64,000 nt of DNA from Terriglobia bacterium (GTDB lineage: Bacteria > Acidobacteriota > Terriglobia > 20CM-2-55-15). Positions 1 to 64,000 of this stretch are shown here, one piece after another. The translations under genes were made by a program, and so were the position numbers. The notes under the pieces are model-generated. The model did not search any database. It was not told where the DNA came from and saw nothing but the letters and a program-made list of their open reading frames with translations. Location of the stretch: contig CBDAOY010000005.1 of NCBI GenBank assembly GCA_965198225.1, positions 608,001 through 672,000 on the forward strand, written 5' to 3'. Positions within the stretch are counted from its first letter, which is position 1. Each line of letters begins with the position of its first letter.

Positions 1-304
1 TCGGGATGAGAACCTGCCGAACCGCATGCGGCCGATAGGTCCCTTCCTTCAGGTCCCGCGCCAGTGCTCCCAGCCACCGGTCCACCCCGAACGCATCGAT
101 GTCCGCGACCGTCTCGCCGTCCACCCCGGCCGCGCCGCCGTTGCGTCGCACGGCCTGCCAGGCGACTGCGAGCACGTCGTCGCGCCACACCTTGTCGCTC
201 AGAGAGTAGAACCGGAAGCCCAGAGCTTCCTTCGCTTTCGCATGTAGCGCCGTCTGGAGTCGCTGAACTCTCTCCGAGGCTGTTAGGCTCTCGCCAGTCC
301 TCAT
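1..304 (-). CDS. ltrA: Group II intron reverse transcriptase/maturase, N-terminal part (runs off the window start)
   Basis: Manual minus-strand translation from ATG 304: MRTGESLTASERVQRLQTALHAKAKEALGFRFYSLSDKVWRDDVLAVAWQAVRRNGGAAGVDGETV...LKEGTYRPHAVRQVLIP. This carries RT0/RT1 motifs (AW..V..N.GA.GVDG; Y.P..VR.V.IP). The exact start is uncertain. Confidence 0.9.
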   Translation of the reverse strand, partial: MRTGESLTASERVQRLQTALHAKAKEALGFRFYSLSDKVWRDDVLAVAWQAVRRNGGAAGVDGETVADIDAFGVDRWLGALARDLKEGTYRPHAVRQVLIP

Positions 305-481
305 GTCCCTTCCTCCGTCATGCGCTGCTCTCGAACTGAGGTCCCTTCCCTCCACCGGCATTACCTGATGGGATGGACTCCTCCTTGATGACTGAGTCGG
401 CATCGTAGTGCCAAAGTCATTGTGAAGCCTCGCGATGGTGCGGGCTAAACACGAGGACGTGTAAACAAGAAGGAGTCCGAG

Positions 482-1516
482 ATGAAGAGTAAAACGATCG
501 CAGTGGATCTGGCAAAGAATGTTTTCGAGATTGGGATTTCCGACCGCCCCGGGCAGATGACGAAGACATACCGTTTAAGCCGGGGAAAGTTCTTGTCGTT
601 TTTTGCGAATCAGGAGCTGGCGACGGTCGTGATGGAAGCCTGCAGTGCCGCCCATCACTGGGGACGAGAGATCCAGAAACTGGGGCACACAGTGGTACTG
701 ATTTCACCGCAGTATGTCCGGCCCTACGTACCGAGGAGTAAGACGGATCGGGCGGATGTAAAAGGGTTGCTGGAGGCCCACCGGAATGCCGATATTCGGG
801 CGGTACCCATTAAGACGGTGGCGCAACAGCAACTCACCGCCCTGCACCGCATCCGGTCGACCTGGATGCGGACCCGGACGGCGCGCATCAACATGGTGCG
901 GGGGCTGCTGGGAGAGTTTGGGCTCGTGCTGCCGACGGGAGCCCGGCGGCTGGTGCCCGGAGTCATGGGGTTGATCGAAGATGCGGATGTTGAGATCCCC
1001 ATGACCGTACGCGTCATGTTCTCGGAAGTGTGCACCGAAATCCGCGAGCTGGAGGCACGCATTCAATCGGTGGAGCGGGAGTTGGAAGCCCTGGCCCGTC
1101 AGATGCCCGAGGTGGCCCGTCTGCGCTCGATCCCTGGAATCGGGCTGTTGACTTCCACGGCGATGGTAGGTTTTGTCGGTGACCCCCGACGGTTTCGATC
1201 CTGTCGCCACTTTGCCAGTTATCTGGGACTCACCCCGCGTGAGCGTTCGAGCGGAAACCGGCGTCGGCTGGGAGCGATCAGCAAACAAGGCAACGTCTAC
1301 CTGCGGATGCTGCTCATACACGGTGGCCGCACTCTGCTATGGAGTGCGCATCGAAAAGGGGCGCAACCTTCGGCTCTGCAGAAATGGGGTCTCCGTCTCC
1401 ACACACTCCGCGGGCACAACACGGCCACGGTTGCTTTAGCCAACAAACTGGCCCGCACGGTTTGGGCCGTCTGGACACAGGACACGGCGTACGAGGCTGA
1501 CCGACGGGCGGCCTGA
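482..1516 (+). CDS. IS110/IS1111 family transposase (DEDD recombinase)
   Basis: Motifs IAVDLAK, VMEAC, KTDRAD, SIPGIG, GLTP..SSG, ALANKLAR. Confidence 0.96.
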   Translation: MKSKTIAVDLAKNVFEIGISDRPGQMTKTYRLSRGKFLSFFANQELATVVMEACSAAHHWGREIQKLGHTVVLISPQYVRPYVPRSKTDRADVKGLLEAHRNADIRAVPIKTVAQQQLTALHRIRSTWMRTRTARINMVRGLLGEFGLVLPTGARRLVPGVMGLIEDADVEIPMTVRVMFSEVCTEIRELEARIQSVERELEALARQMPEVARLRSIPGIGLLTSTAMVGFVGDPRRFRSCRHFASYLGLTPRERSSGNRRRLGAISKQGNVYLRMLLIHGGRTLLWSAHRKGAQPSALQKWGLRLHTLRGHNTATVALANKLARTVWAVWTQDTAYEADRRAA

Positions 1517-1546
1517 CACCATGACTGTAGGAACATCCTTTCAGTA

Positions 1547-1738
1547 GACTGCGACGACGTTCGAGTTGATGACGTACCGGTCAGACCGGCGCGGGGAAAC
1601 GCCGGAGAAGCCGTGGCCCCTGGAGGCCGTTTACCCGGTTGGCACCCCGCGCGCGAATTTCATCATGGCCCGGAACTCAAACGTTCCATTCGAGAGGCCG
1701 AAGATACGGATGCAGTCGATCTGTCACTCAACTCGAAA
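1547..1738 (+). ncRNA. Putative bridge/seek RNA of the IS1111 element
   Basis: Structured region downstream of the transposase (GACTGC/GCAGTC, TTCGAGTTGA/TCAACTCGAA, GCGCGGGG/CCCCGCGC and two GGCC/GGCC stems). Its internal loops match the target and donor junctions. Boundaries are approximate. Confidence 0.75.
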
Positions 1739-2420
1739 ATCAAATATCAGGATGCTGAAAAGAATCTTCGGGAAAAGGATATGGGACAGCTGCGCCTACT
1801 TGACAGGAGGAGTCCAGATACGGCTTTCTTGGTACTGCGGACCTCTCCGCCACCCTGTCGGCCCAACCTGACCCTCGCGGGCTGTCGGTTGGCGCGTGCC
1901 ACGCCACCGGCAGGGCTTCCCGTGTTGCGTCCAATCCCCTCTTCCATACATGCCACCGCCCAATACCCCGGCGGAACCAGTCGGTGCTCGCGTCGCTCGC
2001 TTCCCGACCGCTGGCAGCCTTCCCCGTTTCAACGGCGGGTCGGCTTCCGCATTGTGCGTTTCGAGGCCTGCTCGGCGTTTACTCGCGTTGTGGCCTGTGT
2101 GGTCGCTGAGCCGCCCGAGGCGGCCCTTTGTCATCGGAGTGCTTCAGACGATGTTGTTACCTCCACCATCCGCTCCGATTGCTACCGACTGGAGCGACAG
2201 TTGCCGGGCGGGATTCGCACCCGCTGAGGATTGGCGCCTTCTCACGGCGCACGTTGAAATAAGACATAAGGACCCTCGTCGAGCAATACTGCGCTCGGGC
2301 CCGGCGGCGCAATCTACATCCCTGATCTACATACCCTGCCAATGCAAGGCACGCGCTCCGATGCACCGGCTCGGAGCCGCGCCATCCTGTACGTCGCCGA
2401 GCAGGGATGCACGTGGCGGG

Positions 2421-3974
2421 TTAACGGACCCTGCCCGCCGTGCTCGCGCGCAGGCCCTTCCAGGTGCTGTAGCACATGGCGACCAGCACCAGCGCGAAGG
2501 GGAGGCTGGCGGCGAGGGTGGCCGCCTGCGCGGCTACGAGGCCGCCGCCGAGCAGCAGCGCGATGGCGATCAGCCCTTCGAAGACGCACCAGAACACGCG
2601 CTGGGCAACCGGCGCATCCAGCTTGCCGCCGGCGGTGATGGTGTCGATGACCAGTGATCCGGAGTCGGAGGAGGTGACAAAGAACACCACCACCAGCACG
2701 AGGCCGATGAACGAGGTGACCGTAGCAAGTGGCAGCGTCTCCAGCAGCGCGAACAGGGCGATCTCCGGCTGTTGCGCCTGCACCGCCGCGATCACGGCGG
2801 GATGGCCGCGCTCGACGTACTGCGACACCGCGGTCCCGCCGAAGGCATTCATCCAGATCGTAGCAGTCAGCGTCGGGATGACCAGCATGCAGGCGATCAG
2901 TTCGCGCACCGTCCGGCCACGCGAAACCCGGGCGATGAACAGGCCGACGAAGGGGGACCACGAGAGCCACCAGGCCCAGTAGAAGGTCGTCCAGCCGTGC
3001 ATGAAGTCGAGATCCTCTCGGCCCACCCAGTTGCTGAGCGGTACGATCGATGCCAGATACTGGCCGAGGCTGGTCACAACGCCGGTGGCGATGACGCGCG
3101 TCGGCCCGACCGTCAGCACGAACGCCAGCAGTAGCAGGGCGAGCAGCAGGTTGGCCTCGCTCAGCCGCTTGACCCCCCTCTCCATCCCGCTGACGACCGA
3201 CGCCAGCGCCATGCCGGTGATGCCGACGATCAGCAGCACCTGGGTGGTGTCGGTCGCCGGCGCGCCCCACAGGCGGGCCAGCCCCGCCGCCAACTGCTCG
3301 GCGCCCAGGCCGAGCGATGTGGCCAGTCCAAAGAGCGTGGCAAAGACGGCGAGGATGTCGATGCCGTGGCCGAACCGGCCCCACACCGCCTCCCCCATGA
3401 GCGGATAGAACGCCGACCGCAACGCCAGCGGCAGGCCGAGGTTGTACGAAGCGAAGGCGATCGCCACCGCCACCACCGCGTACATGGCCCATCCATGGAT
3501 TCCCCAGTGGTAGATGGCGCTGGCCATGCCGAGGCGCGCCGCCGCCGGGTCGCCCGCCGCGAGACCGAGCGGCGGGTGCAGGAAATGCTCCACCGGTTCC
3601 GACACCCCGAAGAACATCAGGCCGATGCCCGTCCCGGCGGCGAACAGCATGGCGAACCAAGCCGATCTGGAATAGTCCGGCCGGGCATCTGCGCCGCCCA
3701 GGCGCACGCGGCCGACCGGCGTCACCAGCAATAGCAGGCAGAAGAGCACGAAGAGGGTGGCCACGCCCATCAACACCCAGTCGAAGGTCGACATGAGCCA
3801 CGCGCGCAACGCCCCGAAGGCGACCGCCGCCCCGGTCTGGAACGCCAGCACCCCGGCGACGAATGCGATGATGGTAAGGCTGGAGACGACGAAAACCGGA
3901 TTATGGATGTCGAGGCCGAGGAACTGGACGTTGTCCTGACCCGGCTTGTAGTCGATCTTCGAGATCTCAGCCAT
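2421..3974 (-). CDS. BCCT family (betaine/carnitine/choline) transporter
   Basis: WFAMLFAAGTGIGLMFFG, HWGIHGW, WTTFYWAWWLSWSPFVGLFIARVSRGRT, FFVTSSDSG. Confidence 0.95.
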   Translation of the reverse strand: MAEISKIDYKPGQDNVQFLGLDIHNPVFVVSSLTIIAFVAGVLAFQTGAAVAFGALRAWLMSTFDWVLMGVATLFVLFCLLLLVTPVGRVRLGGADARPDYSRSAWFAMLFAAGTGIGLMFFGVSEPVEHFLHPPLGLAAGDPAAARLGMASAIYHWGIHGWAMYAVVAVAIAFASYNLGLPLALRSAFYPLMGEAVWGRFGHGIDILAVFATLFGLATSLGLGAEQLAAGLARLWGAPATDTTQVLLIVGITGMALASVVSGMERGVKRLSEANLLLALLLLAFVLTVGPTRVIATGVVTSLGQYLASIVPLSNWVGREDLDFMHGWTTFYWAWWLSWSPFVGLFIARVSRGRTVRELIACMLVIPTLTATIWMNAFGGTAVSQYVERGHPAVIAAVQAQQPEIALFALLETLPLATVTSFIGLVLVVVFFVTSSDSGSLVIDTITAGGKLDAPVAQRVFWCVFEGLIAIALLLGGGLVAAQAATLAASLPFALVLVAMCYSTWKGLRASTAGRVR

Positions 3975-4356
3975 ACGGTTTCGTCAGCGGTGCCGCAGCA
4001 CAGCCGTTCCACCGCCACCACGGCGGTAAGCGGCGGGGCAATGACGTGCGCCGTGCACGTCTGATACTGCCGCTGGCCAAAGGCCGGTCATTTTTCGCGA
4101 CCCGTAAAGCTTAGGCAATACTAGAGTGTTGCACAACCGCTCCTTTGTGCAACCCACCGGCAGTGTCTAACACCGTTGGTGAAGCTGGAAGAATTGCGCG
4201 TGGCCACCACCGGCCGAGTCGCTGCCAGCCAAGGACGGGGCTTCTCTCTGCCTCGGATTTGGCAAAAGTGCGCTGAGGCGTGTAGGGGCCGTTGCGCCAG
4301 ATCCGCCAAGGTGTACTCGCGAGGGTCGAAACGGCTACCACGCCAGGGGGGGGCGT

Positions 4357-5487
4357 TCAATCTCCGAGTGCCGTCTGTACGAGCCTGTGGAAATGGTGCA
4401 ACGCGTGCTCGCTGATCTCGGTGCGGTCACGGTCGACAATGAAGCGTCCCTGCGTGTAACAGCGCGCGTGCAGCCCCCGTTGCACGGACTCGCAGATCGC
4501 GAAATCCTCAGGGCCAAGCACGTTGTCGAAGTAGCTGATTCGTGCCAGATCCCGTTCGTCCAAGGCCTCCGACAGTGCGTAGCGGCTGAACTGAACCGCG
4601 GTCGTCTCCGATCCTGTCGGCGCGTAGGCGCCCACGCTCAGGATCGGCCGGCCTGGATAGACATTGAAAACGGTGAAAGGCCACAGATACCAGAACGCGG
4701 CGCGCTGCACTGGATCGTCCGGAGAGAATGCGTAGGCCTTGTTTTTCGGGTTTACACGCTCCCCGATATGGCTCGAATGGATGCCGCAGATCTTGGAGCG
4801 ATAGCTGCCCAGGTCTACGAGGTCCGCAAAGGCGGGGTGGGTCGACTTGCAGTGGTAGCATTCGAGGTAGTTGTCGACCGCGACTTTCCAGTTACACCTG
4901 ATCTCCGAGCGTAGCTCCGCGACCTTGACCATGCTGTCGAAGCCGGGCACTACGTCTCGGATTTCGTCGTCCAGGCCGGGGGCTTGGCTGGCGAGTGCTG
5001 GCGCGTTCGGATCGAGGTTGATGAACACGAAGCCGACAAAGACCTCGACCCGGACCGCCTTCAGGCAAAATGCGTTGGCGTCGAAATCCGTAACGTTTTT
5101 ACTGCCGCGTGCTGTGCGTAAGCTACCATCTGCGCGATACGACCATGCATGGTAAGGGCAGACAATGGTCCTGGTCGTGCCGCGGCCCTTGAGGAGTTCA
5201 TGCGCCCGGTGGGAGCACACGTTGTAAAATGCGCGCAGCGTGGAGTCGCGACCGCGTATAACCATGATGTTCTGGTCGAGCACGCCGTGCGTGACGTAAC
5301 TGCCGAACTCCCGGAGGTCGCTTGTATGGCAGACCACCTGCCATGTGCGATAGAAGATCGTTTCCTTTTCACGCTCGAATATTTCATCGTCCAGGCAGTA
5401 GCGCGCCGGCAAGGCATAAGCGTGTTCGGGGTCAGCGGCGACGCGTTTTTCACCGGCGCCCGCAGATTTTAGATTAGTGACAGCCAT
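4357..5487 (-). CDS. Rieske non-heme iron oxygenase alpha subunit (choline monooxygenase/CntA-like)
   Basis: Rieske CSHR...CPYH and mononuclear-iron DNYLECYHC..H motifs; co-oriented with the BCCT transporter. Confidence 0.88.
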   Translation of the reverse strand: MAVTNLKSAGAGEKRVAADPEHAYALPARYCLDDEIFEREKETIFYRTWQVVCHTSDLREFGSYVTHGVLDQNIMVIRGRDSTLRAFYNVCSHRAHELLKGRGTTRTIVCPYHAWSYRADGSLRTARGSKNVTDFDANAFCLKAVRVEVFVGFVFINLDPNAPALASQAPGLDDEIRDVVPGFDSMVKVAELRSEIRCNWKVAVDNYLECYHCKSTHPAFADLVDLGSYRSKICGIHSSHIGERVNPKNKAYAFSPDDPVQRAAFWYLWPFTVFNVYPGRPILSVGAYAPTGSETTAVQFSRYALSEALDERDLARISYFDNVLGPEDFAICESVQRGLHARCYTQGRFIVDRDRTEISEHALHHFHRLVQTALGD

Positions 5488-5728
5488 CGTTGCGCCTCCT
5501 CATAATCCAGGTCGCCGTAGACGCTGGAGAATGAAATCCCGAATCTGTCCGTTCGCCTACAGGAGAAGTCCGGTTGCGCTCCTCGTCTGGAGTAATCACT
5601 TGGGCAATCCCCAGCTCGTCGTAGAACACATCGCCAGGCTCCCCGGCCCGAGGGTCCCAAGCTTAACAGCTTGGCACAGCACTCCGCGATGGTTCGCAGT
5701 TCTTGAATGCCAGGTACAAACCCTGTTC

Positions 5729-5971
5729 CTATAGTGCGACGTCCCGCGAAGGGTTTGTGTCGCGTGATGGCAGGTCACCGTCTTCCAAAGGCGAAGAAAG
5801 CAGCAACCGGCCAAAGGACGGTACCTGCCGAAGACGATTCCATTCATCAACGCCCAGGATGACGGCCCGGGGCTTGCCATGGCGGGTGATGACCGCCGTC
5901 TCGGCTTGGGCAGCTTCCTCCACGAGCGCCGACAGCTTGACCTTGGCCTCACGTAATTGCACCTCTCGCAT
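5729..5971 (-). CDS. Phd/YefM family antitoxin (no adjacent toxin seen)
   Basis: MREVQLREAKVKLSALVEEA...VITRHGKPRAV; GGAGGA RBS upstream of ATG 5971. Confidence 0.85.
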   Translation of the reverse strand: MREVQLREAKVKLSALVEEAAQAETAVITRHGKPRAVILGVDEWNRLRQVPSFGRLLLSSPLEDGDLPSRDTNPSRDVAL

Positions 5972-5994
5972 TGCGACTCCTCCCAAGAAAAGAA

Positions 5995-6085
5995 CCAATG
6001 TGTCGCCGCCGCCGTCCAGCTCAGCCACGATAGATACTCCTGCGCATCATTCCAGCTCACGCACGTCACCGGATGGCGATATGGT
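5995..6085 (-). pseudogene. Formylglycine-generating enzyme (FGE-sulfatase) domain remnant
   Basis: Short minus-strand segment HPVTCVSWNDAQEYLSWLS matches the FGE-family HPV..VSW.DA..Y..WL motif. Confidence 0.55.
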
Positions 6086-6309
6086 TCTCTCTCCTCCCGG
6101 TATCAAATTTCAGGTTCTATCCGGATCGGGGCAGCACGCTTTCCTGGCTCCACCTCACTCGGCCTGAACCCTCCAGTGATGGATTCACGCAACCCTTCCA
6201 AGCCCGCCCCGCGATTCGGACGCGGCTTCGGAGAACTTTACAGGCCCCACTCGCCTCAACGTAGCGGCTCAATCCCTCGTCTACACTTCGTCGAAAAAGA
6301 AGAGTTCGA

Positions 6310-8266
6310 TCAAGGCGACACGGACAGATCCAGCGGTTGACCGGCCACATCGACAAAAGTGAGTGTTCCGGACGAGGCCTGGCCGGCGGTCCCACTGAAC
6401 AGGATGAACTGCGTGGACCAACCCCCGGAGTCCGCGAGATGTGGGAAGAATCTGTCCGCCGTCGTAGACGCACCCGTTTCGTTGGATGGCGGGGTCGTCG
6501 TTACCTTCAGTTCGCCTCTCTCGTTGACGCGTAATCGCAGTCCAACGATGACGACTTCGGCCGTGGAAGTGACCCGGAGCACCCCGGAAAAGTTGTCCGG
6601 CAGTGGAAAGAACTCGTCCAGGAAACGGGCAACCTGACCCGATGGTGGAAGCGTGAGTGTGACCGGGGCGGCAGCAAGCGATCCATCGGGGTTTGTCACC
6701 TCCAGAGTCACGGTATTGGCTGTAACCGCCGCGTTGGCGATGGCCAGTCCGCTTCTTACCGACCCGGCCTGTTCGGGCGTTCCGGACGTTTCAACATAGA
6801 CACGGAATGCCGATCCCTTGGAGAGCGCGGGCACGCCCGCTTCCGAAAGGGTCTTTCCAGCGGGGGCATAAGAAAAGACGACGAGACCGGAAGGCGCTAC
6901 GTTTCCGCTGTGGGGAGTTGCTCTCACGGAGCCGCTGTTCAGTGCTCCGGAGGGATTCCCGGTTGTGAATCGCTGAGAGCTACGGGTAGGAATTGAATAC
7001 TCGAAGCTCGATCCCGTAGAGCCATCCTCAAGCGTCAGGATCGCGGGAGCGGCCGCAGCCGTGCCGCTGCCCCGTCCAAGGAACCCGACCGTTCCCGTGA
7101 TTGTTCGATCCGTTGGGTTCAAGAGAATGACCTGGGTCACCCATCCGCCACCCGCTGCAAAATGAGGGAAGACGACCGTTTCCGTAGCCGACGACGACAG
7201 GGGCGCGACCGGGAGCGTCGTCATCAGAAACTCACCCGCTTCGTTGGTGAACCCCCGGAGAGCGATGACCGCGATGGGAACCGATGAGGTAAACGTGAAG
7301 GTCCCCATTACGGAACTGCCCCCGTTGAATGGGGGTTGATCCAGGAATTTCGCAGTCTGCTGGTGCGCCCCGAGCTCGACGGTTCCGCTACCCACGTTGG
7401 CGCCGCCAGTGTCGGTGAAATAGAAGCGGATGGTTGCCGGCAGGTCGTTGGGATTGGCGATCGCCAGTCCGGTATTGACCGGACCATTCACTTCGGCAAA
7501 TATCCGGCCCTCCGGAACAGGCACGGTGGCCGGGACTCCCGCTTCAGAAATGAGGACGCCTTGACTGTCCCTGAATTGGAAAATGGCGAGCCCGGAAGGT
7601 GTGGTCGAACCCGCCGCCGCACGGATGCGCCCATAGCCCACTCTCAGTGTCTCCGCCGTTCCGCTGCTCGTCGTGGACCATCCTCCCCGATCCGGGATTG
7701 AGAACGATTCGGTCCCGGGGGGGGGGCTGGGGCCACCGTTCGTGGCGCAGACGGCCCCATGGAAAGTGATCGTCGCCAGCCACGCGTGCAACTCAGATCC
7801 CGGCATCACGCATAACCCTGTGTTGCGGATGTCGAACACTTGAAGCCGGGTCAGGTTTTCTATTTCGGGCGTGATCGTTCCGGTCAACTGATTGTCGTTG
7901 AGGTACAAGTACTGCAGCTGGGCCAGGTTCCCCAACTCTGCCGGAATGGGTCCCGTCAACTTATTCTCGCCCAGGTACAACTGCTCAAGGTTGGGCAGCG
8001 TGCCGAGCCTGCCCGGAATCGATCCGGTCAGGTCGTTGCGCCAGAGCGACAGCCTCGTCAGCGGTTCCAGATCTCCGAGCCTCGACGGAATCGGTCCGGC
8101 CAACCGGTTTCCCGCGAGATCGAGCCACACGAGTTCGGACAAGCTCGCCAACTCCGGCGGGACCGGCCCGGTCAACGCATTGTCCCGGAGGTCCAGCCAC
8201 CAGAGGTTGGACAGCATGCCCAGATTGCTCGGTATCGGTCCCGCCAGCTCGTTGTCGCTGAGGTCC
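6310..8266 (-). pseudogene. Leucine-rich repeat surface protein (24-aa plant-type LRRs plus beta-rich C-terminal repeats), 5'-truncated by IS5
   Basis: Repeats of L..L.L..N.L.GPIP..LG.L; C-terminal FPHFA.GGGW.TQ-type repeats. The first codons of the listed ORF lie in the IS end. Confidence 0.85.
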
Positions 8267-9370
8267 GACCTTGTTGCATGGATCATCCCGAAGGATGTCT
8301 TATCATTGTGTTTTTCAACACCGGGGATAACTTAGATGCCACATAAGTTCAACGCAGCCCGACGGCACAAGTTTGATAAGGCGCAGTACCGGGTGATCAA
8401 CTGGGCGGAATATAACGAGAGCCTGCGCCAGCGGGGTGATCTGACGATTTGGGTCAGTGATGAGGCTCAAAGTGTGTGGCGCGCGCCGCGCCGCACGTCA
8501 CGGGGTGGCCAGCGGAGATACTCGGATCTGGCGATCGAGACATGCCTGACGCTGCGCACGGCGTATCGGCTTGGGTTGCGACAAACGCAGGGGCTGATGG
8601 GTTCCATCGGCACGCTCATGGGGCTGGATATACGGGTGCCGGACTTCTCCACACTGTCGCGTCGCGCAAACGGCTTGAGCATCGCGCAGGTGATGAGGCA
8701 AGCCGGGTCTGTGCCTGTCCATCTGGTGGTGGACAGTACCGGCCTCAAGATCTTCGGCGAAGGGGAATGGCTCGCGCAGAAACATAAAACCAGGGGAATA
8801 CGCCGCCGCTGGCGCAAACTCCACCTCGGACTGGACCTCCATAGCGGTGCGATTGTTTGCGCCAATCTGACTCACGATGACGTTGGAGACAGCACCGCCT
8901 TGCCCGGGCTCCTGGATCAACTCGATGCCCCTGTCACGGGCTTTCTGGCGGACGGCGCCTATGATGGAGCGTCCACACGGGATCTGCTGAGGGAACGGTA
9001 TGGGGAGACCCTGGATGTGGTTATACCGCCGCCAAAGAACGCAGTGATCCGACCGCAATCGGCGCGGGATCCAACCGTTCGGGATCGCCATATTGCCCAG
9101 ATCCGCAGCAACGGCCGCATGGCCTGGCAAGTGGCCACAGGGTACAACCAGCGCAGCCGGATAGAAACGCAGATCGGCCGGTGGAAGAGCGTCATCGGCC
9201 CCAAGCTCAAATCTCGCAGCTTCTCCAGGCAAATCACGGAGATCCAGGTCGGCCAGAAAGTCCTGAACACAATGACCGCACTCGGACGGCCTGTGTTCGA
9301 ACGTATCGCCTGACGCTACCGCTTTGGAAAGGGCGAATTCCATCTCCGCCCCGATCCATGCAACAACGCT
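8267..9370 (+). mobile_element. IS5 family (IS903-like) insertion sequence
   Basis: IRs GACCTTGTTGCATGGATC / GATCCATGCAACAACGCT; the flanks are not duplicated. Confidence 0.88.
8336..9313 (+). CDS. IS5 family (IS903 group) transposase
   Basis: NWAEYNESLRQRG, YSDLAIE, VDSTGLK, WRKLH, ADGAYD, YNQRSRIET. Confidence 0.95.
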   Translation: MPHKFNAARRHKFDKAQYRVINWAEYNESLRQRGDLTIWVSDEAQSVWRAPRRTSRGGQRRYSDLAIETCLTLRTAYRLGLRQTQGLMGSIGTLMGLDIRVPDFSTLSRRANGLSIAQVMRQAGSVPVHLVVDSTGLKIFGEGEWLAQKHKTRGIRRRWRKLHLGLDLHSGAIVCANLTHDDVGDSTALPGLLDQLDAPVTGFLADGAYDGASTRDLLRERYGETLDVVIPPPKNAVIRPQSARDPTVRDRHIAQIRSNGRMAWQVATGYNQRSRIETQIGRWKSVIGPKLKSRSFSRQITEIQVGQKVLNTMTALGRPVFERIA

Positions 9371-9523
9371 ACGTCACCCTGGTCCGCAGCTTGCCGGACT
9401 GCGTCGAGATTGTCCTGTGCCAGTCGTGCCTGAACTGTCGCGCCCTCCTGCGCGTGCAGCCGGGACCCGGCACCCAGGGAAACAACGACCGCCCAAAAAT
9501 AAAGAGCCAAGCGGAGTTTCATG
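9371..9523 (-). pseudogene. N-terminal remnant of a secreted Sel1-repeat-like protein cut by IS5
   Basis: Signal peptide MKLRLALYFWAVVVSLGAGSRLHAQ, then ..VRQAADQGD(V)A, the start of a Sel1 repeat, ending at the IS end. Confidence 0.55.
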
Positions 9524-9715
9524 AAACCGTGCCGTCGGCAATCTGGGAAAACCATGATGGTTGCTCCCGATTCTGAAACAGGCCACCATAGTAGCCTGGA
9601 GAATTACTGGTTGAGCAGAGATATTCGTGAATTATCGTGCAACCTCACTCCAGAACGAGACGGGTACCAATCAAGAAATTGGCGCTTCTTCATACACTAC
9701 TGGTCAGCACTCCAC

Positions 9716-9851
9716 TAGAGTGCATTGGCGTCCGGCGGATCGAGGAGCGAAACAACGAATCGACTTCTCGCGATCCGGATCGCCGCGTAGACTTCACGCG
9801 GCGTCGGAGCGCCAACGCTGGATTCGTCCTGGCCGCAGTGGAATGCATTCT
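9716..9851. repeat. Small MITE-like element with inverted termini
   Basis: CTAGAGTGCATT...AATGCATTCT ends with internal palindromes. Confidence 0.35.
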
Positions 9852-11060
9852 TTACTGGACGATTTCCGCGTCCCTCACCATTTCCCAGACCCGAATGCGC
9901 GGTTCGCCGTTTGTGGCCACCAGATACCGGCCGTCTGCTGAGAATTGAAGGAATTCGATGTTTACCGCATTGGGGAATTCCTCCGAAGGCTCAAAGGGAG
10001 GGAGATGAAGCGTCGTGATCTTCCGTCCGTCGGACAGGTCATACAGGTTAACCCGGGCATTTTGGGGGTCGGTGGTGGTTGCCACAGCCACGATATCCCG
10101 TAGCGGGTGCCCGGCCACGGCGGTTCCCAGGCGGCTGAAGCCACTGTCGTAGGAACGATCCCAACTGCCGATGCTCAACCGCCGCGCCAACGTGTAGTCC
10201 GACAATCGAAACAGCCGGAGTTCCCGCGGCGTGATCCCCGGCAGGAATCGATCGTCCGGTGTGCCGATACTCACTCCCAAGTAGTTCGTCATCACGAATA
10301 TTTCTGGCGCGATCCATGTGCCCGGTTCCCCCTCAATTCTCGCTAACTCGTGATCGATGTCGTCAACAGACCGAATGACGACCTTCGGACCCAGATCCCC
10401 AGTCAAGTCGACGTACGCAAACCTGGAGCGGTCCGGCAACAGGAGTGGTGACCAGAGTATGTTTATCGGTCTCATGGGCGCACCCCACTCAAGTGCGCAC
10501 GCCCCCAGGTCCACCCGCCCGATCGGTCTTTCTTCGCCGCTACGAAAGACCAACGCAGTCCCACTGTCGACCAATAACAGATAAATTCCAGGATCGACTT
10601 CCACGCAGTCGGTGGGCTCGCCTTCCAGGTACCGCCATGTGGTTAATCGATCATCATCATGTGCTTCATAAAATAGTACCTCGGCGGTTCCAGGAAGGAA
10701 TTGGCTTCCGAAGACCGACGGCTCCGATGACGCAGTCGCCAAGACCTTACCCGCCAGTAGATCGACGATCCGAATGGTTCCATCGTCCGGGCCCCGACGG
10801 GTTTGCGTCCCGCGCGTCCGGCCCCCTTCGATCGTGATTCTGTACAGTGACAACTCACCCTTCCCCCAAGCGTCCTGGACCAGTGCGATCATATCCGGCC
10901 CAAGACCACCCCGTATGAAGCCTCCTTCGTGCTCGGCGACCAGACTGAACTGCCACCCGCTGTCCTGAGAGACGGCTTGGATGGGGAGACTGATCAGGGC
11001 AACCAGAACCAGGCTAACGATTGCGATCCGCCAGCCGTGGTGCGAACGTCTCAGGGACAT
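9852..11060 (-). CDS. Secreted beta-propeller (WD40-like) protein, candidate Rhs immunity partner
   Basis: Signal peptide; C-terminal FSADGRYLVAT...IRVWE; overlaps the end of the Rhs CT ORF. Confidence 0.65.
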   Translation of the reverse strand: MSLRRSHHGWRIAIVSLVLVALISLPIQAVSQDSGWQFSLVAEHEGGFIRGGLGPDMIALVQDAWGKGELSLYRITIEGGRTRGTQTRRGPDDGTIRIVDLLAGKVLATASSEPSVFGSQFLPGTAEVLFYEAHDDDRLTTWRYLEGEPTDCVEVDPGIYLLLVDSGTALVFRSGEERPIGRVDLGACALEWGAPMRPINILWSPLLLPDRSRFAYVDLTGDLGPKVVIRSVDDIDHELARIEGEPGTWIAPEIFVMTNYLGVSIGTPDDRFLPGITPRELRLFRLSDYTLARRLSIGSWDRSYDSGFSRLGTAVAGHPLRDIVAVATTTDPQNARVNLYDLSDGRKITTLHLPPFEPSEEFPNAVNIEFLQFSADGRYLVATNGEPRIRVWEMVRDAEIVQ

Positions 11061-11865
11061 GGCGCACCCCCCCCCGCTCGTTTAGGAATGAACGATAGTC
11101 CACGCGATTCAAGCGCGGAAACTGATGGCTAAAAAAGGAAACCACGTCGGGCCTCGGGTTGAACCGATCGATGTCCAGGAATGCGTAAGCATCTCCTGTT
11201 CCAAATTGCAGTGCGTTGCGGTATACATTCTCCCTTGCCAGAAAGTTATCCCCCCCGCGATGTGCTCTTCCGAACCAGCCGACGACCTTGGTCAACCCCT
11301 TTTCTAACCAACCCGACACGGTGAAGTTGTCGTTGCCTTCGATCTGACTCCGTAAATTGCGGCCTACCTCGCGACTAAACAGAATTCGATCATCCATTAC
11401 ATTACCACGCACAATTGAGTTTTCTCTGAAGTGCAATCCAGCCCCGACCCCGGCCACTATGATGCTCTGGAATACAAGTTGTCGATGCGCGCTCAGTCCC
11501 ATGAAGGCCGCTTCGCCACCCAGCAATAATCTCTTAACGAATGCGCAATTCACGCGAGAAACGGTTTGCGGAAATTCAGGAAACGTGGGGAGTTCGACAT
11601 ACGACCCGATAGTCCCTTTCAGCAATGACGGCCAGTAAATTGGTCTCAATGGCGGCCGAAGTGGAGTCTCTATACTGAGGCCGCTGGGGTCCGTATAGTT
11701 GACCGGATCGGCCATTGCATAAATGTACCGATTCAGGCTTTGCGGGAGCATCAGATTTATCGGACCCCGATCCACGGACATGAACACGCCGCGGGTCGTT
11801 GCGTCGAAGCGGTGGATGGCATAGTCCAGACCGGATTCGGCATCGCGCTGGTAGGAGGGGTCATC
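11014..11865 (-). pseudogene. Orphan Rhs-associated core C-terminus plus variable toxin-like extension
   Basis: YQRDAESGLDYA..R......G.FMSVD.....PQSLNRYIYAMADPVNYTDPSGL (DPxGL autoproteolysis motif) followed by about 220 aa unique tail; no upstream YD repeats. Confidence 0.85.
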
Positions 11866-11924
11866 GCAAGGTTTGTACCTGAAATTACTCTAAGGAAGAA
11901 AAACGGCCGCACATGGGGCTCTAG

Positions 11925-13498
11925 GAGCCTGTCGGGAATAGATTGGGGATGGGTGGCGACAGAAGTCGGGGAAGAACCGGATGGGACCTAAGCTGGACGG
12001 GTGGATTTGTAGAAGAAGGCATGACGAAAAGCTTCCGATCCGATGACCTGAATCAGAGCTTGTTGATGCCGCCGTCGTTACACGACTGGCTTCCGGAAAA
12101 TCATTTGGCGCGATTTGTGGCCGACCTGGTGGAGACGCTGGATCTGTCGGCGTTTTACCGTTCCTATGAGGCGAAGGATGGACGAGGTCAGGCGGCCTAC
12201 TCCCCGGTGCTGATGGTGCGGTTGTTGGTGTACGGATATTGTACCGGGGTGGTGAGTTCGCGGCAGATCGAGAAACGGACGCATGAGGACGTGGCGTTCC
12301 GGTATTTGAGTGCGGACACGCATCCGGATCACAGCACGTTCAACGAGTTTCGGAAACGGCATTTGGAGGCGTTGGCGGGACTGTTTCTGCAAGCGCTGGG
12401 ATTGTGCCGGAAGGCGGGGCTGGTGAAACTGGGGCATGTGGCGGTCGACGCAGTCGAGGATGAGAAGCAACGGCACGGAGTGACCGACCAGTTGCCGAAG
12501 GAATTGGCGCGGCGGGAAAGCCGGTTGAAGAAGATTCGACAGGCCCGGGCGGAATTGGAAGCGGAAGCCCGGCAGAAGGCGGGGAAGGCGAAGGCGGACG
12601 CGGAAGCGCGGATGGCCCAGCGGCGGAAGCAAGAGGAGCGAACGGGGAAGAAGACGGGTGGAGGCCAACCGCGGGTTCCCGATCCGAAGCAGGCGGCGCC
12701 GGATGCGAAGGCGCAGCGCAACTTCACCGATCCGGACAGCCGGATCATGCCCGACGGCGCGCACAAAGGCAGTTTCGTGCAGGCCTACAATGCCCAGATC
12801 GCTGTGGACGATGACACGCAAGTCATCGTCGCGGCCGAGATCACCCAGGACGCCAATGACAAAGAGCAACTGGCGCCCATGGTCGCGCAAGTGCGGCGGA
12901 ACACGGGGACCCGGCCCGTCGCGGTCAGCGCGGATGCCGGGTATTGGAGCCCCAGGCAGGTGACCGACCCGCGAGCCGCAGGGATCGATTTACACGGGGC
13001 CACGGGGCGAGTCCGGACCGGCGCATCCCCGAAGTCTTCCGGCGGCCCGCCCGGAGCGGCTGAAGGCGCCGGCGTACGGGAGCAAATGAAACAGAAACTG
13101 GACAGCGATGTGGGGCGGGCCGTCTACAAGATGCGCAAGGCGATTGTGGAACCGGTATTCGGACAGACCCGGGAATGCCGGGGATTCCGGCGTTTCAGTT
13201 TCCGCGGTCTCGAGAACGTGCGGGCGGAATGGCAACTGGTCTGTTTGACCCACAACATCCTGAAGTTGTTTCGTTACGGAGGAGGATTCAAGCCACTGGC
13301 GGCTTGAATCGAAGCAGGGAGATCCTGGCAAACACAGAATCCGCGGATGAAAAATACGTATCGCGCTCAATGGGGGCTGCCGCAATCTCATCTCATGGAT
13401 CTGTCTGAGCAAACGCTTCCCAAGGTGGCCTTCATCCTGAAATCGCGATGGGGCTTTCAGCTTCAGACTTCTCCAGATTTCTTATTGCCGACAGGCTC
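11925..13498 (+). mobile_element. IS1182 family insertion sequence
   Basis: IRs GAGCCTGTCGG / CCGACAGGCTC, CTAG duplicated at 11921-11924 and 13499-13502. Confidence 0.92.
12021..13307 (+). pseudogene. IS1182 transposase with an in-frame internal deletion
   Basis: LMPPSLHDWLPENH, PDHST..FRK, NFTDPDSRIM, VEPVFG. It lacks the GSKVQGNASKHK...EAAD segment present in the copy at 42773-44320. Confidence 0.85.
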
Positions 13499-13949
13499 CT
13501 AGGCTCGCCTGGACGGTGGGAGGGGATGCGTCAAGGGGGTTTCTGCTACGTCTCCAAGGCTCTAAACGTCGTGAGCGGCCTTCTACGGCAAGTCGTTAGG
13601 GCATCGGTGCTCTCGCCTCTCCCATACAGACAGGCCTTACCTCCATCCGATTCCGATTTCCCCGGTTTTCAACCTAAAAGGGTCTTTTTCCGACTCCGAT
13701 TCCGGCTCTAAAATGTTTCGATTCTGCTTTTTTCACAGGGTCCACAGGGGCTACTACGTGCTCTTACTCTTCTACTTGCTCGAATCGGCCCAGATCTGGA
13801 TCGCGACAGACCTCCCCGGATTGGTCAAGCATGGAAAAACCCTACGAATCTGGTCCTCTATTCGCTCACTAATGCTACTTCTGTGCTTAACGAAACCGAG
13901 TTGATTAAGTGGCATTGGGGAGTGCGCCCCCAAAACTGGACAGATTTCG

Positions 13950-14774
13950 TCAAAGATTGAGAATAGGCCGATCGGCGCGTTTCAAGTTCACGAGCTGCTC
14001 GAACTCGATCGGCGGACGATAGCCGATTGAGGAGTGCAGCCGCTTGCGATTGTAGACCTCCTCGATGAAGTATGGGACACGTTCGATCACGTCCTCGTAG
14101 GTCTCGTAGTTCCAGAGATGGATCTCCTCGTACTTCAACGTCTTGAAGAACGACTCCACGAAAGCGTTGTCCCCGGGATTGCCCTTCGCCGACATGCTGA
14201 TCTGGAAGCCGTGTGTTCGCAAGATGTCGATGTAGTCGTCGGAGGCATACTGCACGCCCCGATCTGAATGATGGATGCAGCCCCGGGTGTCGAGACGCGC
14301 TGCGATGGCCATCTGTAACGCCTCGATGCAGAGCTGGCGGTCGATCCGTTTCGAGATCGCCCAACCGATGACCTTGCGAGAGTGGAGATCCAGGATGGCG
14401 GCCAGGAACACGAATCCGGTGCGTATCCGGATGTAAGTGATATCGGCTGCCCACGCTTGATTCAGACCGGTGACCGTGTGCCTCTTCAGCAGATTGGGGT
14501 AGATGCGGAACCGGTGATTGGAATCGGTCGTGTGGAGGAAACTCCGCCAGGTGATCGGCTTCAACCCGTACCGCTTCATCACGCGCCGAAGCCGTTTCGT
14601 GTTGACGATCTCGCCCTGGCGTTCCAGTTCCCGATACACCCGGCGGTATCCGTAGCCGGGAAATTCGGCCTGGATCCGCTCGATGCGATCGCGCAGATCG
14701 GCGTCCTGTTGCGCTTTCAGTTTGGGATCGACCTTCGGCCTGTAGTAATACGTGCTACGTGCCAGGCCCGTCAT
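13950..14774 (-). CDS. IS3 transposase OrfB (integrase core)
   Basis: YGYRR, W.ADITY, HHSDRG.QY, DNA.VESFFKTLK.E, YN..RLHS. Confidence 0.95.
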   Translation of the reverse strand: MTGLARSTYYYRPKVDPKLKAQQDADLRDRIERIQAEFPGYGYRRVYRELERQGEIVNTKRLRRVMKRYGLKPITWRSFLHTTDSNHRFRIYPNLLKRHTVTGLNQAWAADITYIRIRTGFVFLAAILDLHSRKVIGWAISKRIDRQLCIEALQMAIAARLDTRGCIHHSDRGVQYASDDYIDILRTHGFQISMSAKGNPGDNAFVESFFKTLKYEEIHLWNYETYEDVIERVPYFIEEVYNRKRLHSSIGYRPPIEFEQLVNLKRADRPILNL

Positions 14775-15121
14775 TTCGCACCCTTTCGATATCGATCCCA
14801 GTTTTTCCCAGTGATTACGGCAGTATCGACGTTTCGATTCCGCTTCATCCAGCTCTGCAGTTTTTTTTGATGATCGATCTGCATCACCAGATCCCCAACC
14901 TTCGCCTTCAGGCGTTCATTCTCGGCCTCCAACGCCCGTTCCCGGCTCGAAGGCCTATCCACCAGTTGATTCGCCTCGTACTGCGTCCGCCAACGCTGAA
15001 TCACGCTGGGCGAGATCTGGTACTGCCGCGCTGCCGCGCTCAGCGTCATCTGGCCGGTTTCAATCTGCTCGACCAGGCGTCGCTTGAATTCCACTTCAAA
15101 CTTCCGTCGGATCTTTCCCAT
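14771..15121 (-). CDS. IS3 transposase OrfA (HTH); -1 frameshift at an A8 run (about 14861-14868) would fuse it to OrfB
   Basis: RRKFEVEFK...AARQYQIS..VIQRW. The -1 frame from the A-run is open into the OrfB ATG. Confidence 0.9.
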   Translation of the reverse strand: MGKIRRKFEVEFKRRLVEQIETGQMTLSAAARQYQISPSVIQRWRTQYEANQLVDRPSSRERALEAENERLKAKVGDLVMQIDHQKKLQSWMKRNRNVDTAVITGKNWDRYRKGAK

Positions 15122-15396
15122 CGGTGTCGGACTCCCTGGCCCACTGCTGAAAAATCGGCGCGCGTCACGCGCTGTGGAAACCGTGGAAAAGCTCCGCACA
15201 ATACGCTCCGCTTTCCCACCGTTCCCACAGCGCCGGCGGGGGGATAATATTCCCCCTTCCAGCAGCAGGACCGGCTAAGCCGATCACCTATTCTCTAATT
15301 CTTGGGAAAAATGTCCAATGAAGGGGCGCAGTCGGTTGTGATGGTAACCAGCCATTTCAGGCCATGCTTGACGTTCTGCGCATTCTCTCGCGCCCG

Positions 15397-15702
15397 TTAC
15401 TCGCTGAGCACACGCACGACCGCCTCAGGGTCGCGGTCGATGACGGTCAGCAGAACGCGGGCGGCGCGATCTGGAACGCGGCGCCCCTGTTCCCATTCCT
15501 GCACGGCACGTGCGTCGAGACCGAATCGGTCCGCGAACTTCTGGCGGCTCAATTTCATACGCTTCCGTAGCGCAAGAATGTGCTCTGCAGTGGGATCGTC
15601 GACAATGCGGCACGGCAGATCCACTTCGCCGCGCACATGGGCAAGAACCTCCCCCAAGGCTGCCTCCACCTCTCGACCCACTTGGGTTCGTTTCGTCGTC
15701 AT
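15397..15702 (-). CDS. HigA-like HTH antitoxin
   Basis: LRKRMKLSRQKFADRFGL...VQEWEQGRRVPD; lies downstream of the RelE-like gene. Confidence 0.88.
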   Translation of the reverse strand: MTTKRTQVGREVEAALGEVLAHVRGEVDLPCRIVDDPTAEHILALRKRMKLSRQKFADRFGLDARAVQEWEQGRRVPDRAARVLLTVIDRDPEAVVRVLSE

Positions 15703-15706
15703 CGTC

Positions 15707-16033
15707 TTACCTCCCCTCTTTCTTGATCGCGGCCACCAGCCGCGATAGGGTTTTCCGGTCTGCCGGAGTCAGGTCGTCTCGGTCGGCCTTCGCATAGGCT
15801 GTCAGCATATAGATGGCCTCCGGTCCTGCGTGATGGAAGTAAATTGTCCGAATTCCGCCTCGCTTTCCCCGTCCCGATCCTGTCCAACGCAGCTTGCGAA
15901 TACCTCCCGTTCCTCGGAGCAAAGGCGCCCGGCCGGGATCGGCAACGATCTCCGCCTCCATTTTCTGGCGCTCCACTTCGGACATGAGCTTGCGAACGGC
16001 GCGCTCGTAGGTTCTGGTGGTGAAGATACGCAC
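15707..16033 (-). CDS. RelE/HigB-like toxin
   Basis: GTGGIRKLRW..SGRGKRGGIR.IYF...LTAYAK...DDL. Confidence 0.9.
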   Translation of the reverse strand: MRIFTTRTYERAVRKLMSEVERQKMEAEIVADPGRAPLLRGTGGIRKLRWTGSGRGKRGGIRTIYFHHAGPEAIYMLTAYAKADRDDLTPADRKTLSRLVAAIKKEGR

Positions 16034-16214
16034 AGGCCTTAATTGTGCGGCATTGCCGCAGGCTTATCAAGGGAGGCTTGATTCCCGATTACACCACTTG
16101 ACCGCCGAGGCGGTTGACCACGGAACTCCAGCACGGACTGACAGGCTAGCCGCCTGGATTGCTGTTTAACTACCGCATAAGGGCGCCCAGGCGCTTTAGG
16201 GTCAATTTGGAACG

Positions 16215-16425
16215 ATCTTGCGGGTTTGGTGAAGTGGTAGAGGGCGGAGCAGGAGACGTCCAAAATCTTGGCGATTGAGGCCTTGGAGACATCCTTGCCC
16301 AACAGTAGATGTTCCCAAGGCCCCCTTGGGCCGGCCGAGCAGTTTCCACTTGGCTTTGGCAGTGGCGTGTCTGGCTGAACTGGAGGATCTCCAACTTCTG
16401 GTTGGCGAGCTCCTGCGAACGAGTG
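16215..16425 (-). pseudogene. Heavily deleted serine resolvase remnant
   Basis: Fragments SQELANQKLEILQF, AKAKWKLLGRPKG and VSKASIAKILDVS..ALYHF in shifting frames. Confidence 0.6.
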
Positions 16426-16816
16426 GAGATGCAGCGGTGGTGACGGTTTTCAACGCGGCGTCCAAGAAAAGGCGAACCGAGGTCTGTTTGCGACAATTAA
16501 CGACTATCGACTCCAGAACAATCTGTAGTCGGATATCGTTTAGAAAGACGTTCGTTTGTCTTGGACAGACCCGTACCGGTCTCCGACTCTGATCCTTGTT
16601 TGCAACGTCTACTGGCAGGCCAGGGGGGATCTCACGGATTGCAGCTGCGCCGGACTTCACGTTCGACCCCGACCTGCCGCTACGTGCCTCGGTTCTTCGT
16701 TTCGATCGTTCTATCTGCACCAGGACCCCCACGAAAGAGCTGTTCGCATAAGGCGCGTAAATAGCTATATATTCCGATATTATCCTATATATTCGTATTT
16801 CATTGGGAGGTTAAGG

Positions 16817-17071
16817 ATGGCGCTGGTCAAGAAGAGCATCACCGTGACGGATCGGCAGGAGCTGTGGATCAGGGCACAAATCGCGAGTGGCGAATATGGT
16901 AACGACAGCGAATACTTCCGCGACTTGATCCGCCGCGACCAGGAACAGAACGGGCAAATCCGTGCCTTGAAGGAAGCGATTCAGGAAGGTCTGCAAGGTG
17001 GCGTTAGCGACAAGACCGTGAAAGAGATTTGGGCCGAGGCGGAGCAGCGCTATACAGCCAGGCATGGCTGA
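16817..17071 (+). CDS. parD: ParD-like RHH antitoxin
   Basis: MALVKKSITVT...IASGEYGNDSEYFRDLIR...ALKEAIQEGL; GGAGG RBS. Confidence 0.88.
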   Translation: MALVKKSITVTDRQELWIRAQIASGEYGNDSEYFRDLIRRDQEQNGQIRALKEAIQEGLQGGVSDKTVKEIWAEAEQRYTARHG

Positions 17072-17354
17072 CTATCGCCTATCGGTCCGGGCCGAAGCTG
17101 ACCTTGCCGGAATCGCCGACTACACCATCAAGACCTTCGGCATCGAGCAGGCACGCGAGTATCGGGATACTCTGGATGCCTGTTTCCGAACCCTCGCCGA
17201 GAACCCACACTTGGGGCGAAGTGCGGAACTGCTCTCACCGGGCCTGCGGCGCTTTGAGCACCGGTCACACACGGTCTTCTATGCCGAGGACGAAGGGGAC
17301 ATTCTGATCGTTCGCATCTTGCACGTCGGTATGGACACCTCACGTCACCTTTAA
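17064..17354 (+). CDS. parE: ParE family toxin
   Basis: YRLS..AEADL.GI.DYT...FG.EQA..Y...L.ENP.LG...ILIVRILH..MD. Confidence 0.92.
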   Translation: MADYRLSVRAEADLAGIADYTIKTFGIEQAREYRDTLDACFRTLAENPHLGRSAELLSPGLRRFEHRSHTVFYAEDEGDILIVRILHVGMDTSRHL

Positions 17355-18216
17355 TCTATGTGGATCGACGATCAATCGACGTGATCGCTCTGCCGGGACA
17401 ACATCGCCTCCAGCCTCTGGCTACATTACCTTCAGGAGTGCCCGAGTTGCGAAGCTTTCGTCGGTACAGTGACGCGTTGAAACGAGTGCAAACTCACCAG
17501 ACTAGCAAGACTCACTACAAGGTCAGTGATTTCCTCACTTGGTCGAAGGCTGGGTCCCGCATACAGAATCTTACTCATGATGTCTCACGTACGGAGGAAG
17601 AAACTTGAAGACGGCAAACTCAGGGAATTCATTTTTCACGGCGTCACCTACCCGCAAGATCCCGTTGCCGATTGGCTTGAAGCTGTCACTGGAAGCGGCT
17701 GAATGGCCTACCTCAGGGAGAGTAGAAGGCGCGCCAACCCACACAATCGCAGGGTCTTCCTTGCCGCATCCGGCGCGACCCGCACCGCTTCGGTCCACCA
17801 CACCGGAAGATAAGGCGTTCAGCGCATGGCCGTTCCGCCCGGCGCCCCGAGCATCCCTCATGCCGGACTTCCAGGTGTCGCCGGCCGGATACCCAATCAC
17901 CTTGCTCATTCCAGCATATTGTTGGCAAGCAATCGGTTCTGTGTTTCGTTGATTTCGTCAATCACAGAATTGATTTCCTCATGGCATCGCCACGCTGGTA
18001 TCCGCAGGATAGTCCAACCGAGTTTGTCCAGGACGCGGTCTCGTGCAAGGTCTTGGCGGCGGTGCCGCCCTCGGGCGTCCAGGTGCTGGTCGCCGTCCAC
18101 CTCGACGTTCAGCTTGATCCCTTGTTCCAGCAACGCGAAGTCCAGTTCGTACCCCTCCACCTCGAGCTTGGCGTAGGGCAAGAGATCCCCGAGTTGCATG
18201 GCGTCGAGCAGGATTG

Positions 18217-19595
18217 GAGGTTCCGTCAATAAGTGTGTAAATAGACATCAGGCGGCTTTCTCCTCGGTGACTTGGTTGACTGGAACTCCATTGACATATT
18301 GGGCGCCTTGGTAGACATCCTTCATCAAGTGCGGAGCCTTCAAACGGCGAAATCTTTTCTCAGCGACCAGCAGCATCTTCCAGATGACAGCCCGTGCGTT
18401 GGCCACTTTCTTGAACCTTCGAGAGGCATCGGTTCGCAGTCGCAGAGCAGAGAAGGGAGACTCCACTGGATTGGTAGTCCGCAGATGTTGCCACTGCTGT
18501 TTGGGATAGTTGTAAAACGTCACCATCCGATCCCAGTCCTGGTCGATCAGATCAGCCGCAGCCTCCAGTCCTCTCTTGCCACACCAATGTTGGAATCGTC
18601 CTTTGACTTGCTCGGCTTCCTGCCGTGTTTCTGCATAAGGGATCTGCCGCAACATCAACAACGCCGCTTTGTGCCGACCCTTGGGGATCTTAGCCAGCAA
18701 GTTGACGATGCGATGATTCCAGCATCTCTGCTCGTCGGCTTCTGGGAAAACGTTGCGCAACGCTCCCCAGATCCCCAGATGCCCGTCAGCCATCACCAGT
18801 CTCGGTGGGTTCATCCCCCGCTCTTTGAGATCCCTCAGCACTTCGGACCAGCTCTGGGTCGATTCTCGATAACCACTACTGACCGACACCACCACTTTAG
18901 TGCCATCACTTAAAGCGGCGATCACTACCAGGATCACGGCCTTTTCCTTCTCCAGCCCTGCTTTGATGTACACACCGTCTGCCCACAGATACACCACTTC
19001 CAGATCGTCCAGCCGACGGCTTTGCCAGGCCTCCATTTCTCCCTGCCACTTCTCCTTCAACCGGGCTACGGTGCTGGGGGACAGCGGCGCTTCTTCCCCT
19101 AAAAGCCCTCTTAAGGCCAGATCGAAATCCCCCTCGGCCAGACCATGCAAATAGAGTTCTGGAATCAAGTCTCGTACCTCTTGCGTCCGCTTGGCAAACA
19201 GCGGCAAGACCCGGCTCTCAAAACGCTCTTCCAGATCCCGCACTCGGGGACGCCGCAGCTTGATCGTTCCGCAACTCAGCGTCAGTCGCCGCTCCTTACC
19301 GTAGCCGTTGCGATAGCCACCGGGCGCGTCCACTTCTCGGCGACGCTCATTCTTTCTTCGTCCCAGCAGCTGTGTCACTTCATCCTCCAACAGTTCCTGT
19401 ACGTAAAACTGGATCTGCTCTCGCACCCACTCTTCCAGCTGTTCAAAGCAGACTCTTGACTCCACACTTCGATCAATGTTCTTCTTGCTCATGGCGGTGT
19501 GACTCCTTCCTTTCGGGCTCTTCCGCCCGGGTTTTTATTTCACCCGGAAGGATAATCACCGCCTATGCTATTTACACACCTTTTGAGGGTAGCTC
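18217..19595 (-). mobile_element. IS256 family insertion sequence with 8-bp TSD CAGGATTG
   Basis: TSD at 18209-18216 and 19596-19603; imperfect IRs GAGGTTCCGTCAATAAGTGTGTAAA / TTTACACACCTTTTGAGGGTAGCTC. Confidence 0.93.
18248..19492 (-). CDS. IS256 family transposase
   Basis: YRNGY, PRVR, YLWADG, ES..SW...L.DLK.RG, QRCW.H, TTNPVES. Confidence 0.95.
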   Translation of the reverse strand: MSKKNIDRSVESRVCFEQLEEWVREQIQFYVQELLEDEVTQLLGRRKNERRREVDAPGGYRNGYGKERRLTLSCGTIKLRRPRVRDLEERFESRVLPLFAKRTQEVRDLIPELYLHGLAEGDFDLALRGLLGEEAPLSPSTVARLKEKWQGEMEAWQSRRLDDLEVVYLWADGVYIKAGLEKEKAVILVVIAALSDGTKVVVSVSSGYRESTQSWSEVLRDLKERGMNPPRLVMADGHLGIWGALRNVFPEADEQRCWNHRIVNLLAKIPKGRHKAALLMLRQIPYAETRQEAEQVKGRFQHWCGKRGLEAAADLIDQDWDRMVTFYNYPKQQWQHLRTTNPVESPFSALRLRTDASRRFKKVANARAVIWKMLLVAEKRFRRLKAPHLMKDVYQGAQYVNGVPVNQVTEEKAA

Positions 19596-20984
19596 CAGGA
19601 TTGCCTCGGATGTGCTGTCCGTGCGGAAGTCGGCAACCGGCGTACCCGCGCCCTCATTGTGTGTAACCTCATCGCGCAGGTAGGCGCGCAGGGAGGCCAG
19701 CGTTGGACTCCCCAAATCTAGAATGCGCGGGTGGCCGAGAACGATCAGGGCTCGACGCGCGCGGCTGACAGCTACGTTCAGGAGGTTTCTTTCCCGTTCT
19801 ATCCAACGGGCGCCGCTCGGGGCCATGCCGGGAGAAAGCACGGAAGACAACAAGATCGCCTCACGTTCGCCTCCCTGAAACCGGTGTGCGGTTCCGCTCT
19901 CAAAGTCGATTTCTTCCAGGCGATCTGGGCCGATTTGCCTCTTGGCGATCCGCTCGATGAGTTTCGCCTGCGCGGTGAACGGAGTCACCACGCCAACGGA
20001 GTCATAACCGGATTCGATGACGGCCCGAAGTTGTCTCACCGTTTGCTCCGCCTCCGCTCGGTTGAGCCAACTCCCAGCGGGGGGCCGTGTTGCCGCACCG
20101 TCGACATCAACCCAGCAGATAGCGCGATCCCGCTGGGATGTGTCGGAGACATCCGTCAACACGGTGAGTTCACCAGCGTAGAACGTCCTGTTGAACCAAC
20201 GGGCGATGTGTGGGTGGCAGCGGTAATGCTCGTTGAGAAGAACCGGTGTTTCAGGTCTCACAGCAAACTCAAACGCGGAGTAGGCCGAACCGGATTTGTG
20301 GTGGATGCCGCGCTCGCGCAGATCGTCGTTGTCGAACCCGGTTTGCGTGGCGATCTCCTGCAAGAGTCCATCGCTGAGGGAAACGATTGGATTCAGTTGG
20401 CAGGGGTCTCCCACGACCGCCAGACGTTTGGCGCGGTAGGCCAAAGGCAGCACATTGGCGAGGCTGCACTGGCTGGCCTCGTCGACGATCACAAGATCAA
20501 ACAGCCCGGACTCCAATGGGAAATTGGAATCCGCTGTGAGTGCCGTGCACGCCCAGCCTCGTAAGTGACGGAACGAATTGCCGACTGCACGTTTGAAACG
20601 ATCGCTGTGGGCGGGAATCGTGTTGAAAGCCGCGAGACGGTCGGCGCCAGAGGCGACTCGCCCTGCGGCCTCCACGCGGATCGCGCGAAGGCTAGCATCG
20701 GCCCATTTCTGGTCGGCGTCCCGCACGCTGATCGCCGGGTCGCCGACTGCGGACTTCAGTTGGCGGCGTTCGGTTTGTTTGTTTGCCAGTTGGGTCGTCA
20801 GCGCTGCCCTACGCTGATCAATTTGTGCCCAGCTGGCGAGTTGCTCCAATGGGGCAGTTTCCGAACAGCCGAGCCGCCTGCGGAAGCGCCGCGCTCGGAA
20901 GCGGCGGAACCACCACGTCCGCAACAATCGTCTGGTTCGCCGCTCGATTTCACGGGAACTGATGGGCAGTTCAGGAGGGCGCGC

Positions 20985-21071
20985 ACCCGGCCTACATCGT
21001 GATGTCGGCCAGTGATCGCTTCCAGCATCCCACCCGGCACGTGAACGAACTCTGGCAAACCGACTTCACCC
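20985..21071 (+). pseudogene. IS3 OrfB fragment
   Basis: AYIVMSASDRFQHPTRHVNELWQTDFT. Confidence 0.6.
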
Positions 21072-21309
21072 AGCGTTGTTGCATGGATCGGGGTGGAGAT
21101 GGAATTCGCCCTTTCCCAAGCGGTAGCGTCAGGCGATGCGTTCGAACACAGGCCGTCCGAGTGCGGTCATTGTGTTCAGGACTTTCTGGCCGACCTTGAT
21201 TTCCGTGATCTGCCTGGAGAAGCTGCGGGATTTGAGCTTGGGGCCGATGACGCTCTTCCAACGGCCGATCTGCGTTTCTATCCGGCTGCGCTGGTTGTAC
21301 CCTGTGGCC
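21072..21309 (-). mobile_element. 3' remnant of the IS5 element seen at 8267-9370
   Basis: Near-identical to the reverse complement of about 9133-9370, including the IR; encodes ATGYNQRSRIETQIGRWKS...FERIA. Confidence 0.9.
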
Positions 21310-21437
21310 GCCTCCTTACATCCCTGCACGCTGCGGCTCTGGGCAACGAGGACACGAATCATCTGGGTTGCATTTTGGTAACATAGGGGGCACCCGCGAT
21401 ATACGGGACCGTTCAACGAATAACAGAGAACTCGTCG

Positions 21438-21869
21438 TTGGTCAAGCAGAAAAGAATTGGTGAAGAACTGATCTCAGAGCGCCTTCAGTCTGATCTCGAC
21501 ACGTTGTCCAGGCTTGTCCAGAAGTACAGGAAGGCGTCAGGCCTCACGCAAGCGGAGTTGGCTAAACTGGCTGGAGTTTCTGATCAGTTCATCCGGCGCA
21601 TTGAGAAGACTGTGAAGGGAATCAACGTGCCCTCCGCGTTTGCCCTCTATCGGATATCCAAAGTACTGGACGTAGATATCGAAGAACTCTTGAAGCACAT
21701 TCGGACGGCTGAAGACTTGGTAGACCGAAGTTTCAGAGAAGCTGTCAGGAACCGCGATTTCGAGAAGTTCGGAGTGGCCATGGCTGGCCGAGTCCGCCTA
21801 GACTTCGACAGCAAGCGAAGTATGCTGGAACTCCTAAGACGTGCAAGGCAGGCTGGAAAGGATTCCTGA
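21438..21869 (+). CDS. XRE-family HTH transcriptional regulator
   Basis: YRKASGLTQAELAKLAGVS.QFI.RIE...PS...L..IS.VL.V.IEEL. Confidence 0.85.
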   Translation: MVKQKRIGEELISERLQSDLDTLSRLVQKYRKASGLTQAELAKLAGVSDQFIRRIEKTVKGINVPSAFALYRISKVLDVDIEELLKHIRTAEDLVDRSFREAVRNRDFEKFGVAMAGRVRLDFDSKRSMLELLRRARQAGKDS

Positions 21870-22121
21870 GCTCAGAGAACGCCTGTTCGACTGGCTCAGC
21901 GACGAACTGATAAGTGTCGCCCGGTCGGCACGACCTGTTGACCTCCTGAGGCTCGTTCAGGAGCAGCTCAGAATCAAGCTCTTTGCGACAGCGCGAGTCC
22001 GTCCAATGGCGCCTGTGCCTACTGGACTTCTCGTAAGAGACTATGGAGGAGACTTCGCAAGGGCGGGGTGGGACGCTCAGAATGATCCTGTGCAGAGCAA
22101 TTAATCTTTTTAAGAACATCT

Positions 22122-22577
22122 CTAATCTCCTCCCCAGGATCCAAATCCTCCACCGAAGTCGAATCCGCCCCAATCGGCACTGGATCCAAAGGACGATCCT
22201 GACTCCGATCCCGACGAGGGAGTTCCTGTAGAATTACTATCTGCTATTGCTGCGCCGTCTTCTCGGTTCGGGCCGGGCGAGGATGAACCCTCGGATGTGC
22301 TTTCGGCGGTTGCCTGTGCGATTGCTATGTCAAACATCTCGTGATAATCCTGCGAGAAATCGTCGGCGGGCTGGATCAATCCTTCGCGTTCAGCGTGACG
22401 CGCAAGGGCTCCTGCGATCCAGAGATTCTGTTCACCCGAAAACCAAACGGATTGGTCATCGATCTCGTCCTCTTCGCCGTCGGATTCACGTTTGGTTTCG
22501 TTCGTTTCTTCATCATCATTCTCTGTGTTTGAACCAGGATCCGTAATCCAACTCGGCGGGTTGTTGCTGCGTGACAT
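22122..22577 (-). CDS. Acidic, low-complexity hypothetical protein with a Gly/Ser/aromatic-rich C-terminus
   Basis: Open ORF; start at 22577 or 22613 (GGAGAGG RBS precedes 22613). Confidence 0.5.
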   Translation of the reverse strand: MSRSNNPPSWITDPGSNTENDDEETNETKRESDGEEDEIDDQSVWFSGEQNLWIAGALARHAEREGLIQPADDFSQDYHEMFDIAIAQATAESTSEGSSSPGPNREDGAAIADSNSTGTPSSGSESGSSFGSSADWGGFDFGGGFGSWGGD

Positions 22578-22731
22578 CGTCCAGCGCCATTCTCTTGAAT
22601 TCTTCTCTTCCATAACTAAACCTCTCCTTGTGCGGGTCGAGCTAGGGCGGGGGGAGGGGGGAACGAGGAGGGGTATAAACCCCCTCGCGCCGTTCTCTTT
22701 TCCTCCGCCCTAGTTCTCAACTGATCAGTTA

Positions 22732-22917
22732 CTACTGGTCGTCGGTGTCGCTCAATGCCGCGAGGGCTTTCCTACGGCGTCTGATCCGAAACTTGTTGGT
22801 CTTCATCGTTTCCGAAAGTCGGGCGTTCTCAGCTTCGAGTCGCCGGACTTCCTCGCGGATGAGATCTCTGGGGTCCTGGGTGGTTTCATCGTGCTTGATC
22901 GGAACAGGTGAAGACAT
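22732..22917 (-). CDS. Small coiled-coil hypothetical protein
   Basis: AGGAGG RBS; helical heptad pattern. Confidence 0.5.
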   Translation of the reverse strand: MSSPVPIKHDETTQDPRDLIREEVRRLEAENARLSETMKTNKFRIRRRRKALAALSDTDDQ

Positions 22918-23070
22918 GCTTCCTCCTTCTTGGGTAACGCTTTGGGTAACGACGACACCAAAAAGCTTCGAAACGCACAGAAACGCTTCGAAGCTTCAGT
23001 CTTCGTTAGCTTCTGTGTTTTCAAAAAGGTAGGAAGAGTTTCGAAAAGGACAGGAATCGCAGAGCGGATT

Positions 23071-23122
23071 TTCAGGATCTAGTGGGGGCAACCCCGTGGA
23101 GGTTCGAGTCCTCTTTTCGGCA
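23071..23122 (+). other. 3' half of tRNA-Leu(CAG): attachment-site (attR-like) duplication, copy 1
   Basis: TTCAGGATCTAGTGGGGGCAACCCCGTGGAGGTTCGAGTCCTCTTTTCGGCA: anticodon loop, long variable arm, T arm and acceptor 3' strand; no 5' half. Confidence 0.85.
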
Positions 23123-23347
23123 TCTCCTTTCGAGGGCACCAGGGCCACACGGGCTCGTTCTGAGTAAGAATCCGAAACGGGTTTCCCTTCAGTCACTCTA
23201 ACTGCCTGAGTTTTTGGGCTGAGAATCAGTTAACAGTGGACAAACAGCTCGGGACAACGCATCCTTCTTCCTAATCTCAATCCCTACGTCTACGCAGCAT
23301 CGGTTAGAAGACCATTCAGCGGGTATTGCCGCTCTTGGAGGCCGCGT

Positions 23348-24187
23348 ATGGCACGCTTACTCGATCGCCCTGAAACGCAGTTCGTATTGTTGTTGCTGGC
23401 TCTAGCAGCGGCCAGCGTGTTCGTACCTCATGCTGAAGCTCAGGTTCTCGGATCAGTGAGCACGGTCGGACCGGTCCACCTGCGGGGTGTGCTCATAAGC
23501 GGAGAGGGCACGTTATTCCCGAACGACTCTCTTGAAGTACCCGCGGGGGCCTACGCAAAAGTCCTACTCGCCACGGGCGCCAGGATCGAATTGGGCGACA
23601 AAAGCCGTTTGACCCTGGTTAGCGAAGGTCGAGGCGTTCAGCTTGTGCTCGATTCGGGGGTTCTTGGCTTCGCTGAATCCGGAAGCCCACCGATTATCGT
23701 GACGGTCGCAGGTGCCCACGTCGTTGGCAGTGGAGGAGCTGTCGGGCTGATCGAGTACTCCGGTGATGAATTTGCCAGCTTGGAGGTCTTGAAGGACGAC
23801 GTCACCGTGTATGAATCGTCCGAATCTGCATTCACCCTGAGTGAGGGTGACAAAGAGGTTCTGCGCGTCAAGCAGGCAAGTGCGGAAGCGGGTCTGGGGG
23901 AATCGATTGCTCCTTGGCTCTTGACGAGCGCGCTGGTTGCTGGAGCTGGGCTCGGCAGGCCGGACGTGACCAGATTGGAAGGCGCCGTCACTCAGCCCGT
24001 GGTTCAGCCCGTTTCGGTCCTTTCCGAGCGGAGGGCCAGGGGCGTTCGTCACAGGAAAGTCAAATCGGGCAAACGCGCCTCGCCGAGTAAGCCGTCGAAG
24101 AAATCCGAGAAGAGTGAGAAGAGCGAGAAAAGTAGCAAGAGCGAGCGACAAGAGCTCGATCGAAGAAAGCGAAGCGCTAGTTCGTAG
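23348..24187 (+). CDS. Secreted FecR-like beta-domain protein with a basic SEK-repeat tail
   Basis: Signal peptide; LFPNDSLEV..G..A.V.L..G.RIELG..S.L; C-terminal KKSEKSEKSEKSSKSE. Confidence 0.6.
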   Translation: MARLLDRPETQFVLLLLALAAASVFVPHAEAQVLGSVSTVGPVHLRGVLISGEGTLFPNDSLEVPAGAYAKVLLATGARIELGDKSRLTLVSEGRGVQLVLDSGVLGFAESGSPPIIVTVAGAHVVGSGGAVGLIEYSGDEFASLEVLKDDVTVYESSESAFTLSEGDKEVLRVKQASAEAGLGESIAPWLLTSALVAGAGLGRPDVTRLEGAVTQPVVQPVSVLSERRARGVRHRKVKSGKRASPSKPSKKSEKSEKSEKSSKSERQELDRRKRSASS

Positions 24188-24321
24188 CAAGTCGCGATTG
24201 GCGAGGCTTGTCCCTCCCGTTTATCGCCCGCAGTAAAGCTCAGCTTCTCGCACCTTTTCAGAAGAATCCGGGAACGAAGACGAAAAACCTTTACTCAACG
24301 AACCACGCGCCGGAAGACGGC

Positions 24322-24354
24322 TTCAGGATCTAGTCGTGGAGGTTCGACCCGGCA
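24322..24354 (+). other. Degenerate tRNA-Leu 3' fragment, copy 2
   Basis: TTCAGGATCTAGT-CGTGGAGGTTCGA-CCCGGCA with internal deletions. Confidence 0.65.
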
Positions 24355-24794
24355 CTCTGCAGTTTGTAGGTCACCTACCGCAAGCTCCTCTATTTCAGCC
24401 CAATGTCCCTAGCAATCTTCCGGAGCAGCGTTTGAAATATCGCGACCCTCCCGGTAGTTCCGACCGTCAGTGTGACCAAACTGTGTATGAGAACCGCGTT
24501 GACGGACTTCGACAAAAAGTCTTCTAGAAGTGCGACAGCTTCTCGCAACCTGAATTTCACGATTCCAACTTTCTGTGGGCGAACGGAATCCGGGAACGCC
24601 AAGTAACCCACGAAAATCTCGCTCGACTCAAAGCTTTGACGCTCCCTCAACGAATCACGTGATTCGTACTCAATACTAAGAAGTTGGCCACCTCCGGTTT
24701 GTTGCCCTCCCCGAAACGCAGCTTTTCGTAACCTTTCACATCTTCTGTCGGCGAAAAATCCGGCAGGACGGCTTCAGGTACTCTCCTGGACGGC

Positions 24795-24839
24795 TTCAGG
24801 AGTGGGGGCAACCCCGTGGAGGTTCGAGTCCTCTCGGCA
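24795..24839 (+). other. tRNA-Leu 3' fragment, copy 3
   Basis: TTCAGG-AGTGGGGGCAACCCCGTGGAGGTTCGAGTCCTCT-CGGCA. Confidence 0.78.
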
Positions 24840-25001
24840 TTCGACTCGCGGTTGTTCCTGCCTACGCTTCTCACCGTTGGGTAACGTCTTGGAATGATCC
24901 TGCAAGGACTTGAACGGCGTCGCTTGCATCGCCAAAGCCCGTCGTTGCGGAGCAAGAACTCAGTGGCGCTGGGCCACACAGCACGTTAGTTAGTCTCTTG
25001 C

Positions 25002-25607
25002 TCAGAACTCCCACCGAAAAAACTGGACTTCGGTCCGGCGGGTAGCGGCCCATCGCAACGTCGGCAACCATCTGGCGCGAGCCGGGTCGGTCACGACCGT
25101 GATATTCGTACTCCTGCGGTCTTTCTCGCGCCCCATGAAGTACCCGGCTAGACCACCGCCGACGGTCACGAGGCCGGCCACTACGTTTCGCGTGTCGGAA
25201 TCGGTGCCGCTTGGGCCTGTGATCGCGAAGGTTGAAATGAGTGTGGCTCCGAGGAAACCGACGCCCGCTCCAATCCAGCGCCAGCGGATACTTTCCTCGA
25301 TCAGCTGCACGGAAGAGACCGACGCGCGATCGATGGACCTGAGCCCCTTCGGATATGCCCCATCGTCGTCCGTCTTCCTGATGTTGATTTCGATACCAGT
25401 TTCCCGGACGATGCGCACCCTTCCCTCGATGCGTGGTCCGTCGGTGAGCGTCAACGCGACCATTTCCCTGTTGATGACGCTTCCCAACTCGTCCCACGTC
25501 AGGTTCAGTCCCTCGTCCTGAGCTTCCAGAGCTACCGGCGTGAGGAAGAAACACATCACGCAGAGCGCCAGAGCTCTCAGGGGCGGAGAACTCCTTCTCA
25601 AGGGCAT
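25002..25607 (-). CDS. Hypothetical exported/membrane protein
   Basis: Signal peptide, LSm-like beta segment and two glycine-rich hydrophobic helices. Confidence 0.6.
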   Translation of the reverse strand: MPLRRSSPPLRALALCVMCFFLTPVALEAQDEGLNLTWDELGSVINREMVALTLTDGPRIEGRVRIVRETGIEINIRKTDDDGAYPKGLRSIDRASVSSVQLIEESIRWRWIGAGVGFLGATLISTFAITGPSGTDSDTRNVVAGLVTVGGGLAGYFMGREKDRRSTNITVVTDPARARWLPTLRWAATRRTEVQFFRWEF

Positions 25608-25713
25608 GACCCTCTTTGATGAACAAACCTGAACAAAACTCCGTGAATGTTATGAAGCGTAGTGGTTGTGGGCAGCAAAATCTCACCTCCCGGTAATAGT
25701 GTTAACGCCAATG

Positions 25714-27087
25714 CTAGTTGCCGACACTTTCCCTCTCATCCACGGCAGGATTTCCTTCGTCCGTCCCGGCGTTGGACAATCGCTCGCGCATCGAGGACAA
25801 GGTGCGGTCCAGGGACTCCCTCGCCACGCCGCTGATTATCGGACGCACGAACAGCTTGAGGATCGCCGGAATCGACCGGCTCAACGTCAGCGATTCGCAC
25901 TCGACCAGCACGCCTCCCGACACTTCCTGGTAGCGCCAGTACGAGTTCAGGCGCCACAGGAACCCCCGGTCCGAGCCTTCCGGCTTCTCGCGTTCCGACG
26001 GCGTGCCCACGTCTGCCAGTTCAGCGATCTTGGTCGCAATGGTACGGCTCGACGCCCGCCCCGGGCCATGGCGGTTGTAGAGGACCACGTGCTCGGTGTT
26101 GTAGGTGACGGTGACGATCTTCGAACGAACCAGCTTGAGGTAGACGCGAATCGAGTCGTCTGTCCGTTCAAGGACCTGGGCCTCGAGGACATCCTCCTGC
26201 AGATGTTCGGGAGCGTCGGGACGTCGGACAGCGTCCAGCACGACCTCCAGTGTGACTCCGGGAATGAACACCGAGCCTCGCCAGTGGTGAATCATCCCTC
26301 CACGAACTTTGATGTCGCTGCCGTCGGCCCGCGCCGTCTTCGCTTTCGAAACTACAAGCCTGCCGGAAACGACCGTCCTGCGGTCTGTTCGCGCCTGGGT
26401 CGGGTCTTCGAAATCCTGTGCGAAGAAACCACTTTCGGAATTGAGTTCTCCCTCGATCCGTCTCTCCGTGAGGTCGACGTACTCGCTCCAGGCTTCGAGC
26501 GTTTCCGGGCGTAATCCCTGCGCATGCAGCGTGGTCAGGGAACCGGCTACAGCGCACACCACGAGATATGTACGAATGTACTTCCATAAAACGACGGAAG
26601 GTGGCATGACGCTCTCCTCCATGGTGCTTCCCGGCTCCGTCAGAAGACCGGTGACCGCCTTCTTGAACACGAGGCGGTCGCTGAAAAAGAAGTTCATGAC
26701 TGAACATGCGGTTATCGACATGCCGCTTGCAGCGAGGTAGTGGATCGCGAAGTGTCCCGCCAGAATACTCATGAAGATGAGATTCTGTGCGATCGAGACC
26801 AGACCGACTGTCAAGTTGAACCGGATCAGTCTGGAGATGGTTCCAGCACGCCCACCGTCCGCACGATCCAGCCAGGTCCAGCGCTCGTGCCACGTAAAGT
26901 TGTTCAGCACTGCCGCTTCAACCGCGAGGGCGGTAGCCCCCAGATAGTGAACCCCGCAGAGGCGCAGTGCGCTCAGGACGGACAACTGAACGCCGACACC
27001 CGTCATGCCGACGAGGTTGAAGTGGATCCAGCGACGGAAGGTAGAATTCAATTGGATTTCGCACCCCGGCATATCGATCCTCTTCAA
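25714..27087 (-). CDS. GtrA-family membrane domain fused in frame to a secreted hypothetical domain
   Basis: RWIHFNLVG..GV.VQL...AVEAAVLNNF.WHERWT (GtrA); a second signal-like segment after about residue 160; HHWRGSVFIPG and GFLWRLNSYWRY motifs. Confidence 0.75.
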   Translation of the reverse strand: MKRIDMPGCEIQLNSTFRRWIHFNLVGMTGVGVQLSVLSALRLCGVHYLGATALAVEAAVLNNFTWHERWTWLDRADGGRAGTISRLIRFNLTVGLVSIAQNLIFMSILAGHFAIHYLAASGMSITACSVMNFFFSDRLVFKKAVTGLLTEPGSTMEESVMPPSVVLWKYIRTYLVVCAVAGSLTTLHAQGLRPETLEAWSEYVDLTERRIEGELNSESGFFAQDFEDPTQARTDRRTVVSGRLVVSKAKTARADGSDIKVRGGMIHHWRGSVFIPGVTLEVVLDAVRRPDAPEHLQEDVLEAQVLERTDDSIRVYLKLVRSKIVTVTYNTEHVVLYNRHGPGRASSRTIATKIAELADVGTPSEREKPEGSDRGFLWRLNSYWRYQEVSGGVLVECESLTLSRSIPAILKLFVRPIISGVARESLDRTLSSMRERLSNAGTDEGNPAVDERESVGN

Positions 27088-27782
27088 CCGGAGGTGCGGC
27101 CCCGGACAAGGGGTTCTTCCTGGGAAAGTGTTCTCGTGTTCCTGACAGCTGAAACAGTCAGCGCTACGGCCATTCCCGCAATGGCGCAGGCCCCTCCCAC
27201 GTCGAAAAGAAGAAACGGCCCCAGACTGCCCAACCAGACAACCGGTTTGAACAGCAGGCGCAATGTGCCGATGGCCAGGACGACCCGCAGTTCGGTCGGA
27301 CCGATCCGCATGAACGCGAGGCGGAAGACTCCCAGGGCGTGGGTGGCGAGATACGACTCCGCGGCGACCATCAAATAGCCCACGAGTACCCCCCAGGCCA
27401 CGGCGGGACTCACGTAGCCCGAAGCTGCCAGCCCACCCAGGAGAAAGAAGGCCCCGACCGTATCGATGACGTGGTCGACGTAGAAGCCGTATCGGGGTCG
27501 CTGGCAGTCACGGACCCGCGCGAGGGTTCCGTCCAGGCTGTCGCCGAACCAGTTGAGCGCCAGCGCCGCGACAGCGACCAGCAGCGCTCGTTCGTCCCAC
27601 CGCGCGGCCCAGTAGGCCAGGCCGGCAAGCAACATGCCGATCAAACCCACCAGCGTGAGGTGGTCCGATTTGATCCAGCGTGGGAGTCTTCGAGCGATCC
27701 AGACGAGTACTCGCTTCTCGATCGCCATCAGTATGCTTCGATGCTCGCGAACGTGGGGGATAGTCGCCGCCATTGGGTTCAC
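27084..27782 (-). CDS. CDP-alcohol phosphatidyltransferase family protein
   Basis: DSLDGTLARVR..QRPRYGFYVDHVID motif. Confidence 0.9.
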   Translation of the reverse strand: MNPMAATIPHVREHRSILMAIEKRVLVWIARRLPRWIKSDHLTLVGLIGMLLAGLAYWAARWDERALLVAVAALALNWFGDSLDGTLARVRDCQRPRYGFYVDHVIDTVGAFFLLGGLAASGYVSPAVAWGVLVGYLMVAAESYLATHALGVFRLAFMRIGPTELRVVLAIGTLRLLFKPVVWLGSLGPFLLFDVGGACAIAGMAVALTVSAVRNTRTLSQEEPLVRGRTSG

Positions 27783-27885
27783 CTCCTGATTCCCTTCACT
27801 GATTAATGTGAAAAGGAGACCAAAACGGGCTCAGCTTTTTTTTCGAGGGGAGGAGACTTTGGAGAAGCCCGCGTCCAGACGGAGG

Positions 27886-27953
27886 TGTAGGGGCGGTCTA
27901 TGACCGCACATTCTTCGAACCGAGAACACGTCCGCTCATACAGCGCACCTACA
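27886..27953. repeat. GTAG-family REP doublet (REPIN-like)
   Basis: TGTAGGGGCGGTCTATGACCGC ... CGCTCATACAGCGCACCTACA in inverted arrangement. Confidence 0.75.
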
Positions 27954-28000
27954 CCCGATCCTGGAGTTTCGCGTTTCTCAGCGCCGAGATAGGCCTCGGT

Positions 28001-29524
28001 CTAGCGGTCGGATCGGTTCGCCGCGGGGAAAACGGAGTGGACCGTCGACGGCTCGATGACCTCGGAAACGACGAAATAGCCCACCGCGACCGAAGCAAGG
28101 ATACCTGCCATCAGATGGTCTTGGAACACTGCGACGGCCGCCCCCAGCAGGACCGCAGCGAAGAACCGATCGACCAGCCGCATCCTTGGTGACGCCCGGT
28201 TCATCTCCTCTTCGAGAGCCACGCGGTTGAAATGGGAGGTGAACAGCAGATGCACTCGCACGATGCCGTTCGCTATCGCGCAAGCCAGCACCCCGAAGAA
28301 AGAAAGCAGCAGGGACAGGCCGGGATTCTCTTCCTTGACTTGCCACAGGACGACCACCATGACGCTGTAAAGCAGTATGACCAGGATCTGGTGAACAGCC
28401 CACCAGTAGCTCCGAAGGCCGGTCGCGGCGGTTTGTCGGTCAGCAGAATCGTGGGCCGCGGCGACGTCCGTTTGCTCGGTCGTTCCGTGCATCCGGGTTA
28501 AAGCGAATGCCCGGAGTTCGGTCGCAAGCTGCCGGGTTGATCGCGGCCGCTGTTCCGGTTCCTTTCTCAGACACTTCTGGATGAGTTGTTCGAGCGCCGG
28601 CGCCCTTCCAGATAGAGTTTCGAGTCGCGGGGGTTCGTTTTCGAGGATGTTGGCAGTGGTTGCGGCGGTAGTCGGGGCCTGGAACGGGTGCTTTCCACTG
28701 GCGAACTCATAGAGCATGACGCCCAGGGAGAAAACGTCACTCAAGTGGTCCACGGATTCGCCTCGCAGTTGCTCTGGCGACATATAGGCGGGCGTTCCAA
28801 GAAGCATGCCCTTCTGGGTCAAACGCTGTTGCATGGGGTCGGTCCCGGGGATCAGGGCCAGTCCGAAATCGACAATCTTGAGGTTGCCCTCGTCATTCCG
28901 GATGACGTTCTCGGGTTTCAGATCTCGATGAACGATCCCCTTCTCGTGAGCAGCGGCGAGGCCCTCGGCCAGCTGGAGCGCCGAGCCGACAACCGTATCG
29001 ATCGAGAACGGGGCCCCTTCCAGTTCGGTTCGCACCGTCTGGCCCGGTACGTGCTCGCTGATGATGTAGAAGCGACCCTCGACTTCCTCCAGGGCGTAGA
29101 TCGTCGCAATCGCCGGGTGGGACAGGGAAGCCGCCACGGTGGCCTCCCGACGGAATCGGGCTTGCTGCTTGTCGTCAAAGAGCAGATTCGGTGACAGCGC
29201 CTTCAGGGCCACGTTCCGTCGCAGGCGTGTATCTTCAGCCAGGTAGACCACGCCCATCCCACCCCTGCCGATTTCCCGCTGGACCAGATACGGGCCTACA
29301 TACTGGCCTTCCGTTAGCGGATCGCCCGGCTCGGACAACATTGCGGTCTCGAGGAAACTACGGGTTTCGAGATGGGAGGCCAGCAGAGAAGACAGTTCCC
29401 GTCGCAGGCCTTCGTCGCCCGCACAGGCCTTTTCCAAAAAAGCCTCGCGCTTCCCGGGCTCCATTTCGATGGCAGCCTCGAAGATTTGCCTCAGCTGGCG
29501 GAACCTTGCGCTCGCGGGATTCAA
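28001..29524 (-). CDS. Hanks-type Ser/Thr protein kinase with C-terminal TM helices
   Basis: GRGGMGVVY, VALK, HRDLKPEN, DFGLA, GTPAYMSPEQ. Confidence 0.95.
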   Translation of the reverse strand: MNPASARFRQLRQIFEAAIEMEPGKREAFLEKACAGDEGLRRELSSLLASHLETRSFLETAMLSEPGDPLTEGQYVGPYLVQREIGRGGMGVVYLAEDTRLRRNVALKALSPNLLFDDKQQARFRREATVAASLSHPAIATIYALEEVEGRFYIISEHVPGQTVRTELEGAPFSIDTVVGSALQLAEGLAAAHEKGIVHRDLKPENVIRNDEGNLKIVDFGLALIPGTDPMQQRLTQKGMLLGTPAYMSPEQLRGESVDHLSDVFSLGVMLYEFASGKHPFQAPTTAATTANILENEPPRLETLSGRAPALEQLIQKCLRKEPEQRPRSTRQLATELRAFALTRMHGTTEQTDVAAAHDSADRQTAATGLRSYWWAVHQILVILLYSVMVVVLWQVKEENPGLSLLLSFFGVLACAIANGIVRVHLLFTSHFNRVALEEEMNRASPRMRLVDRFFAAVLLGAAVAVFQDHLMAGILASVAVGYFVVSEVIEPSTVHSVFPAANRSDR

Positions 29525-30102
29525 GGTTGCAGCTCACGCCGGAGCCAGGCCTGGGAGAAGGCCCACCTCCGCTTCACGGTTGCGGGTGAAATCTCCAGCA
29601 CTTCAGCCGTTTCTTCAACAGTCAGCCCTCCGAAGAACCGCAGTTCCACCAGTTCAGCCTGCTTGGGATCGAGGTCCTCCAGCTTTCCGAGGGCTTCGTC
29701 AAGAGCGAGTAAATCGACCGAGCGTTCGTCCCGACCCAGGATTTCGTCGGTGAACGTTACCGGTATCGCGGGCCCTCCCCGTTTCTGCGCCATCCGCGCC
29801 CGCGCCCGTTCGACAAGCACCTGGCGCATGGATCTTGCCACGATGGCGAGGAAATGTGTGCGATCCTTCCAGTGCAAACCACCGTCCGGAATCAGCCGCA
29901 AGTAAGCTTCGTGAACGAGGGCTGTTGCTTGAAGGGTCTGACCCGGTCGCTCCCGTCGGATGTATTTCGCCGCCAGCCCGCGCAGCTCCTCGTAGATCAA
30001 CGGGAACAGTTTCGACATGGCCCCGGCGTCCCCCGTGCGGGCTCGTTGGACCAGTTGCGTCACCGTCTTGCCTGAAGGGGGGGCAGGCAGTCCTTTGCTC
30101 AT
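29521..30102 (-). CDS. ECF sigma factor of the kinase-associated type
   Basis: LFPLIYEELR.LA..Y...ER...TLQATALVHEAYLRL, VELRFFGGLT.EE.AEVL.IS.ATVKRRW. Confidence 0.92.
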   Translation of the reverse strand: MSKGLPAPPSGKTVTQLVQRARTGDAGAMSKLFPLIYEELRGLAAKYIRRERPGQTLQATALVHEAYLRLIPDGGLHWKDRTHFLAIVARSMRQVLVERARARMAQKRGGPAIPVTFTDEILGRDERSVDLLALDEALGKLEDLDPKQAELVELRFFGGLTVEETAEVLEISPATVKRRWAFSQAWLRRELQP

Positions 30103-30468
30103 GGAGCACATTACGTAGATCAGCCTTCTTCGTTCCTGGTTTGCTTCGAAGGGCAGAACAGAGCCGGAACCTGTTGTGAGCCTGCGATCCAGGAAGCGAG
30201 GCTGGGGCAGTCAAGTTGATTTTCTCAGAGTTCGAGGACTTTGTCGAAAGCGATCGAGCTGCCGGCGCGCCGCCCACTACCGGCGGGATCCTTCCCGAGT
30301 CCCTTCCGACATCCCAACGGCTGAAGCAGGACTCGAAGTCAGGATCGACCGGCGCGGCTACGGGAATAAGTGGACGCCGCGCTGTGGCACAATAAAGGTT
30401 TGGACTGACCACGGGAGAAACGACTGGCAGCGGGACTCCCCGCTTGATTCGAACAAGGACGGAACTGA

Positions 30469-32274
30469 ATGGACCTTCGTAACATCGCAATCGTCGCACA
30501 CGTCGATCACGGCAAGACCACGCTCGTCGACGCCATGCTGTGGCAGAGCGGAACGTTCAGCGCGCACCAGGCTGTCCAGGATCGCGTCATGGATTCGATG
30601 GATCTCGAGCGTGAGAAGGGCATCACCATAATGGCCAAGAACACGGCCGTCCGTTTCGGCGACGTCAAGATCAACATCGTGGACACGCCGGGACACGCCG
30701 ACTTCGGCGGTGAAGTGGAACGCACGCTCGGGATGGTCGACGGCATCATGCTGCTCGTCGATTCCGCTGAAGGGCCCCTGCCCCAAACGCGATTCGTGTT
30801 GTCCAAAGCGCTGGAGCTCGAGCTCCCGTCCATCGTCGTGATCAACAAGATCGACCGGAAGGACGCCCGGCCCGAAGAAGTACTCAACGAGATCTACGAC
30901 CTGTTCATCGACCTCGACGCTGCGGAACACCAGATCGAATTCCCTGTTATTTACGCGGTCGCGCGGGAGGGCAAATGCGCCCCCTCGCTCCAGGAGCCGC
31001 TCACAGACCTGCGACCGCTGTTCGACTTGATCGTCGGCCACATCCCGGCGCCGGGGGGCGAGGCGGACCAGTCGTTTCAGATGTTGGTGACGACCGTCGG
31101 GCCGGACGAGTACCGCGGGCCCCTCGCGATCGGACGCATCGTTGCCGGAACCATCCGCAATCGGCAGAGCGTGACACTCTGCCACCGGGACGATTCACAG
31201 ACCAAGGCCGAGGTGACCGAGTTGTTCGTTTACGAAGGACTGGAACGCGTGTCGACCGAGGAGGCCGGTCCGGGCGAAATCGTTGCGGTGGCCGGCATGA
31301 CCGGCGTCAGGCTCGGTGAGAGCATCGCCGACGGCGACGACCCTCACCCTCTCGCGCCCCTGCACGTGGATGAGCCGACGATGTCGATGGAGTTTTCGAT
31401 CAACGACTCCCCCTTAAGCGGCAGGGACGGGCCGTTCGTCACCTCGCGTCACCTCCGCGAACGTCTGATGAAGGAAGCCCGCAACAACCTCGCGATACGC
31501 GTCGAAACAACCGATTCGCCAGACCGTTTCCAGGTGTTCGGCCGGGGGGAGCTGCAGCTGGCAATCCTGATCGAGCAGATGCGGCGCCAGGGCTACGAGT
31601 TCTCGGTCGGGATGCCTCGCGTCCTCACCAGGGTTCTCAACGGAAGCCGGCACGAACCGTTCGAACTGGCCCTGATCGACATGGCAGAGGACTACATGGG
31701 CGTCGTGGTACAGAAGCTCGGCACGCGCAAAGGCGTGATGGTGAAGATGGTCAATCATGGCTCGGGTCGCGTCCGCCTCGAGTTCGACGTTCCCAGCCGG
31801 GGGCTGATCGGATACCGGACGGAGTTCCTCACCGACACGAAAGGCACCGGAATCCTCACACACACATTCAACGAGTACAGACCGTGGGCGGGCGACATCA
31901 AACACCGAGGGACCGGAGCTTTGGTCGCAGACCGGCCGGGCCCGGTCACCGGTTACGCGGTGATCAACCTGCAGGAGCGCGGCGAACTCTTCGTCGCGCC
32001 CACCGAGGAGGTCTACCGCGGTATGCTCGTGGGAGAAAACGGCCGGGACGCCGATCTCGATGTCAACATCACCAAGGAAAAGAAGCTGACGAACATGCGC
32101 GCTTCGGTTTCAGAGACCTACGAAAAGATCGTTCCGCCGCTCCGGATGTCGCTGGAACGATCCATCGAGTTCATCCGTGACGACGAGCTCATCGAGGTTA
32201 CTCCGAAGAGTCTCAGGCTCCGCAAGCGTCACCTCGACCCGAACGAGAGAAAGCAACATGCGGCGAGGACGTGA
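30469..32274 (+). CDS. typA: Translational GTPase TypA/BipA
   Basis: [58 protein letters not shown]. Confidence 0.97.
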
Positions 32275-32290
32275 ATGGCGTGATGAAGGG

Positions 32291-33715
32291 TCAGCGTCCG
32301 TTGTTCGCGAGGGTGGACTTGGCCAATTGAAGCAGCTTCTCGAGCCCCTTTCCGAAGATTTGTTTGGCGAACATCCGGATGCGAAAGCGCGAGGATTCTG
32401 AGAGCTTCGGGATCAGGTCCGCCGTGCGCACCTCAAAAGCGTCGCCGGTCTGTTCGCACCGGACGGCCACGGGATCGTTCCCTTCGCAGTATTTCGGCAG
32501 TTCCAGGGCGAGGACGAGTTCCAGTTCGGCCTTTGCCGGTTTCGAAAACTGGTAATGTATCCGGACGACGTTTGTCTCTCCGGGCTTGGAGGAACGCATG
32601 TTGGATCCTGCCGCCGTTTCGTAAGGTGTCGTGTCGACGGAGGCGCTGGCGCTGAGCTGTGGCCCTCTCTTGTACTCTCGCTCGAGCCTGTCCACTTCAT
32701 GATAAAGCGCCGTCAGCAGCAGCAGTCCCGCCTCCTCGACTCGCTCCGGCGTGTGGATGCCCTGGCGGGTTCGCGCCAGGTAGAGACCCTTGATGTCATT
32801 CACCAGATCCTCGATCTCGGGAGCTTGCGCTTCGGCGAAACTATCTTCGACCAACTCGACCGCGTCGACGGTCCGCTCGAAGAGAAAATCAACCAGAGGC
32901 TGGTGCATGCCGTCATCGGTCAGACGCAGGCAGGCAAAATACTCCTTTTGCCGGTCCATCAGGAACATGATCGGGATCGAAAGTGCGCGAAGGGTGTAAA
33001 AGGACGCCACGGCTCGCGCGACTCGTCCGTTACCACCCGAGAACGGATGAATCCAGAGGAGAGCCGAATGAGCATAGGCACCCTGTAGAATCGGGTGTGC
33101 CCCTAGAAAACTCTCGCTGCCGAGCTCTTCACAGAGTCGGTGCACCTCGGCGGATACCCGATCCACCGGAGCGTACGCGCGGACCACGCCGTTGTTTGTG
33201 ACGTGATTCGGATAGTTCTTGTACTCACCCAGGGGAAGTTGCTCATCCTGCCATCCCGCCCCACCGGTCAGTAGCCTGTAGGTCTGTTGGCCAGCGCAGA
33301 TTTCCTGGTGAAGTTTGCGCACCCAGGTTTCAACGAAAGGGACAGTTCCGGTCGCCAGGTCGAGCAGGTAGTCGTAGCCGTGGAGTTGGGACTCGATCAA
33401 GGCGCGTGTGCCCTCGGCTCTCTCGATAAGTTTTGCTTCCCACCCCCCCGCATTCATGGCCACGGCAATGGTGAAGTCGCGATTAACCTCGTAGAGTCCG
33501 TCGATTGCTCCAGTGTCGATTGCCGTCGCTCGCTTCACGACTTCCCGTGACCGGTCAAAAAGGTCCGCAGACTTCCTGTCCAGTTCCTCGAGCCTCGACT
33601 TGTGGCGTTCCCACCGGGCTTCATCGACGAAACACCCGGCCCACTTGTCGAAACCGGGGACCGGCTCGCACAGGGCGTCGATTTCGCGAGAATCCTGCAA
33701 GCTACCCAAATCCAT
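32291..33715 (-). CDS. Fic domain protein
   Basis: IHPFSGGNGRVAR Fic-like motif; AIDTGAIDG segment. Confidence 0.85.
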   Translation of the reverse strand: MDLGSLQDSREIDALCEPVPGFDKWAGCFVDEARWERHKSRLEELDRKSADLFDRSREVVKRATAIDTGAIDGLYEVNRDFTIAVAMNAGGWEAKLIERAEGTRALIESQLHGYDYLLDLATGTVPFVETWVRKLHQEICAGQQTYRLLTGGAGWQDEQLPLGEYKNYPNHVTNNGVVRAYAPVDRVSAEVHRLCEELGSESFLGAHPILQGAYAHSALLWIHPFSGGNGRVARAVASFYTLRALSIPIMFLMDRQKEYFACLRLTDDGMHQPLVDFLFERTVDAVELVEDSFAEAQAPEIEDLVNDIKGLYLARTRQGIHTPERVEEAGLLLLTALYHEVDRLEREYKRGPQLSASASVDTTPYETAAGSNMRSSKPGETNVVRIHYQFSKPAKAELELVLALELPKYCEGNDPVAVRCEQTGDAFEVRTADLIPKLSESSRFRIRMFAKQIFGKGLEKLLQLAKSTLANNGR

Positions 33716-34022
33716 TTTCCAACTCTACGACAGGAGGAGCTTCTAGAAAAGAACGAAAGACCCGTCCCCAGCCCACAACATCCAAAGGCTTCAAGGGTCG
33801 GATTTTTTCGGTTCCGGATCGCTTCTGACATCTGATGGCGTTAGCCAGCAGCCCTCTTTTCTGTCACCCTGCCCGATCAGCTTGACGCAATTCTGGCGTT
33901 TCTTGATGGTGAAGGACCCGCGGTGAGCACCAGAACCGGCTTTCGTCGGTAAATATTCGCTAAGCAACACCTCAACGGATAACGGAGAATCGAGCCTGGA
34001 AAACCGAATCCGAGGAGGACCG

Positions 34023-36141
34023 ATGAGCGGTATCCGCCTTCTCCTGTCTTACTTCCGTGCCGCGACGCGCAATTGGCGGACCATCCCCGTTCTCGTTGCC
34101 GTGGTCCCGATACTGATGGCGGGCGCGTGTGGCGGGGCCCAAACCGACACCCTCTCGGAACTCGAAGCTCGGATCCGGGCGGCGACCGCGTCGGTGAACG
34201 ACGCTCGACTGGCCAGCGCCGACGACGATCCGGGCAACTGGCTCTCGACCGGCCGGAACTACGCCGAGGACCGCTACAGCGCCCTGGACGACATCAACGT
34301 CGACAGCGTCGGGGGCCTGGGCCTGGTCTGGAGCCTCGAATTGGGCACGAGGCGAGGACTCGAGGCCACACCGCTCGTCGTCGACGGGGTGATCTTCACG
34401 ACGGGGACCTGGAGCGTTGTGTACGCTATCGCCGCCCAGACCGGAGAGCTGATCTGGTCCTATGATCCGGAGGTCCCGGCCGTGTACGGCCCGCTCGCCT
34501 GCTGCGATGTGGTCAACCGCGGGGTCGCCCTGTATCGGGGGAAGGTCTACGTGGCGACCCTCGACGGTCGGCTCGTCGCGCTGGATGCCGCAACGGGAGC
34601 ACCCGTCTGGGCAACGCTCACGATCGATCGTTCGAAAGCCTACACCGTCACGGGGGCGCCGCGTGTGGCGGACGGCAAGGTCATCATCGGCAACGGCGGC
34701 GCCGAATACGGGGTCCGCGGCTACGTCACGGCGTATGACGCCGAGACCGGGGTACAGGTATGGCGGACCTACACCGTGCCGGGCGATCCGTCCTTACCCT
34801 TCGAGTCCGACGCGATTGCCAGAGCCGCCGATACATGGACCGGCGAGTGGTGGATCGCCGGAGGAGGCGGCACCGCGTGGGATTCGATGGCCTACGATCC
34901 CGACCTGGATTTGTTCTATGTCGGCACCGGCAACGGCTCGCCGTGGAACCGCGCGCACCGGAGTCCGGGCGGAGGAGACAACCTCTATCTCTCTTCGATC
35001 ATCGCGCTGCGGCCGTCCGACGGCGAGATGGTCTGGCACTTCCAGACGACTCCCGGCGACACCTGGGACTACACCGCCACCCAGCACATGATTCTCGCTG
35101 ACCTGGAGATCGAAGGTGAACCGCGAAGCGTGATCATGCAGGCGCCGAAGAACGGTTTCTTCTACGTGCTGGATCGGGCGACGGGCGAGTTCATCTCCGC
35201 CGAGAGTTTCATCGGGCTCAACTGGGCCGAGCGCGTCGATCCGAAAACGGGTCGGCCCGTCGAAGCTACCGACAGCGACTACATGGACGGCGCGATGGAG
35301 ATCACGCCCGGACCGCTCGGCGGCCATAATTTTCAGCCCATGGCCTATAACCCCCATACCGGGCTCGTCTACATCCCCACACATGAGTTTTCCAACACCT
35401 ATGCCGACGATCCCGGGTGGGACTACCGGCCGGTGGGGCTCAACCTTGCCGCCCGCGTAGGTAACGCTGATCAGGAGCCGACGGGTCACCTCCTGGCCTG
35501 GGATCCGGCCCGCCAGTCCGAAGCCTGGCGCGTTCCGCAGGCTGGGCCCTGGAACGGCGGCATCCTGACGACGGCCGGCGGTCTGGTTTTTCAGGGGGCG
35601 GCGGACGGACGCTTCGTCGCCTATCAGGCCGAGACGGGCGAGCAACTCTGGGAGAGTTTCCTGGGCACCGGGATCATCGCTGCACCGATCACTTATGAGG
35701 TCGACGGCCGCCAGTACGTGACCGTGATGGCAGGTTGGGGCGGCGCCTATGGGCTTCGCAGCGCGCCTGCTGGTGAAGCAGCCCGGTACGAGCAGGACGG
35801 CAGGATCTACACGTTCGCCCTCGTAGGCGAAGCGGCGCTCCCGCGCTTCACGAGACTGCAGCGAGAGGTTTACGCTGCCGAGGTCGACGCCACCGTAGAG
35901 GAGATCCAAACCGGCGCCATTCTCTACCGGCGGCACTGCAACGTGTGCCACGATGGAGTCATCCAGTGGGGTCATCCCTGCCCTGGCGTTCTCCACGAAA
36001 GAGGTCCACGAAAACTACGAATCGATCGTCCTCGGTGGATCCGGACGCGGTATGCCTGCATTTCAGGGCCGGCTGTCCACCGACGATGTCCGGTGGATCC
36101 ACGCCTGGATCGTTTCCGCAGCGCGGGAGTCGGACGATTGA
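34023..36141 (+). pseudogene. Type II quinohemoprotein (PQQ/heme c) alcohol dehydrogenase, frameshifted right after CxxCH
   Basis: [35 protein letters not shown]. The cytochrome c tail SSGVIPAL...GMPAF.G.L..DDV..I.AWI continues in another frame (35953-36141). Confidence 0.85.
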
Positions 36142-36232
36142 CGCGCGAATCTCTTGAACCCGCTTCCGGATTCAGGTCGGAGATCGGTCAAAAAACAGCA
36201 TAGAATAGACCCTTTGGAGAGGAGACTAGGCG

Positions 36233-37438
36233 ATGAATAGCTTACAGGTCTATGGCACGGCGCGTTGGTCCGTCGCCGCTCTGGTGTTGGTTCTTGCGAC
36301 CGCAGGTTTTGTCTGGCAGGCGGAAGGCATGGGAAGCCCCCCGGCGGCGGTCGATGAAGTCTTCGAGACGGCCGACTACCGCATTCGTGTGGTGGGACTC
36401 GCCGAGGGACTCGCGAATCCCTGGAGTCTGGCGTTTCTTCCGAACGGCGACATGCTCGTCACCGAAAAGCCCGGGCGCCTCCGACTGATCCGCGACGGTG
36501 TTCTTATGCCGGATGCGGTGCCTGGCGTGCCCGAGGTCGACCCGAGGCGGCAGGGTGGCCTGATGGACGTGGTTCTGCACCCCCAGTTTGCCGAGAACAG
36601 CTGGGTCTACCTGACGTACTCGAAACCCGACGAGGGCGACAACGACAATGCGACTACCGCTCTTGCCCGCGGTAGCTTCGATGGATCTCGCTTCACCGAC
36701 GTCGAAGACCTGTTCGTCGCCAATGCCTGGGCGGAGACCGGCGGGCACTATGGGTCGCGGCTCGCGTTCACCCCCGACGGCAAGCTCTTCATGAGCATCG
36801 GGGAGCGGCAACAGCGGGACCGGGCCCAGGACACCACCGACCATGCGGGAACCGTGTTGCGCCTGAACGATGACGGCAGTGTTCCCGACGACAACCCGTT
36901 CATCGGCCGGGCCGGCTTCTTACCGGAGATCTACTCCTACGGGCACCGAAGTCCCCAGGGCCTGACGGTCCATCCCGAGACCGGGGAGGTCTGGGAGAAC
37001 GAGCACGGCCCGCGCGGGGGCGATGAGGCAAACCTGATCCTGCCGGGCCGGAACTACGGCTGGCCCATAGTCAGTTACGGCCGCGAGTATTCGGGCGAAA
37101 TCATCACCAATCAGCCGTGGAAGGAAGGTCTGGAGCCGCCGAAGTACTACTGGGTGCCGTCCATCGCGATCTCGGGGATGACGTTCTACACCGGCGATCG
37201 CTTTCCGGAATGGAAAGGGAACCTGTTTGTGGGCGGGCTCAGACACTACGTCGTTCAGCGGGTGGCGCCCCTGAACCAGCGCGGTGGCTTCGAGCGGGAA
37301 CCCCTGCTCACGGAATTACGGCTCAGGATTCGCGATGTCCGACAGGGACCGGACGGTTTGCTCTACGTCGTGGCCGACGGCGACCTCACCCGTCGAGGTG
37401 CCACGGGGGCCGTTCTGAGGATCGAGCCTGTTGATTGA
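36233..37438 (+). CDS. PQQ-dependent sugar (aldose) dehydrogenase, GSDH family
   Basis: GLANPWSLAFLP, QGGLMDV.LHP.F, HYGSRL, YGHRSPQG, EHGPRGGDE.N, RIRDVRQGPDG. Confidence 0.92.
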   Translation: MNSLQVYGTARWSVAALVLVLATAGFVWQAEGMGSPPAAVDEVFETADYRIRVVGLAEGLANPWSLAFLPNGDMLVTEKPGRLRLIRDGVLMPDAVPGVPEVDPRRQGGLMDVVLHPQFAENSWVYLTYSKPDEGDNDNATTALARGSFDGSRFTDVEDLFVANAWAETGGHYGSRLAFTPDGKLFMSIGERQQRDRAQDTTDHAGTVLRLNDDGSVPDDNPFIGRAGFLPEIYSYGHRSPQGLTVHPETGEVWENEHGPRGGDEANLILPGRNYGWPIVSYGREYSGEIITNQPWKEGLEPPKYYWVPSIAISGMTFYTGDRFPEWKGNLFVGGLRHYVVQRVAPLNQRGGFEREPLLTELRLRIRDVRQGPDGLLYVVADGDLTRRGATGAVLRIEPVD

Positions 37439-38288
37439 GCGGAACGGAAGTTCCGATGGAACGGGTCCTGTCGGCGCGATCTGGCGCTATCCCGTCAAGT
37501 CCATGTCGGGAGAGGAGCTGAACGAGGCCGACGTCGTCGAGGGTGGCCTCCTCGGGGATCGTGTCTACGCGCTGGCCGACCCGTCCAATGGAAGGGTTGC
37601 CAGCGCCAAGCACCCGCGCAAATGGGGCCCGTTGCTCGAATTCCGCGCTTCCTTGACCGAGCCGCCTGTGCCTGATCGACCGATGCCGACTGCCCGGATC
37701 ACCCTGCCCGACGGCCGAGTCGTTACCGGCGACCAGGACAACGTAGACACCGTCCTCTCCGGCGAATTGGGTCGTTCGGTGACCCTGACCGCGACGCGCC
37801 CGGAGTCCCCCAGCGTCGAGCGCATGGACCCCTTCGACCCTGAAGCGATCATGGACATCGGGCCGTTCATGATGAAGGGAAGATTCTCAGACTATGCCGC
37901 CCTCCACGTACTGACCACCGCCACCTTGGACCGCCTCCGGGAGCTCTACCCGCAGGGGCGCTTTGAACCCCGTCGGTTCCGTCCGAACATCGTCATAGAG
38001 TCTCCCCTCGACCGGCCGGACTTCGTGGAGAATGCCTGGGTCGGTCGAACGCTTGCGATCGGCGGCGAAGTTCGCCTTCGGATCACCGATCCGTGCCCAC
38101 GATGCTCGATCCCTACTCTGGGTCAGGGCGACCTGCCGGGAGATCCCGGGATTCTGCGCACGGTGGCTGAGCACAACACGGTCCCTGTTCCCGTCCTGGA
38201 CGGAGAGAACCTGCCAAGCGCGGGCGTCTATGCGTTCGTGATTCGTGGAGGAAGGGTCCACCGTGGTGACCGCGTTCGCCTCGAGTAG
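37431..38288 (+). CDS. MOSC domain protein
   Basis: WRYPVKSM.GE, RRFRPNIV, PCPRC. Confidence 0.9.
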   Translation: MIERNGSSDGTGPVGAIWRYPVKSMSGEELNEADVVEGGLLGDRVYALADPSNGRVASAKHPRKWGPLLEFRASLTEPPVPDRPMPTARITLPDGRVVTGDQDNVDTVLSGELGRSVTLTATRPESPSVERMDPFDPEAIMDIGPFMMKGRFSDYAALHVLTTATLDRLRELYPQGRFEPRRFRPNIVIESPLDRPDFVENAWVGRTLAIGGEVRLRITDPCPRCSIPTLGQGDLPGDPGILRTVAEHNTVPVPVLDGENLPSAGVYAFVIRGGRVHRGDRVRLE

Positions 38289-38341
38289 GCAAAGGCGACG
38301 CCTGAGCTTGTGAGAACTCAGAGAGGAGCTGGAACAGGATC

Positions 38342-38518
38342 ATGGCAGATGCAGAGAAGAAGGGTATAGGGTGTGGGGCCTTCCTGATTCTCATCGGGCT
38401 GGCAATGTTCGCGGAACGCGTCGGATGGATACCCGAGGCGAACTGGCTGCTCCCGGCAGCGCTCATCGCGATGGGAGCGGGCGTGATCTATAACGCGGTT
38501 TCCGGCCGGGGAGAGTAA
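38342..38518 (+). CDS. Small two-TM membrane protein (LiaI/LiaF-TM-like), 58 aa
   Basis: Manual translation MADAEKKGIGCGAFLILIGLAMFAERVGWIPEANWLLPAALIAMGAGVIYNAVSGRGE; GAGGAG upstream; below the ORF-track cutoff. Confidence 0.65.
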   Translation: MADAEKKGIGCGAFLILIGLAMFAERVGWIPEANWLLPAALIAMGAGVIYNAVSGRGE

Positions 38519-38541
38519 AGCGCCCGATGGCTCACGGATGA

Positions 38542-39066
38542 TTATCGCTTCAACAGGTAGTGCAGTACCACGATCCCGCTGCCGTAGATCTTGTTGCCGG
38601 TAAGTTCTAGCTCGCACTGTTGGATCTCACCTGAAAACAGCGGGATGCCCGAGCCGAACAGGACAGGATTCAGCTTGATGATCAATTCGTCGATGAGACA
38701 GCTTCGAAACAGCATTGTTGCCAGCTCTGCGCCGCCACAGAGCCAGATGTCCTTGCCGTCTCCGTTTTTCAGGTCCCGGACGAGTTCCGTCGCCCCTTCC
38801 GAGACGAGCGTGACGTTCTCGTCGGGACTCTCCTCCATGGTGCGCGAGAAGACGAACTGGCGCATCGTCGGATAAGGGTTCGTCTTGCCTTCCCGCAGGC
38901 CGACTTCATACGTTTTTCGGCCCATCAGGACGACATCGAACCACTCGTAGGACGCGAAGAAATCGGCCACGAGTTCGTCGTCCCACACGAAACCATCGAA
39001 GGACCCGTCTCGGTGGGCGATGAACCCGTCCAGGGTCATCGCCACGTAGTATTTAAGCGTTCTCAT
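38542..39066 (-). CDS. Dihydrofolate reductase/RibD C-terminal family protein
   Basis: YYVAMTLDGFIA, MGRKTYE, IWLCGGA.LA, IDEL...PVLFGSGIPLF. Confidence 0.9.
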   Translation of the reverse strand: MRTLKYYVAMTLDGFIAHRDGSFDGFVWDDELVADFFASYEWFDVVLMGRKTYEVGLREGKTNPYPTMRQFVFSRTMEESPDENVTLVSEGATELVRDLKNGDGKDIWLCGGAELATMLFRSCLIDELIIKLNPVLFGSGIPLFSGEIQQCELELTGNKIYGSGIVVLHYLLKR

Positions 39067-39089
39067 AGTGGAATGCCAAAGCGGGGCGT

Positions 39090-39557
39090 TTACATCCCGT
39101 CCCAGTTCCAGATCGCGTAGCCGGTCGCGTTGTCCAGCTTGTGCCCGCACTCCTTCAGCGTCAGCAGGATGCTTCCGCGGTGGTGGCTCTCATGAGCGAT
39201 GAAGTACGCCAGCGTCGTCGGTGTCCCCTTCTTGAATCCGCGGCGTTTGGGTTTTCCCGATATCAGATCCTCGAAGAAAGACTCCAAAGCTTTGGCGGAG
39301 GCATTCAGGGCACGTTTCAATTGACGTTTTGTGGGCGGTATCTTGGATGGGAATTGTTCAAGGCTGACGGAGAGGTCTTTCGCTCGCTTCTCGAGATGCC
39401 ACACCCGGTTGTTGTGCATGTGGGCGAACTGCAGTGCAACATCACGGCCTCCGCGCTTCGAAAGCGTGCAGTTCATCCCGGCGTCACTGATCTTGTCGAT
39501 CAGGAACAGGTTGATCCGGTTGTTGGTGCGCCAGGCTTCGAGGGTTTCCTGAAGCAT
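39090..39557 (-). CDS. DinB family protein
   Basis: QFAHMHN.R and AHESHHRG metal-binding motifs. Confidence 0.85.
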   Translation of the reverse strand: MLQETLEAWRTNNRINLFLIDKISDAGMNCTLSKRGGRDVALQFAHMHNNRVWHLEKRAKDLSVSLEQFPSKIPPTKRQLKRALNASAKALESFFEDLISGKPKRRGFKKGTPTTLAYFIAHESHHRGSILLTLKECGHKLDNATGYAIWNWDGM

Positions 39558-39595
39558 GTCTTCTCCTCGTCCGGGTTGGAACGATCGCGAACGGC

Positions 39596-39632
39596 AAAAA
39601 GCCGGGAGCTGCGCTTTCCTACAGCTCCCGGC
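39596..39632 (-). terminator. Rho-independent terminator after the NHL gene
   Basis: Minus strand GCCGGGAGCTG-loop-CAGCTCCCGGC followed by TTTTT. Confidence 0.7.
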
Positions 39633-39662
39633 GTGGGTCCATCGGGCGTGCACCAGCCCCGT

Positions 39663-40685
39663 TTATTGCTTCACGTACTTCTTCAGGTCCTGCGGCCCGA
39701 CTTCTGCGCCGTAGATATTACCCGCTCGATCGACGGCAACGCCTTCGGCTCCACTCGTGCCGGCCCGATCGGCGTCGGGTACGGGATCAGGGATGAAGGC
39801 TGTGACGAAGCCGTCCTTGGCGCTGGCGATCCGGATACCTCTCTTGTAGCCCGGGTTGCTGCGGGAGTTCGATTCCGAGTCCGCCACATAGATGGTATCG
39901 CCGGCGTCGATGAACACGCCGCTCGGTCGTCCGAATTGGTACCAGTGGGCGATGAAGTTGCCGTCCTGGTCGAAGATCTGGACGCGACGATTGTTGCGGT
40001 CGCCGACGAAGAGGCGGCCCTCGGAATCCATAGCCAGCGCGTGCGGATCCTGGAATTCGCCCGGTGCCGTTCCTGTCTGTCCCCACGCCTTGATGAAGGT
40101 CCCGTCGCTCGAAAACTTGACGATGCGGTTGTTTCCGCCCCGGCCGTGGCCGTCGGCCACGAAGATGTCGCCGCTTGGAGCGACCAGCACGTCGGAGGGC
40201 TGGTTGAATGTATCCGGACCGTCACCGGCGATCCCGGCCTTGCCCAGCCGCATCAGAACCTCGCCCTCCGCGCTGAACTTGATGACCTGATGGCCCTGAT
40301 CACCTTCGCCGCGGGCGTCGGCAATCCAGACGTTATTGTCGGGATCCACAAAAATGCCGTGAGGCCACACGATCATTCCTGCGCCGAAACTCTTCAAAAG
40401 CTCTCCCGAGGAATCAAACAACAGGATCGAGTCGACGTTGTCCCTGCCGACACAGCTGTTCTGGCCGCATCGTTCTCCGACCCATATGTTGCCGCTGCCG
40501 TCCTGGGCGGGATAGACGGCGCTTGTCGATCCCCACTCTCTTCCTTCGGGCATCTGCGCCCAGCCTTCGACCGTGCGATGGATGTTCGGGGCGTGGTTCT
40601 GCGCGTGCGCCGCAGTCCCCAGTAACGCGATCACCGCCGTCGCGGCGACCACCTGCGTGAATCTCACTCGTTCAGAATGCGACAT
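39663..40685 (-). CDS. Secreted NHL-repeat beta-propeller (PAL-like) protein, paralog 1
   Basis: Signal peptide; WPHGIFVD, FNQPSDV, FQDPHALA.D, FGRPSG; ERCGQNSC motif. Confidence 0.9.
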   Translation of the reverse strand: MSHSERVRFTQVVAATAVIALLGTAAHAQNHAPNIHRTVEGWAQMPEGREWGSTSAVYPAQDGSGNIWVGERCGQNSCVGRDNVDSILLFDSSGELLKSFGAGMIVWPHGIFVDPDNNVWIADARGEGDQGHQVIKFSAEGEVLMRLGKAGIAGDGPDTFNQPSDVLVAPSGDIFVADGHGRGGNNRIVKFSSDGTFIKAWGQTGTAPGEFQDPHALAMDSEGRLFVGDRNNRRVQIFDQDGNFIAHWYQFGRPSGVFIDAGDTIYVADSESNSRSNPGYKRGIRIASAKDGFVTAFIPDPVPDADRAGTSGAEGVAVDRAGNIYGAEVGPQDLKKYVKQ

Positions 40686-40718
40686 CGCAGTCCTCCCTTG
40701 ATTTCGCCTGGTGTTTTG

Positions 40719-41744
40719 CTACTGCTTCACGTACTTCTTCAGATCCCGAGGACCGACTTCGGCACCGTAGATGTTGCCGGCCGCATCCACCGCGACTCCT
40801 TCCGACCCGCTTGTCGCGGAGTTGTCCGGGTTCGGCTCGGGATCCGGGATGAAGTTCGTCACCCAGCCGTCCTTGGCGCTTCCGATACGGATACCCCGCT
40901 TCCAGCCCGGGTTCCGGCGCGTGTTCGATTCCGAGTCGGCGGAATAGAGGATATCGTTGACGTCGATGAAGAGCCCACTGGGCCGGCCGAACTGTGTCCA
41001 TGTCGTGATGTAGTTACCGTCCTGGTCGAAGATCTGGACCCGGCTGTTGTACCGGTCGCCGATGAACAGGCGTCCCTGAGAATCCATCGCCAGGGCGTGA
41101 GGGTCGTGGAACTCTTCGTCGCTCGATCCCGTCTTCCCCCACGACTTGATAAAGGCTCCAGTACTCGAGAACTTGGCGATGCGGTTGTCGTCGCCCCGCC
41201 CGAGATGGCCGATCGCGACGAAGATGTCGCCGTTGGGGGCGACCAGGACATCGGACGGCCCGTTGAAGCTATCGGGCCCGTCACCCCTGCCTCCGGGCGT
41301 GCCCAGGGTCATCAGGACCTCTCCATCCGGACTGAACTTGAACACCTGGTACCCCTTTTCTTCTGCCCTTCCGGTGTCTGTGACCCAGACGTTGTCCTCG
41401 TGGTCGACGAAGATCCCGTGCGGCTGTACGATCATTCCCGCGCCGAAACTCGCTAGAAGCCTTCCCGACGCGTCGAACAAGAGAACCGGATCGACATCTT
41501 CTCTGCCGCTGCAGTTGTTCTGACCTCATCTTTCGGCGACCCAGATCTTGCCGCTTCCGTCACGAGCCGGAAATACTGCGCTCATCGATCCCCAGGTCCG
41601 CTGGTCGGGTAGCTGAGCCCAGCCTTCGACCGCGCGATACGGATTGGGGGCATGGTTCTGGCCGGATGCCGCCAGTCCAGATAATGCGATTACGGCGGTG
41701 GCGGCAATCACCTGCGTGAGTCTCGATCGGCTGGGACGCGACAT
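40719..41744 (-). CDS. Secreted NHL-repeat protein, paralog 2, with in-frame TGA (41526-41528) at a Cys position: selenoprotein candidate or pseudogene
   Basis: KIWVAER*GQNNCSGRED aligns with paralog NIWVGERCGQNSCVGRDN. Both halves are in one frame and total 341 codons versus 340 in the paralog. Confidence 0.8.
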
Positions 41745-41879
41745 CGCAGTCCCTCCTTCGGAAGAAGAATTCGCGTGCGGCTGAGTGCCTGGTGACCTGT
41801 GACAGGCCACTAGTTATAAACCAGGGGGCGTGCGATTGCGAAAAAAAGCTTCCAAGGAGAACTTCACAAGAACCTGAGT

Positions 41880-42150
41880 CTAGTGGCCTGAGTCAGAAAT
41901 AACGTCACTATCGCCGACGGGTGTTGTTCGTGCACGGGCGGAATCTGGAAAGCTATGTCGCTTCAGCGACCCTAAGGTTTTTGCTGTAGCGGGGGCAACA
42001 CCCGTCGGCCTAAAGGATTCGGGCGGAACGGGGCCGTCTTCGTTGTCGTCGACTCCTACCAATGAAAGAGCATTGCGTCGTCGTCGACTCCTAGAATCCG
42101 ACGCCGGTCCGCCGAACGCTGGTACCGATAGTACTGTTACAGGTCACTAG
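41880..42150. mobile_element. MITE with CTAGTG(G/A)CCTG termini
   Basis: CTAGTGGCCTG...TGTTACAGGTCACTAG; its internal CAATGAA..AGCATT..CTCCTAGAATCCG motif is shared with the other copies. Confidence 0.75.
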
Positions 42151-42654
42151 CTAGACAGCGGCGTCACCCGGCGGGCTGAAGCGGCCCCAGATCTCTATGC
42201 GGATCTCGCCGCGGTCGGTTCGGTGGGACTGGGTGAGTGACTGGACCCGACCTGCCAGCTCGACACCGGGATAACGTCTCTCACTTTCGGAGATCGTTTC
42301 TACAGATAACCATCCGAGTTTTCTTCGGTGAAGAATCCCAAAGTCGTCGGCCCACAACCCGATGACCTGAATCGAGGTCAGGTCGTTCGGGCCGGCCGCG
42401 ACATGCCGGAATTCGATCTCGCGCGAGCGCCCGGAGATGAACAGGTCCACGGTTTCTCGGGTTCGGGATATCCCCGCGACTTTGACGGAGCTGAATAGTC
42501 GGTCGGCGGCTTGAGGTGGGTTCTGGCGAACACGGATCAGGTGGGGTGGGTCACCGGGAAGCCGAAAGTCCTGATTCTCCTGGACCTCCAGGCGACTCGC
42601 GACAACTGGAGCCGGCGCATAGCCCGTCAGCCAGCGTTGCAGACCTTCCAACAC
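42151..42654 (-). CDS. Hypothetical protein (HIRAN-like C-terminal pattern possible)
   Basis: KVAGIS...PND..SIQV.G....KLGWL pattern; GGAGG-like RBS. Confidence 0.5.
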   Translation of the reverse strand: MLEGLQRWLTGYAPAPVVASRLEVQENQDFRLPGDPPHLIRVRQNPPQAADRLFSSVKVAGISRTRETVDLFISGRSREIEFRHVAAGPNDLTSIQVIGLWADDFGILHRRKLGWLSVETISESERRYPGVELAGRVQSLTQSHRTDRGEIRIEIWGRFSPPGDAAV

Positions 42655-42772
42655 AACCGAACCCTCCCGCAGGAGAGCGTCCCCCTAACTAAGTATGACG
42701 TAAAAACCGGGCAGCGCCATGCGTTTCCTACTTTTTTCTAGGAATTTAGACGACATGCCGGATTGGCCGGCC

Positions 42773-44320
42773 CTAGGAGCCTGTCGGCAATAAGGTTATT
42801 GAAGGATGCAAGGCGGCGTATTGGATGAAGAGGCGGCGAAAAGAGTCACAGACAATCCAAATGGAGCGGAGACAGCCTGTATGTTGTCTGTAGAAGCTGC
42901 TTTCCAAGAACCCTGGACCTTGATTCATGCTGCCGACATCTGTATCACCCCGTCCCGCGCGATACAGTTTCAATAGATTGTGTGTCAGGCACACCAGCGT
43001 CCACTCTGCCTGCACGTTCTCCAGTCCGCGGAGACTGAACCGGCGGAAGTGCCGGCATTCCTTGATCTGTCCGAATACCGGTTCCACAATCGCCTTGCGC
43101 ATCTTGTAAACCGCCCGGCCGGCCTCGCTTTGGAGTTTCTGTCTCATTTGCTGCAGAAGGTCACCTTCATCCGATACCTGGATGGGTGCGGCCGATGCGC
43201 CATGTTTATCCCTGCCTGTCGCCACGTGCAGGTCGATGCCTTCAACCCGCTTGTCGGCGACTTGCTCCGGGCTCCAATAGCCGGTATCGGCACTGCACGC
43301 CACCGGGGAGGCTCCCGTATTCTGCTTCACCTGTTCCAACATCGGTGCCAGTTGTTGTTTGTCGTTGCTCTGCTGCGTGATGTTGGCGGCCACGATGATC
43401 TGTGCTTCGCTATCCACGGCAATCTGTGCATTGTAGGCCTGTACGAAGCTGCCTTTGTGCGCCCCGTCGGGCATGATCCGGCTGTCCGGGTCCGTGAAGT
43501 TCCGTTGCGCCTTTGGTTCCGGCACCGCCTGCTCGGGATCGGGAACCTGCGGTGGGCGTCCCGGAGTCTTCCGACCTGTCTCAGCCTCCTTCTGGAGCCG
43601 TTCGGCGGTTCGGGCTTCCGCGGCCGCCTTCGTCTCCTCGGCCTTCTGCTGGGCTTCGGCTTCCAGTGCCGCCTTCGCCTCCCGGATCTTCTTCAGCCGA
43701 CTTTCACGCCGGGCCAACTCGTCGGGTAACTTGTCGGCCTGTCCTCGCCGTTCCTTCTCATCCTCGGCCGCATCCGCCGCTTCGGCCTGCCGGAGCAACT
43801 CTTCCACTTCGGCCTTCAACTTCTCCTCGGATTCACACATCCGACCGTAACTCATCGCCTTGTGTTTGCTTGCGTTCCCCTGCACCTTGCTCCCGTCCAC
43901 CGCCACATGCCCCAGTTTCACCAGCCCCGCCTTCTGGCACAATTGCAGCGCTTGCAGGAACAGTCCCGCCAGTGCTCCCAAATGCCGCTTCCGAAACTCG
44001 CTCACCGTGCTGTGATCCGGATGGGAATCCGCACTCAGGTACCGAAACGCCACATCCTCGTACGTCCGCTTCTCGATCTGCCGCGAGCTGACCACTCCGG
44101 TGCAATAGCCATAAATCAACAACCGCACCATCATCACTGGATGGTACGCCGCCTGCCCCCTCCCGTCCTTCTCCTCGTAGGACCGGTAGAATGCCGAAAG
44201 ATCCAACGTGTCCACCAAATCCACCACGAATCGCGCCAGGTGATTCTCCGGTAGCCAGTCGTGTAACGACGGCGGCATCAACAAGCCCTGGTCCAGATCG
44301 TCGATCAGAAAGCATTTCAT
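42773..44320 (-). CDS. IS1182 transposase (stop codon supplied by the target CTAG)
   Basis: VDGSKVQGNAS, NFTDPDSRIM, ADTGY, VEPVFGQIK. Confidence 0.92.
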   Translation of the reverse strand: MKCFLIDDLDQGLLMPPSLHDWLPENHLARFVVDLVDTLDLSAFYRSYEEKDGRGQAAYHPVMMVRLLIYGYCTGVVSSRQIEKRTYEDVAFRYLSADSHPDHSTVSEFRKRHLGALAGLFLQALQLCQKAGLVKLGHVAVDGSKVQGNASKHKAMSYGRMCESEEKLKAEVEELLRQAEAADAAEDEKERRGQADKLPDELARRESRLKKIREAKAALEAEAQQKAEETKAAAEARTAERLQKEAETGRKTPGRPPQVPDPEQAVPEPKAQRNFTDPDSRIMPDGAHKGSFVQAYNAQIAVDSEAQIIVAANITQQSNDKQQLAPMLEQVKQNTGASPVACSADTGYWSPEQVADKRVEGIDLHVATGRDKHGASAAPIQVSDEGDLLQQMRQKLQSEAGRAVYKMRKAIVEPVFGQIKECRHFRRFSLRGLENVQAEWTLVCLTHNLLKLYRAGRGDTDVGSMNQGPGFLESSFYRQHTGCLRSIWIVCDSFRRLFIQYAALHPSITLLPTGS

Positions 44321-44401
44321 AATGCCTCTTTCTACCAATCTCTTCAGCCATCTCAGGTCCGGACTGCTCTTCCGATCCGTGAATCTATTCCCGACAGGCT
44401 C
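42777..44401 (-). mobile_element. IS1182 family insertion sequence
   Basis: IRs GAGCCTGTCGG / CCGACAGGCTC; CTAG TSD at 42773-42776 and 44402-44405. Confidence 0.93.
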
Positions 44402-44443
44402 CTAGCTGCCGCTTCGATCGGACTTAGAGGGGGGCGAGCCCGG

Positions 44444-44598
44444 CTAGTGGCCCGTGACAGTGCTGTCGGCACCATCGGTCCGAAGGCTCGGTGTCATAAC
44501 GCCCTCGCAATGAAACAGCATTGGCTCGGGCGTCACTCCTAGAATCCGACGCCGTTCCGCCGAACGCTGGTACCGATATCTCCGTTACAGGCCACTAG
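44444..44598. mobile_element. Short MITE of the same CTAG family, overlapping the kinase stop codon
   Basis: CTAGTGGCCCGTGACA...GTTACAGGCCACTAG. Confidence 0.75.
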
Positions 44599-46925
44599 TT
44601 GTTCAGGCCCAGTCGAGAGACGAGTTTGCCGAAGCGTCCGTCTTGACGCAGCTCTTCGGGCCACGGCAGCAGCTTCACGCGGGACAGGTCGCTAACCTGA
44701 TCGTCGTAGGCCCGATCAAGCGCTTCGAACGCCTGGTCCAATTCTCCGATTCCCGCCTGGGCCAGCGCAAACTCCAGCGGCGATACGTAGTGCTCTTTCG
44801 ACAGATCTTCCAGCCGGCGGATGGCTTCGCGGGCCATCTCGTCGTTCCCGGCGAACCCGTGGGCCAGTGCGAGATAACCGAGGGCGAGACGCCCGTCTGA
44901 AAGCTCTACGGCTCGCTGGAATTCCGGGACAGCTTCGGCGTAGCGCCCGCTCTCGATGAACACGAACCCCAGGCGCCAGTATGCGAGTGAAAACTTCGGA
45001 TCGAGTTCGATCGTCTTGCGCAGCTGCACGGTGGCATCGTCCGGGAAACCGGCCAGCAGGAGGCTGTAGCCCAGATGATCGTTGATGATGAGGGATAACG
45101 GGTCAAGTTCCTGTGCGCGCCGCATCTCTTCGAGCGCCTCGTCAAAACGTTCCATGACGAGCAGGTACCAGGCGTACCACTGATGGCCGGTGGGATAACC
45201 TGGCTTCAAGTCGATCGCACGCTTGAATTCCCGTTCTGTCTCCGCCCAGTGGCGGTCGAAAAACAATCCCGCGAATCCCAGGGACGCATGAGCTTCGGCC
45301 AGAGTCGGATCCAGCTCCAGAGCCCGCCGGGCGGCGGCTTGCGCCTTCGGGTAGGAATCCTTCGGCGGCGTATAGTTGTAGTAGCCCAGTGCCATGAAAG
45401 CGTCCGCCATGCCCGAGTACGCCAGTCCGTAGTTGGGGTCCTGGTCGATCGCCTCTTGAAAATGCCGGATGGCCTGCCTGCTCCCACCCTCCGATCTCTT
45501 ATTCCAGCAGTAGCGTCCCTTCAGGTAAGACTGGTAGGCGCCGGTGTCCTCAGTCGGCCGTTTGGTCAGGCTTTTCTTCTCCTCCGGACTCAGTTGGATC
45601 TTGAGCTTCTCGGATATCGCCTGGGCAATTTCTTCCTGGACCTCGAATATGTCGTAGACAGTTTTGCGGTACTGGCCGCCCCATATCTGGGAATCGCGGA
45701 CAACGTTGATCAACTCGACCCGAACGACAAGGGTCCCCTCGCGTTCGAAGACCCGGCCGGTCAGCACGGCAGTGACATCGAGGGAGCGTCCGATTGTTTG
45801 TGGATCTTCCTCGCTTTCCTTGTACCGGAACACGGTACTTCGAGGCACGACACGGAGGTGGGTCAGTTGGGACAGGTTGCTGATGATGTTTTCGGTGATT
45901 CCGTCGCTCAGGTATTCCGAATCCGGATCGGAGCCTGCGATCTCGAAGGGCAGAACCGCAAGGGCCTCGATCGCGCCGCTTTTCCGGGCGCCGCTCTCCG
46001 GCTCTGCGGAGGGCGCTGCAAGACCGGAGGGACTTGCCACGGCCGCTCTGGCCGCGGAGCTTCCCCGAGGCCCGGTCTCCCGCCGCATCCGTCTCAGGTC
46101 CGCCAGCATGTCGGCTGCATTCTGGTATCGAAGCATCCGGTCTTTATCGAGAGCCTTCAAGATGATTTCGTCGAGCTTGGACGGAAGCTTCGAGTTCAGC
46201 GCCTTGGCGGACGGCGGTTGTCGGTTGACGATCGAGTCGTAGAGGGCCGCGACGTTGTCGCCCCGAAACGCGCGAACGCCGGTTGCCATCTCATAGATCA
46301 CCGCCCCGAGCGAAAACAGGTCGCTCCGCGTATCCACTTCTTCGCCCAGAGCTTGTTCCGGAGACATGTAGGCCAGGGTGCCCACCGCCGTGCCCGGTCG
46401 CGTGAGGGTTTCGTCGTTCAAGGTTGGCGTGCGGTAGGGACGGTCGCCTACCTGTGCCTGACGCGCCAGCTTGACGAGACCGAAATCCAGCACCTTCGCC
46501 TGACCACGCTCGGTGACGAATATGTTGGCCGGTTTGATGTCACGATGGACGACGCCCAGGGAGTGCGCCGCGTCGAGGGCATCGGCAAGTTGAATAGAAA
46601 GGTCGATGACGTCGTCCAGCTTCAGGGCTCCGCGACCGATTCGATACTTGAGTGTCTCGCCGCGCATCAGTTCCATCACGATGAAGGGGCTGCCCTCGTA
46701 GCTTCCCAGGTCGTAGATGGCACAGATGTTCGGGTGTTCGAGCGATGCCGCGGCCCGGGCTTCCTTTATGAAACGCCCGACGGCCTCCTTGTCCCCGGGG
46801 TTCGGCAGAAACTTCAGGGCGACATGGCGGCCGAGCATCGTATCCTCGGCTTCATAGACCACCCCCATACCGCCACCGCCCAACTTTTCGAGCACCCGGT
46901 AGTGTGAAACCATCTTGTCGATCAT
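44595..46925 (-). CDS. Ser/Thr kinase with TolB-N-like domain and TPR repeats
   Basis: GGGGMGVVY, HRDIKPAN, DFGL; LAVLPFE...EYLSDGITE; TPR-like DPNY.LAY, DPLS. Confidence 0.93.
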   Translation of the reverse strand: MIDKMVSHYRVLEKLGGGGMGVVYEAEDTMLGRHVALKFLPNPGDKEAVGRFIKEARAAASLEHPNICAIYDLGSYEGSPFIVMELMRGETLKYRIGRGALKLDDVIDLSIQLADALDAAHSLGVVHRDIKPANIFVTERGQAKVLDFGLVKLARQAQVGDRPYRTPTLNDETLTRPGTAVGTLAYMSPEQALGEEVDTRSDLFSLGAVIYEMATGVRAFRGDNVAALYDSIVNRQPPSAKALNSKLPSKLDEIILKALDKDRMLRYQNAADMLADLRRMRRETGPRGSSAARAAVASPSGLAAPSAEPESGARKSGAIEALAVLPFEIAGSDPDSEYLSDGITENIISNLSQLTHLRVVPRSTVFRYKESEEDPQTIGRSLDVTAVLTGRVFEREGTLVVRVELINVVRDSQIWGGQYRKTVYDIFEVQEEIAQAISEKLKIQLSPEEKKSLTKRPTEDTGAYQSYLKGRYCWNKRSEGGSRQAIRHFQEAIDQDPNYGLAYSGMADAFMALGYYNYTPPKDSYPKAQAAARRALELDPTLAEAHASLGFAGLFFDRHWAETEREFKRAIDLKPGYPTGHQWYAWYLLVMERFDEALEEMRRAQELDPLSLIINDHLGYSLLLAGFPDDATVQLRKTIELDPKFSLAYWRLGFVFIESGRYAEAVPEFQRAVELSDGRLALGYLALAHGFAGNDEMAREAIRRLEDLSKEHYVSPLEFALAQAGIGELDQAFEALDRAYDDQVSDLSRVKLLPWPEELRQDGRFGKLVSRLGLNN

Positions 46926-47022
46926 GGTCCGCCTGGGTCCGCTCCGTAGTCGTCTCAAAAATAGGGTTCGGGGGGTCTGGGAGACAAATTCTATAAGAGA
47001 TCCAAAGTGCGGTCAAACTGGT

Positions 47023-47291
47023 CTAGTGGCCTGTAACAGAGAGAGTGATAGTGGCGTTGCGAGCGCAACGGTACCGGATACTAGGAGCGCCGCGCGAGTT
47101 AATGCTGCTTCATTGCGAGAAGGCGCGACGACGAAGACGGTGCTGTTCCGCCGCAACCCGAAGGGACGATGGGCCTTGCCAGCCAGGCAGAGGAGCTGGG
47201 AAGGAGCGAGTTTTTCCGTGTCTGAACAGTCGGGAGAGCACCCGCAAGGCCCATCGGCGACGCTGTCACTATCTCTGTAACAGGCGACTAG
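47023..47291 (+). mobile_element. MITE (about 270 bp), copy A
   Basis: CTAGTGGCCTGTAACAGAGAGAGTGATAG...CACTATCTCTGTAACAGGCGACTAG; inverted homolog at 52865-53133. Confidence 0.82.
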
Positions 47292-47800
47292 CAGCCTGTC
47301 GGACTTGGCAATGACAGTGGAGCATCGACGATCCGATAATTGAACATTGCCGAGGTCATTCGCAAGAAAAGCGTCGAAAGTGATTGTGATTTTGGGATCC
47401 ACGGGCTTGTGCAGCGGTCCAGCCAGGCGGCTTTCCGGCCAGGATCGGACGTTGGAGCGTGGATCGGCTGTGGGAGGGGACTGCTGAGTGAGATTGAAGA
47501 GCCGTTTCAGATTCCAGGCCATGCTGACCAGCGTCCATTCTCCGGATGCCCCGTCGAGTCCCCGGAGGTGAAACTGCCGAAATCCCAACACGGACTTGAC
47601 GATTCCAAATACCGGTTCGACGGTAGACTTGCGTTTGGCATAAATGGCCCGGCCATCGACGCTCGACAACCGATGCGCCATCGCGTCGACCGGACCCGCA
47701 TCGGGCGCCCCAGGCGGGGGCTCGGTCCAACGTTGTTCCACCGTCAGATGATGGCGGTCGCGTCCCATCGCTATGTACGGCGTCACGCCCGCCGCTTGCA
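47292..47800 (-). pseudogene. 3' remnant of a different IS1182 transposase with its right IR
   Basis: IYAKRKSTVEPVFGIVKSVLGFRQFHLRGL...EWTL...AWNLKRL; IR CAGCCTGTCGGAC next to CTAG. Confidence 0.85.
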
Positions 47801-47803
47801 ACC

Positions 47804-48277
47804 GTCGCCCAGGACATCTTTCTTTTCGACGGAACTGTGCGTGACAACCTGACCATGTGGGACAGCACGGTTCCGGAACGAAACCTGATCCGAGCCTGCG
47901 AAGATGCCGCCATCCACGAGACGATCCTGGAACTGCCGGGCGGCTACGACAGCGTGCTTCTCGAAGGCGGCGGCAACCTGAGTGGCGGCCAGCGGCAGCG
48001 TCTGGAGATCGCCCGGGCACTGGTCAACAACCCGTCGATCCTGATTCTGGACGAGGCGACCAGCGCGCTCGATGCCGAGACCGAGAATATCGTGATCGAG
48101 CGGCTCCGGATGCGCGGTTGTTCCTGCATCGTGGTCTCCCACCGGCTCAGTACCATTCGCGATTGTGACGAGATCATCGTTCTGGAGAAGGGGAAGGTCG
48201 TCGAACGCGGGACCCACGACGAACTGTGGAAGCTCGAAGGTCAGTACGCGCGGCTGATCCGGACCGCCAACGACTGA
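47804..48277 (+). pseudogene. C-terminal NBD of an NHLP-type peptidase/ABC transporter, 5' part lost
   Basis: VAQDIFLFDGTVRDNLTMWD...NLSGGQRQRLEIARALV.NPSILILDEATSALD; no Walker A, TMD or C39 domain. Confidence 0.85.
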
Positions 48278-48278
48278 A

Positions 48279-51170
48279 ATGTTTGAGGATCGAAGTATCA
48301 GCTCGGCGGGAAGCCGAACGCATACCGTTCGGGGCCACCACCCGTTCGTTCTCGACGAACCCCGGGCGATGTGGGTCGTACGTACCGGTTCGGCGGCAGT
48401 GTTTGCGGCGCGCATCGAAGACGGCGCGCCGGTTGGGGAACGCCGCTTCGTCGGACGAGTAGGGAGCGGCGGCTCCCTGCTGGGATTGGGTACTGCAGAT
48501 TCTTCGATCCAGTTGATCGCTCTGGCGATCGAGGACCTCACGCTGGTCGAACATCCGCTGAACGGTCTTCCCGCGGACTATCTCATCGACGGGGCCCCTC
48601 TTTCGGAGCGTTTGGAAGATTGGGTCAGCCGCTCGTCGGCTTTCGTCGGTGCCGAATCGGGTTCGGCAGAAATCGAAAGAATCACCGAGTCCGGCGAGAT
48701 CTGTCTCGATGAGGGGCAGCGGACCCGTCCCGCCAGGGACACTGTTTTCTGGCTCAGCCCGAAAACAGGAAGGGCCGGCCTGCTCGGCGCCGAGTACATG
48801 GGGATTCGTCCCGGCGCCCGGGTGCCACTCGGTTCAGGTGCGTGGATCGAGGCTTCGGAGGCTGTAACGCTGACGGCCGCCAGGGCCGCCGAACTCGAGG
48901 TCCAGCAGATGCTCGACGGCCTCGACGAGTTCCATGCCCTTGTGGCAGCACACCTGGAGTCTCTGGACGCCTCCGAGCGAGAGGCGGAAGTGCGACGGTT
49001 GGAGCAACGCGGCGTTCTGCAGGCGCAGCTGCGCGAATCGGCGCTGGACGAGATGGCGTCCGTTCTGAACCCGCGGACCCTGCTGCCTCATCGCGACACC
49101 GACCTGTTGACCGCAGTCACGGCAGTGGGCGACGCTCTGGGCATAGAGATTCACCCCCCGGCGACATCGGAGAACCTGAAACGGGTGAAAGATCCAGTGG
49201 ACGCGATCGCGCGAGCCTCGCGTGTGAGACACCGTCGCGTCCTGTTGCGCGGCCGGTGGTGGGAAAACGACTGCGGGCCGCTCGTCGGCTACCTCGCCGA
49301 TGGGCATCGGCCGGTCGCTCTGCTGCGCACAAGGTATTCGCAATACGAGATCGTCGACCCGGAGACCAGAAAGCGGAAGCTCATCGACGACCGGGTGGCG
49401 GGTTTGCTCGACCCCGAAGCGGTGATGATCTACCGCCCGCTGCCGGACCGGGCACTGCGGGCATGGCACTTGATCGGTTTTTCGATGCGGGGCCGGAGTG
49501 GTGATGTTGCTTTTGTTCTGGGGCTGTCTGTTGTGGTCTCGATGATCGGCATGTTGACGCCGATGGCGACGGCTCTGGTACTGGACACGGCGGTTCCGGA
49601 CTCCGACCGGCGACTGTTGCTGGAGCTTGGACTCGGGCTGATTGCCGCGAGCGTCGGCGTCGGGCTGTTGGCGCTGGCCCAGGGGGTGGTCGCGATCCGG
49701 ATGTCGATCGCCACCGATGCGGTCACCCAGTCCGCGATGTGGGACCGCCTGTTGGCGCTGCGGCCTTCCTTCTACAAACGCTTTTCCAGCGGCGACCTGC
49801 TGTCACGAGCTTCAGCCGTCGGCGAGATCACGCGGGAACTCAACGGGACCACTTTGAAGACGATGCTTGCGAGTCTGATGGCGGTCTTGAACCTCGGCTT
49901 GTTGCTCTATTACAGCGCCAGTCTGGCTTGGATCGCGGTGGGGATGGCGTTGGTGACGGCCACGGTGACGGTCGTGGGCGGTTACTTCATTCGTCGCTAC
50001 AACCTGACGCTTCTGGAATTGAAAGGGGTGTTCTTTGGACTGGTGACGCAGATGATTCGGTCGGTAAGCAAGATTCGGGTCGCCGGGGCCGAGGAGCGGG
50101 CTTTTGCACTCTGGGTGCGGAAGTATTCCCAGCAGCTGGCTCTGATCCGGAAGTCGCAGAGTGCGGAAGACTATGTCATCGTCGTCAACCAGTTGGTGCC
50201 GACCATCAGCACGATGCTCCTGTTCTGGTTCGGTGTCGAGTTGCTGACCGGGGCGGGTGGGGAAGGCCGGATGAGCGTCGGCATCTTCCTGGCCTTCAAC
50301 ACGGCCCTCGGGGTTTTCGTCGGTGGTACAACAGCCCTGGGAAACTCATTCGTTCAGATCCTCGACACGCTCGCCAAGAGCAAGAGGATCACACCGATCC
50401 TCGAAGCCGAGCCGGAGGCCGACGAGTCGAAGGCCGATCCCGGACGCCTGGCCGGGGCGATCGCCCTGACCCACATCCACTTCCGGTATTCTCCCGATGG
50501 TCCGATGATCCTGGACGACGTCAGCTTCACCGCGGAGCCGGGCGAGTTTGTTGCCATCGTGGGGCCGTCCGGGAGCGGGAAGTCCACGCTGTTCCGGCTG
50601 CTGCTGGGGTTTGAATCGCCCGAGTCGGGCGTGATCACCTATGACGGTCAGGATCTGGTCGGCCTGGACGTAACCGCGGTGCGGCGTCAGCTCGGCACTG
50701 TTCTGCAGTCGGGCGTGCTCAACGCCGGTTCCATATTCGAAAACATCGGCGCCGGCGCGCTGATCACGCTCGACGAGGCCTGGGAGGCCGCCGAAGATTC
50801 CGGGCTGGCCGATGACGTCCGCGCCATGCCGATGGGAATGCACACGATGGTCAGCGATGGCGGCGGGAACTTCTCCGGCGGTCAGCGTCAACGTTTGTTG
50901 ATTGCTCGTTCAATCGTCACGCGCCCCAGCATCCTGCTGATGGATGAGGCGACCAGCGCGCTGGACAACCGGACCCAGGCGATCGTCAGCGAGAGTCTCG
51001 AACGGCGCAGGGTCACGCGGCTGGTCATCGCGCACCGGCTGAGCACGATTCAGAATGCCAACCGAATCTATGTACTGGATCGCGGAAGAGTCGTCCAGAC
51101 GGGGAGGTTCGCGGAGTTGTCGAAAACGGAAGGTGTTTTTTCCTCGTTGATGGCCAGGCAGCAGACGTAG
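48279..51170 (+). CDS. NHLP/Nif11 bacteriocin-system ABC transporter permease/ATPase
   Basis: IARASRVR.R.V.L.G.WW..DCGPL, TMD, GPSGSGKST, FSGGQRQR, DEATSALDN.TQ. Confidence 0.92.
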   Translation: MFEDRSISSAGSRTHTVRGHHPFVLDEPRAMWVVRTGSAAVFAARIEDGAPVGERRFVGRVGSGGSLLGLGTADSSIQLIALAIEDLTLVEHPLNGLPADYLIDGAPLSERLEDWVSRSSAFVGAESGSAEIERITESGEICLDEGQRTRPARDTVFWLSPKTGRAGLLGAEYMGIRPGARVPLGSGAWIEASEAVTLTAARAAELEVQQMLDGLDEFHALVAAHLESLDASEREAEVRRLEQRGVLQAQLRESALDEMASVLNPRTLLPHRDTDLLTAVTAVGDALGIEIHPPATSENLKRVKDPVDAIARASRVRHRRVLLRGRWWENDCGPLVGYLADGHRPVALLRTRYSQYEIVDPETRKRKLIDDRVAGLLDPEAVMIYRPLPDRALRAWHLIGFSMRGRSGDVAFVLGLSVVVSMIGMLTPMATALVLDTAVPDSDRRLLLELGLGLIAASVGVGLLALAQGVVAIRMSIATDAVTQSAMWDRLLALRPSFYKRFSSGDLLSRASAVGEITRELNGTTLKTMLASLMAVLNLGLLLYYSASLAWIAVGMALVTATVTVVGGYFIRRYNLTLLELKGVFFGLVTQMIRSVSKIRVAGAEERAFALWVRKYSQQLALIRKSQSAEDYVIVVNQLVPTISTMLLFWFGVELLTGAGGEGRMSVGIFLAFNTALGVFVGGTTALGNSFVQILDTLAKSKRITPILEAEPEADESKADPGRLAGAIALTHIHFRYSPDGPMILDDVSFTAEPGEFVAIVGPSGSGKSTLFRLLLGFESPESGVITYDGQDLVGLDVTAVRRQLGTVLQSGVLNAGSIFENIGAGALITLDEAWEAAEDSGLADDVRAMPMGMHTMVSDGGGNFSGGQRQRLLIARSIVTRPSILLMDEATSALDNRTQAIVSESLERRRVTRLVIAHRLSTIQNANRIYVLDRGRVVQTGRFAELSKTEGVFSSLMARQQT

Positions 51171-51183
51171 GTAGAGTGCGGAT

Positions 51184-51248
51184 AGGCCCGTATGTCTCTG
51201 TTTTAAACTAGCAGTATTTCAACACCTTAGAATAGGGACATACGGGCC
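51184..51248. repeat. Inverted repeat between convergent genes
   Basis: AGGCCCGTATGTC ... GACATACGGGCCT. Confidence 0.55.
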
Positions 51249-51274
51249 TGCCCCTTTTTCTGGAAGAGTCATTG

Positions 51275-51613
51275 CTACCAACCAGGGAATACGGTTCCGG
51301 GTCCTCCCGGCTCGGGCTTGAACTGGTCAAATACGTTATCCCCACCAGATACGCCGCCGGCGACGGCTTCCAATTCTTCGTCGGAGAGTTCAGCTTCCAA
51401 GACGCCCTTCTGGATCATGTCCCGCTTGAGGCTTGCGCGAACTTCGAAGATCTCCTCGGCAGTGAAATCAAATCCTCGAGCCACTCCGACTCCGGACACA
51501 GCGCTAGCCGCAGCCAGACCTTCTTTCCCGTCGACTGCGATGCGGATTTCCTCCTGCATCGCAGCGTCTGCCCAGGCGGTCTCGAGGAACTTCAACGTCT
51601 TTTCGATACTCAT
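51275..51613 (-). CDS. Nif11-like leader RiPP precursor peptide
   Basis: MS.E....FLE....D..MQEE...ARGFDFTAEE...ELSDEELEAVAGG leader; core VSGGDNVFDQFKPEPGGPGTVFPGW; AAGGAG RBS. Confidence 0.9.
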   Translation of the reverse strand: MSIEKTLKFLETAWADAAMQEEIRIAVDGKEGLAAASAVSGVGVARGFDFTAEEIFEVRASLKRDMIQKGVLEAELSDEELEAVAGGVSGGDNVFDQFKPEPGGPGTVFPGW

Positions 51614-51684
51614 GCCACACTCCTTAAATCGCGAGCGGTGATGCGCTCGAACTCGTTCCAGAATCATTCGGTGTCGGAGGGGAG

Positions 51685-52773
51685 TCAACATATTTCCCGA
51701 AGGTCGGCCGTCGCCATCTCTTCCAGGGTCAGGCGAAACAGCGCCGAGACCAGAATGCCCTCCCTCCTGCCGTCGCCGTCGTCGGACACCGTGACCCGTT
51801 CCAGATTTCGAGCGGCCTGGACCAGGAGCGATTGCAACACACGGAAAGCGCCGTCACTCAGACCGGGTTTGCCGCGGTAGTAGTCCAGGCGGCCGCTGGG
51901 CCGGTAAGCCGGGTGGTCCTCGAGTCCCATGAAACGAAGGAACCAGTCGGCGCGGTAGTGTCCGAGCGCGCGGACGATGCCGACGTAGTCGGCCACGACT
52001 TCATCCACGACGTTGTTGCCGATCGAGTCGAAAACGCGCTTCGTGAAATAGTGTGTGCACTCGTGGTGGAGACGGATCTTCTCGGACAACCGAAGCCATT
52101 CGGCATCGGCCAGGCCGAGGTCGGACGCCGCCACCGCGCTGTATGGTCCCTCGCTCAGGAGGATGAAGCGATCCTGGTAGAGTTCCTTCTTATCCTGCAC
52201 GTTTTTGAATTCGTGTTCCCATGCCGCGCCTGGATTTCGCTCTTCCCAGCTCCGCCGGTAGAGATGCAGCCGGTCCCAGTTGTTGTAACCAGTGACGGTC
52301 ATCGCACCGACGGACCCCGGAATCGGATCCGGCTCGTTCCGTCTCGTCGTGGCCCTCAAGATGTTCTCGAAATCATCTCGATCGGCGATCGCGATCACCG
52401 GGATCCGTCCCGCGGCGGTCGGGTGCAGAAAAAGCCGGATCCGATCGGGCCGGTTCAACGGCAAACCTGTCGCGAGCGGGCAGGAGCTCAGCGACTGGCC
52501 GCGCCGGACGACCGCGCGGTAGGCGGGCTCTTCGCTGATCCCCTCCCGGATCGGAAAGCCGAGCTGGACGATCGGTTCCCGAAGCGCCACGGCAGCGCCT
52601 TCCTCCTGGGCCCTCGTGGTGTAGCGCTCCCACCGTTCGACGAAGGGCTCGTCTTCCATCGGGAACTCCATCGGGCTTGGGGGCTCCTGGATAGTCCTGT
52701 CGCCGTACCCGAGCAGCTCGTCGACCTCGGAAGGCGTGGCCCCGAAATCAGTAAGAATGTCTCGTCTGGGCAA
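51685..52773 (-). CDS. Uncharacterised HExxH protein (resembles the family I recall as DUF7005; unverified), putative RiPP-associated enzyme
   Basis: IRLHHECTHYF...DE.VADY.G motif; AGRIPV, RNEP, GYNNWDR, YQDRFILLS.GPYS; directly upstream of the precursor. Confidence 0.75.
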   Translation of the reverse strand: MPRRDILTDFGATPSEVDELLGYGDRTIQEPPSPMEFPMEDEPFVERWERYTTRAQEEGAAVALREPIVQLGFPIREGISEEPAYRAVVRRGQSLSSCPLATGLPLNRPDRIRLFLHPTAAGRIPVIAIADRDDFENILRATTRRNEPDPIPGSVGAMTVTGYNNWDRLHLYRRSWEERNPGAAWEHEFKNVQDKKELYQDRFILLSEGPYSAVAASDLGLADAEWLRLSEKIRLHHECTHYFTKRVFDSIGNNVVDEVVADYVGIVRALGHYRADWFLRFMGLEDHPAYRPSGRLDYYRGKPGLSDGAFRVLQSLLVQAARNLERVTVSDDGDGRREGILVSALFRLTLEEMATADLREIC

Positions 52774-52864
52774 CGGCTATAGCGGTGCGGCTTCGAGGAT
52801 GAACACCCCGAGCCTTGTCGGAACAGTTCTGGCCAGAGTCCTACGGGTGTTGGCAAGCGGCCTA

Positions 52865-53133
52865 CTAGTAGCCTGTAACAGAGATAGTGACAGCGTCGAC
52901 GATGGGCCTTGCGGGTCCTCTCCCGATTCGTCGCAGATGGAAAACATCGCTGTTTCCTAGCTCCTCTGCGTGGCTGCCAAGGCCCATCGTCCCTTCGGGT
53001 TGCGGCGGAACAGCACCGTCTTCGTCGTCGCGCCTTCTCGCAATGAAGCTGCATTACCTCGGGCCGCGCTCCTAGAATCCGGTACCGTTGCGCTCGCAAC
53101 GCCACTATCACTCTCTCTTTTACAGGTCACTAG
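52865..53133 (-). mobile_element. MITE, copy B (inverted relative to copy A)
   Basis: Reverse-complement homolog of 47023-47291 with CTAG at both ends. Confidence 0.82.
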
Positions 53134-53139
53134 ACGGAC

Positions 53140-53823
53140 TCATTCCACGAAGGCACGGTTTATGTAATCCAATTCCGGGTAGTTCTCCAGCAGGTAGGCG
53201 CTGCCGCCTTCCTCGACCGGTCCCTGATTGCCGGCCCGCATACCGCCGCCGGCTTCCTCCCCGTAGCCGCCATAGAGCCGGTTGACGATATCCATGCCTT
53301 CGACGACTCGTCCGAACGGCGCGAAACCCTGCTCATCCAGACGGGAATTGTCGGCCAGGCTGATGTAAACCTGGGTCAACCGGGTGTCCGGTCCTGTCAT
53401 GGCGTAGGCGATGGCTCCTCTCGTATTGCTCTCGACGACCGGGTCGTCGGGTATTTCTTGACCTTTCCACACCCGCGTCACTTCTGGATCGCCCGACAGC
53501 CCCCATTGCGCGATAAAGCCCGGGATCACGCGGCTGAATCGCTGGCCGTCGTAAAATCCGTGACGGACCAGATTGTAGAAACGGTCCGCACCGATAGGGG
53601 CCCACACTCGATGGACCTCGATGATGAAGGTTCCCTGGCTGCTCTCAAACCGGGCCTGGAACGATTCGGGCGCCTCCTCCTTCCAGGCAGGGTGCGCCGG
53701 GTCGAGTAAGACTTCTCCGGCCTCGTCCGGTGTCTCGACGGGCGGGTCCGGTTCGTTCGTGACGCCGCACGCTCCCAGGGCTATCGTCGCAGACAGCACG
53801 GGCACCGAACGAAGAAATATCAA
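53140..53823 (-). CDS. Cyclophilin-type peptidyl-prolyl isomerase (lipoprotein)
   Basis: Lipobox LGAC; WAPIGADRFYNLV..GFYD...F.RVIPGFIAQWG, FAPFGRVVEGM. Confidence 0.92.
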   Translation of the reverse strand: MIFLRSVPVLSATIALGACGVTNEPDPPVETPDEAGEVLLDPAHPAWKEEAPESFQARFESSQGTFIIEVHRVWAPIGADRFYNLVRHGFYDGQRFSRVIPGFIAQWGLSGDPEVTRVWKGQEIPDDPVVESNTRGAIAYAMTGPDTRLTQVYISLADNSRLDEQGFAPFGRVVEGMDIVNRLYGGYGEEAGGGMRAGNQGPVEEGGSAYLLENYPELDYINRAFVE

Positions 53824-54122
53824 ATGACAACCTCGAACCCCTCGAATTGCGGCGGTCCCAGGTAGGTTCCTTCCGGAGCCCGGCCCCGGGCGTGGGCCTT
53901 CTGAAAGGCCTCCGATTCCGTCCAGGCGACAAAGGCCTCTTTCGATTCCCAGACCGAGTGCGACGAGTACAGCGTGAAGCTTTCCTCGCTTTCCCCCTTG
54001 AGCAGATGAAAATCCTTGAACCCGGCCACTTCGTCCAGGAAAGACTGACGCCCGCGCCAGATGTTTTCAAAATCCTCTTCGTGTCCCGGTGCAATCCGGA
54101 ACCGGTTCATTGCGATATACAT
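53820..54122 (-). CDS. Antibiotic biosynthesis monooxygenase / heme-degrading monooxygenase family protein
   Basis: MYIAMNRF.I..G.E..FE..W..R.S.L..V.GF..FHLL...W.S.EAF.AWT.SEAF..AH. Confidence 0.88.
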   Translation of the reverse strand: MYIAMNRFRIAPGHEEDFENIWRGRQSFLDEVAGFKDFHLLKGESEESFTLYSSHSVWESKEAFVAWTESEAFQKAHARGRAPEGTYLGPPQFEGFEVVI

Positions 54123-54154
54123 GGTTAGGACTCCAATCAGAGAGTTAAAAGTAG

Positions 54155-54210
54155 TGTAGGTGCGCTCTATGAGCGCACGTGTTCCGGTTCGAAGAATGTG
54201 CGGTCTGACA
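54155..54210. repeat. GTAG-family REP, partial doublet
   Basis: TGTAGGTGCGCTCTATGAGCGCAC...GAAGAATGTGCGGTC. Confidence 0.7.
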
Positions 54211-54216
54211 AACCCA

Positions 54217-54540
54217 TCAACTGCGTGACGCTCTCCAGGAACGTAGCCAGCCTCCCCTCAGCGCGAACCTGGGAAATGTGACGAACTGCTCGATGAAGAG
54301 GCGGCGGATGAAATCGCCGGCGCCCGCGAAAGGCTTCGGGGGGACTGCTTCCTTCCTGTGCCCGTATCCCTGAAGCCCGAGGCCGGCAAGCATCATGATG
54401 ACACCGACTATCCCGTGAGCCGCGTCAATCATCACGATCGCATAAAGAACCGAAAGCGCCCCGACCGCGAACGCGGGAACCATGACGATGTGGATCAGGA
54501 GGTTCGTGGGGTTCGCGTGTTGTCTGGCGTATTCGTCCAC
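54217..54540 (-). CDS. Mpo1/DUF962-like membrane protein
   Basis: Y...H.NP.NL.IH...VP, LQG.GH..E..PP.PF. Confidence 0.75.
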   Translation of the reverse strand: MDEYARQHANPTNLLIHIVMVPAFAVGALSVLYAIVMIDAAHGIVGVIMMLAGLGLQGYGHRKEAVPPKPFAGAGDFIRRLFIEQFVTFPRFALRGGWLRSWRASRS

Positions 54541-54807
54541 GTTTTTTCCTGCCGCGAAGTGCAGAACAGGTTTACAGAACCCGTGCGCTTTTGCAACACG
54601 CTGCAGGCGAACTCGTCGTCAACGCTGTCGCGGATGCGGATCCCAGTGAGATTCCTCGGTCGGAATGTATGTGATCGGAGGCGTGTGTTTCTTGAAGGCC
54701 TTCCGAGTCGCCGTATCCAGCTTTCGGAACACCTGTGGGGTCATGGCAAACCCTTTGGACTGGAGCACCGCGGTCGTATTGACGACTTCGCTATTATCCG
54801 ATAAGTG

Positions 54808-55194
54808 TCACCACTTCGAAAGGCGCAACGTTGCATATGCTGCGAGTGTCACCAGGTGAAAACCCACCAGGCCCCGAATGTTCGCGAGATCCTCAGCGGT
54901 AGTCACGAACTGAGTCGGGAAGCCCAGGTACAGAACCAGTTGAGAAGTGGAGGCAAGGAAGAAACAAGCCACTCCCCAGTGGGTACGCTGCCAGGCTCCA
55001 ACGACAACCATCGCGTCCAGCGTCAGGCAGACGACGTCGAGGATCAGGAAGCCGACGGGTGCTTGCGAAGGGGGGATGCTCCCGAAGCCGAGCAGGTTGC
55101 CGAGGTGGACCAGGCCACCGAAGAGGTACGCCACCGCGATCAGTCTTAGAAAATAGCCGATGAATACGCCTGAGCCCGGATCAAATACCCACAT
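54808..55194 (-). CDS. Hypothetical four-TM membrane protein
   Basis: Four hydrophobic segments; GAGGA upstream. Confidence 0.55.
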   Translation of the reverse strand: MWVFDPGSGVFIGYFLRLIAVAYLFGGLVHLGNLLGFGSIPPSQAPVGFLILDVVCLTLDAMVVVGAWQRTHWGVACFFLASTSQLVLYLGFPTQFVTTAEDLANIRGLVGFHLVTLAAYATLRLSKW

Positions 55195-55237
55195 CTGTCA
55201 TGTCCTCAGCCGTCGGCCCCGGCCGGGCTCTAGCTAG

Positions 55238-56260
55238 CTAGTCGAAGATCGACTTCGCGATCTTCGCGTGGATGCCTTTCGTCCCATCCACGAGCTGCGT
55301 GACGGCCAGGTCCATGGCCAGAGAACACAGGATGTAGGCCCTCCCTCGTTCCAGTCCCTTTTCGGTAACCAGGAAGTCGATCATCTCGCGTGTGGCCATT
55401 TCGGCCGCCCTGTCCAGGTCGGGATGCAGCCCCATCGTGATGTAGTGCGTGGGGGTCTCAGCGCGGGGCCGCGTGAGCGTACGGTCCTTGTGCAGGATGA
55501 TTCGGACCGTCCCGCGCAGGGAGGTCTCGAGTGCAGTCAGTGCGACCTCGCCGTCGCCTTGTAGCGCGTGACCGTCGCCGAACGAAAGCAGGGCTCCCGG
55601 TACGTGGACAGGCAGGTACAGTGTCGATCCCGCGACGAGATCCTTGTTGTCGATGTTTCCGACATGGTGTCCCGGCGGGTTGGTGTTGATCCGGCCGAGA
55701 AGCGGGTGCGGGCCGACGCCGATCGAACCGAAAAAGGGTGCGAGCTTCAGCGTGATGCCCGGAGCGAACGCCGCCGTCCCGGTTTCGGGATCGAACCGCG
55801 TGAACTTCAAACGCATGTACGGGAATTCATCCGGGAGCGTTCCGAACCCCGGCAGAAAGTAACTCACGCCGAAGGGATGGAGGAACTCGAAAGCCAGGAT
55901 CTGCACCTCGACCACATCTCCCGGCTCGGCGCCTTCGACATAGATCGGACCCGTCATCGGGTGCGCGCCCGGGCCGCGATCCTGGACCGCCTCCTCGACC
56001 ACTTTCAAGGCCTCCGGGATCTCATCCTCGGGCGCGCCGGAGAGTCGAAGTCGTTCCAGTCCCCTGGCAAGGAGGGTCTCCACGCGAACGGTGTCGCCGG
56101 ACGCGATCGTCAGAACCGGCTCCAGTCCGCCGTCGTAGTAGCCCCAGTGAACCCGTTCCGGAGTCACACCCAGATCGTGGGTTCGTTGAAAAGCCGCCGC
56201 TGACGCGCTGGTCAGAGCAAGAGATGCTGTCAGTAGCACGAGCCGGGAGATGTATTTCAT
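55238..56260 (-). CDS. Acetamidase/formamidase family protein
   Basis: HPMTGPIYVEGAEPGD, GNIDNK, GDGHALQGDGEV..TALE. Confidence 0.92.
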   Translation of the reverse strand: MKYISRLVLLTASLALTSASAAAFQRTHDLGVTPERVHWGYYDGGLEPVLTIASGDTVRVETLLARGLERLRLSGAPEDEIPEALKVVEEAVQDRGPGAHPMTGPIYVEGAEPGDVVEVQILAFEFLHPFGVSYFLPGFGTLPDEFPYMRLKFTRFDPETGTAAFAPGITLKLAPFFGSIGVGPHPLLGRINTNPPGHHVGNIDNKDLVAGSTLYLPVHVPGALLSFGDGHALQGDGEVALTALETSLRGTVRIILHKDRTLTRPRAETPTHYITMGLHPDLDRAAEMATREMIDFLVTEKGLERGRAYILCSLAMDLAVTQLVDGTKGIHAKIAKSIFD

Positions 56261-56308
56261 TTCAATGTCCAGTTGTTTTGATGGAGAAACTAAGTCTTAA
56301 AAAGGAGG

Positions 56309-56411
56309 TGTAGGTGCGCTCTATGAGCGCACATCCCTCATTGCTGAAGATTGTGCGGTCATAGACCGCACCTACACACTGAAGACTGTGCGGTCATAGA
56401 TCGCACCTACA
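56309..56411. repeat. GTAG-family REP cluster (one forward, two inverted units)
   Basis: TGTAGGTGCGCTCTATGAGCGCAC, then twice TGTGCGGTCATAGA(C/T)CGCACCTACA. Confidence 0.8.
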
Positions 56412-56418
56412 TATTTTT

Positions 56419-57798
56419 TCAGTTCGAGTCCGTTTCCTCTTCCTTGCGCTGGACCAGGTCGCTGCGTGTCAGGCGAATCTTGTCGAAACTCTCGGCAGAG
56501 ATGACGTAGTACCAATCGGCGAATCGGGCGTTGAGATCGTCCGATCGTGCCTGCCCGTCTTCGACCTTCTTCTGCCACTCGTCGTGAGCGTCCCGCCGCT
56601 CTTTGTTCCGCCGGTCGGCATCGGTCCAATCGTCCTCCGCCTTTTCCGCGAAGCCGGTGTTCGAAGGTTCCGCCGGCTCGGGAAACAGGCGGGGGTCGAA
56701 AGTCGTGGTGATGAAGAGATACCGATTCTCACCCGGGCCTTGAGGATCGTCAACGTCCGTGGAGCTACCCGCGCTTACGTCGTCTCCCGTTCCGTAGAGA
56801 ACCTCTCCGAAGCGAAGCGTATAGGTCACTCCCTCGCTGTCGCGCGCTTCGAGCTCGCCTTCATTCGACAGCAGTTGTCCCGTGTTGGCAAAATAGTATC
56901 CCGCACCCCGCAGGGAGAGCAGATCCGATTGGGAAATGGTGATGCCTCCACTCGATCGCATCAGACTCTGGGAGAGTCCCTCCGGTTTTGGTCGCACTCC
57001 CACGATCGACAACCCGTCGAGTTCTCCCAACAGATCGTTCATTTTGTTGGCTGCCACTTCCTGGTTTGCAGCCATTCGGTCGGCCCGCCAGGTGTCTTCG
57101 ACTTTTTCCAGCGTCAGGGTGTCTCGCTGATTGACCGATCCGGTGCGCTCATTGATCGAGTAGTCTTTCAGCAGCAGCCTGTCGAGTTTGTCCCTGTCGA
57201 CTTGAAGCAGGTCGCGCTCGATCCAATCCTGGAACTGAGTCGAGATATCCATATCCATCCGGGAAACATAGACACGCGTCTGTTCAGGGAGCCGGACGAA
57301 CCGGAGACCGGGTCGGCCATCGGGTTCGTTGCCGACGATCAGGTCGGCGAGAACCTGGTCGTTCTCGTCTCTGACCGTCACGCGCTTGCCGCGACCGGAA
57401 AGCGTGCTGACCGATTCGTCCAGCGGATCCACCACACCCAGCGCTTCATGGTCGGCGATGATGTTTGAACGATAGTCGTCCTTCTTGATGTCGATCAGGC
57501 CTGCGGCTGTCTGGGCGAGACGGTCCTTTCCGTCGGCGGGATACTCGTGGTGCGACGGGATGGTCCACGTCCCGTCGTTGAAGGTCACCTTGAATGGCCG
57601 TGCGGTACCCGTTGCCTCGTCGAAATCGATGACTTCCAGGGTCGTGGCGGCGTTTGGGTCTGTAAAGTCGGGGAAGAATGGCTCATCCCGATCCAGAAAG
57701 TCCTCCGGTGTGACATTGCCTGGCGCGGTCAGGAAAGCGACCAGGACCAGAAAGACGGCGATCCCACCGTACGCCATGGTTTTTCGTTCTTCGGTCAT
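56419..57798 (-). CDS. DUF4340-like protein associated with Gld-type ABC systems
   Basis: N-terminal TM; W.IPSH..YPAD, F.DWIE.DLL, RFADWYYVIS; last gene of the gldA-gldF/G-like operon. Confidence 0.75.
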   Translation of the reverse strand: MTEERKTMAYGGIAVFLVLVAFLTAPGNVTPEDFLDRDEPFFPDFTDPNAATTLEVIDFDEATGTARPFKVTFNDGTWTIPSHHEYPADGKDRLAQTAAGLIDIKKDDYRSNIIADHEALGVVDPLDESVSTLSGRGKRVTVRDENDQVLADLIVGNEPDGRPGLRFVRLPEQTRVYVSRMDMDISTQFQDWIERDLLQVDRDKLDRLLLKDYSINERTGSVNQRDTLTLEKVEDTWRADRMAANQEVAANKMNDLLGELDGLSIVGVRPKPEGLSQSLMRSSGGITISQSDLLSLRGAGYYFANTGQLLSNEGELEARDSEGVTYTLRFGEVLYGTGDDVSAGSSTDVDDPQGPGENRYLFITTTFDPRLFPEPAEPSNTGFAEKAEDDWTDADRRNKERRDAHDEWQKKVEDGQARSDDLNARFADWYYVISAESFDKIRLTRSDLVQRKEEETDSN

Positions 57799-60506
57799 GC
57801 CCGCAATCTCCTGGCCGCTTCCGCACCCTCCCGTTCGCGCTGCCTGCGTCGCATGAAAATCACGACGCCCAGCGCGAACACCGGTAGCGGCGGAAGCAGC
57901 ACCGCGAGTGTCTTGATGTTGTTCTGGATGCGTCGAAGCTGCGTTTCCATATTTTCCTTGCTGCCGGCGATCTTTGCTTCCTTCTCGGCTTCGATGTTGG
58001 TGCGAAGGACTTCCAGCCTGCGGTTTTCCACTTCCTGGAGGTTGCGGGCCATGATCTGTTTCGTCTGCGCGTCCAGATCCGGCCGCCGCTGCACCTCACC
58101 GACGCGTTCGTTCAGGCGCTGCTGGGCTTCATTCAGCGCGGTCTGCGCGTCCGCCTCGGCCTGTTGCTCTTCCTCGAGCCGGGTTTCGATGTGGTTCCGT
58201 GTCTGCTCCTCGACGCGCTGGAGCGTGCGGTGGCGCATCCGTTTGTTTCTCAGGGCGACGAACGATTCGTCTCCCACCAGCACGTCGATGCAATTGAGGA
58301 AGAATGTGACGTTGTCGAAGCTGAAGTCCTCCGGAGCCTGTTCCCGAATCATGAAGAACTGCTCGGAGATGAAGTCCAGATCCGCGATGACGATAGCGTT
58401 GATACTCTTGCCGGCCGGTTCGGCAGGTTCCTGCGGGGAATCGGCGTTCGTTTCACCTGGCTCGTCGGCGCTCCCTTCTGCGGGTTCATTCGTAGTGCGG
58501 ACGTGCGCCGCCAGCACGAAGTCGTTTTCGTCCGGGCGGTGGGGCAGATTCGGGTTGATCTGCACCCCGAAGAAGCTTCGCTGGACCATCTGGAAGTAAG
58601 CCAGCTGCCCGGACGCGAAACCGGACCGCACGAGAGGCTGGAATTCGATACTGGAATCCACCGATTCGCTGAGGTGGCCGGGATAGAGGAGGACGAGTTC
58701 CTGCAGACCGGCGCTACTCGGGTTGTCGACGTTGAAGACGGACTCGTTCTCGTTGCCCTCCCCGAGGAAAACCACCTCCGGCGCCAGGTGGGCGAGGTCA
58801 GGGTGCGGGTTGTAGGAGTCCCACACGATCAGGTTCGAGTTCCAGGCCACCCCGATTGATGCCATGAATTCGGAAACGTTCCCCTTTTCCTTCGGCGGGG
58901 GCTGGTTTCCCATGAACGGATTGGTGTTGCCGCCGCGCTCGGAAGGAGACAGCCCCACGTTGACTACGGGCAGGGGGTCGACCAGAAGGAGTGTCGGTTT
59001 CCCGGTCTCGATGTAGGCGTGGACGACGTCCATCTCCTCCTGGGACATCGAAGACGGCAACACCACCAGGAGCCCGTCAACCTCTTCGGTGATCGGACCG
59101 TCCGGCGTTATCGGCACCACCTCGTATTGCTTCTTCAACTCTCGTAGCACACCCCATTCCGGGGTGCTGCGCATGGTCTGGAAGTCCATTCCACCGAACA
59201 GGTTGATCTGGGTGTTGACGACACCGATCCGTTTCCGATCCGCTTGCGCCACTACGCGTATGCTTCTCGTGATCTCGTACTCGGCCGGCAGCCCCCGATC
59301 CATGAAGGGAATCACCTGTTCCTGGGCTCCGGATGTAAAGGCCACGCCCAGAAAGACATCCGAGACACTCGTTCGCGCGCTCACGAGGTTGGGAACCTGT
59401 CGAGGGTTGATGCCGAACTTCTCCCTGGCGTCGCGGGCTGCTTCCGTGAAGGGTTCGGTTTCCTCGATGATCACTTCCACTCTCGGGCCGGCCATGGAGT
59501 CGATCTCCCGCAGGAGCCCGAGAAGGTTTTCGCGAGTCTGCACGTACTGTTCCGGTACTTCGGGGCTGATGAAAGCCTGGACGAACACCGGTCGATTCTC
59601 GGGGATCTCCCCGATCAACCGCCGGGTTTCAGGGCTGAGCGAATGAAGGCGTTCGGCCGTGACGTCCAGGCGCAGGCTCGCCCTGCCCATGATGGTGTTG
59701 GCCGAGATGACGATCAGGACCAGCGCCACCGCGCGGAGAGAGTGGTGCGCCCACATCGGATAGCCTGCCGACTGTCGAGGCCAGTGACGGCTGTCGATCA
59801 TCAGCACGTTGAGGTACAGCATCAGGCCACCCAGGGAGAGGAAGTAGAGCACCCCGGACAGGCTCACCACCCCCCTGGCAAAGTCGGGAAAATGGTTCCA
59901 GACACCCAGCGGGCTGAGGAGTTCGCTCAGGTTTTCACTAAAGGCTGCCGTGTAGGGAGTAAAGGTGAGGAGCGAGCAGAACAACGATCCCAATACGAAC
60001 GCGATCGTGAGGTTCGCGGTCAACTGCGACGCCAGCATCCCGACCGCAATCATGGCCGCTCCGATGAGCCAGTAGCCGATGTAGTTGCCCAGAACCAAGC
60101 CCAGATCCGGGCTCCCCAGCCAGAACAGGACGAACACATGGCTCAACGACAGTGCCAGCGAGGCCGTGTAAACGCCCAGCGTTGCAAGATACTTCCCGAG
60201 AACGACTTCCAGACTCGTCGCCGGAAGCGTTAGCAGGAGTTCATCGGTGGACTGTTTTCTTTCTTCCGCCCACACGCCCATGGTCAGCGCCGGGACGAAG
60301 AACACGAGGAGGTACGGGAAGATCGCGTTCAGGAGTCCAAGGGTGGCCAGGTTGTTCTGGAAAAACCGATCCATCCAGAAGGCCCCGGCCGCGCTGAGGA
60401 AGATAAAAAGCGTGATGAAAACGTATCCCGTCGGGTTCGTGAAATACTTCCGCAGGTCCCTTCGAACCAGCGCGCGGATGAACCCGGTGTTCAATTGAAT
60501 GGTCAC
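57795..60506 (-). CDS. GldF-GldG-like fused ABC permease/periplasmic component
   Basis: YF.NPTGYVF, WAEERKQ.TDELLLTLP, LD.T.ERLHSLS.ET, EYEITRSI. Confidence 0.88.
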   Translation of the reverse strand: MTIQLNTGFIRALVRRDLRKYFTNPTGYVFITLFIFLSAAGAFWMDRFFQNNLATLGLLNAIFPYLLVFFVPALTMGVWAEERKQSTDELLLTLPATSLEVVLGKYLATLGVYTASLALSLSHVFVLFWLGSPDLGLVLGNYIGYWLIGAAMIAVGMLASQLTANLTIAFVLGSLFCSLLTFTPYTAAFSENLSELLSPLGVWNHFPDFARGVVSLSGVLYFLSLGGLMLYLNVLMIDSRHWPRQSAGYPMWAHHSLRAVALVLIVISANTIMGRASLRLDVTAERLHSLSPETRRLIGEIPENRPVFVQAFISPEVPEQYVQTRENLLGLLREIDSMAGPRVEVIIEETEPFTEAARDAREKFGINPRQVPNLVSARTSVSDVFLGVAFTSGAQEQVIPFMDRGLPAEYEITRSIRVVAQADRKRIGVVNTQINLFGGMDFQTMRSTPEWGVLRELKKQYEVVPITPDGPITEEVDGLLVVLPSSMSQEEMDVVHAYIETGKPTLLLVDPLPVVNVGLSPSERGGNTNPFMGNQPPPKEKGNVSEFMASIGVAWNSNLIVWDSYNPHPDLAHLAPEVVFLGEGNENESVFNVDNPSSAGLQELVLLYPGHLSESVDSSIEFQPLVRSGFASGQLAYFQMVQRSFFGVQINPNLPHRPDENDFVLAAHVRTTNEPAEGSADEPGETNADSPQEPAEPAGKSINAIVIADLDFISEQFFMIREQAPEDFSFDNVTFFLNCIDVLVGDESFVALRNKRMRHRTLQRVEEQTRNHIETRLEEEQQAEADAQTALNEAQQRLNERVGEVQRRPDLDAQTKQIMARNLQEVENRRLEVLRTNIEAEKEAKIAGSKENMETQLRRIQNNIKTLAVLLPPLPVFALGVVIFMRRRQREREGAEAARRLRA

Positions 60507-60513
60507 TTCCCTC

Positions 60514-61290
60514 CTACTCCTCGACCGTTGACTCTTCAGCCGCCGGTGTCGACGCGTCGCTCGAGACCGGCTCGGTCATACGGTAGAACGGCTCCTCAAG
60601 GGACCCGTCTCTTTTGAGTTCCTCGGGTGTGCCGTCGAAAACCAGCCTCCCCTCGTTTACGAAGAGCACGCGATCGGCCACCGCATCGACCTCCTGGAGG
60701 ATGTGCGTCGAGATGAGGATCGTTTTTGTCAAACCCAATTCTTGAATGCTTTCCCGGAAGCCGCGGATCTGGTTCGGATCGAGCCCGACGGTCGGCTCGT
60801 CCATGATAAGGACCTCCGGGTCGTGAATCAGCGCCTGAGCCAGGCCGACCCGCTGCCGGTAGCCTTTCGAAAGCTTTCCGATCGGTTTTTCCAGGACTTC
60901 CTCGATGGCGTGTTTTTCCGTCACCCAGTCGATCCGGCTCTTCAATTCCTCTTCGGACAACCCCCGCGCCTCGCCGAAGAAACGCAGCAGTTCCAACGGC
61001 GTCATGTCCATGTAGAGGGGGCCATTCTCGGGCAGGTAACCCAACCGCCGCGATGCCTCGATCCGTTCGGCATGGATGTCGAATCCGCCGATGAAAGCGC
61101 GCCCCACCGTCGGGGCCATGAAACCCGTCAGAATCTTCATGGCGGTGGACTTACCGGCACCGTTCGGGCCTAGAAACGCAACGACCTGCCCCGTCGGAAT
61201 AGAGAACGAGATGTCTTCGATAGCCACGAATGGTCCGAAGTATTTGGAGATCCCCTGGGCTTCGATCATCACTGGCGACGTCGTTTCCAT
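60514..61290 (-). CDS. GldA-like ABC transporter ATP-binding protein
   Basis: GPNGAGKST, LSKGYRQRVGLAQA, DEPTVGLDPNQ, STHILQEV. Confidence 0.92.
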   Translation of the reverse strand: METTSPVMIEAQGISKYFGPFVAIEDISFSIPTGQVVAFLGPNGAGKSTAMKILTGFMAPTVGRAFIGGFDIHAERIEASRRLGYLPENGPLYMDMTPLELLRFFGEARGLSEEELKSRIDWVTEKHAIEEVLEKPIGKLSKGYRQRVGLAQALIHDPEVLIMDEPTVGLDPNQIRGFRESIQELGLTKTILISTHILQEVDAVADRVLFVNEGRLVFDGTPEELKRDGSLEEPFYRMTEPVSSDASTPAAEESTVEE

Positions 61291-61468
61291 AGTTCGATAC
61301 CCTTCGTTTCGCGCGCAAAAGTTTAGCCAAATTCGATCCGCTGACGCAACCCCCTGCCGGCGCTCCTTCGTCGGGCCGGATCTCCCGAGGCGGCCCTCGC
61401 CCGGCTTGACGGTCCCGGACGATGGGGCCTTGACAGTCGGATACTATAAGGCTTACTTTGTTGACATT

Positions 61469-61807
61469 ATGTCCGAAGCTGGCTCGAAGAATCTGCGGGA
61501 ATTCGAGATGGTGGTGTTGCTGGCGATCCTCCAGGAGGGGGAGGGCGCCTACGGCGTCACGATCAAGAAACAGATCGAGGCTCGAACCCGGCGCGAGCTG
61601 TCCCGGGGTTCCATTTACATCACGCTTGAACGTCTGGAACGGAAAGGCTATGTCCGCTCGTGGATGGGCGACCCGACCGCGGTTCGCGGCGGGCGCGCCA
61701 AACGCTTCTTCCGGCTCGAGCCGATCGGCGTTCAGGCACTCCGGCGGTCCCTCAATGATCTGTCTCAGATGCGGGAAGGACTCGAGCCCGTCTTGGAGGA
61801 TCTGTGA
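61469..61807 (+). CDS. PadR family transcriptional regulator
   Basis: EFEMVVLLAIL..GEGAYGVTI...GSIY.TL.RLE.KG.V.S....PTA.RGGRAKRFF. Confidence 0.92.
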   Translation: MSEAGSKNLREFEMVVLLAILQEGEGAYGVTIKKQIEARTRRELSRGSIYITLERLERKGYVRSWMGDPTAVRGGRAKRFFRLEPIGVQALRRSLNDLSQMREGLEPVLEDL

Positions 61808-61867
61808 GGGAGTGAAAGGCTCGGTTTTCGTCATCAGGGAGTCATTCGAGAACCGGAAGAAGGTGCG

Positions 61868-64000
61868 ATGCAGAACCTCGCGGGAGACTTGAAGTACGCG
61901 TTTCGGACGATGCTGCGCAGTAAGGGTTTTACTGCTGTTGCCGTCCTCACGCTGGCGATAGGTATCGGTGCGAATTCCGCTATATTTTCGATCGTCAACG
62001 CCGTCGTCCTGAAACCCCTGTCCTATGAGGACGCCGAACGGCTGGTGGTCGTTCGCCAGACACACCGGGTGCGCGGACCCGAGTCGGGATGGGTGTCCCC
62101 CCCGGACTACTTCGATTGGCGCGAGCAGAGCGTGTCGTTCGATGAGCTGGGTTTTTACTGGAGCCCGGAACTCGACATCACCGGCACGGCGGAGCCCGAA
62201 CGGCTGCGGGGCGCGATCGTCAGTTGGACGCTGTTCCCGCTGCTTCAGGTCTCGCCGACCCTGGGCCGTGGATTCACGGCCAGGGAAGACACGCCGGGCG
62301 GCGACCGAGTCGTCGCGATCTCCGACGGGCTCTGGCACCGCCGTTTTGGGGGCGACCCCGGGATCATCGGACAAACGATGACGATCGACGAGGTGGTCCG
62401 GACCGTGGTCGGTGTGATGCCGCCAGGCTTTGACTTTCCCTCGCGTGGCACCGAGGTGTGGTTGCCGGGTCGTTATTCTCCGACCCAATCCCCGAATCCG
62501 GCTTTCGATACCGCGGGGTACCGGGCCTTTCGGATACTGCACGTCGTGGGCAGGTTGAAAGCCGGCGTCAGCCCGACACAGGCGGCCGCCGATCTGCAGG
62601 CCGTGGCGGCTCGGCTGGAGCGGCAGTACCCGGAGAGTAACGACGGCTACTCGGCCGAGATCGTGCCCCTTCACGAGTTCCTGGTCGGAGACGTCCGCGT
62701 CGCGTTGCTCCTGCTGCTTGGTGCGGTGTCCTGCCTGTTGTTGATCGCGTCGGTGAATGTGGCCGGTATGCTGTTGGCACGTGGATCCGAGCGGCGCAGG
62801 GAGATCGCCGTTCGCGTCGCGATGGGCGCCGACATCCGGCGCATCGTAGCGCAACTGCTGTCTGAGAGCATGCTCCTGGCGCTGGTGGGAGGAGCCCTCG
62901 GCTGTGTGGTCGCGCTCTGGGCGATGCCCCTCTTTCTAACATTGGTGCCGGTTCCCATACCCCGACTGGAGCAAGTCGGGGTCGACATGTCGGTCCTGCT
63001 CTACACGTTGGCGGTCACGCTGTTGACGGGGATTTTCTTTGGCCTCGGGCCCGCACTCCAGGCGGCGCGGTCCGACCTCAACGAGACGCTCCGACAGGCG
63101 ACGAATCGGCTTGCCGGTGGTTCGAGCGCTGGATTCCGCCGGGTCCTTGTGGTCGGCGAGATGTCGCTGGCCATGGTTCTGCTGGTAAGCTCTGCGCTGC
63201 TGCTGGAGAGCTTCCGAGAGCTTCGGAGCGTCGAGCCGGGTTTCGAATCCGATGGGGTGCTTGTCGCCCGCGTGGAACTGCCGCGCGCCTACTTCGACCC
63301 GTCGCGCAGCGGGCCCTTCTTCGAACAGTTGCGGCAGCGGGTCGGCAGCTTGCCGGGCGTGCGTAACGCGAGCCTTTCCATCGGTGTCCCGCTCGAGGCC
63401 GAGGCCCACTTCCCTGTCGACCCGACGACCTTCAGCCTGGATAACGGCCCGGTGCTTCCGGCGGCAGAACGTCACTCTGCTCCGATCCATATTGTCAGTC
63501 CCGAGTTTTTCGAAACCATCGGGGTGCCGGTAGTGCGCGGGCGCGGTTTCGAACCGGGCGATGCTCTGGATGAACGAGCCGTCGCTGTGATCAACGAATC
63601 GATGGCCGAGCGATTCTTCCCCGGTGAAGATCCCATCGGCCGCCGGATCATCCACGACCTGGTAATCGTCCCGGGAGAGGTCAATTCCCGGGTCATCGTC
63701 GGGGTTGTGGGGGACGTCCGGCACTTCGGGGTGCACGAACCGGCCGGGGCCCAGATGTACGTGCCGCACCAGCAACGGGCGTGGCCGGCCATGGCGCTCT
63801 TCGTCCGGTCCGATTCCGATCCGCTAGCACTCGCCGGGTCGGTCCGCGAGTCGATCTGGGCGATGGATGGGTCGATCATCGTGCCGACGGTGACGAGCCT
63901 CGATGGCCTCGGTTCGCACCATTTCCTGACACCCCGGTTCCGGGCCCTGCTCACCGGTTCCTTCGCGACCGTTGCCTTGCTTCTGGCCGGAATCGGGCTG
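61868..64000 (+). CDS. Acidobacterial duplicated orphan permease (ADOP; MacB/FtsX-like), runs off the window end
   Basis: Manual translation MQNLAGDLKYAFRTMLRSKGFTAVAVLTLAIGIGANSAIFSIVNAVVLKPL..., LLIASVNVA, R.REIAVR.AMGA; downstream of PadR. Confidence 0.9.
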   Translation, partial: MQNLAGDLKYAFRTMLRSKGFTAVAVLTLAIGIGANSAIFSIVNAVVLKPLSYEDAERLVVVRQTHRVRGPESGWVSPPDYFDWREQSVSFDELGFYWSPELDITGTAEPERLRGAIVSWTLFPLLQVSPTLGRGFTAREDTPGGDRVVAISDGLWHRRFGGDPGIIGQTMTIDEVVRTVVGVMPPGFDFPSRGTEVWLPGRYSPTQSPNPAFDTAGYRAFRILHVVGRLKAGVSPTQAAADLQAVAARLERQYPESNDGYSAEIVPLHEFLVGDVRVALLLLLGAVSCLLLIASVNVAGMLLARGSERRREIAVRVAMGADIRRIVAQLLSESMLLALVGGALGCVVALWAMPLFLTLVPVPIPRLEQVGVDMSVLLYTLAVTLLTGIFFGLGPALQAARSDLNETLRQATNRLAGGSSAGFRRVLVVGEMSLAMVLLVSSALLLESFRELRSVEPGFESDGVLVARVELPRAYFDPSRSGPFFEQLRQRVGSLPGVRNASLSIGVPLEAEAHFPVDPTTFSLDNGPVLPAAERHSAPIHIVSPEFFETIGVPVVRGRGFEPGDALDERAVAVINESMAERFFPGEDPIGRRIIHDLVIVPGEVNSRVIVGVVGDVRHFGVHEPAGAQMYVPHQQRAWPAMALFVRSDSDPLALAGSVRESIWAMDGSIIVPTVTSLDGLGSHHFLTPRFRALLTGSFATVALLLAGIGL

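Follow-up and report, generated by a model that had tools for sequence, protein, structure and literature searches.

An IS1111-group insertion sequence in a group II intron hairpin and the candidate RNA guides that match its target

The insertion sequence and the intron that it interrupts

The window, which is the whole stretch of 64,000 nucleotides analysed here, opens with a group II intron read on the - strand. The intron is interrupted at 366-1820 by an intact insertion sequence (IS) of the IS1111 family, which is 1455 bp long, lies on the + strand and encodes a DEDD transposase. The features of the locus are listed below, and a caret marks the insertion point in all sequences.

1-365, - strand: downstream part of the intron, with the 3' half of a hairpin at 365-338 and a reverse-transcriptase ORF (ATG at 304-302) that continues past the window edge
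366-385, + strand: left end of the IS, with the extension TGATGGGA (366-373) followed by the left subterminal inverted repeat TGGACTCCTCCT (374-385); kept in relatives
482-1516, + strand: transposase/recombinase gene, an intact ORF of 344 aa with the motif GLTPRERSSG
1517-1820, + strand: 3' non-coding region, predicted to encode a seek/bridge-type RNA; scaffold kept with compensatory changes in 23 relatives
1800-1820, + strand: right end of the IS, with TTGACA (1800-1805), the repeat AGGAGGAGTCCA (1805-1816) and the extension GATA (1817-1820); kept in relatives
1821-2252, - strand: upstream part of the intron, which starts with GUGCG (5' end, 2252) and comprises domain I, a branched region resembling domain II, and one half of the hairpin (5' side, 1845-1821)

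The element belongs to the IS1111 group of the IS110 family. Its transposase matches the Pfam models PF01548 (DEDD_Tnp_IS110, 2.4e-08, 34.3 bits, cut-off 29) and PF02371 (Transposase_20, 5.9e-24, 84.7 bits, cut-off 21.3). The passages of PMC11187229 that describe the group give a GL-P----S(t)G motif in the C-terminal domain as its hallmark, and GLTPRERSSG in the 482-1516 translation is such a motif. Non-coding DNA amounts to 304 nt 3' of the gene and 116 nt upstream of it. The subterminal inverted repeats are 12 bp long (TGGACTCCTCCT, with its complement at 1805-1816), and the same repeat is found in relatives. The terminal extensions are 8 bp on the left and 4 bp on the right when perfect repeat pairs alone are counted, and 7 and 3 in the register of relatives with one further outer repeat pair (L132 and L025). 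TTGACA at 1800-1805 is -35-like and may have a promoter role.

The left junction of the IS reads ...GGCATTACC^TGATGGG... and the right junction reads ...CCAGATA^CGGCTTTC.... The genome also contains five uninterrupted copies of the intron, with the empty site GGCATTACCCGGCTT[T/C]C. These copies fix the ends of the IS and make the insertion exact and free of target duplication, as the original prediction had held. Four copies of the IS, all 100% alike and with exact ends, are found in the genome.

The interrupted element is a group II intron with domain I and domain V/VI signatures and a reverse transcriptase. Its domain I matches RF02003 with 82.8 bits (cut-off 49) over 2083-2226, RF02005 matches with 38.1 bits over 1965-2067, and RF00029 scores 45.2 bits (cut-off 40) in an uninterrupted copy. 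The intron ORF, which is assigned to domain IV and starts 61 nt past the insertion site, carries RVT_1 (8.8e-33). The 12-base target of the IS, TTACC^CGGCTTY, is part of a conserved hairpin of this multicopy intron, more exactly of its apical stem, and the hairpin occupies the position of domain III. The hairpin comes after the branched domain II-like fold and directly before the ORF-bearing domain, and it is called domain III-like here because the label derives from position and form and not from a curated model. ORFs in domain III occur in some fungal introns. Across 17 distinct intron sequences, taken from the present genome and from others, the hairpin is 97.5% paired, and six of its pairs are altered on both sides, compared with 2.0 +/- 1.1 in shuffles (reached in 0/500). 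A splicing block, which the original prediction held probable, is here taken only as possible: the outer four pairs of the apical stem could close across the 1455-bp insert, and for this reason the IS may even ride along in intron retrohoming.

Guide segments and their co-variation with the flanks

The following features lie within the 3' non-coding region.

1567-1572, + strand: UGAUGA arm, which resembles the IS left end; predicted pairing with 1660-1665
1590-1651, + strand: target-loop domain, with a basal stem (1590-1596/1645-1651), an inner stem (1601-1603/1641-1643) and an apical stem (1614-1618/1625-1629)
1607-1613, + strand: candidate 5' target guide GAAGCCG, complement of the right-flank top strand CGGCTT(T/C)
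1631-1638, + strand: candidate 3' target guide TTACCCGG, with the same letters as the 5 left-flank and 3 right-flank bases that meet at the insertion point
1659-1665, + strand: TTCATCA, complement of the IS left end TGATGGG with two wobbles; alternative partner in the arm at 1567-1572
1667-1699, + strand: donor-loop apical stems, GGCC/GGCC (1667-1670/1696-1699) and an inner hairpin (1672-1676/1683-1687)
1702-1709, + strand: candidate right-end guide AGATACGG, equal to the IS right end AGATA and CGG of the right flank

The scaffold of the predicted RNA is conserved. A total of 27 distinct non-coding segments were found; L040 and L075 (truncated), L037 and L038 (36% relatives) and L030 (= L028) were excluded, L014 (the row from genome G000) was entered as the window's identical stretch, and a 72%-identical copy was added, which gave an alignment of 23 rows. 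In this alignment, 86.6% of the cells of the scaffold stems are paired, compared with only 29-48% for slid-control stems, and compensatory changes are found at 16 pairs, compared with 6.7 +/- 1.7 after shuffling (reached in 0/500 shuffles). Target-loop helices 2, 4 and 5 are 89.9%, 95.7% and 88.7% paired, with 6, 1 and 3 pairs altered on both sides, respectively. In the donor loop, helix 6 is nearly invariant (98.9% paired), and helix 7 is 73% paired with 3 pairs altered on both sides. The arm pairing was obtained from RNAalifold (alignment columns 12-17 with 119-124), and both of its sides have changed. Folding and alignment of the region had been proposed with the original prediction: the alignment supports the scaffold, whereas the fold of the single sequence 1517-1835 was no better than shuffles (z = -1.41), so the support for the RNA structure is that of the alignment. 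A search of window positions 1-3000 (E <= 1) returned no Rfam family for the non-coding RNA of the IS and matched the models of intron domain I alone.

The guide segments and GGCC/GGCC stems (1615-1618/1625-1628 in the target loop, besides the donor-loop stem) named in the original prediction all lie where it had placed them. The segment at 1607-1613 precedes that at 1631-1638, and the two overlap in the target by CGG. In the seekRNA layout set out in the relevant parts of PMC11187229, the complement of the top strand is likewise located 5' of the match to the bottom strand, with an overlap in the target, and this layout was demonstrated experimentally for other IS1111 members. The Pfam domains, the agreement with the published layout and the covariation of the scaffold uphold the assignment to an IS1111-type element with a seek/bridge-type RNA. 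The 5' target guide is possibly 10 nt long (1604-1613), and the 3' guide TTACCCGG, judged by its letters, would pair with the bottom strand.

The donor loop was read somewhat differently from the original prediction. AGATA had been equated with the IS right end; the identity holds, and the segment runs on to AGATACGG by adding bases of the right flank. Among 19 relatives, this segment shows 6.47/7 identity to the own right end and flank, and ATATA variants accompany ATATA right ends. TTCATCA had been taken as the left-end guide, and it is indeed complementary to the left end, but the arm at 1567-1572 is a rival partner within the RNA, and the mean position scores are 6.05/7 against left ends (n = 22) and 5.83/7 against the arm (n = 23). 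The left-end reading is insecure because of this second pairing.

The target guides co-vary with the flanks among relatives, a check that had been proposed with the original prediction. The 3' guide scores 4.05/5 against its own flanks (n = 19) and 2.49 against the flanks of others, and the 5' guide scores 6.88/9 (n = 17) and 4.17, respectively. Rows entered these tests only if their flank was usable and their guide unique, and either mean was reached in 0/5000 permutations, a figure that overstates independence because the relatives are kin. The 72%-identical copy in the same genome retains the stems, has changed guide letters and fits its own left flank in 5/5 positions. It is extremely improbable that the complementarities are due to chance and that the target is chosen by the protein alone: each match is short (5-8 bases), but this co-variation and the experimentally shown layout of other IS1111 members (in the cited parts of PMC11187229) argue against it. 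TTACC^CGG stands at 4/4 insertion sites, in one orientation throughout and with exact empty sites, and the expected match between target loop and insertion site is thereby borne out. All four natural sites retain the 8-base bottom-strand match, and the top-strand match is variable.

Insertion sites, relatives and competing explanations

The genome contains eight perfect 12-mer sites, of which five are in empty introns, two in occupied introns and one elsewhere; the intron is the source of 7/8, with 2/7 occupied and 5/7 empty. The sole perfect site beyond the intron, in unique DNA, is unoccupied. A single insertion, later copied with its intron by retrohoming, duplication or gene conversion, would account for both intron-borne IS copies, and the intron would then have been targeted just once. 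Such a history would suit the identity of the IS copies and of the flanks next to them, the 99.7-99.9% likeness of the intron copies, and the point that an insert in an apical loop need not stop the ribozyme. However, the two occupied introns differ at 3 positions, at each of which the alleles are common to an empty copy, and no variant is private to the pair. One of them holds a second IS in domain I, and the other holds a nested intron in domain VI. The occupied introns are not simple duplicates because these positions and nested elements differ, and a single insertion is considered very unlikely.

The second IS is a new finding. It is an IS1111 element unrelated to the first (its transposase is 37% identical), and it occupies one domain I site of the same intron in 3/3 copies. 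Its guides AGGCCTCG, CGTTTCGA and CACATACGA match this site. Relatives of the second IS (58-59%, in one genome) have other guides, and an intron context is not evident for them. The guide GAAGCCG of the first IS forms a G-T wobble at the occupied intron sites and pairs fully with the commoner ...CTTC variant, so that the guide fits the consensus of the intron lineage better than its occupied copies. A 15-base match, GGAGAAGCCGGGTAA, is found at five intron loci of two other genomes.

The remaining two IS copies lie at imperfect sites in an IS5-like element, two diverged copies of which, located elsewhere in the genome, hold the IS. The window itself contains an uninterrupted copy.

8268-9370, + strand: uninterrupted IS5-like element (DDE_Tnp_1_5, DDE_Tnp_1) with an unoccupied near-cognate site CGCCTTGCC^CGGGCTCC, junction after 8904

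One of the occupied IS5-like sites is poor for the 5' guide (CGGGCTCC, 3/7 in register). Four base differences next to the IS in the copy at C5:838646 were considered as carry-over from the intron site, and this was rejected: two of them improve guide pairing (ascertainment), one is unlike the intron, and that IS5-like copy is ~3% diverged overall. A 55-nt remnant of the IS right end at C6:561411-561465 adjoins CCGGGTAAT and lies outside any intron.

In the phylum sample (400 genomes plus G000), transposases nearer than 65% were absent outside G000. A scan of genome contigs gave seven loci, of which the close ones were only L074 (100%) and L075 (77%, truncated, ends missing), and a metagenome scan gave 36 loci with a best identity of 61%. 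L074, the sole identical copy in another assembly, lies at an imperfect site inside an IS5-like transposase gene. The original prediction had proposed to test whether homologues fall in domain III of group II introns: no relative was found in an intron in the other genomes or metagenomes searched. No relative with the same guides was found there either, the nearest being 65% (phylum sample), 77% (truncated) and 61% (metagenomes) identical. The intron-IS junction pattern had exact matches in G000 alone, and the six two-mismatch matches elsewhere equalled the six of the reversed control. A scan of 30 intron loci with both transposases placed one inside the intron at the two G000 loci only; at L064, a 77-aa transposase fragment lies ~800 nt past the intron end.

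Assembled contigs of four public runs were also inspected. In X2, three contigs span 364-1823 with 0 differing letters in the IS. Contigs with the empty intron site were found as a joint of 365 to 1821 in X15 and as loose ends in X2 and X4; they were rejected as evidence of excision, the simplest source being uninterrupted intron copies or relatives. The joint of a circle junction was not listed for the contigs of the four runs, and this is neutral either way, as rare forms are invisible in contigs. Cover of the IS in RNA libraries was low, may be DNA carry-over and was not counted as expression.

The claim that the IS is guided to an intron domain is partly supported: the conserved hairpin and its share of the perfect sites speak for it, and the 2/4 copies and L074 in the IS5-like gene, the empty state of 5/7 intron sites and that of the perfect site elsewhere speak against it. 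Because the 12-mer is supplied almost only by the domain III-like hairpin, the intron is read as the cognate landing site. The best explanation is probably that this is a recently active, RNA-guided IS1111 element with the intron 12-mer as its cognate site, and that imperfect insertions in the IS5-like element survive. The same RNA guidance could also operate with the intron as an incidental target, a short motif that lies in a multicopy intron being seen occupied through survivorship in dispensable DNA. Half of the copies sit at imperfect IS5-like sites, the lone perfect site elsewhere, in unique DNA, is empty, and no intron-borne relatives were found in other genomes or metagenomes, which would all fit an incidental target, as would the chance expectation of ~1.5 occurrences in 6.4 Mb for a 12-mer that is two-fold at one position. 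On the other side, 7/8 perfect sites are intron-borne; moreover, the guide suits the lineage consensus and the 15-base variant of other genomes above the occupied copies, and a second, unrelated IS1111 element occupies the same intron in 3/3 copies. The incidental reading is therefore held to be unlikely, and the match between guide and intron appears to reflect adaptation rather than opportunity.

For a guided element with the intron as its cognate site, the following mechanism is proposed. An RNA from the 3' non-coding region, built on the conserved stem scaffold, would be made and bound by the transposase. In the target loop, GAAGCCG would read the right half-site by pairing to its top strand, and TTACCCGG would pair with the bottom strand over the left half-site and three overlapping bases, so that the two segments would jointly specify TTACC^CGGCTTY. 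The second loop would carry the letters of the IS right end followed directly by CG(G), together with the left-end complement. The RNA-loaded DEDD recombinase would then join the circular IS to the target in one orientation and without duplication, and insertions at imperfect sites would persist in another dispensable repeat, the IS5-like element.

Comparison with known systems and significance

That an IS1111 member can target another mobile element is not new in principle. Partridge and Hall reportedly described in 2003 the IS1111 members IS4321 and IS5075, which insert in the terminal repeats of the Tn21 family. As far as that account goes, these elements share with the present one a specific IS1111 target within another mobile element; their host site is the protein-binding repeat of a DNA transposon, whereas the present site belongs to a retroelement and is a conserved element of its RNA structure, and two unrelated IS1111 elements share one host intron here.

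The nearest named or annotated relatives of the IS are <45% identical. Within the coverage that PMC11187229 (Siddiquee et al. 2024) gives to ISEc11, ISPa11, ISKpn4 and ISPst6, the shared features are a ~340-aa DEDD transposase with the GL-P----SG motif, subterminal repeats, a 3' non-coding region, insertion without duplication, and the order and overlap of the guides. Natural retargeting with retention of the stems is also seen there among IS1111 relatives, for example ISEc11 and ISXne4. The integron-borne relative L132 (43.6% identical) has the same scaffold and guide placement, as judged by eye. Compared with the targets treated in those sections of PMC11187229, which are REP, attC or short linear sites, the target here is a ribozyme hairpin of a group II intron. 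In the portion of PMC3001079 that concerns the IS1111-attC group and group IIC-attC introns, both element types also meet at the same repeated structures; there, IS and intron both target attC, side by side, whereas here the intron itself is the target of the IS.

The bridge RNA of IS621 (Durrant et al. 2024, PMC11208160; Hiraizumi et al.; PMC13626964) has a similar two-loop logic: the target and the IS ends are each assigned a loop of their own, with a segment per strand in each loop. In the present element the target loop and the right-end guide are supported, and the putative left-end guide has a rival partner within the RNA. The donor-loop segment here extends into target sequence and is reminiscent of IS621-type handshake guides. 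The RNA lies 3' of the gene here and 5' (at the left end) in IS621, and the present element has long repeats and a reversed order of the strand matches. The core dinucleotide is identical in IS621 donor and target; this rule fails here, where TG opens the IS and CG the right flank, as in most relatives.

No published report of an IS110/IS1111 element inside a group II intron was found in a search that covered chiefly open-access texts apart from their supplementary tables; such a case could be listed in Supplementary Table 5 of PMC11208160 or among the target tables of PMC11187229. On this basis, the target class is new for a known kind of RNA-guided insertion sequence. A wider proposal is that two unrelated IS1111 elements independently set their guides to conserved parts of the ribozyme, one in domain I and the other the domain III hairpin, tracking one intron lineage across hosts as a portable, multicopy and harmless landing pad. 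Tracking across hosts is suggested because the first guide fits best, in 15/15 bases, a domain III variant in other genomes; the proposal as a whole is speculative and, on balance, doubtful.

Among RNA-guided recombinases the IS1111 branch has received less study, and for it the locus offers a clean guide-target pair from nature. Controls come from within the same genome, as empty, perfect and imperfect sites and a retargeted 72% relative. The imperfect sites indicate tolerance of mismatches in nature, and the TG/CG difference between IS start and flank bears on the place of IS1111 strand exchange. The conserved RNA structure of a retroelement can act as a DNA address for an RNA-guided transposon, and, if general, this would add a layer to the nesting of mobile elements and to the ways in which they find harmless sites.

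The element and its insertion sites

The genome containing the window comprises 6.4 Mb in nine contigs (C-numbers) and carries four copies of the IS1111-family element, which are 100% identical across the entire 1455 bases, together with one copy of 72% identity and several short fragments. The element lies in a minus-strand group II intron, and the main features of both are as follows.

366-1820: IS1111 element, 1455 bp
482-1516: sole ORF of the element, 344 aa, with both Pfam domains of IS110-family DEDD transposases
2083-2226: match to the intron domain I Rfam model, 82.8 bits (cut-off 49)
2252, minus strand: 5' end of the intron, GUGCG
304, minus strand: start of the reverse-transcriptase ORF (RVT_1), 61 nt beyond the insertion point

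The transposase contains the motif GLTPRERSSG, and 304 nt of non-coding sequence lie 3' of its gene. The left end of the element is TGATGGGA followed by the repeat TGGACTCCTCCT, and the right end is the complement of this repeat followed by GATA. Judged by its sequence, the element belongs to the IS1111 group, all of whose defining features that can be tested at this level are present.

The window copy and the copy at C5:744857 share the left flank GGCATTACC and the right flank CGGCTTTC. The same surrounding sequence is uninterrupted in five copies, which read GGCATTACCCGGCTT(T/C)C, and the insertion is therefore exact and without target duplication. The remaining two copies sit inside a 1.1-kb IS5-like element (DDE_Tnp_1), with the flanks CTGCATTACC|CGGCTCC and CGCCTTACC|CGGGCTCC, where the bar marks the insertion point. 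Uninterrupted IS5-like copies (n=5, one of them at 8268-9370 of the window) read CGCCTTGCC CGGGCTCC. From these flanks, TTACC|CGG is common to all four occupied sites, and the unoccupied IS5-like copies are one base short of it. At C5:838646, the IS5-like host departs from its family consensus at four positions, all within 14 bases of the insertion, and two of these differences strengthen guide pairing, which we read as probable ascertainment.

The non-coding RNA and its guides

Transposase relatives were found in 25 of 401 genomes of a phylum sample at E <= 1e-60 (best identity outside this genome, 65%) and at 36 metagenomic loci (best, 61%). Their 3' regions align well with that of the window's element, and a scaffold built manually has the following parts.

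Small hairpin
7-pair basal stem
3-pair inner stem
Apical stem, separating the two target segments
Invariant GGCC/GGCC stem with an inner hairpin, separating the two end segments

In this scaffold, 86.6% of cells are paired, against 29-48% in slid versions. Two-sided changes occur at 16 pairs, where shuffles give 6.7 +/- 1.7 (0/500 reach 16). The comparison across relatives bears out a conserved structure, and the segments that the original prediction named as guides are exactly the variable stretches of the aligned 3' regions.

For each relative, the ends were read from the subterminal repeat and the guides were then compared with the flanks. The eight bases preceding the TTGGC strand repeat the last five bases of that element's left flank and continue with CG(G/A), and the bases preceding the TGGCC strand are complementary to its own right flank. 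The 3' guide scored 4.05/5 on own left flanks (n=19) versus 2.49 on those of others, and the 5' guide 6.88/9 on own right flanks (n=17) versus 4.17. Both target guides thus co-vary with their own flanks (observed mean reached in 0/5000 permutations for each).

The 72% copy keeps all stems, but has GTCAG in place of TTACC, matching the last five bases of its left flank. Natural retargeting of this kind is described for ISEc11 and ISXne4 in PMC11187229, where the seekRNAs of IS1111 elements place the top-strand complement first and both matches overlap in the target; the window's element has the same order. In the 72% copy (C4:92181-93570, loci L005/L011), the ORF is intact and the guides are retargeted. 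Its right junction ...GTCCAGAGGAAAC seemingly misses three bases relative to its own guide image AGATACGG, and the copy is probably immobilised. An integron-borne relative of 43.6% identity has a matching scaffold and guide placement, as judged by eye.

The second loop had been predicted to hold guides for both ends of the element. Its segment AGATACGG (1702-1709) reproduces the right end and continues into the first right-flank bases, and among relatives it matches the own right end and flank at 6.47/7 (n=19); ATATA variants of the segment accompany ATATA right ends, and GG accompanies a GG flank. This half of the prediction is supported. TTCATCA (1659-1665) is complementary to the left end at 6.05/7 with wobbles (n=22) and fits about equally well a UGAUGR arm on the 5' side of the target domain, at 5.83/7 (n=23). 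RNAalifold chooses the stem with the arm, and positions 1 and 2 of the segment track the arm, not the left end, in several relatives. The left-end guide is therefore only plausible. In the window, the arm UGAUGA (1567-1572), a mimic of the left end, can pair with 1660-1665, with two-sided changes across relatives, and this pairing may be a structural or self-masking stem.

The group II intron as host and probable address

The domain V/VI model finds an uninterrupted intron copy at 45.2 bits (cut-off 40). Besides fragments, about seven intron copies in the genome include the target site. The reverse-transcriptase frame is intact in both occupied copies. The otherwise complete, uninterrupted reference copy (L010, C6:5899-7999) has a 1-base deletion, absent from both occupied copies, that shifts the frame ahead of the maturase motif.

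Relatives of the intron protein were present in 18 of 400 genomes sampled across the phylum, this genome not counted, and the 70 bases around the insertion site align without gaps across 17 distinct sequences. They fold as a hairpin in which the basal stem has 7 pairs, conserved purine-rich strands make up an internal loop, and a GUAAYG-type loop closes the 5-pair apical stem. Across these sequences, 97.5% of cells are paired (slid controls, 39-58%) and six pairs are changed on both sides, versus 2.0 +/- 1.1 in shuffles (0/500 reach 6). The hairpin lies between a branched domain II-like fold and the ORF-bearing domain, which it directly precedes; as it matches domain III in position and form, the two features behind the label, we call it domain III-like. 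The insertion point is on the 5' strand of the apical stem, between pairs 4 and 5, and the outer four pairs are predicted to be able to form across the insert.

The window's copy has an ORF-less group II intron nested in domain VI (C5:605594-606912, just upstream of the window), and in the copy at C6:839762-843511 the domain VI-nested intron carries a 448-aa reverse-transcriptase ORF, a twintron-like nest. At C6:561411-561465, 55 nt from the right end of an IS1111-like element stand alone beside an IS21-like element, flanked by CCGGGTAAT, the intron-hairpin motif in reversed orientation. Among the public sequencing runs listed, 16 of 24 contain at least half of the window's sampled words, and the window or part of it occurs in 20 runs from nine studies, six of them RNA libraries. 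Contigs from four runs, which cannot reveal transcription, circles or excision, have the element unchanged and the empty intron site also present. In metatranscriptome contigs of run X15, summed depth over the 5' part of the intron (1841-2240) is hundreds-fold above that over the element (401-1760), only a hint of abundant intron RNA, to which introns of many organisms may contribute.

The two target guides jointly specify TTACC|CGGCTTY. Of the 8-mer there are 150 copies in the genome, but the 12-mer occurs only eight times, namely five in empty introns, two in occupied introns and one, empty, in unique DNA. The guide G at 1607 forms a wobble with T at the occupied sites and a full pair with the ...CTTC variant, carried by three of the empty introns and by most relatives of the intron. 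A 15-base match to the longer guide (GGAGAAGCCG plus TTACCCGG) occurs at five intron loci in two other genomes, which gave no transposase hits at E <= 1e-60. Against specialisation, two of the four copies lie in the IS5-like element, and at one of these sites the 5' guide fits only 3/7 in register. Survivorship in dispensable DNA can account for part of the pattern. No relatives inside introns beyond this genome were found in the phylum sample, other genome contigs, metagenomes, a junction-pattern search or a scan of intron loci. The original prediction of guidance to intron domain III is supported only in part: seven of the eight perfect sites are in the domain III-like intron hairpin, but the element also occurs outside the intron.

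Three positions distinguish the two occupied introns, each allele also occurring in an empty copy; these introns are unlike in their other nested elements and have zero variants private to the pair. Two separate insertions are more likely than a single one.

The intron also hosts a second element of IS1111 type. It is 1509 bp long, its transposase is 37% identical, and it interrupts intron domain I within the RF02005-matched stretch, at one site in all three of its copies.

C5:746556-748064 and C4:145763-147271: full copies
C5:826165-827312: truncated copy

Its non-coding region contains AGGCCTCG, the complement of its own right flank, CGTTTCGA, which reproduces its own left flank followed by CGA, and CACATACGA, its own right end likewise extended by CGA, laid out like the guide segments of the window's element. 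CGA occurs on both sides at its site, which is empty in the window's intron copy (about 2056-2070).

Proposed mechanism and known systems

What is observed comprises the anatomy and exact junctions of the element, the conserved scaffold, the covariation between guides and flanks, and the structure of the target. A mechanism can be added by analogy with family experiments described in PMC11187229, PMC11208160 and PMC13626964. The element would excise as a circle with its ends abutted. A junction promoter, possibly TTGACA (1800-1805) with the left-end TGGGAT 18 nt apart, would then drive the gene and the RNA, and the RNA-loaded recombinase would pair with both target strands before strand exchange.

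The element starts with TG (366-367) and its right flank with CG (1821-1822), likewise in nearly all relatives; the exceptions are L017, whose flank has TG, and L086, whose element starts with CG. The element and its flank therefore lack the shared core of IS621. Speculatively, the TG/CG pattern would be consistent with strand exchange at a two-base stagger, after which a mismatched overlap is resolved. The element works similarly to the IS621-type bridge RNA system, yet it is not a member, as its RNA lies 3' of the gene, its strand order is reversed and the shared core is absent.

Targeting of another mobile element by IS1111 elements is known from IS4321/IS5075. In the literature searched, no IS110/IS1111 target within a group II intron ribozyme was found. 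We rate this ribozyme as a new target class, and the sites in this genome are a useful natural set of on-targets and off-targets.
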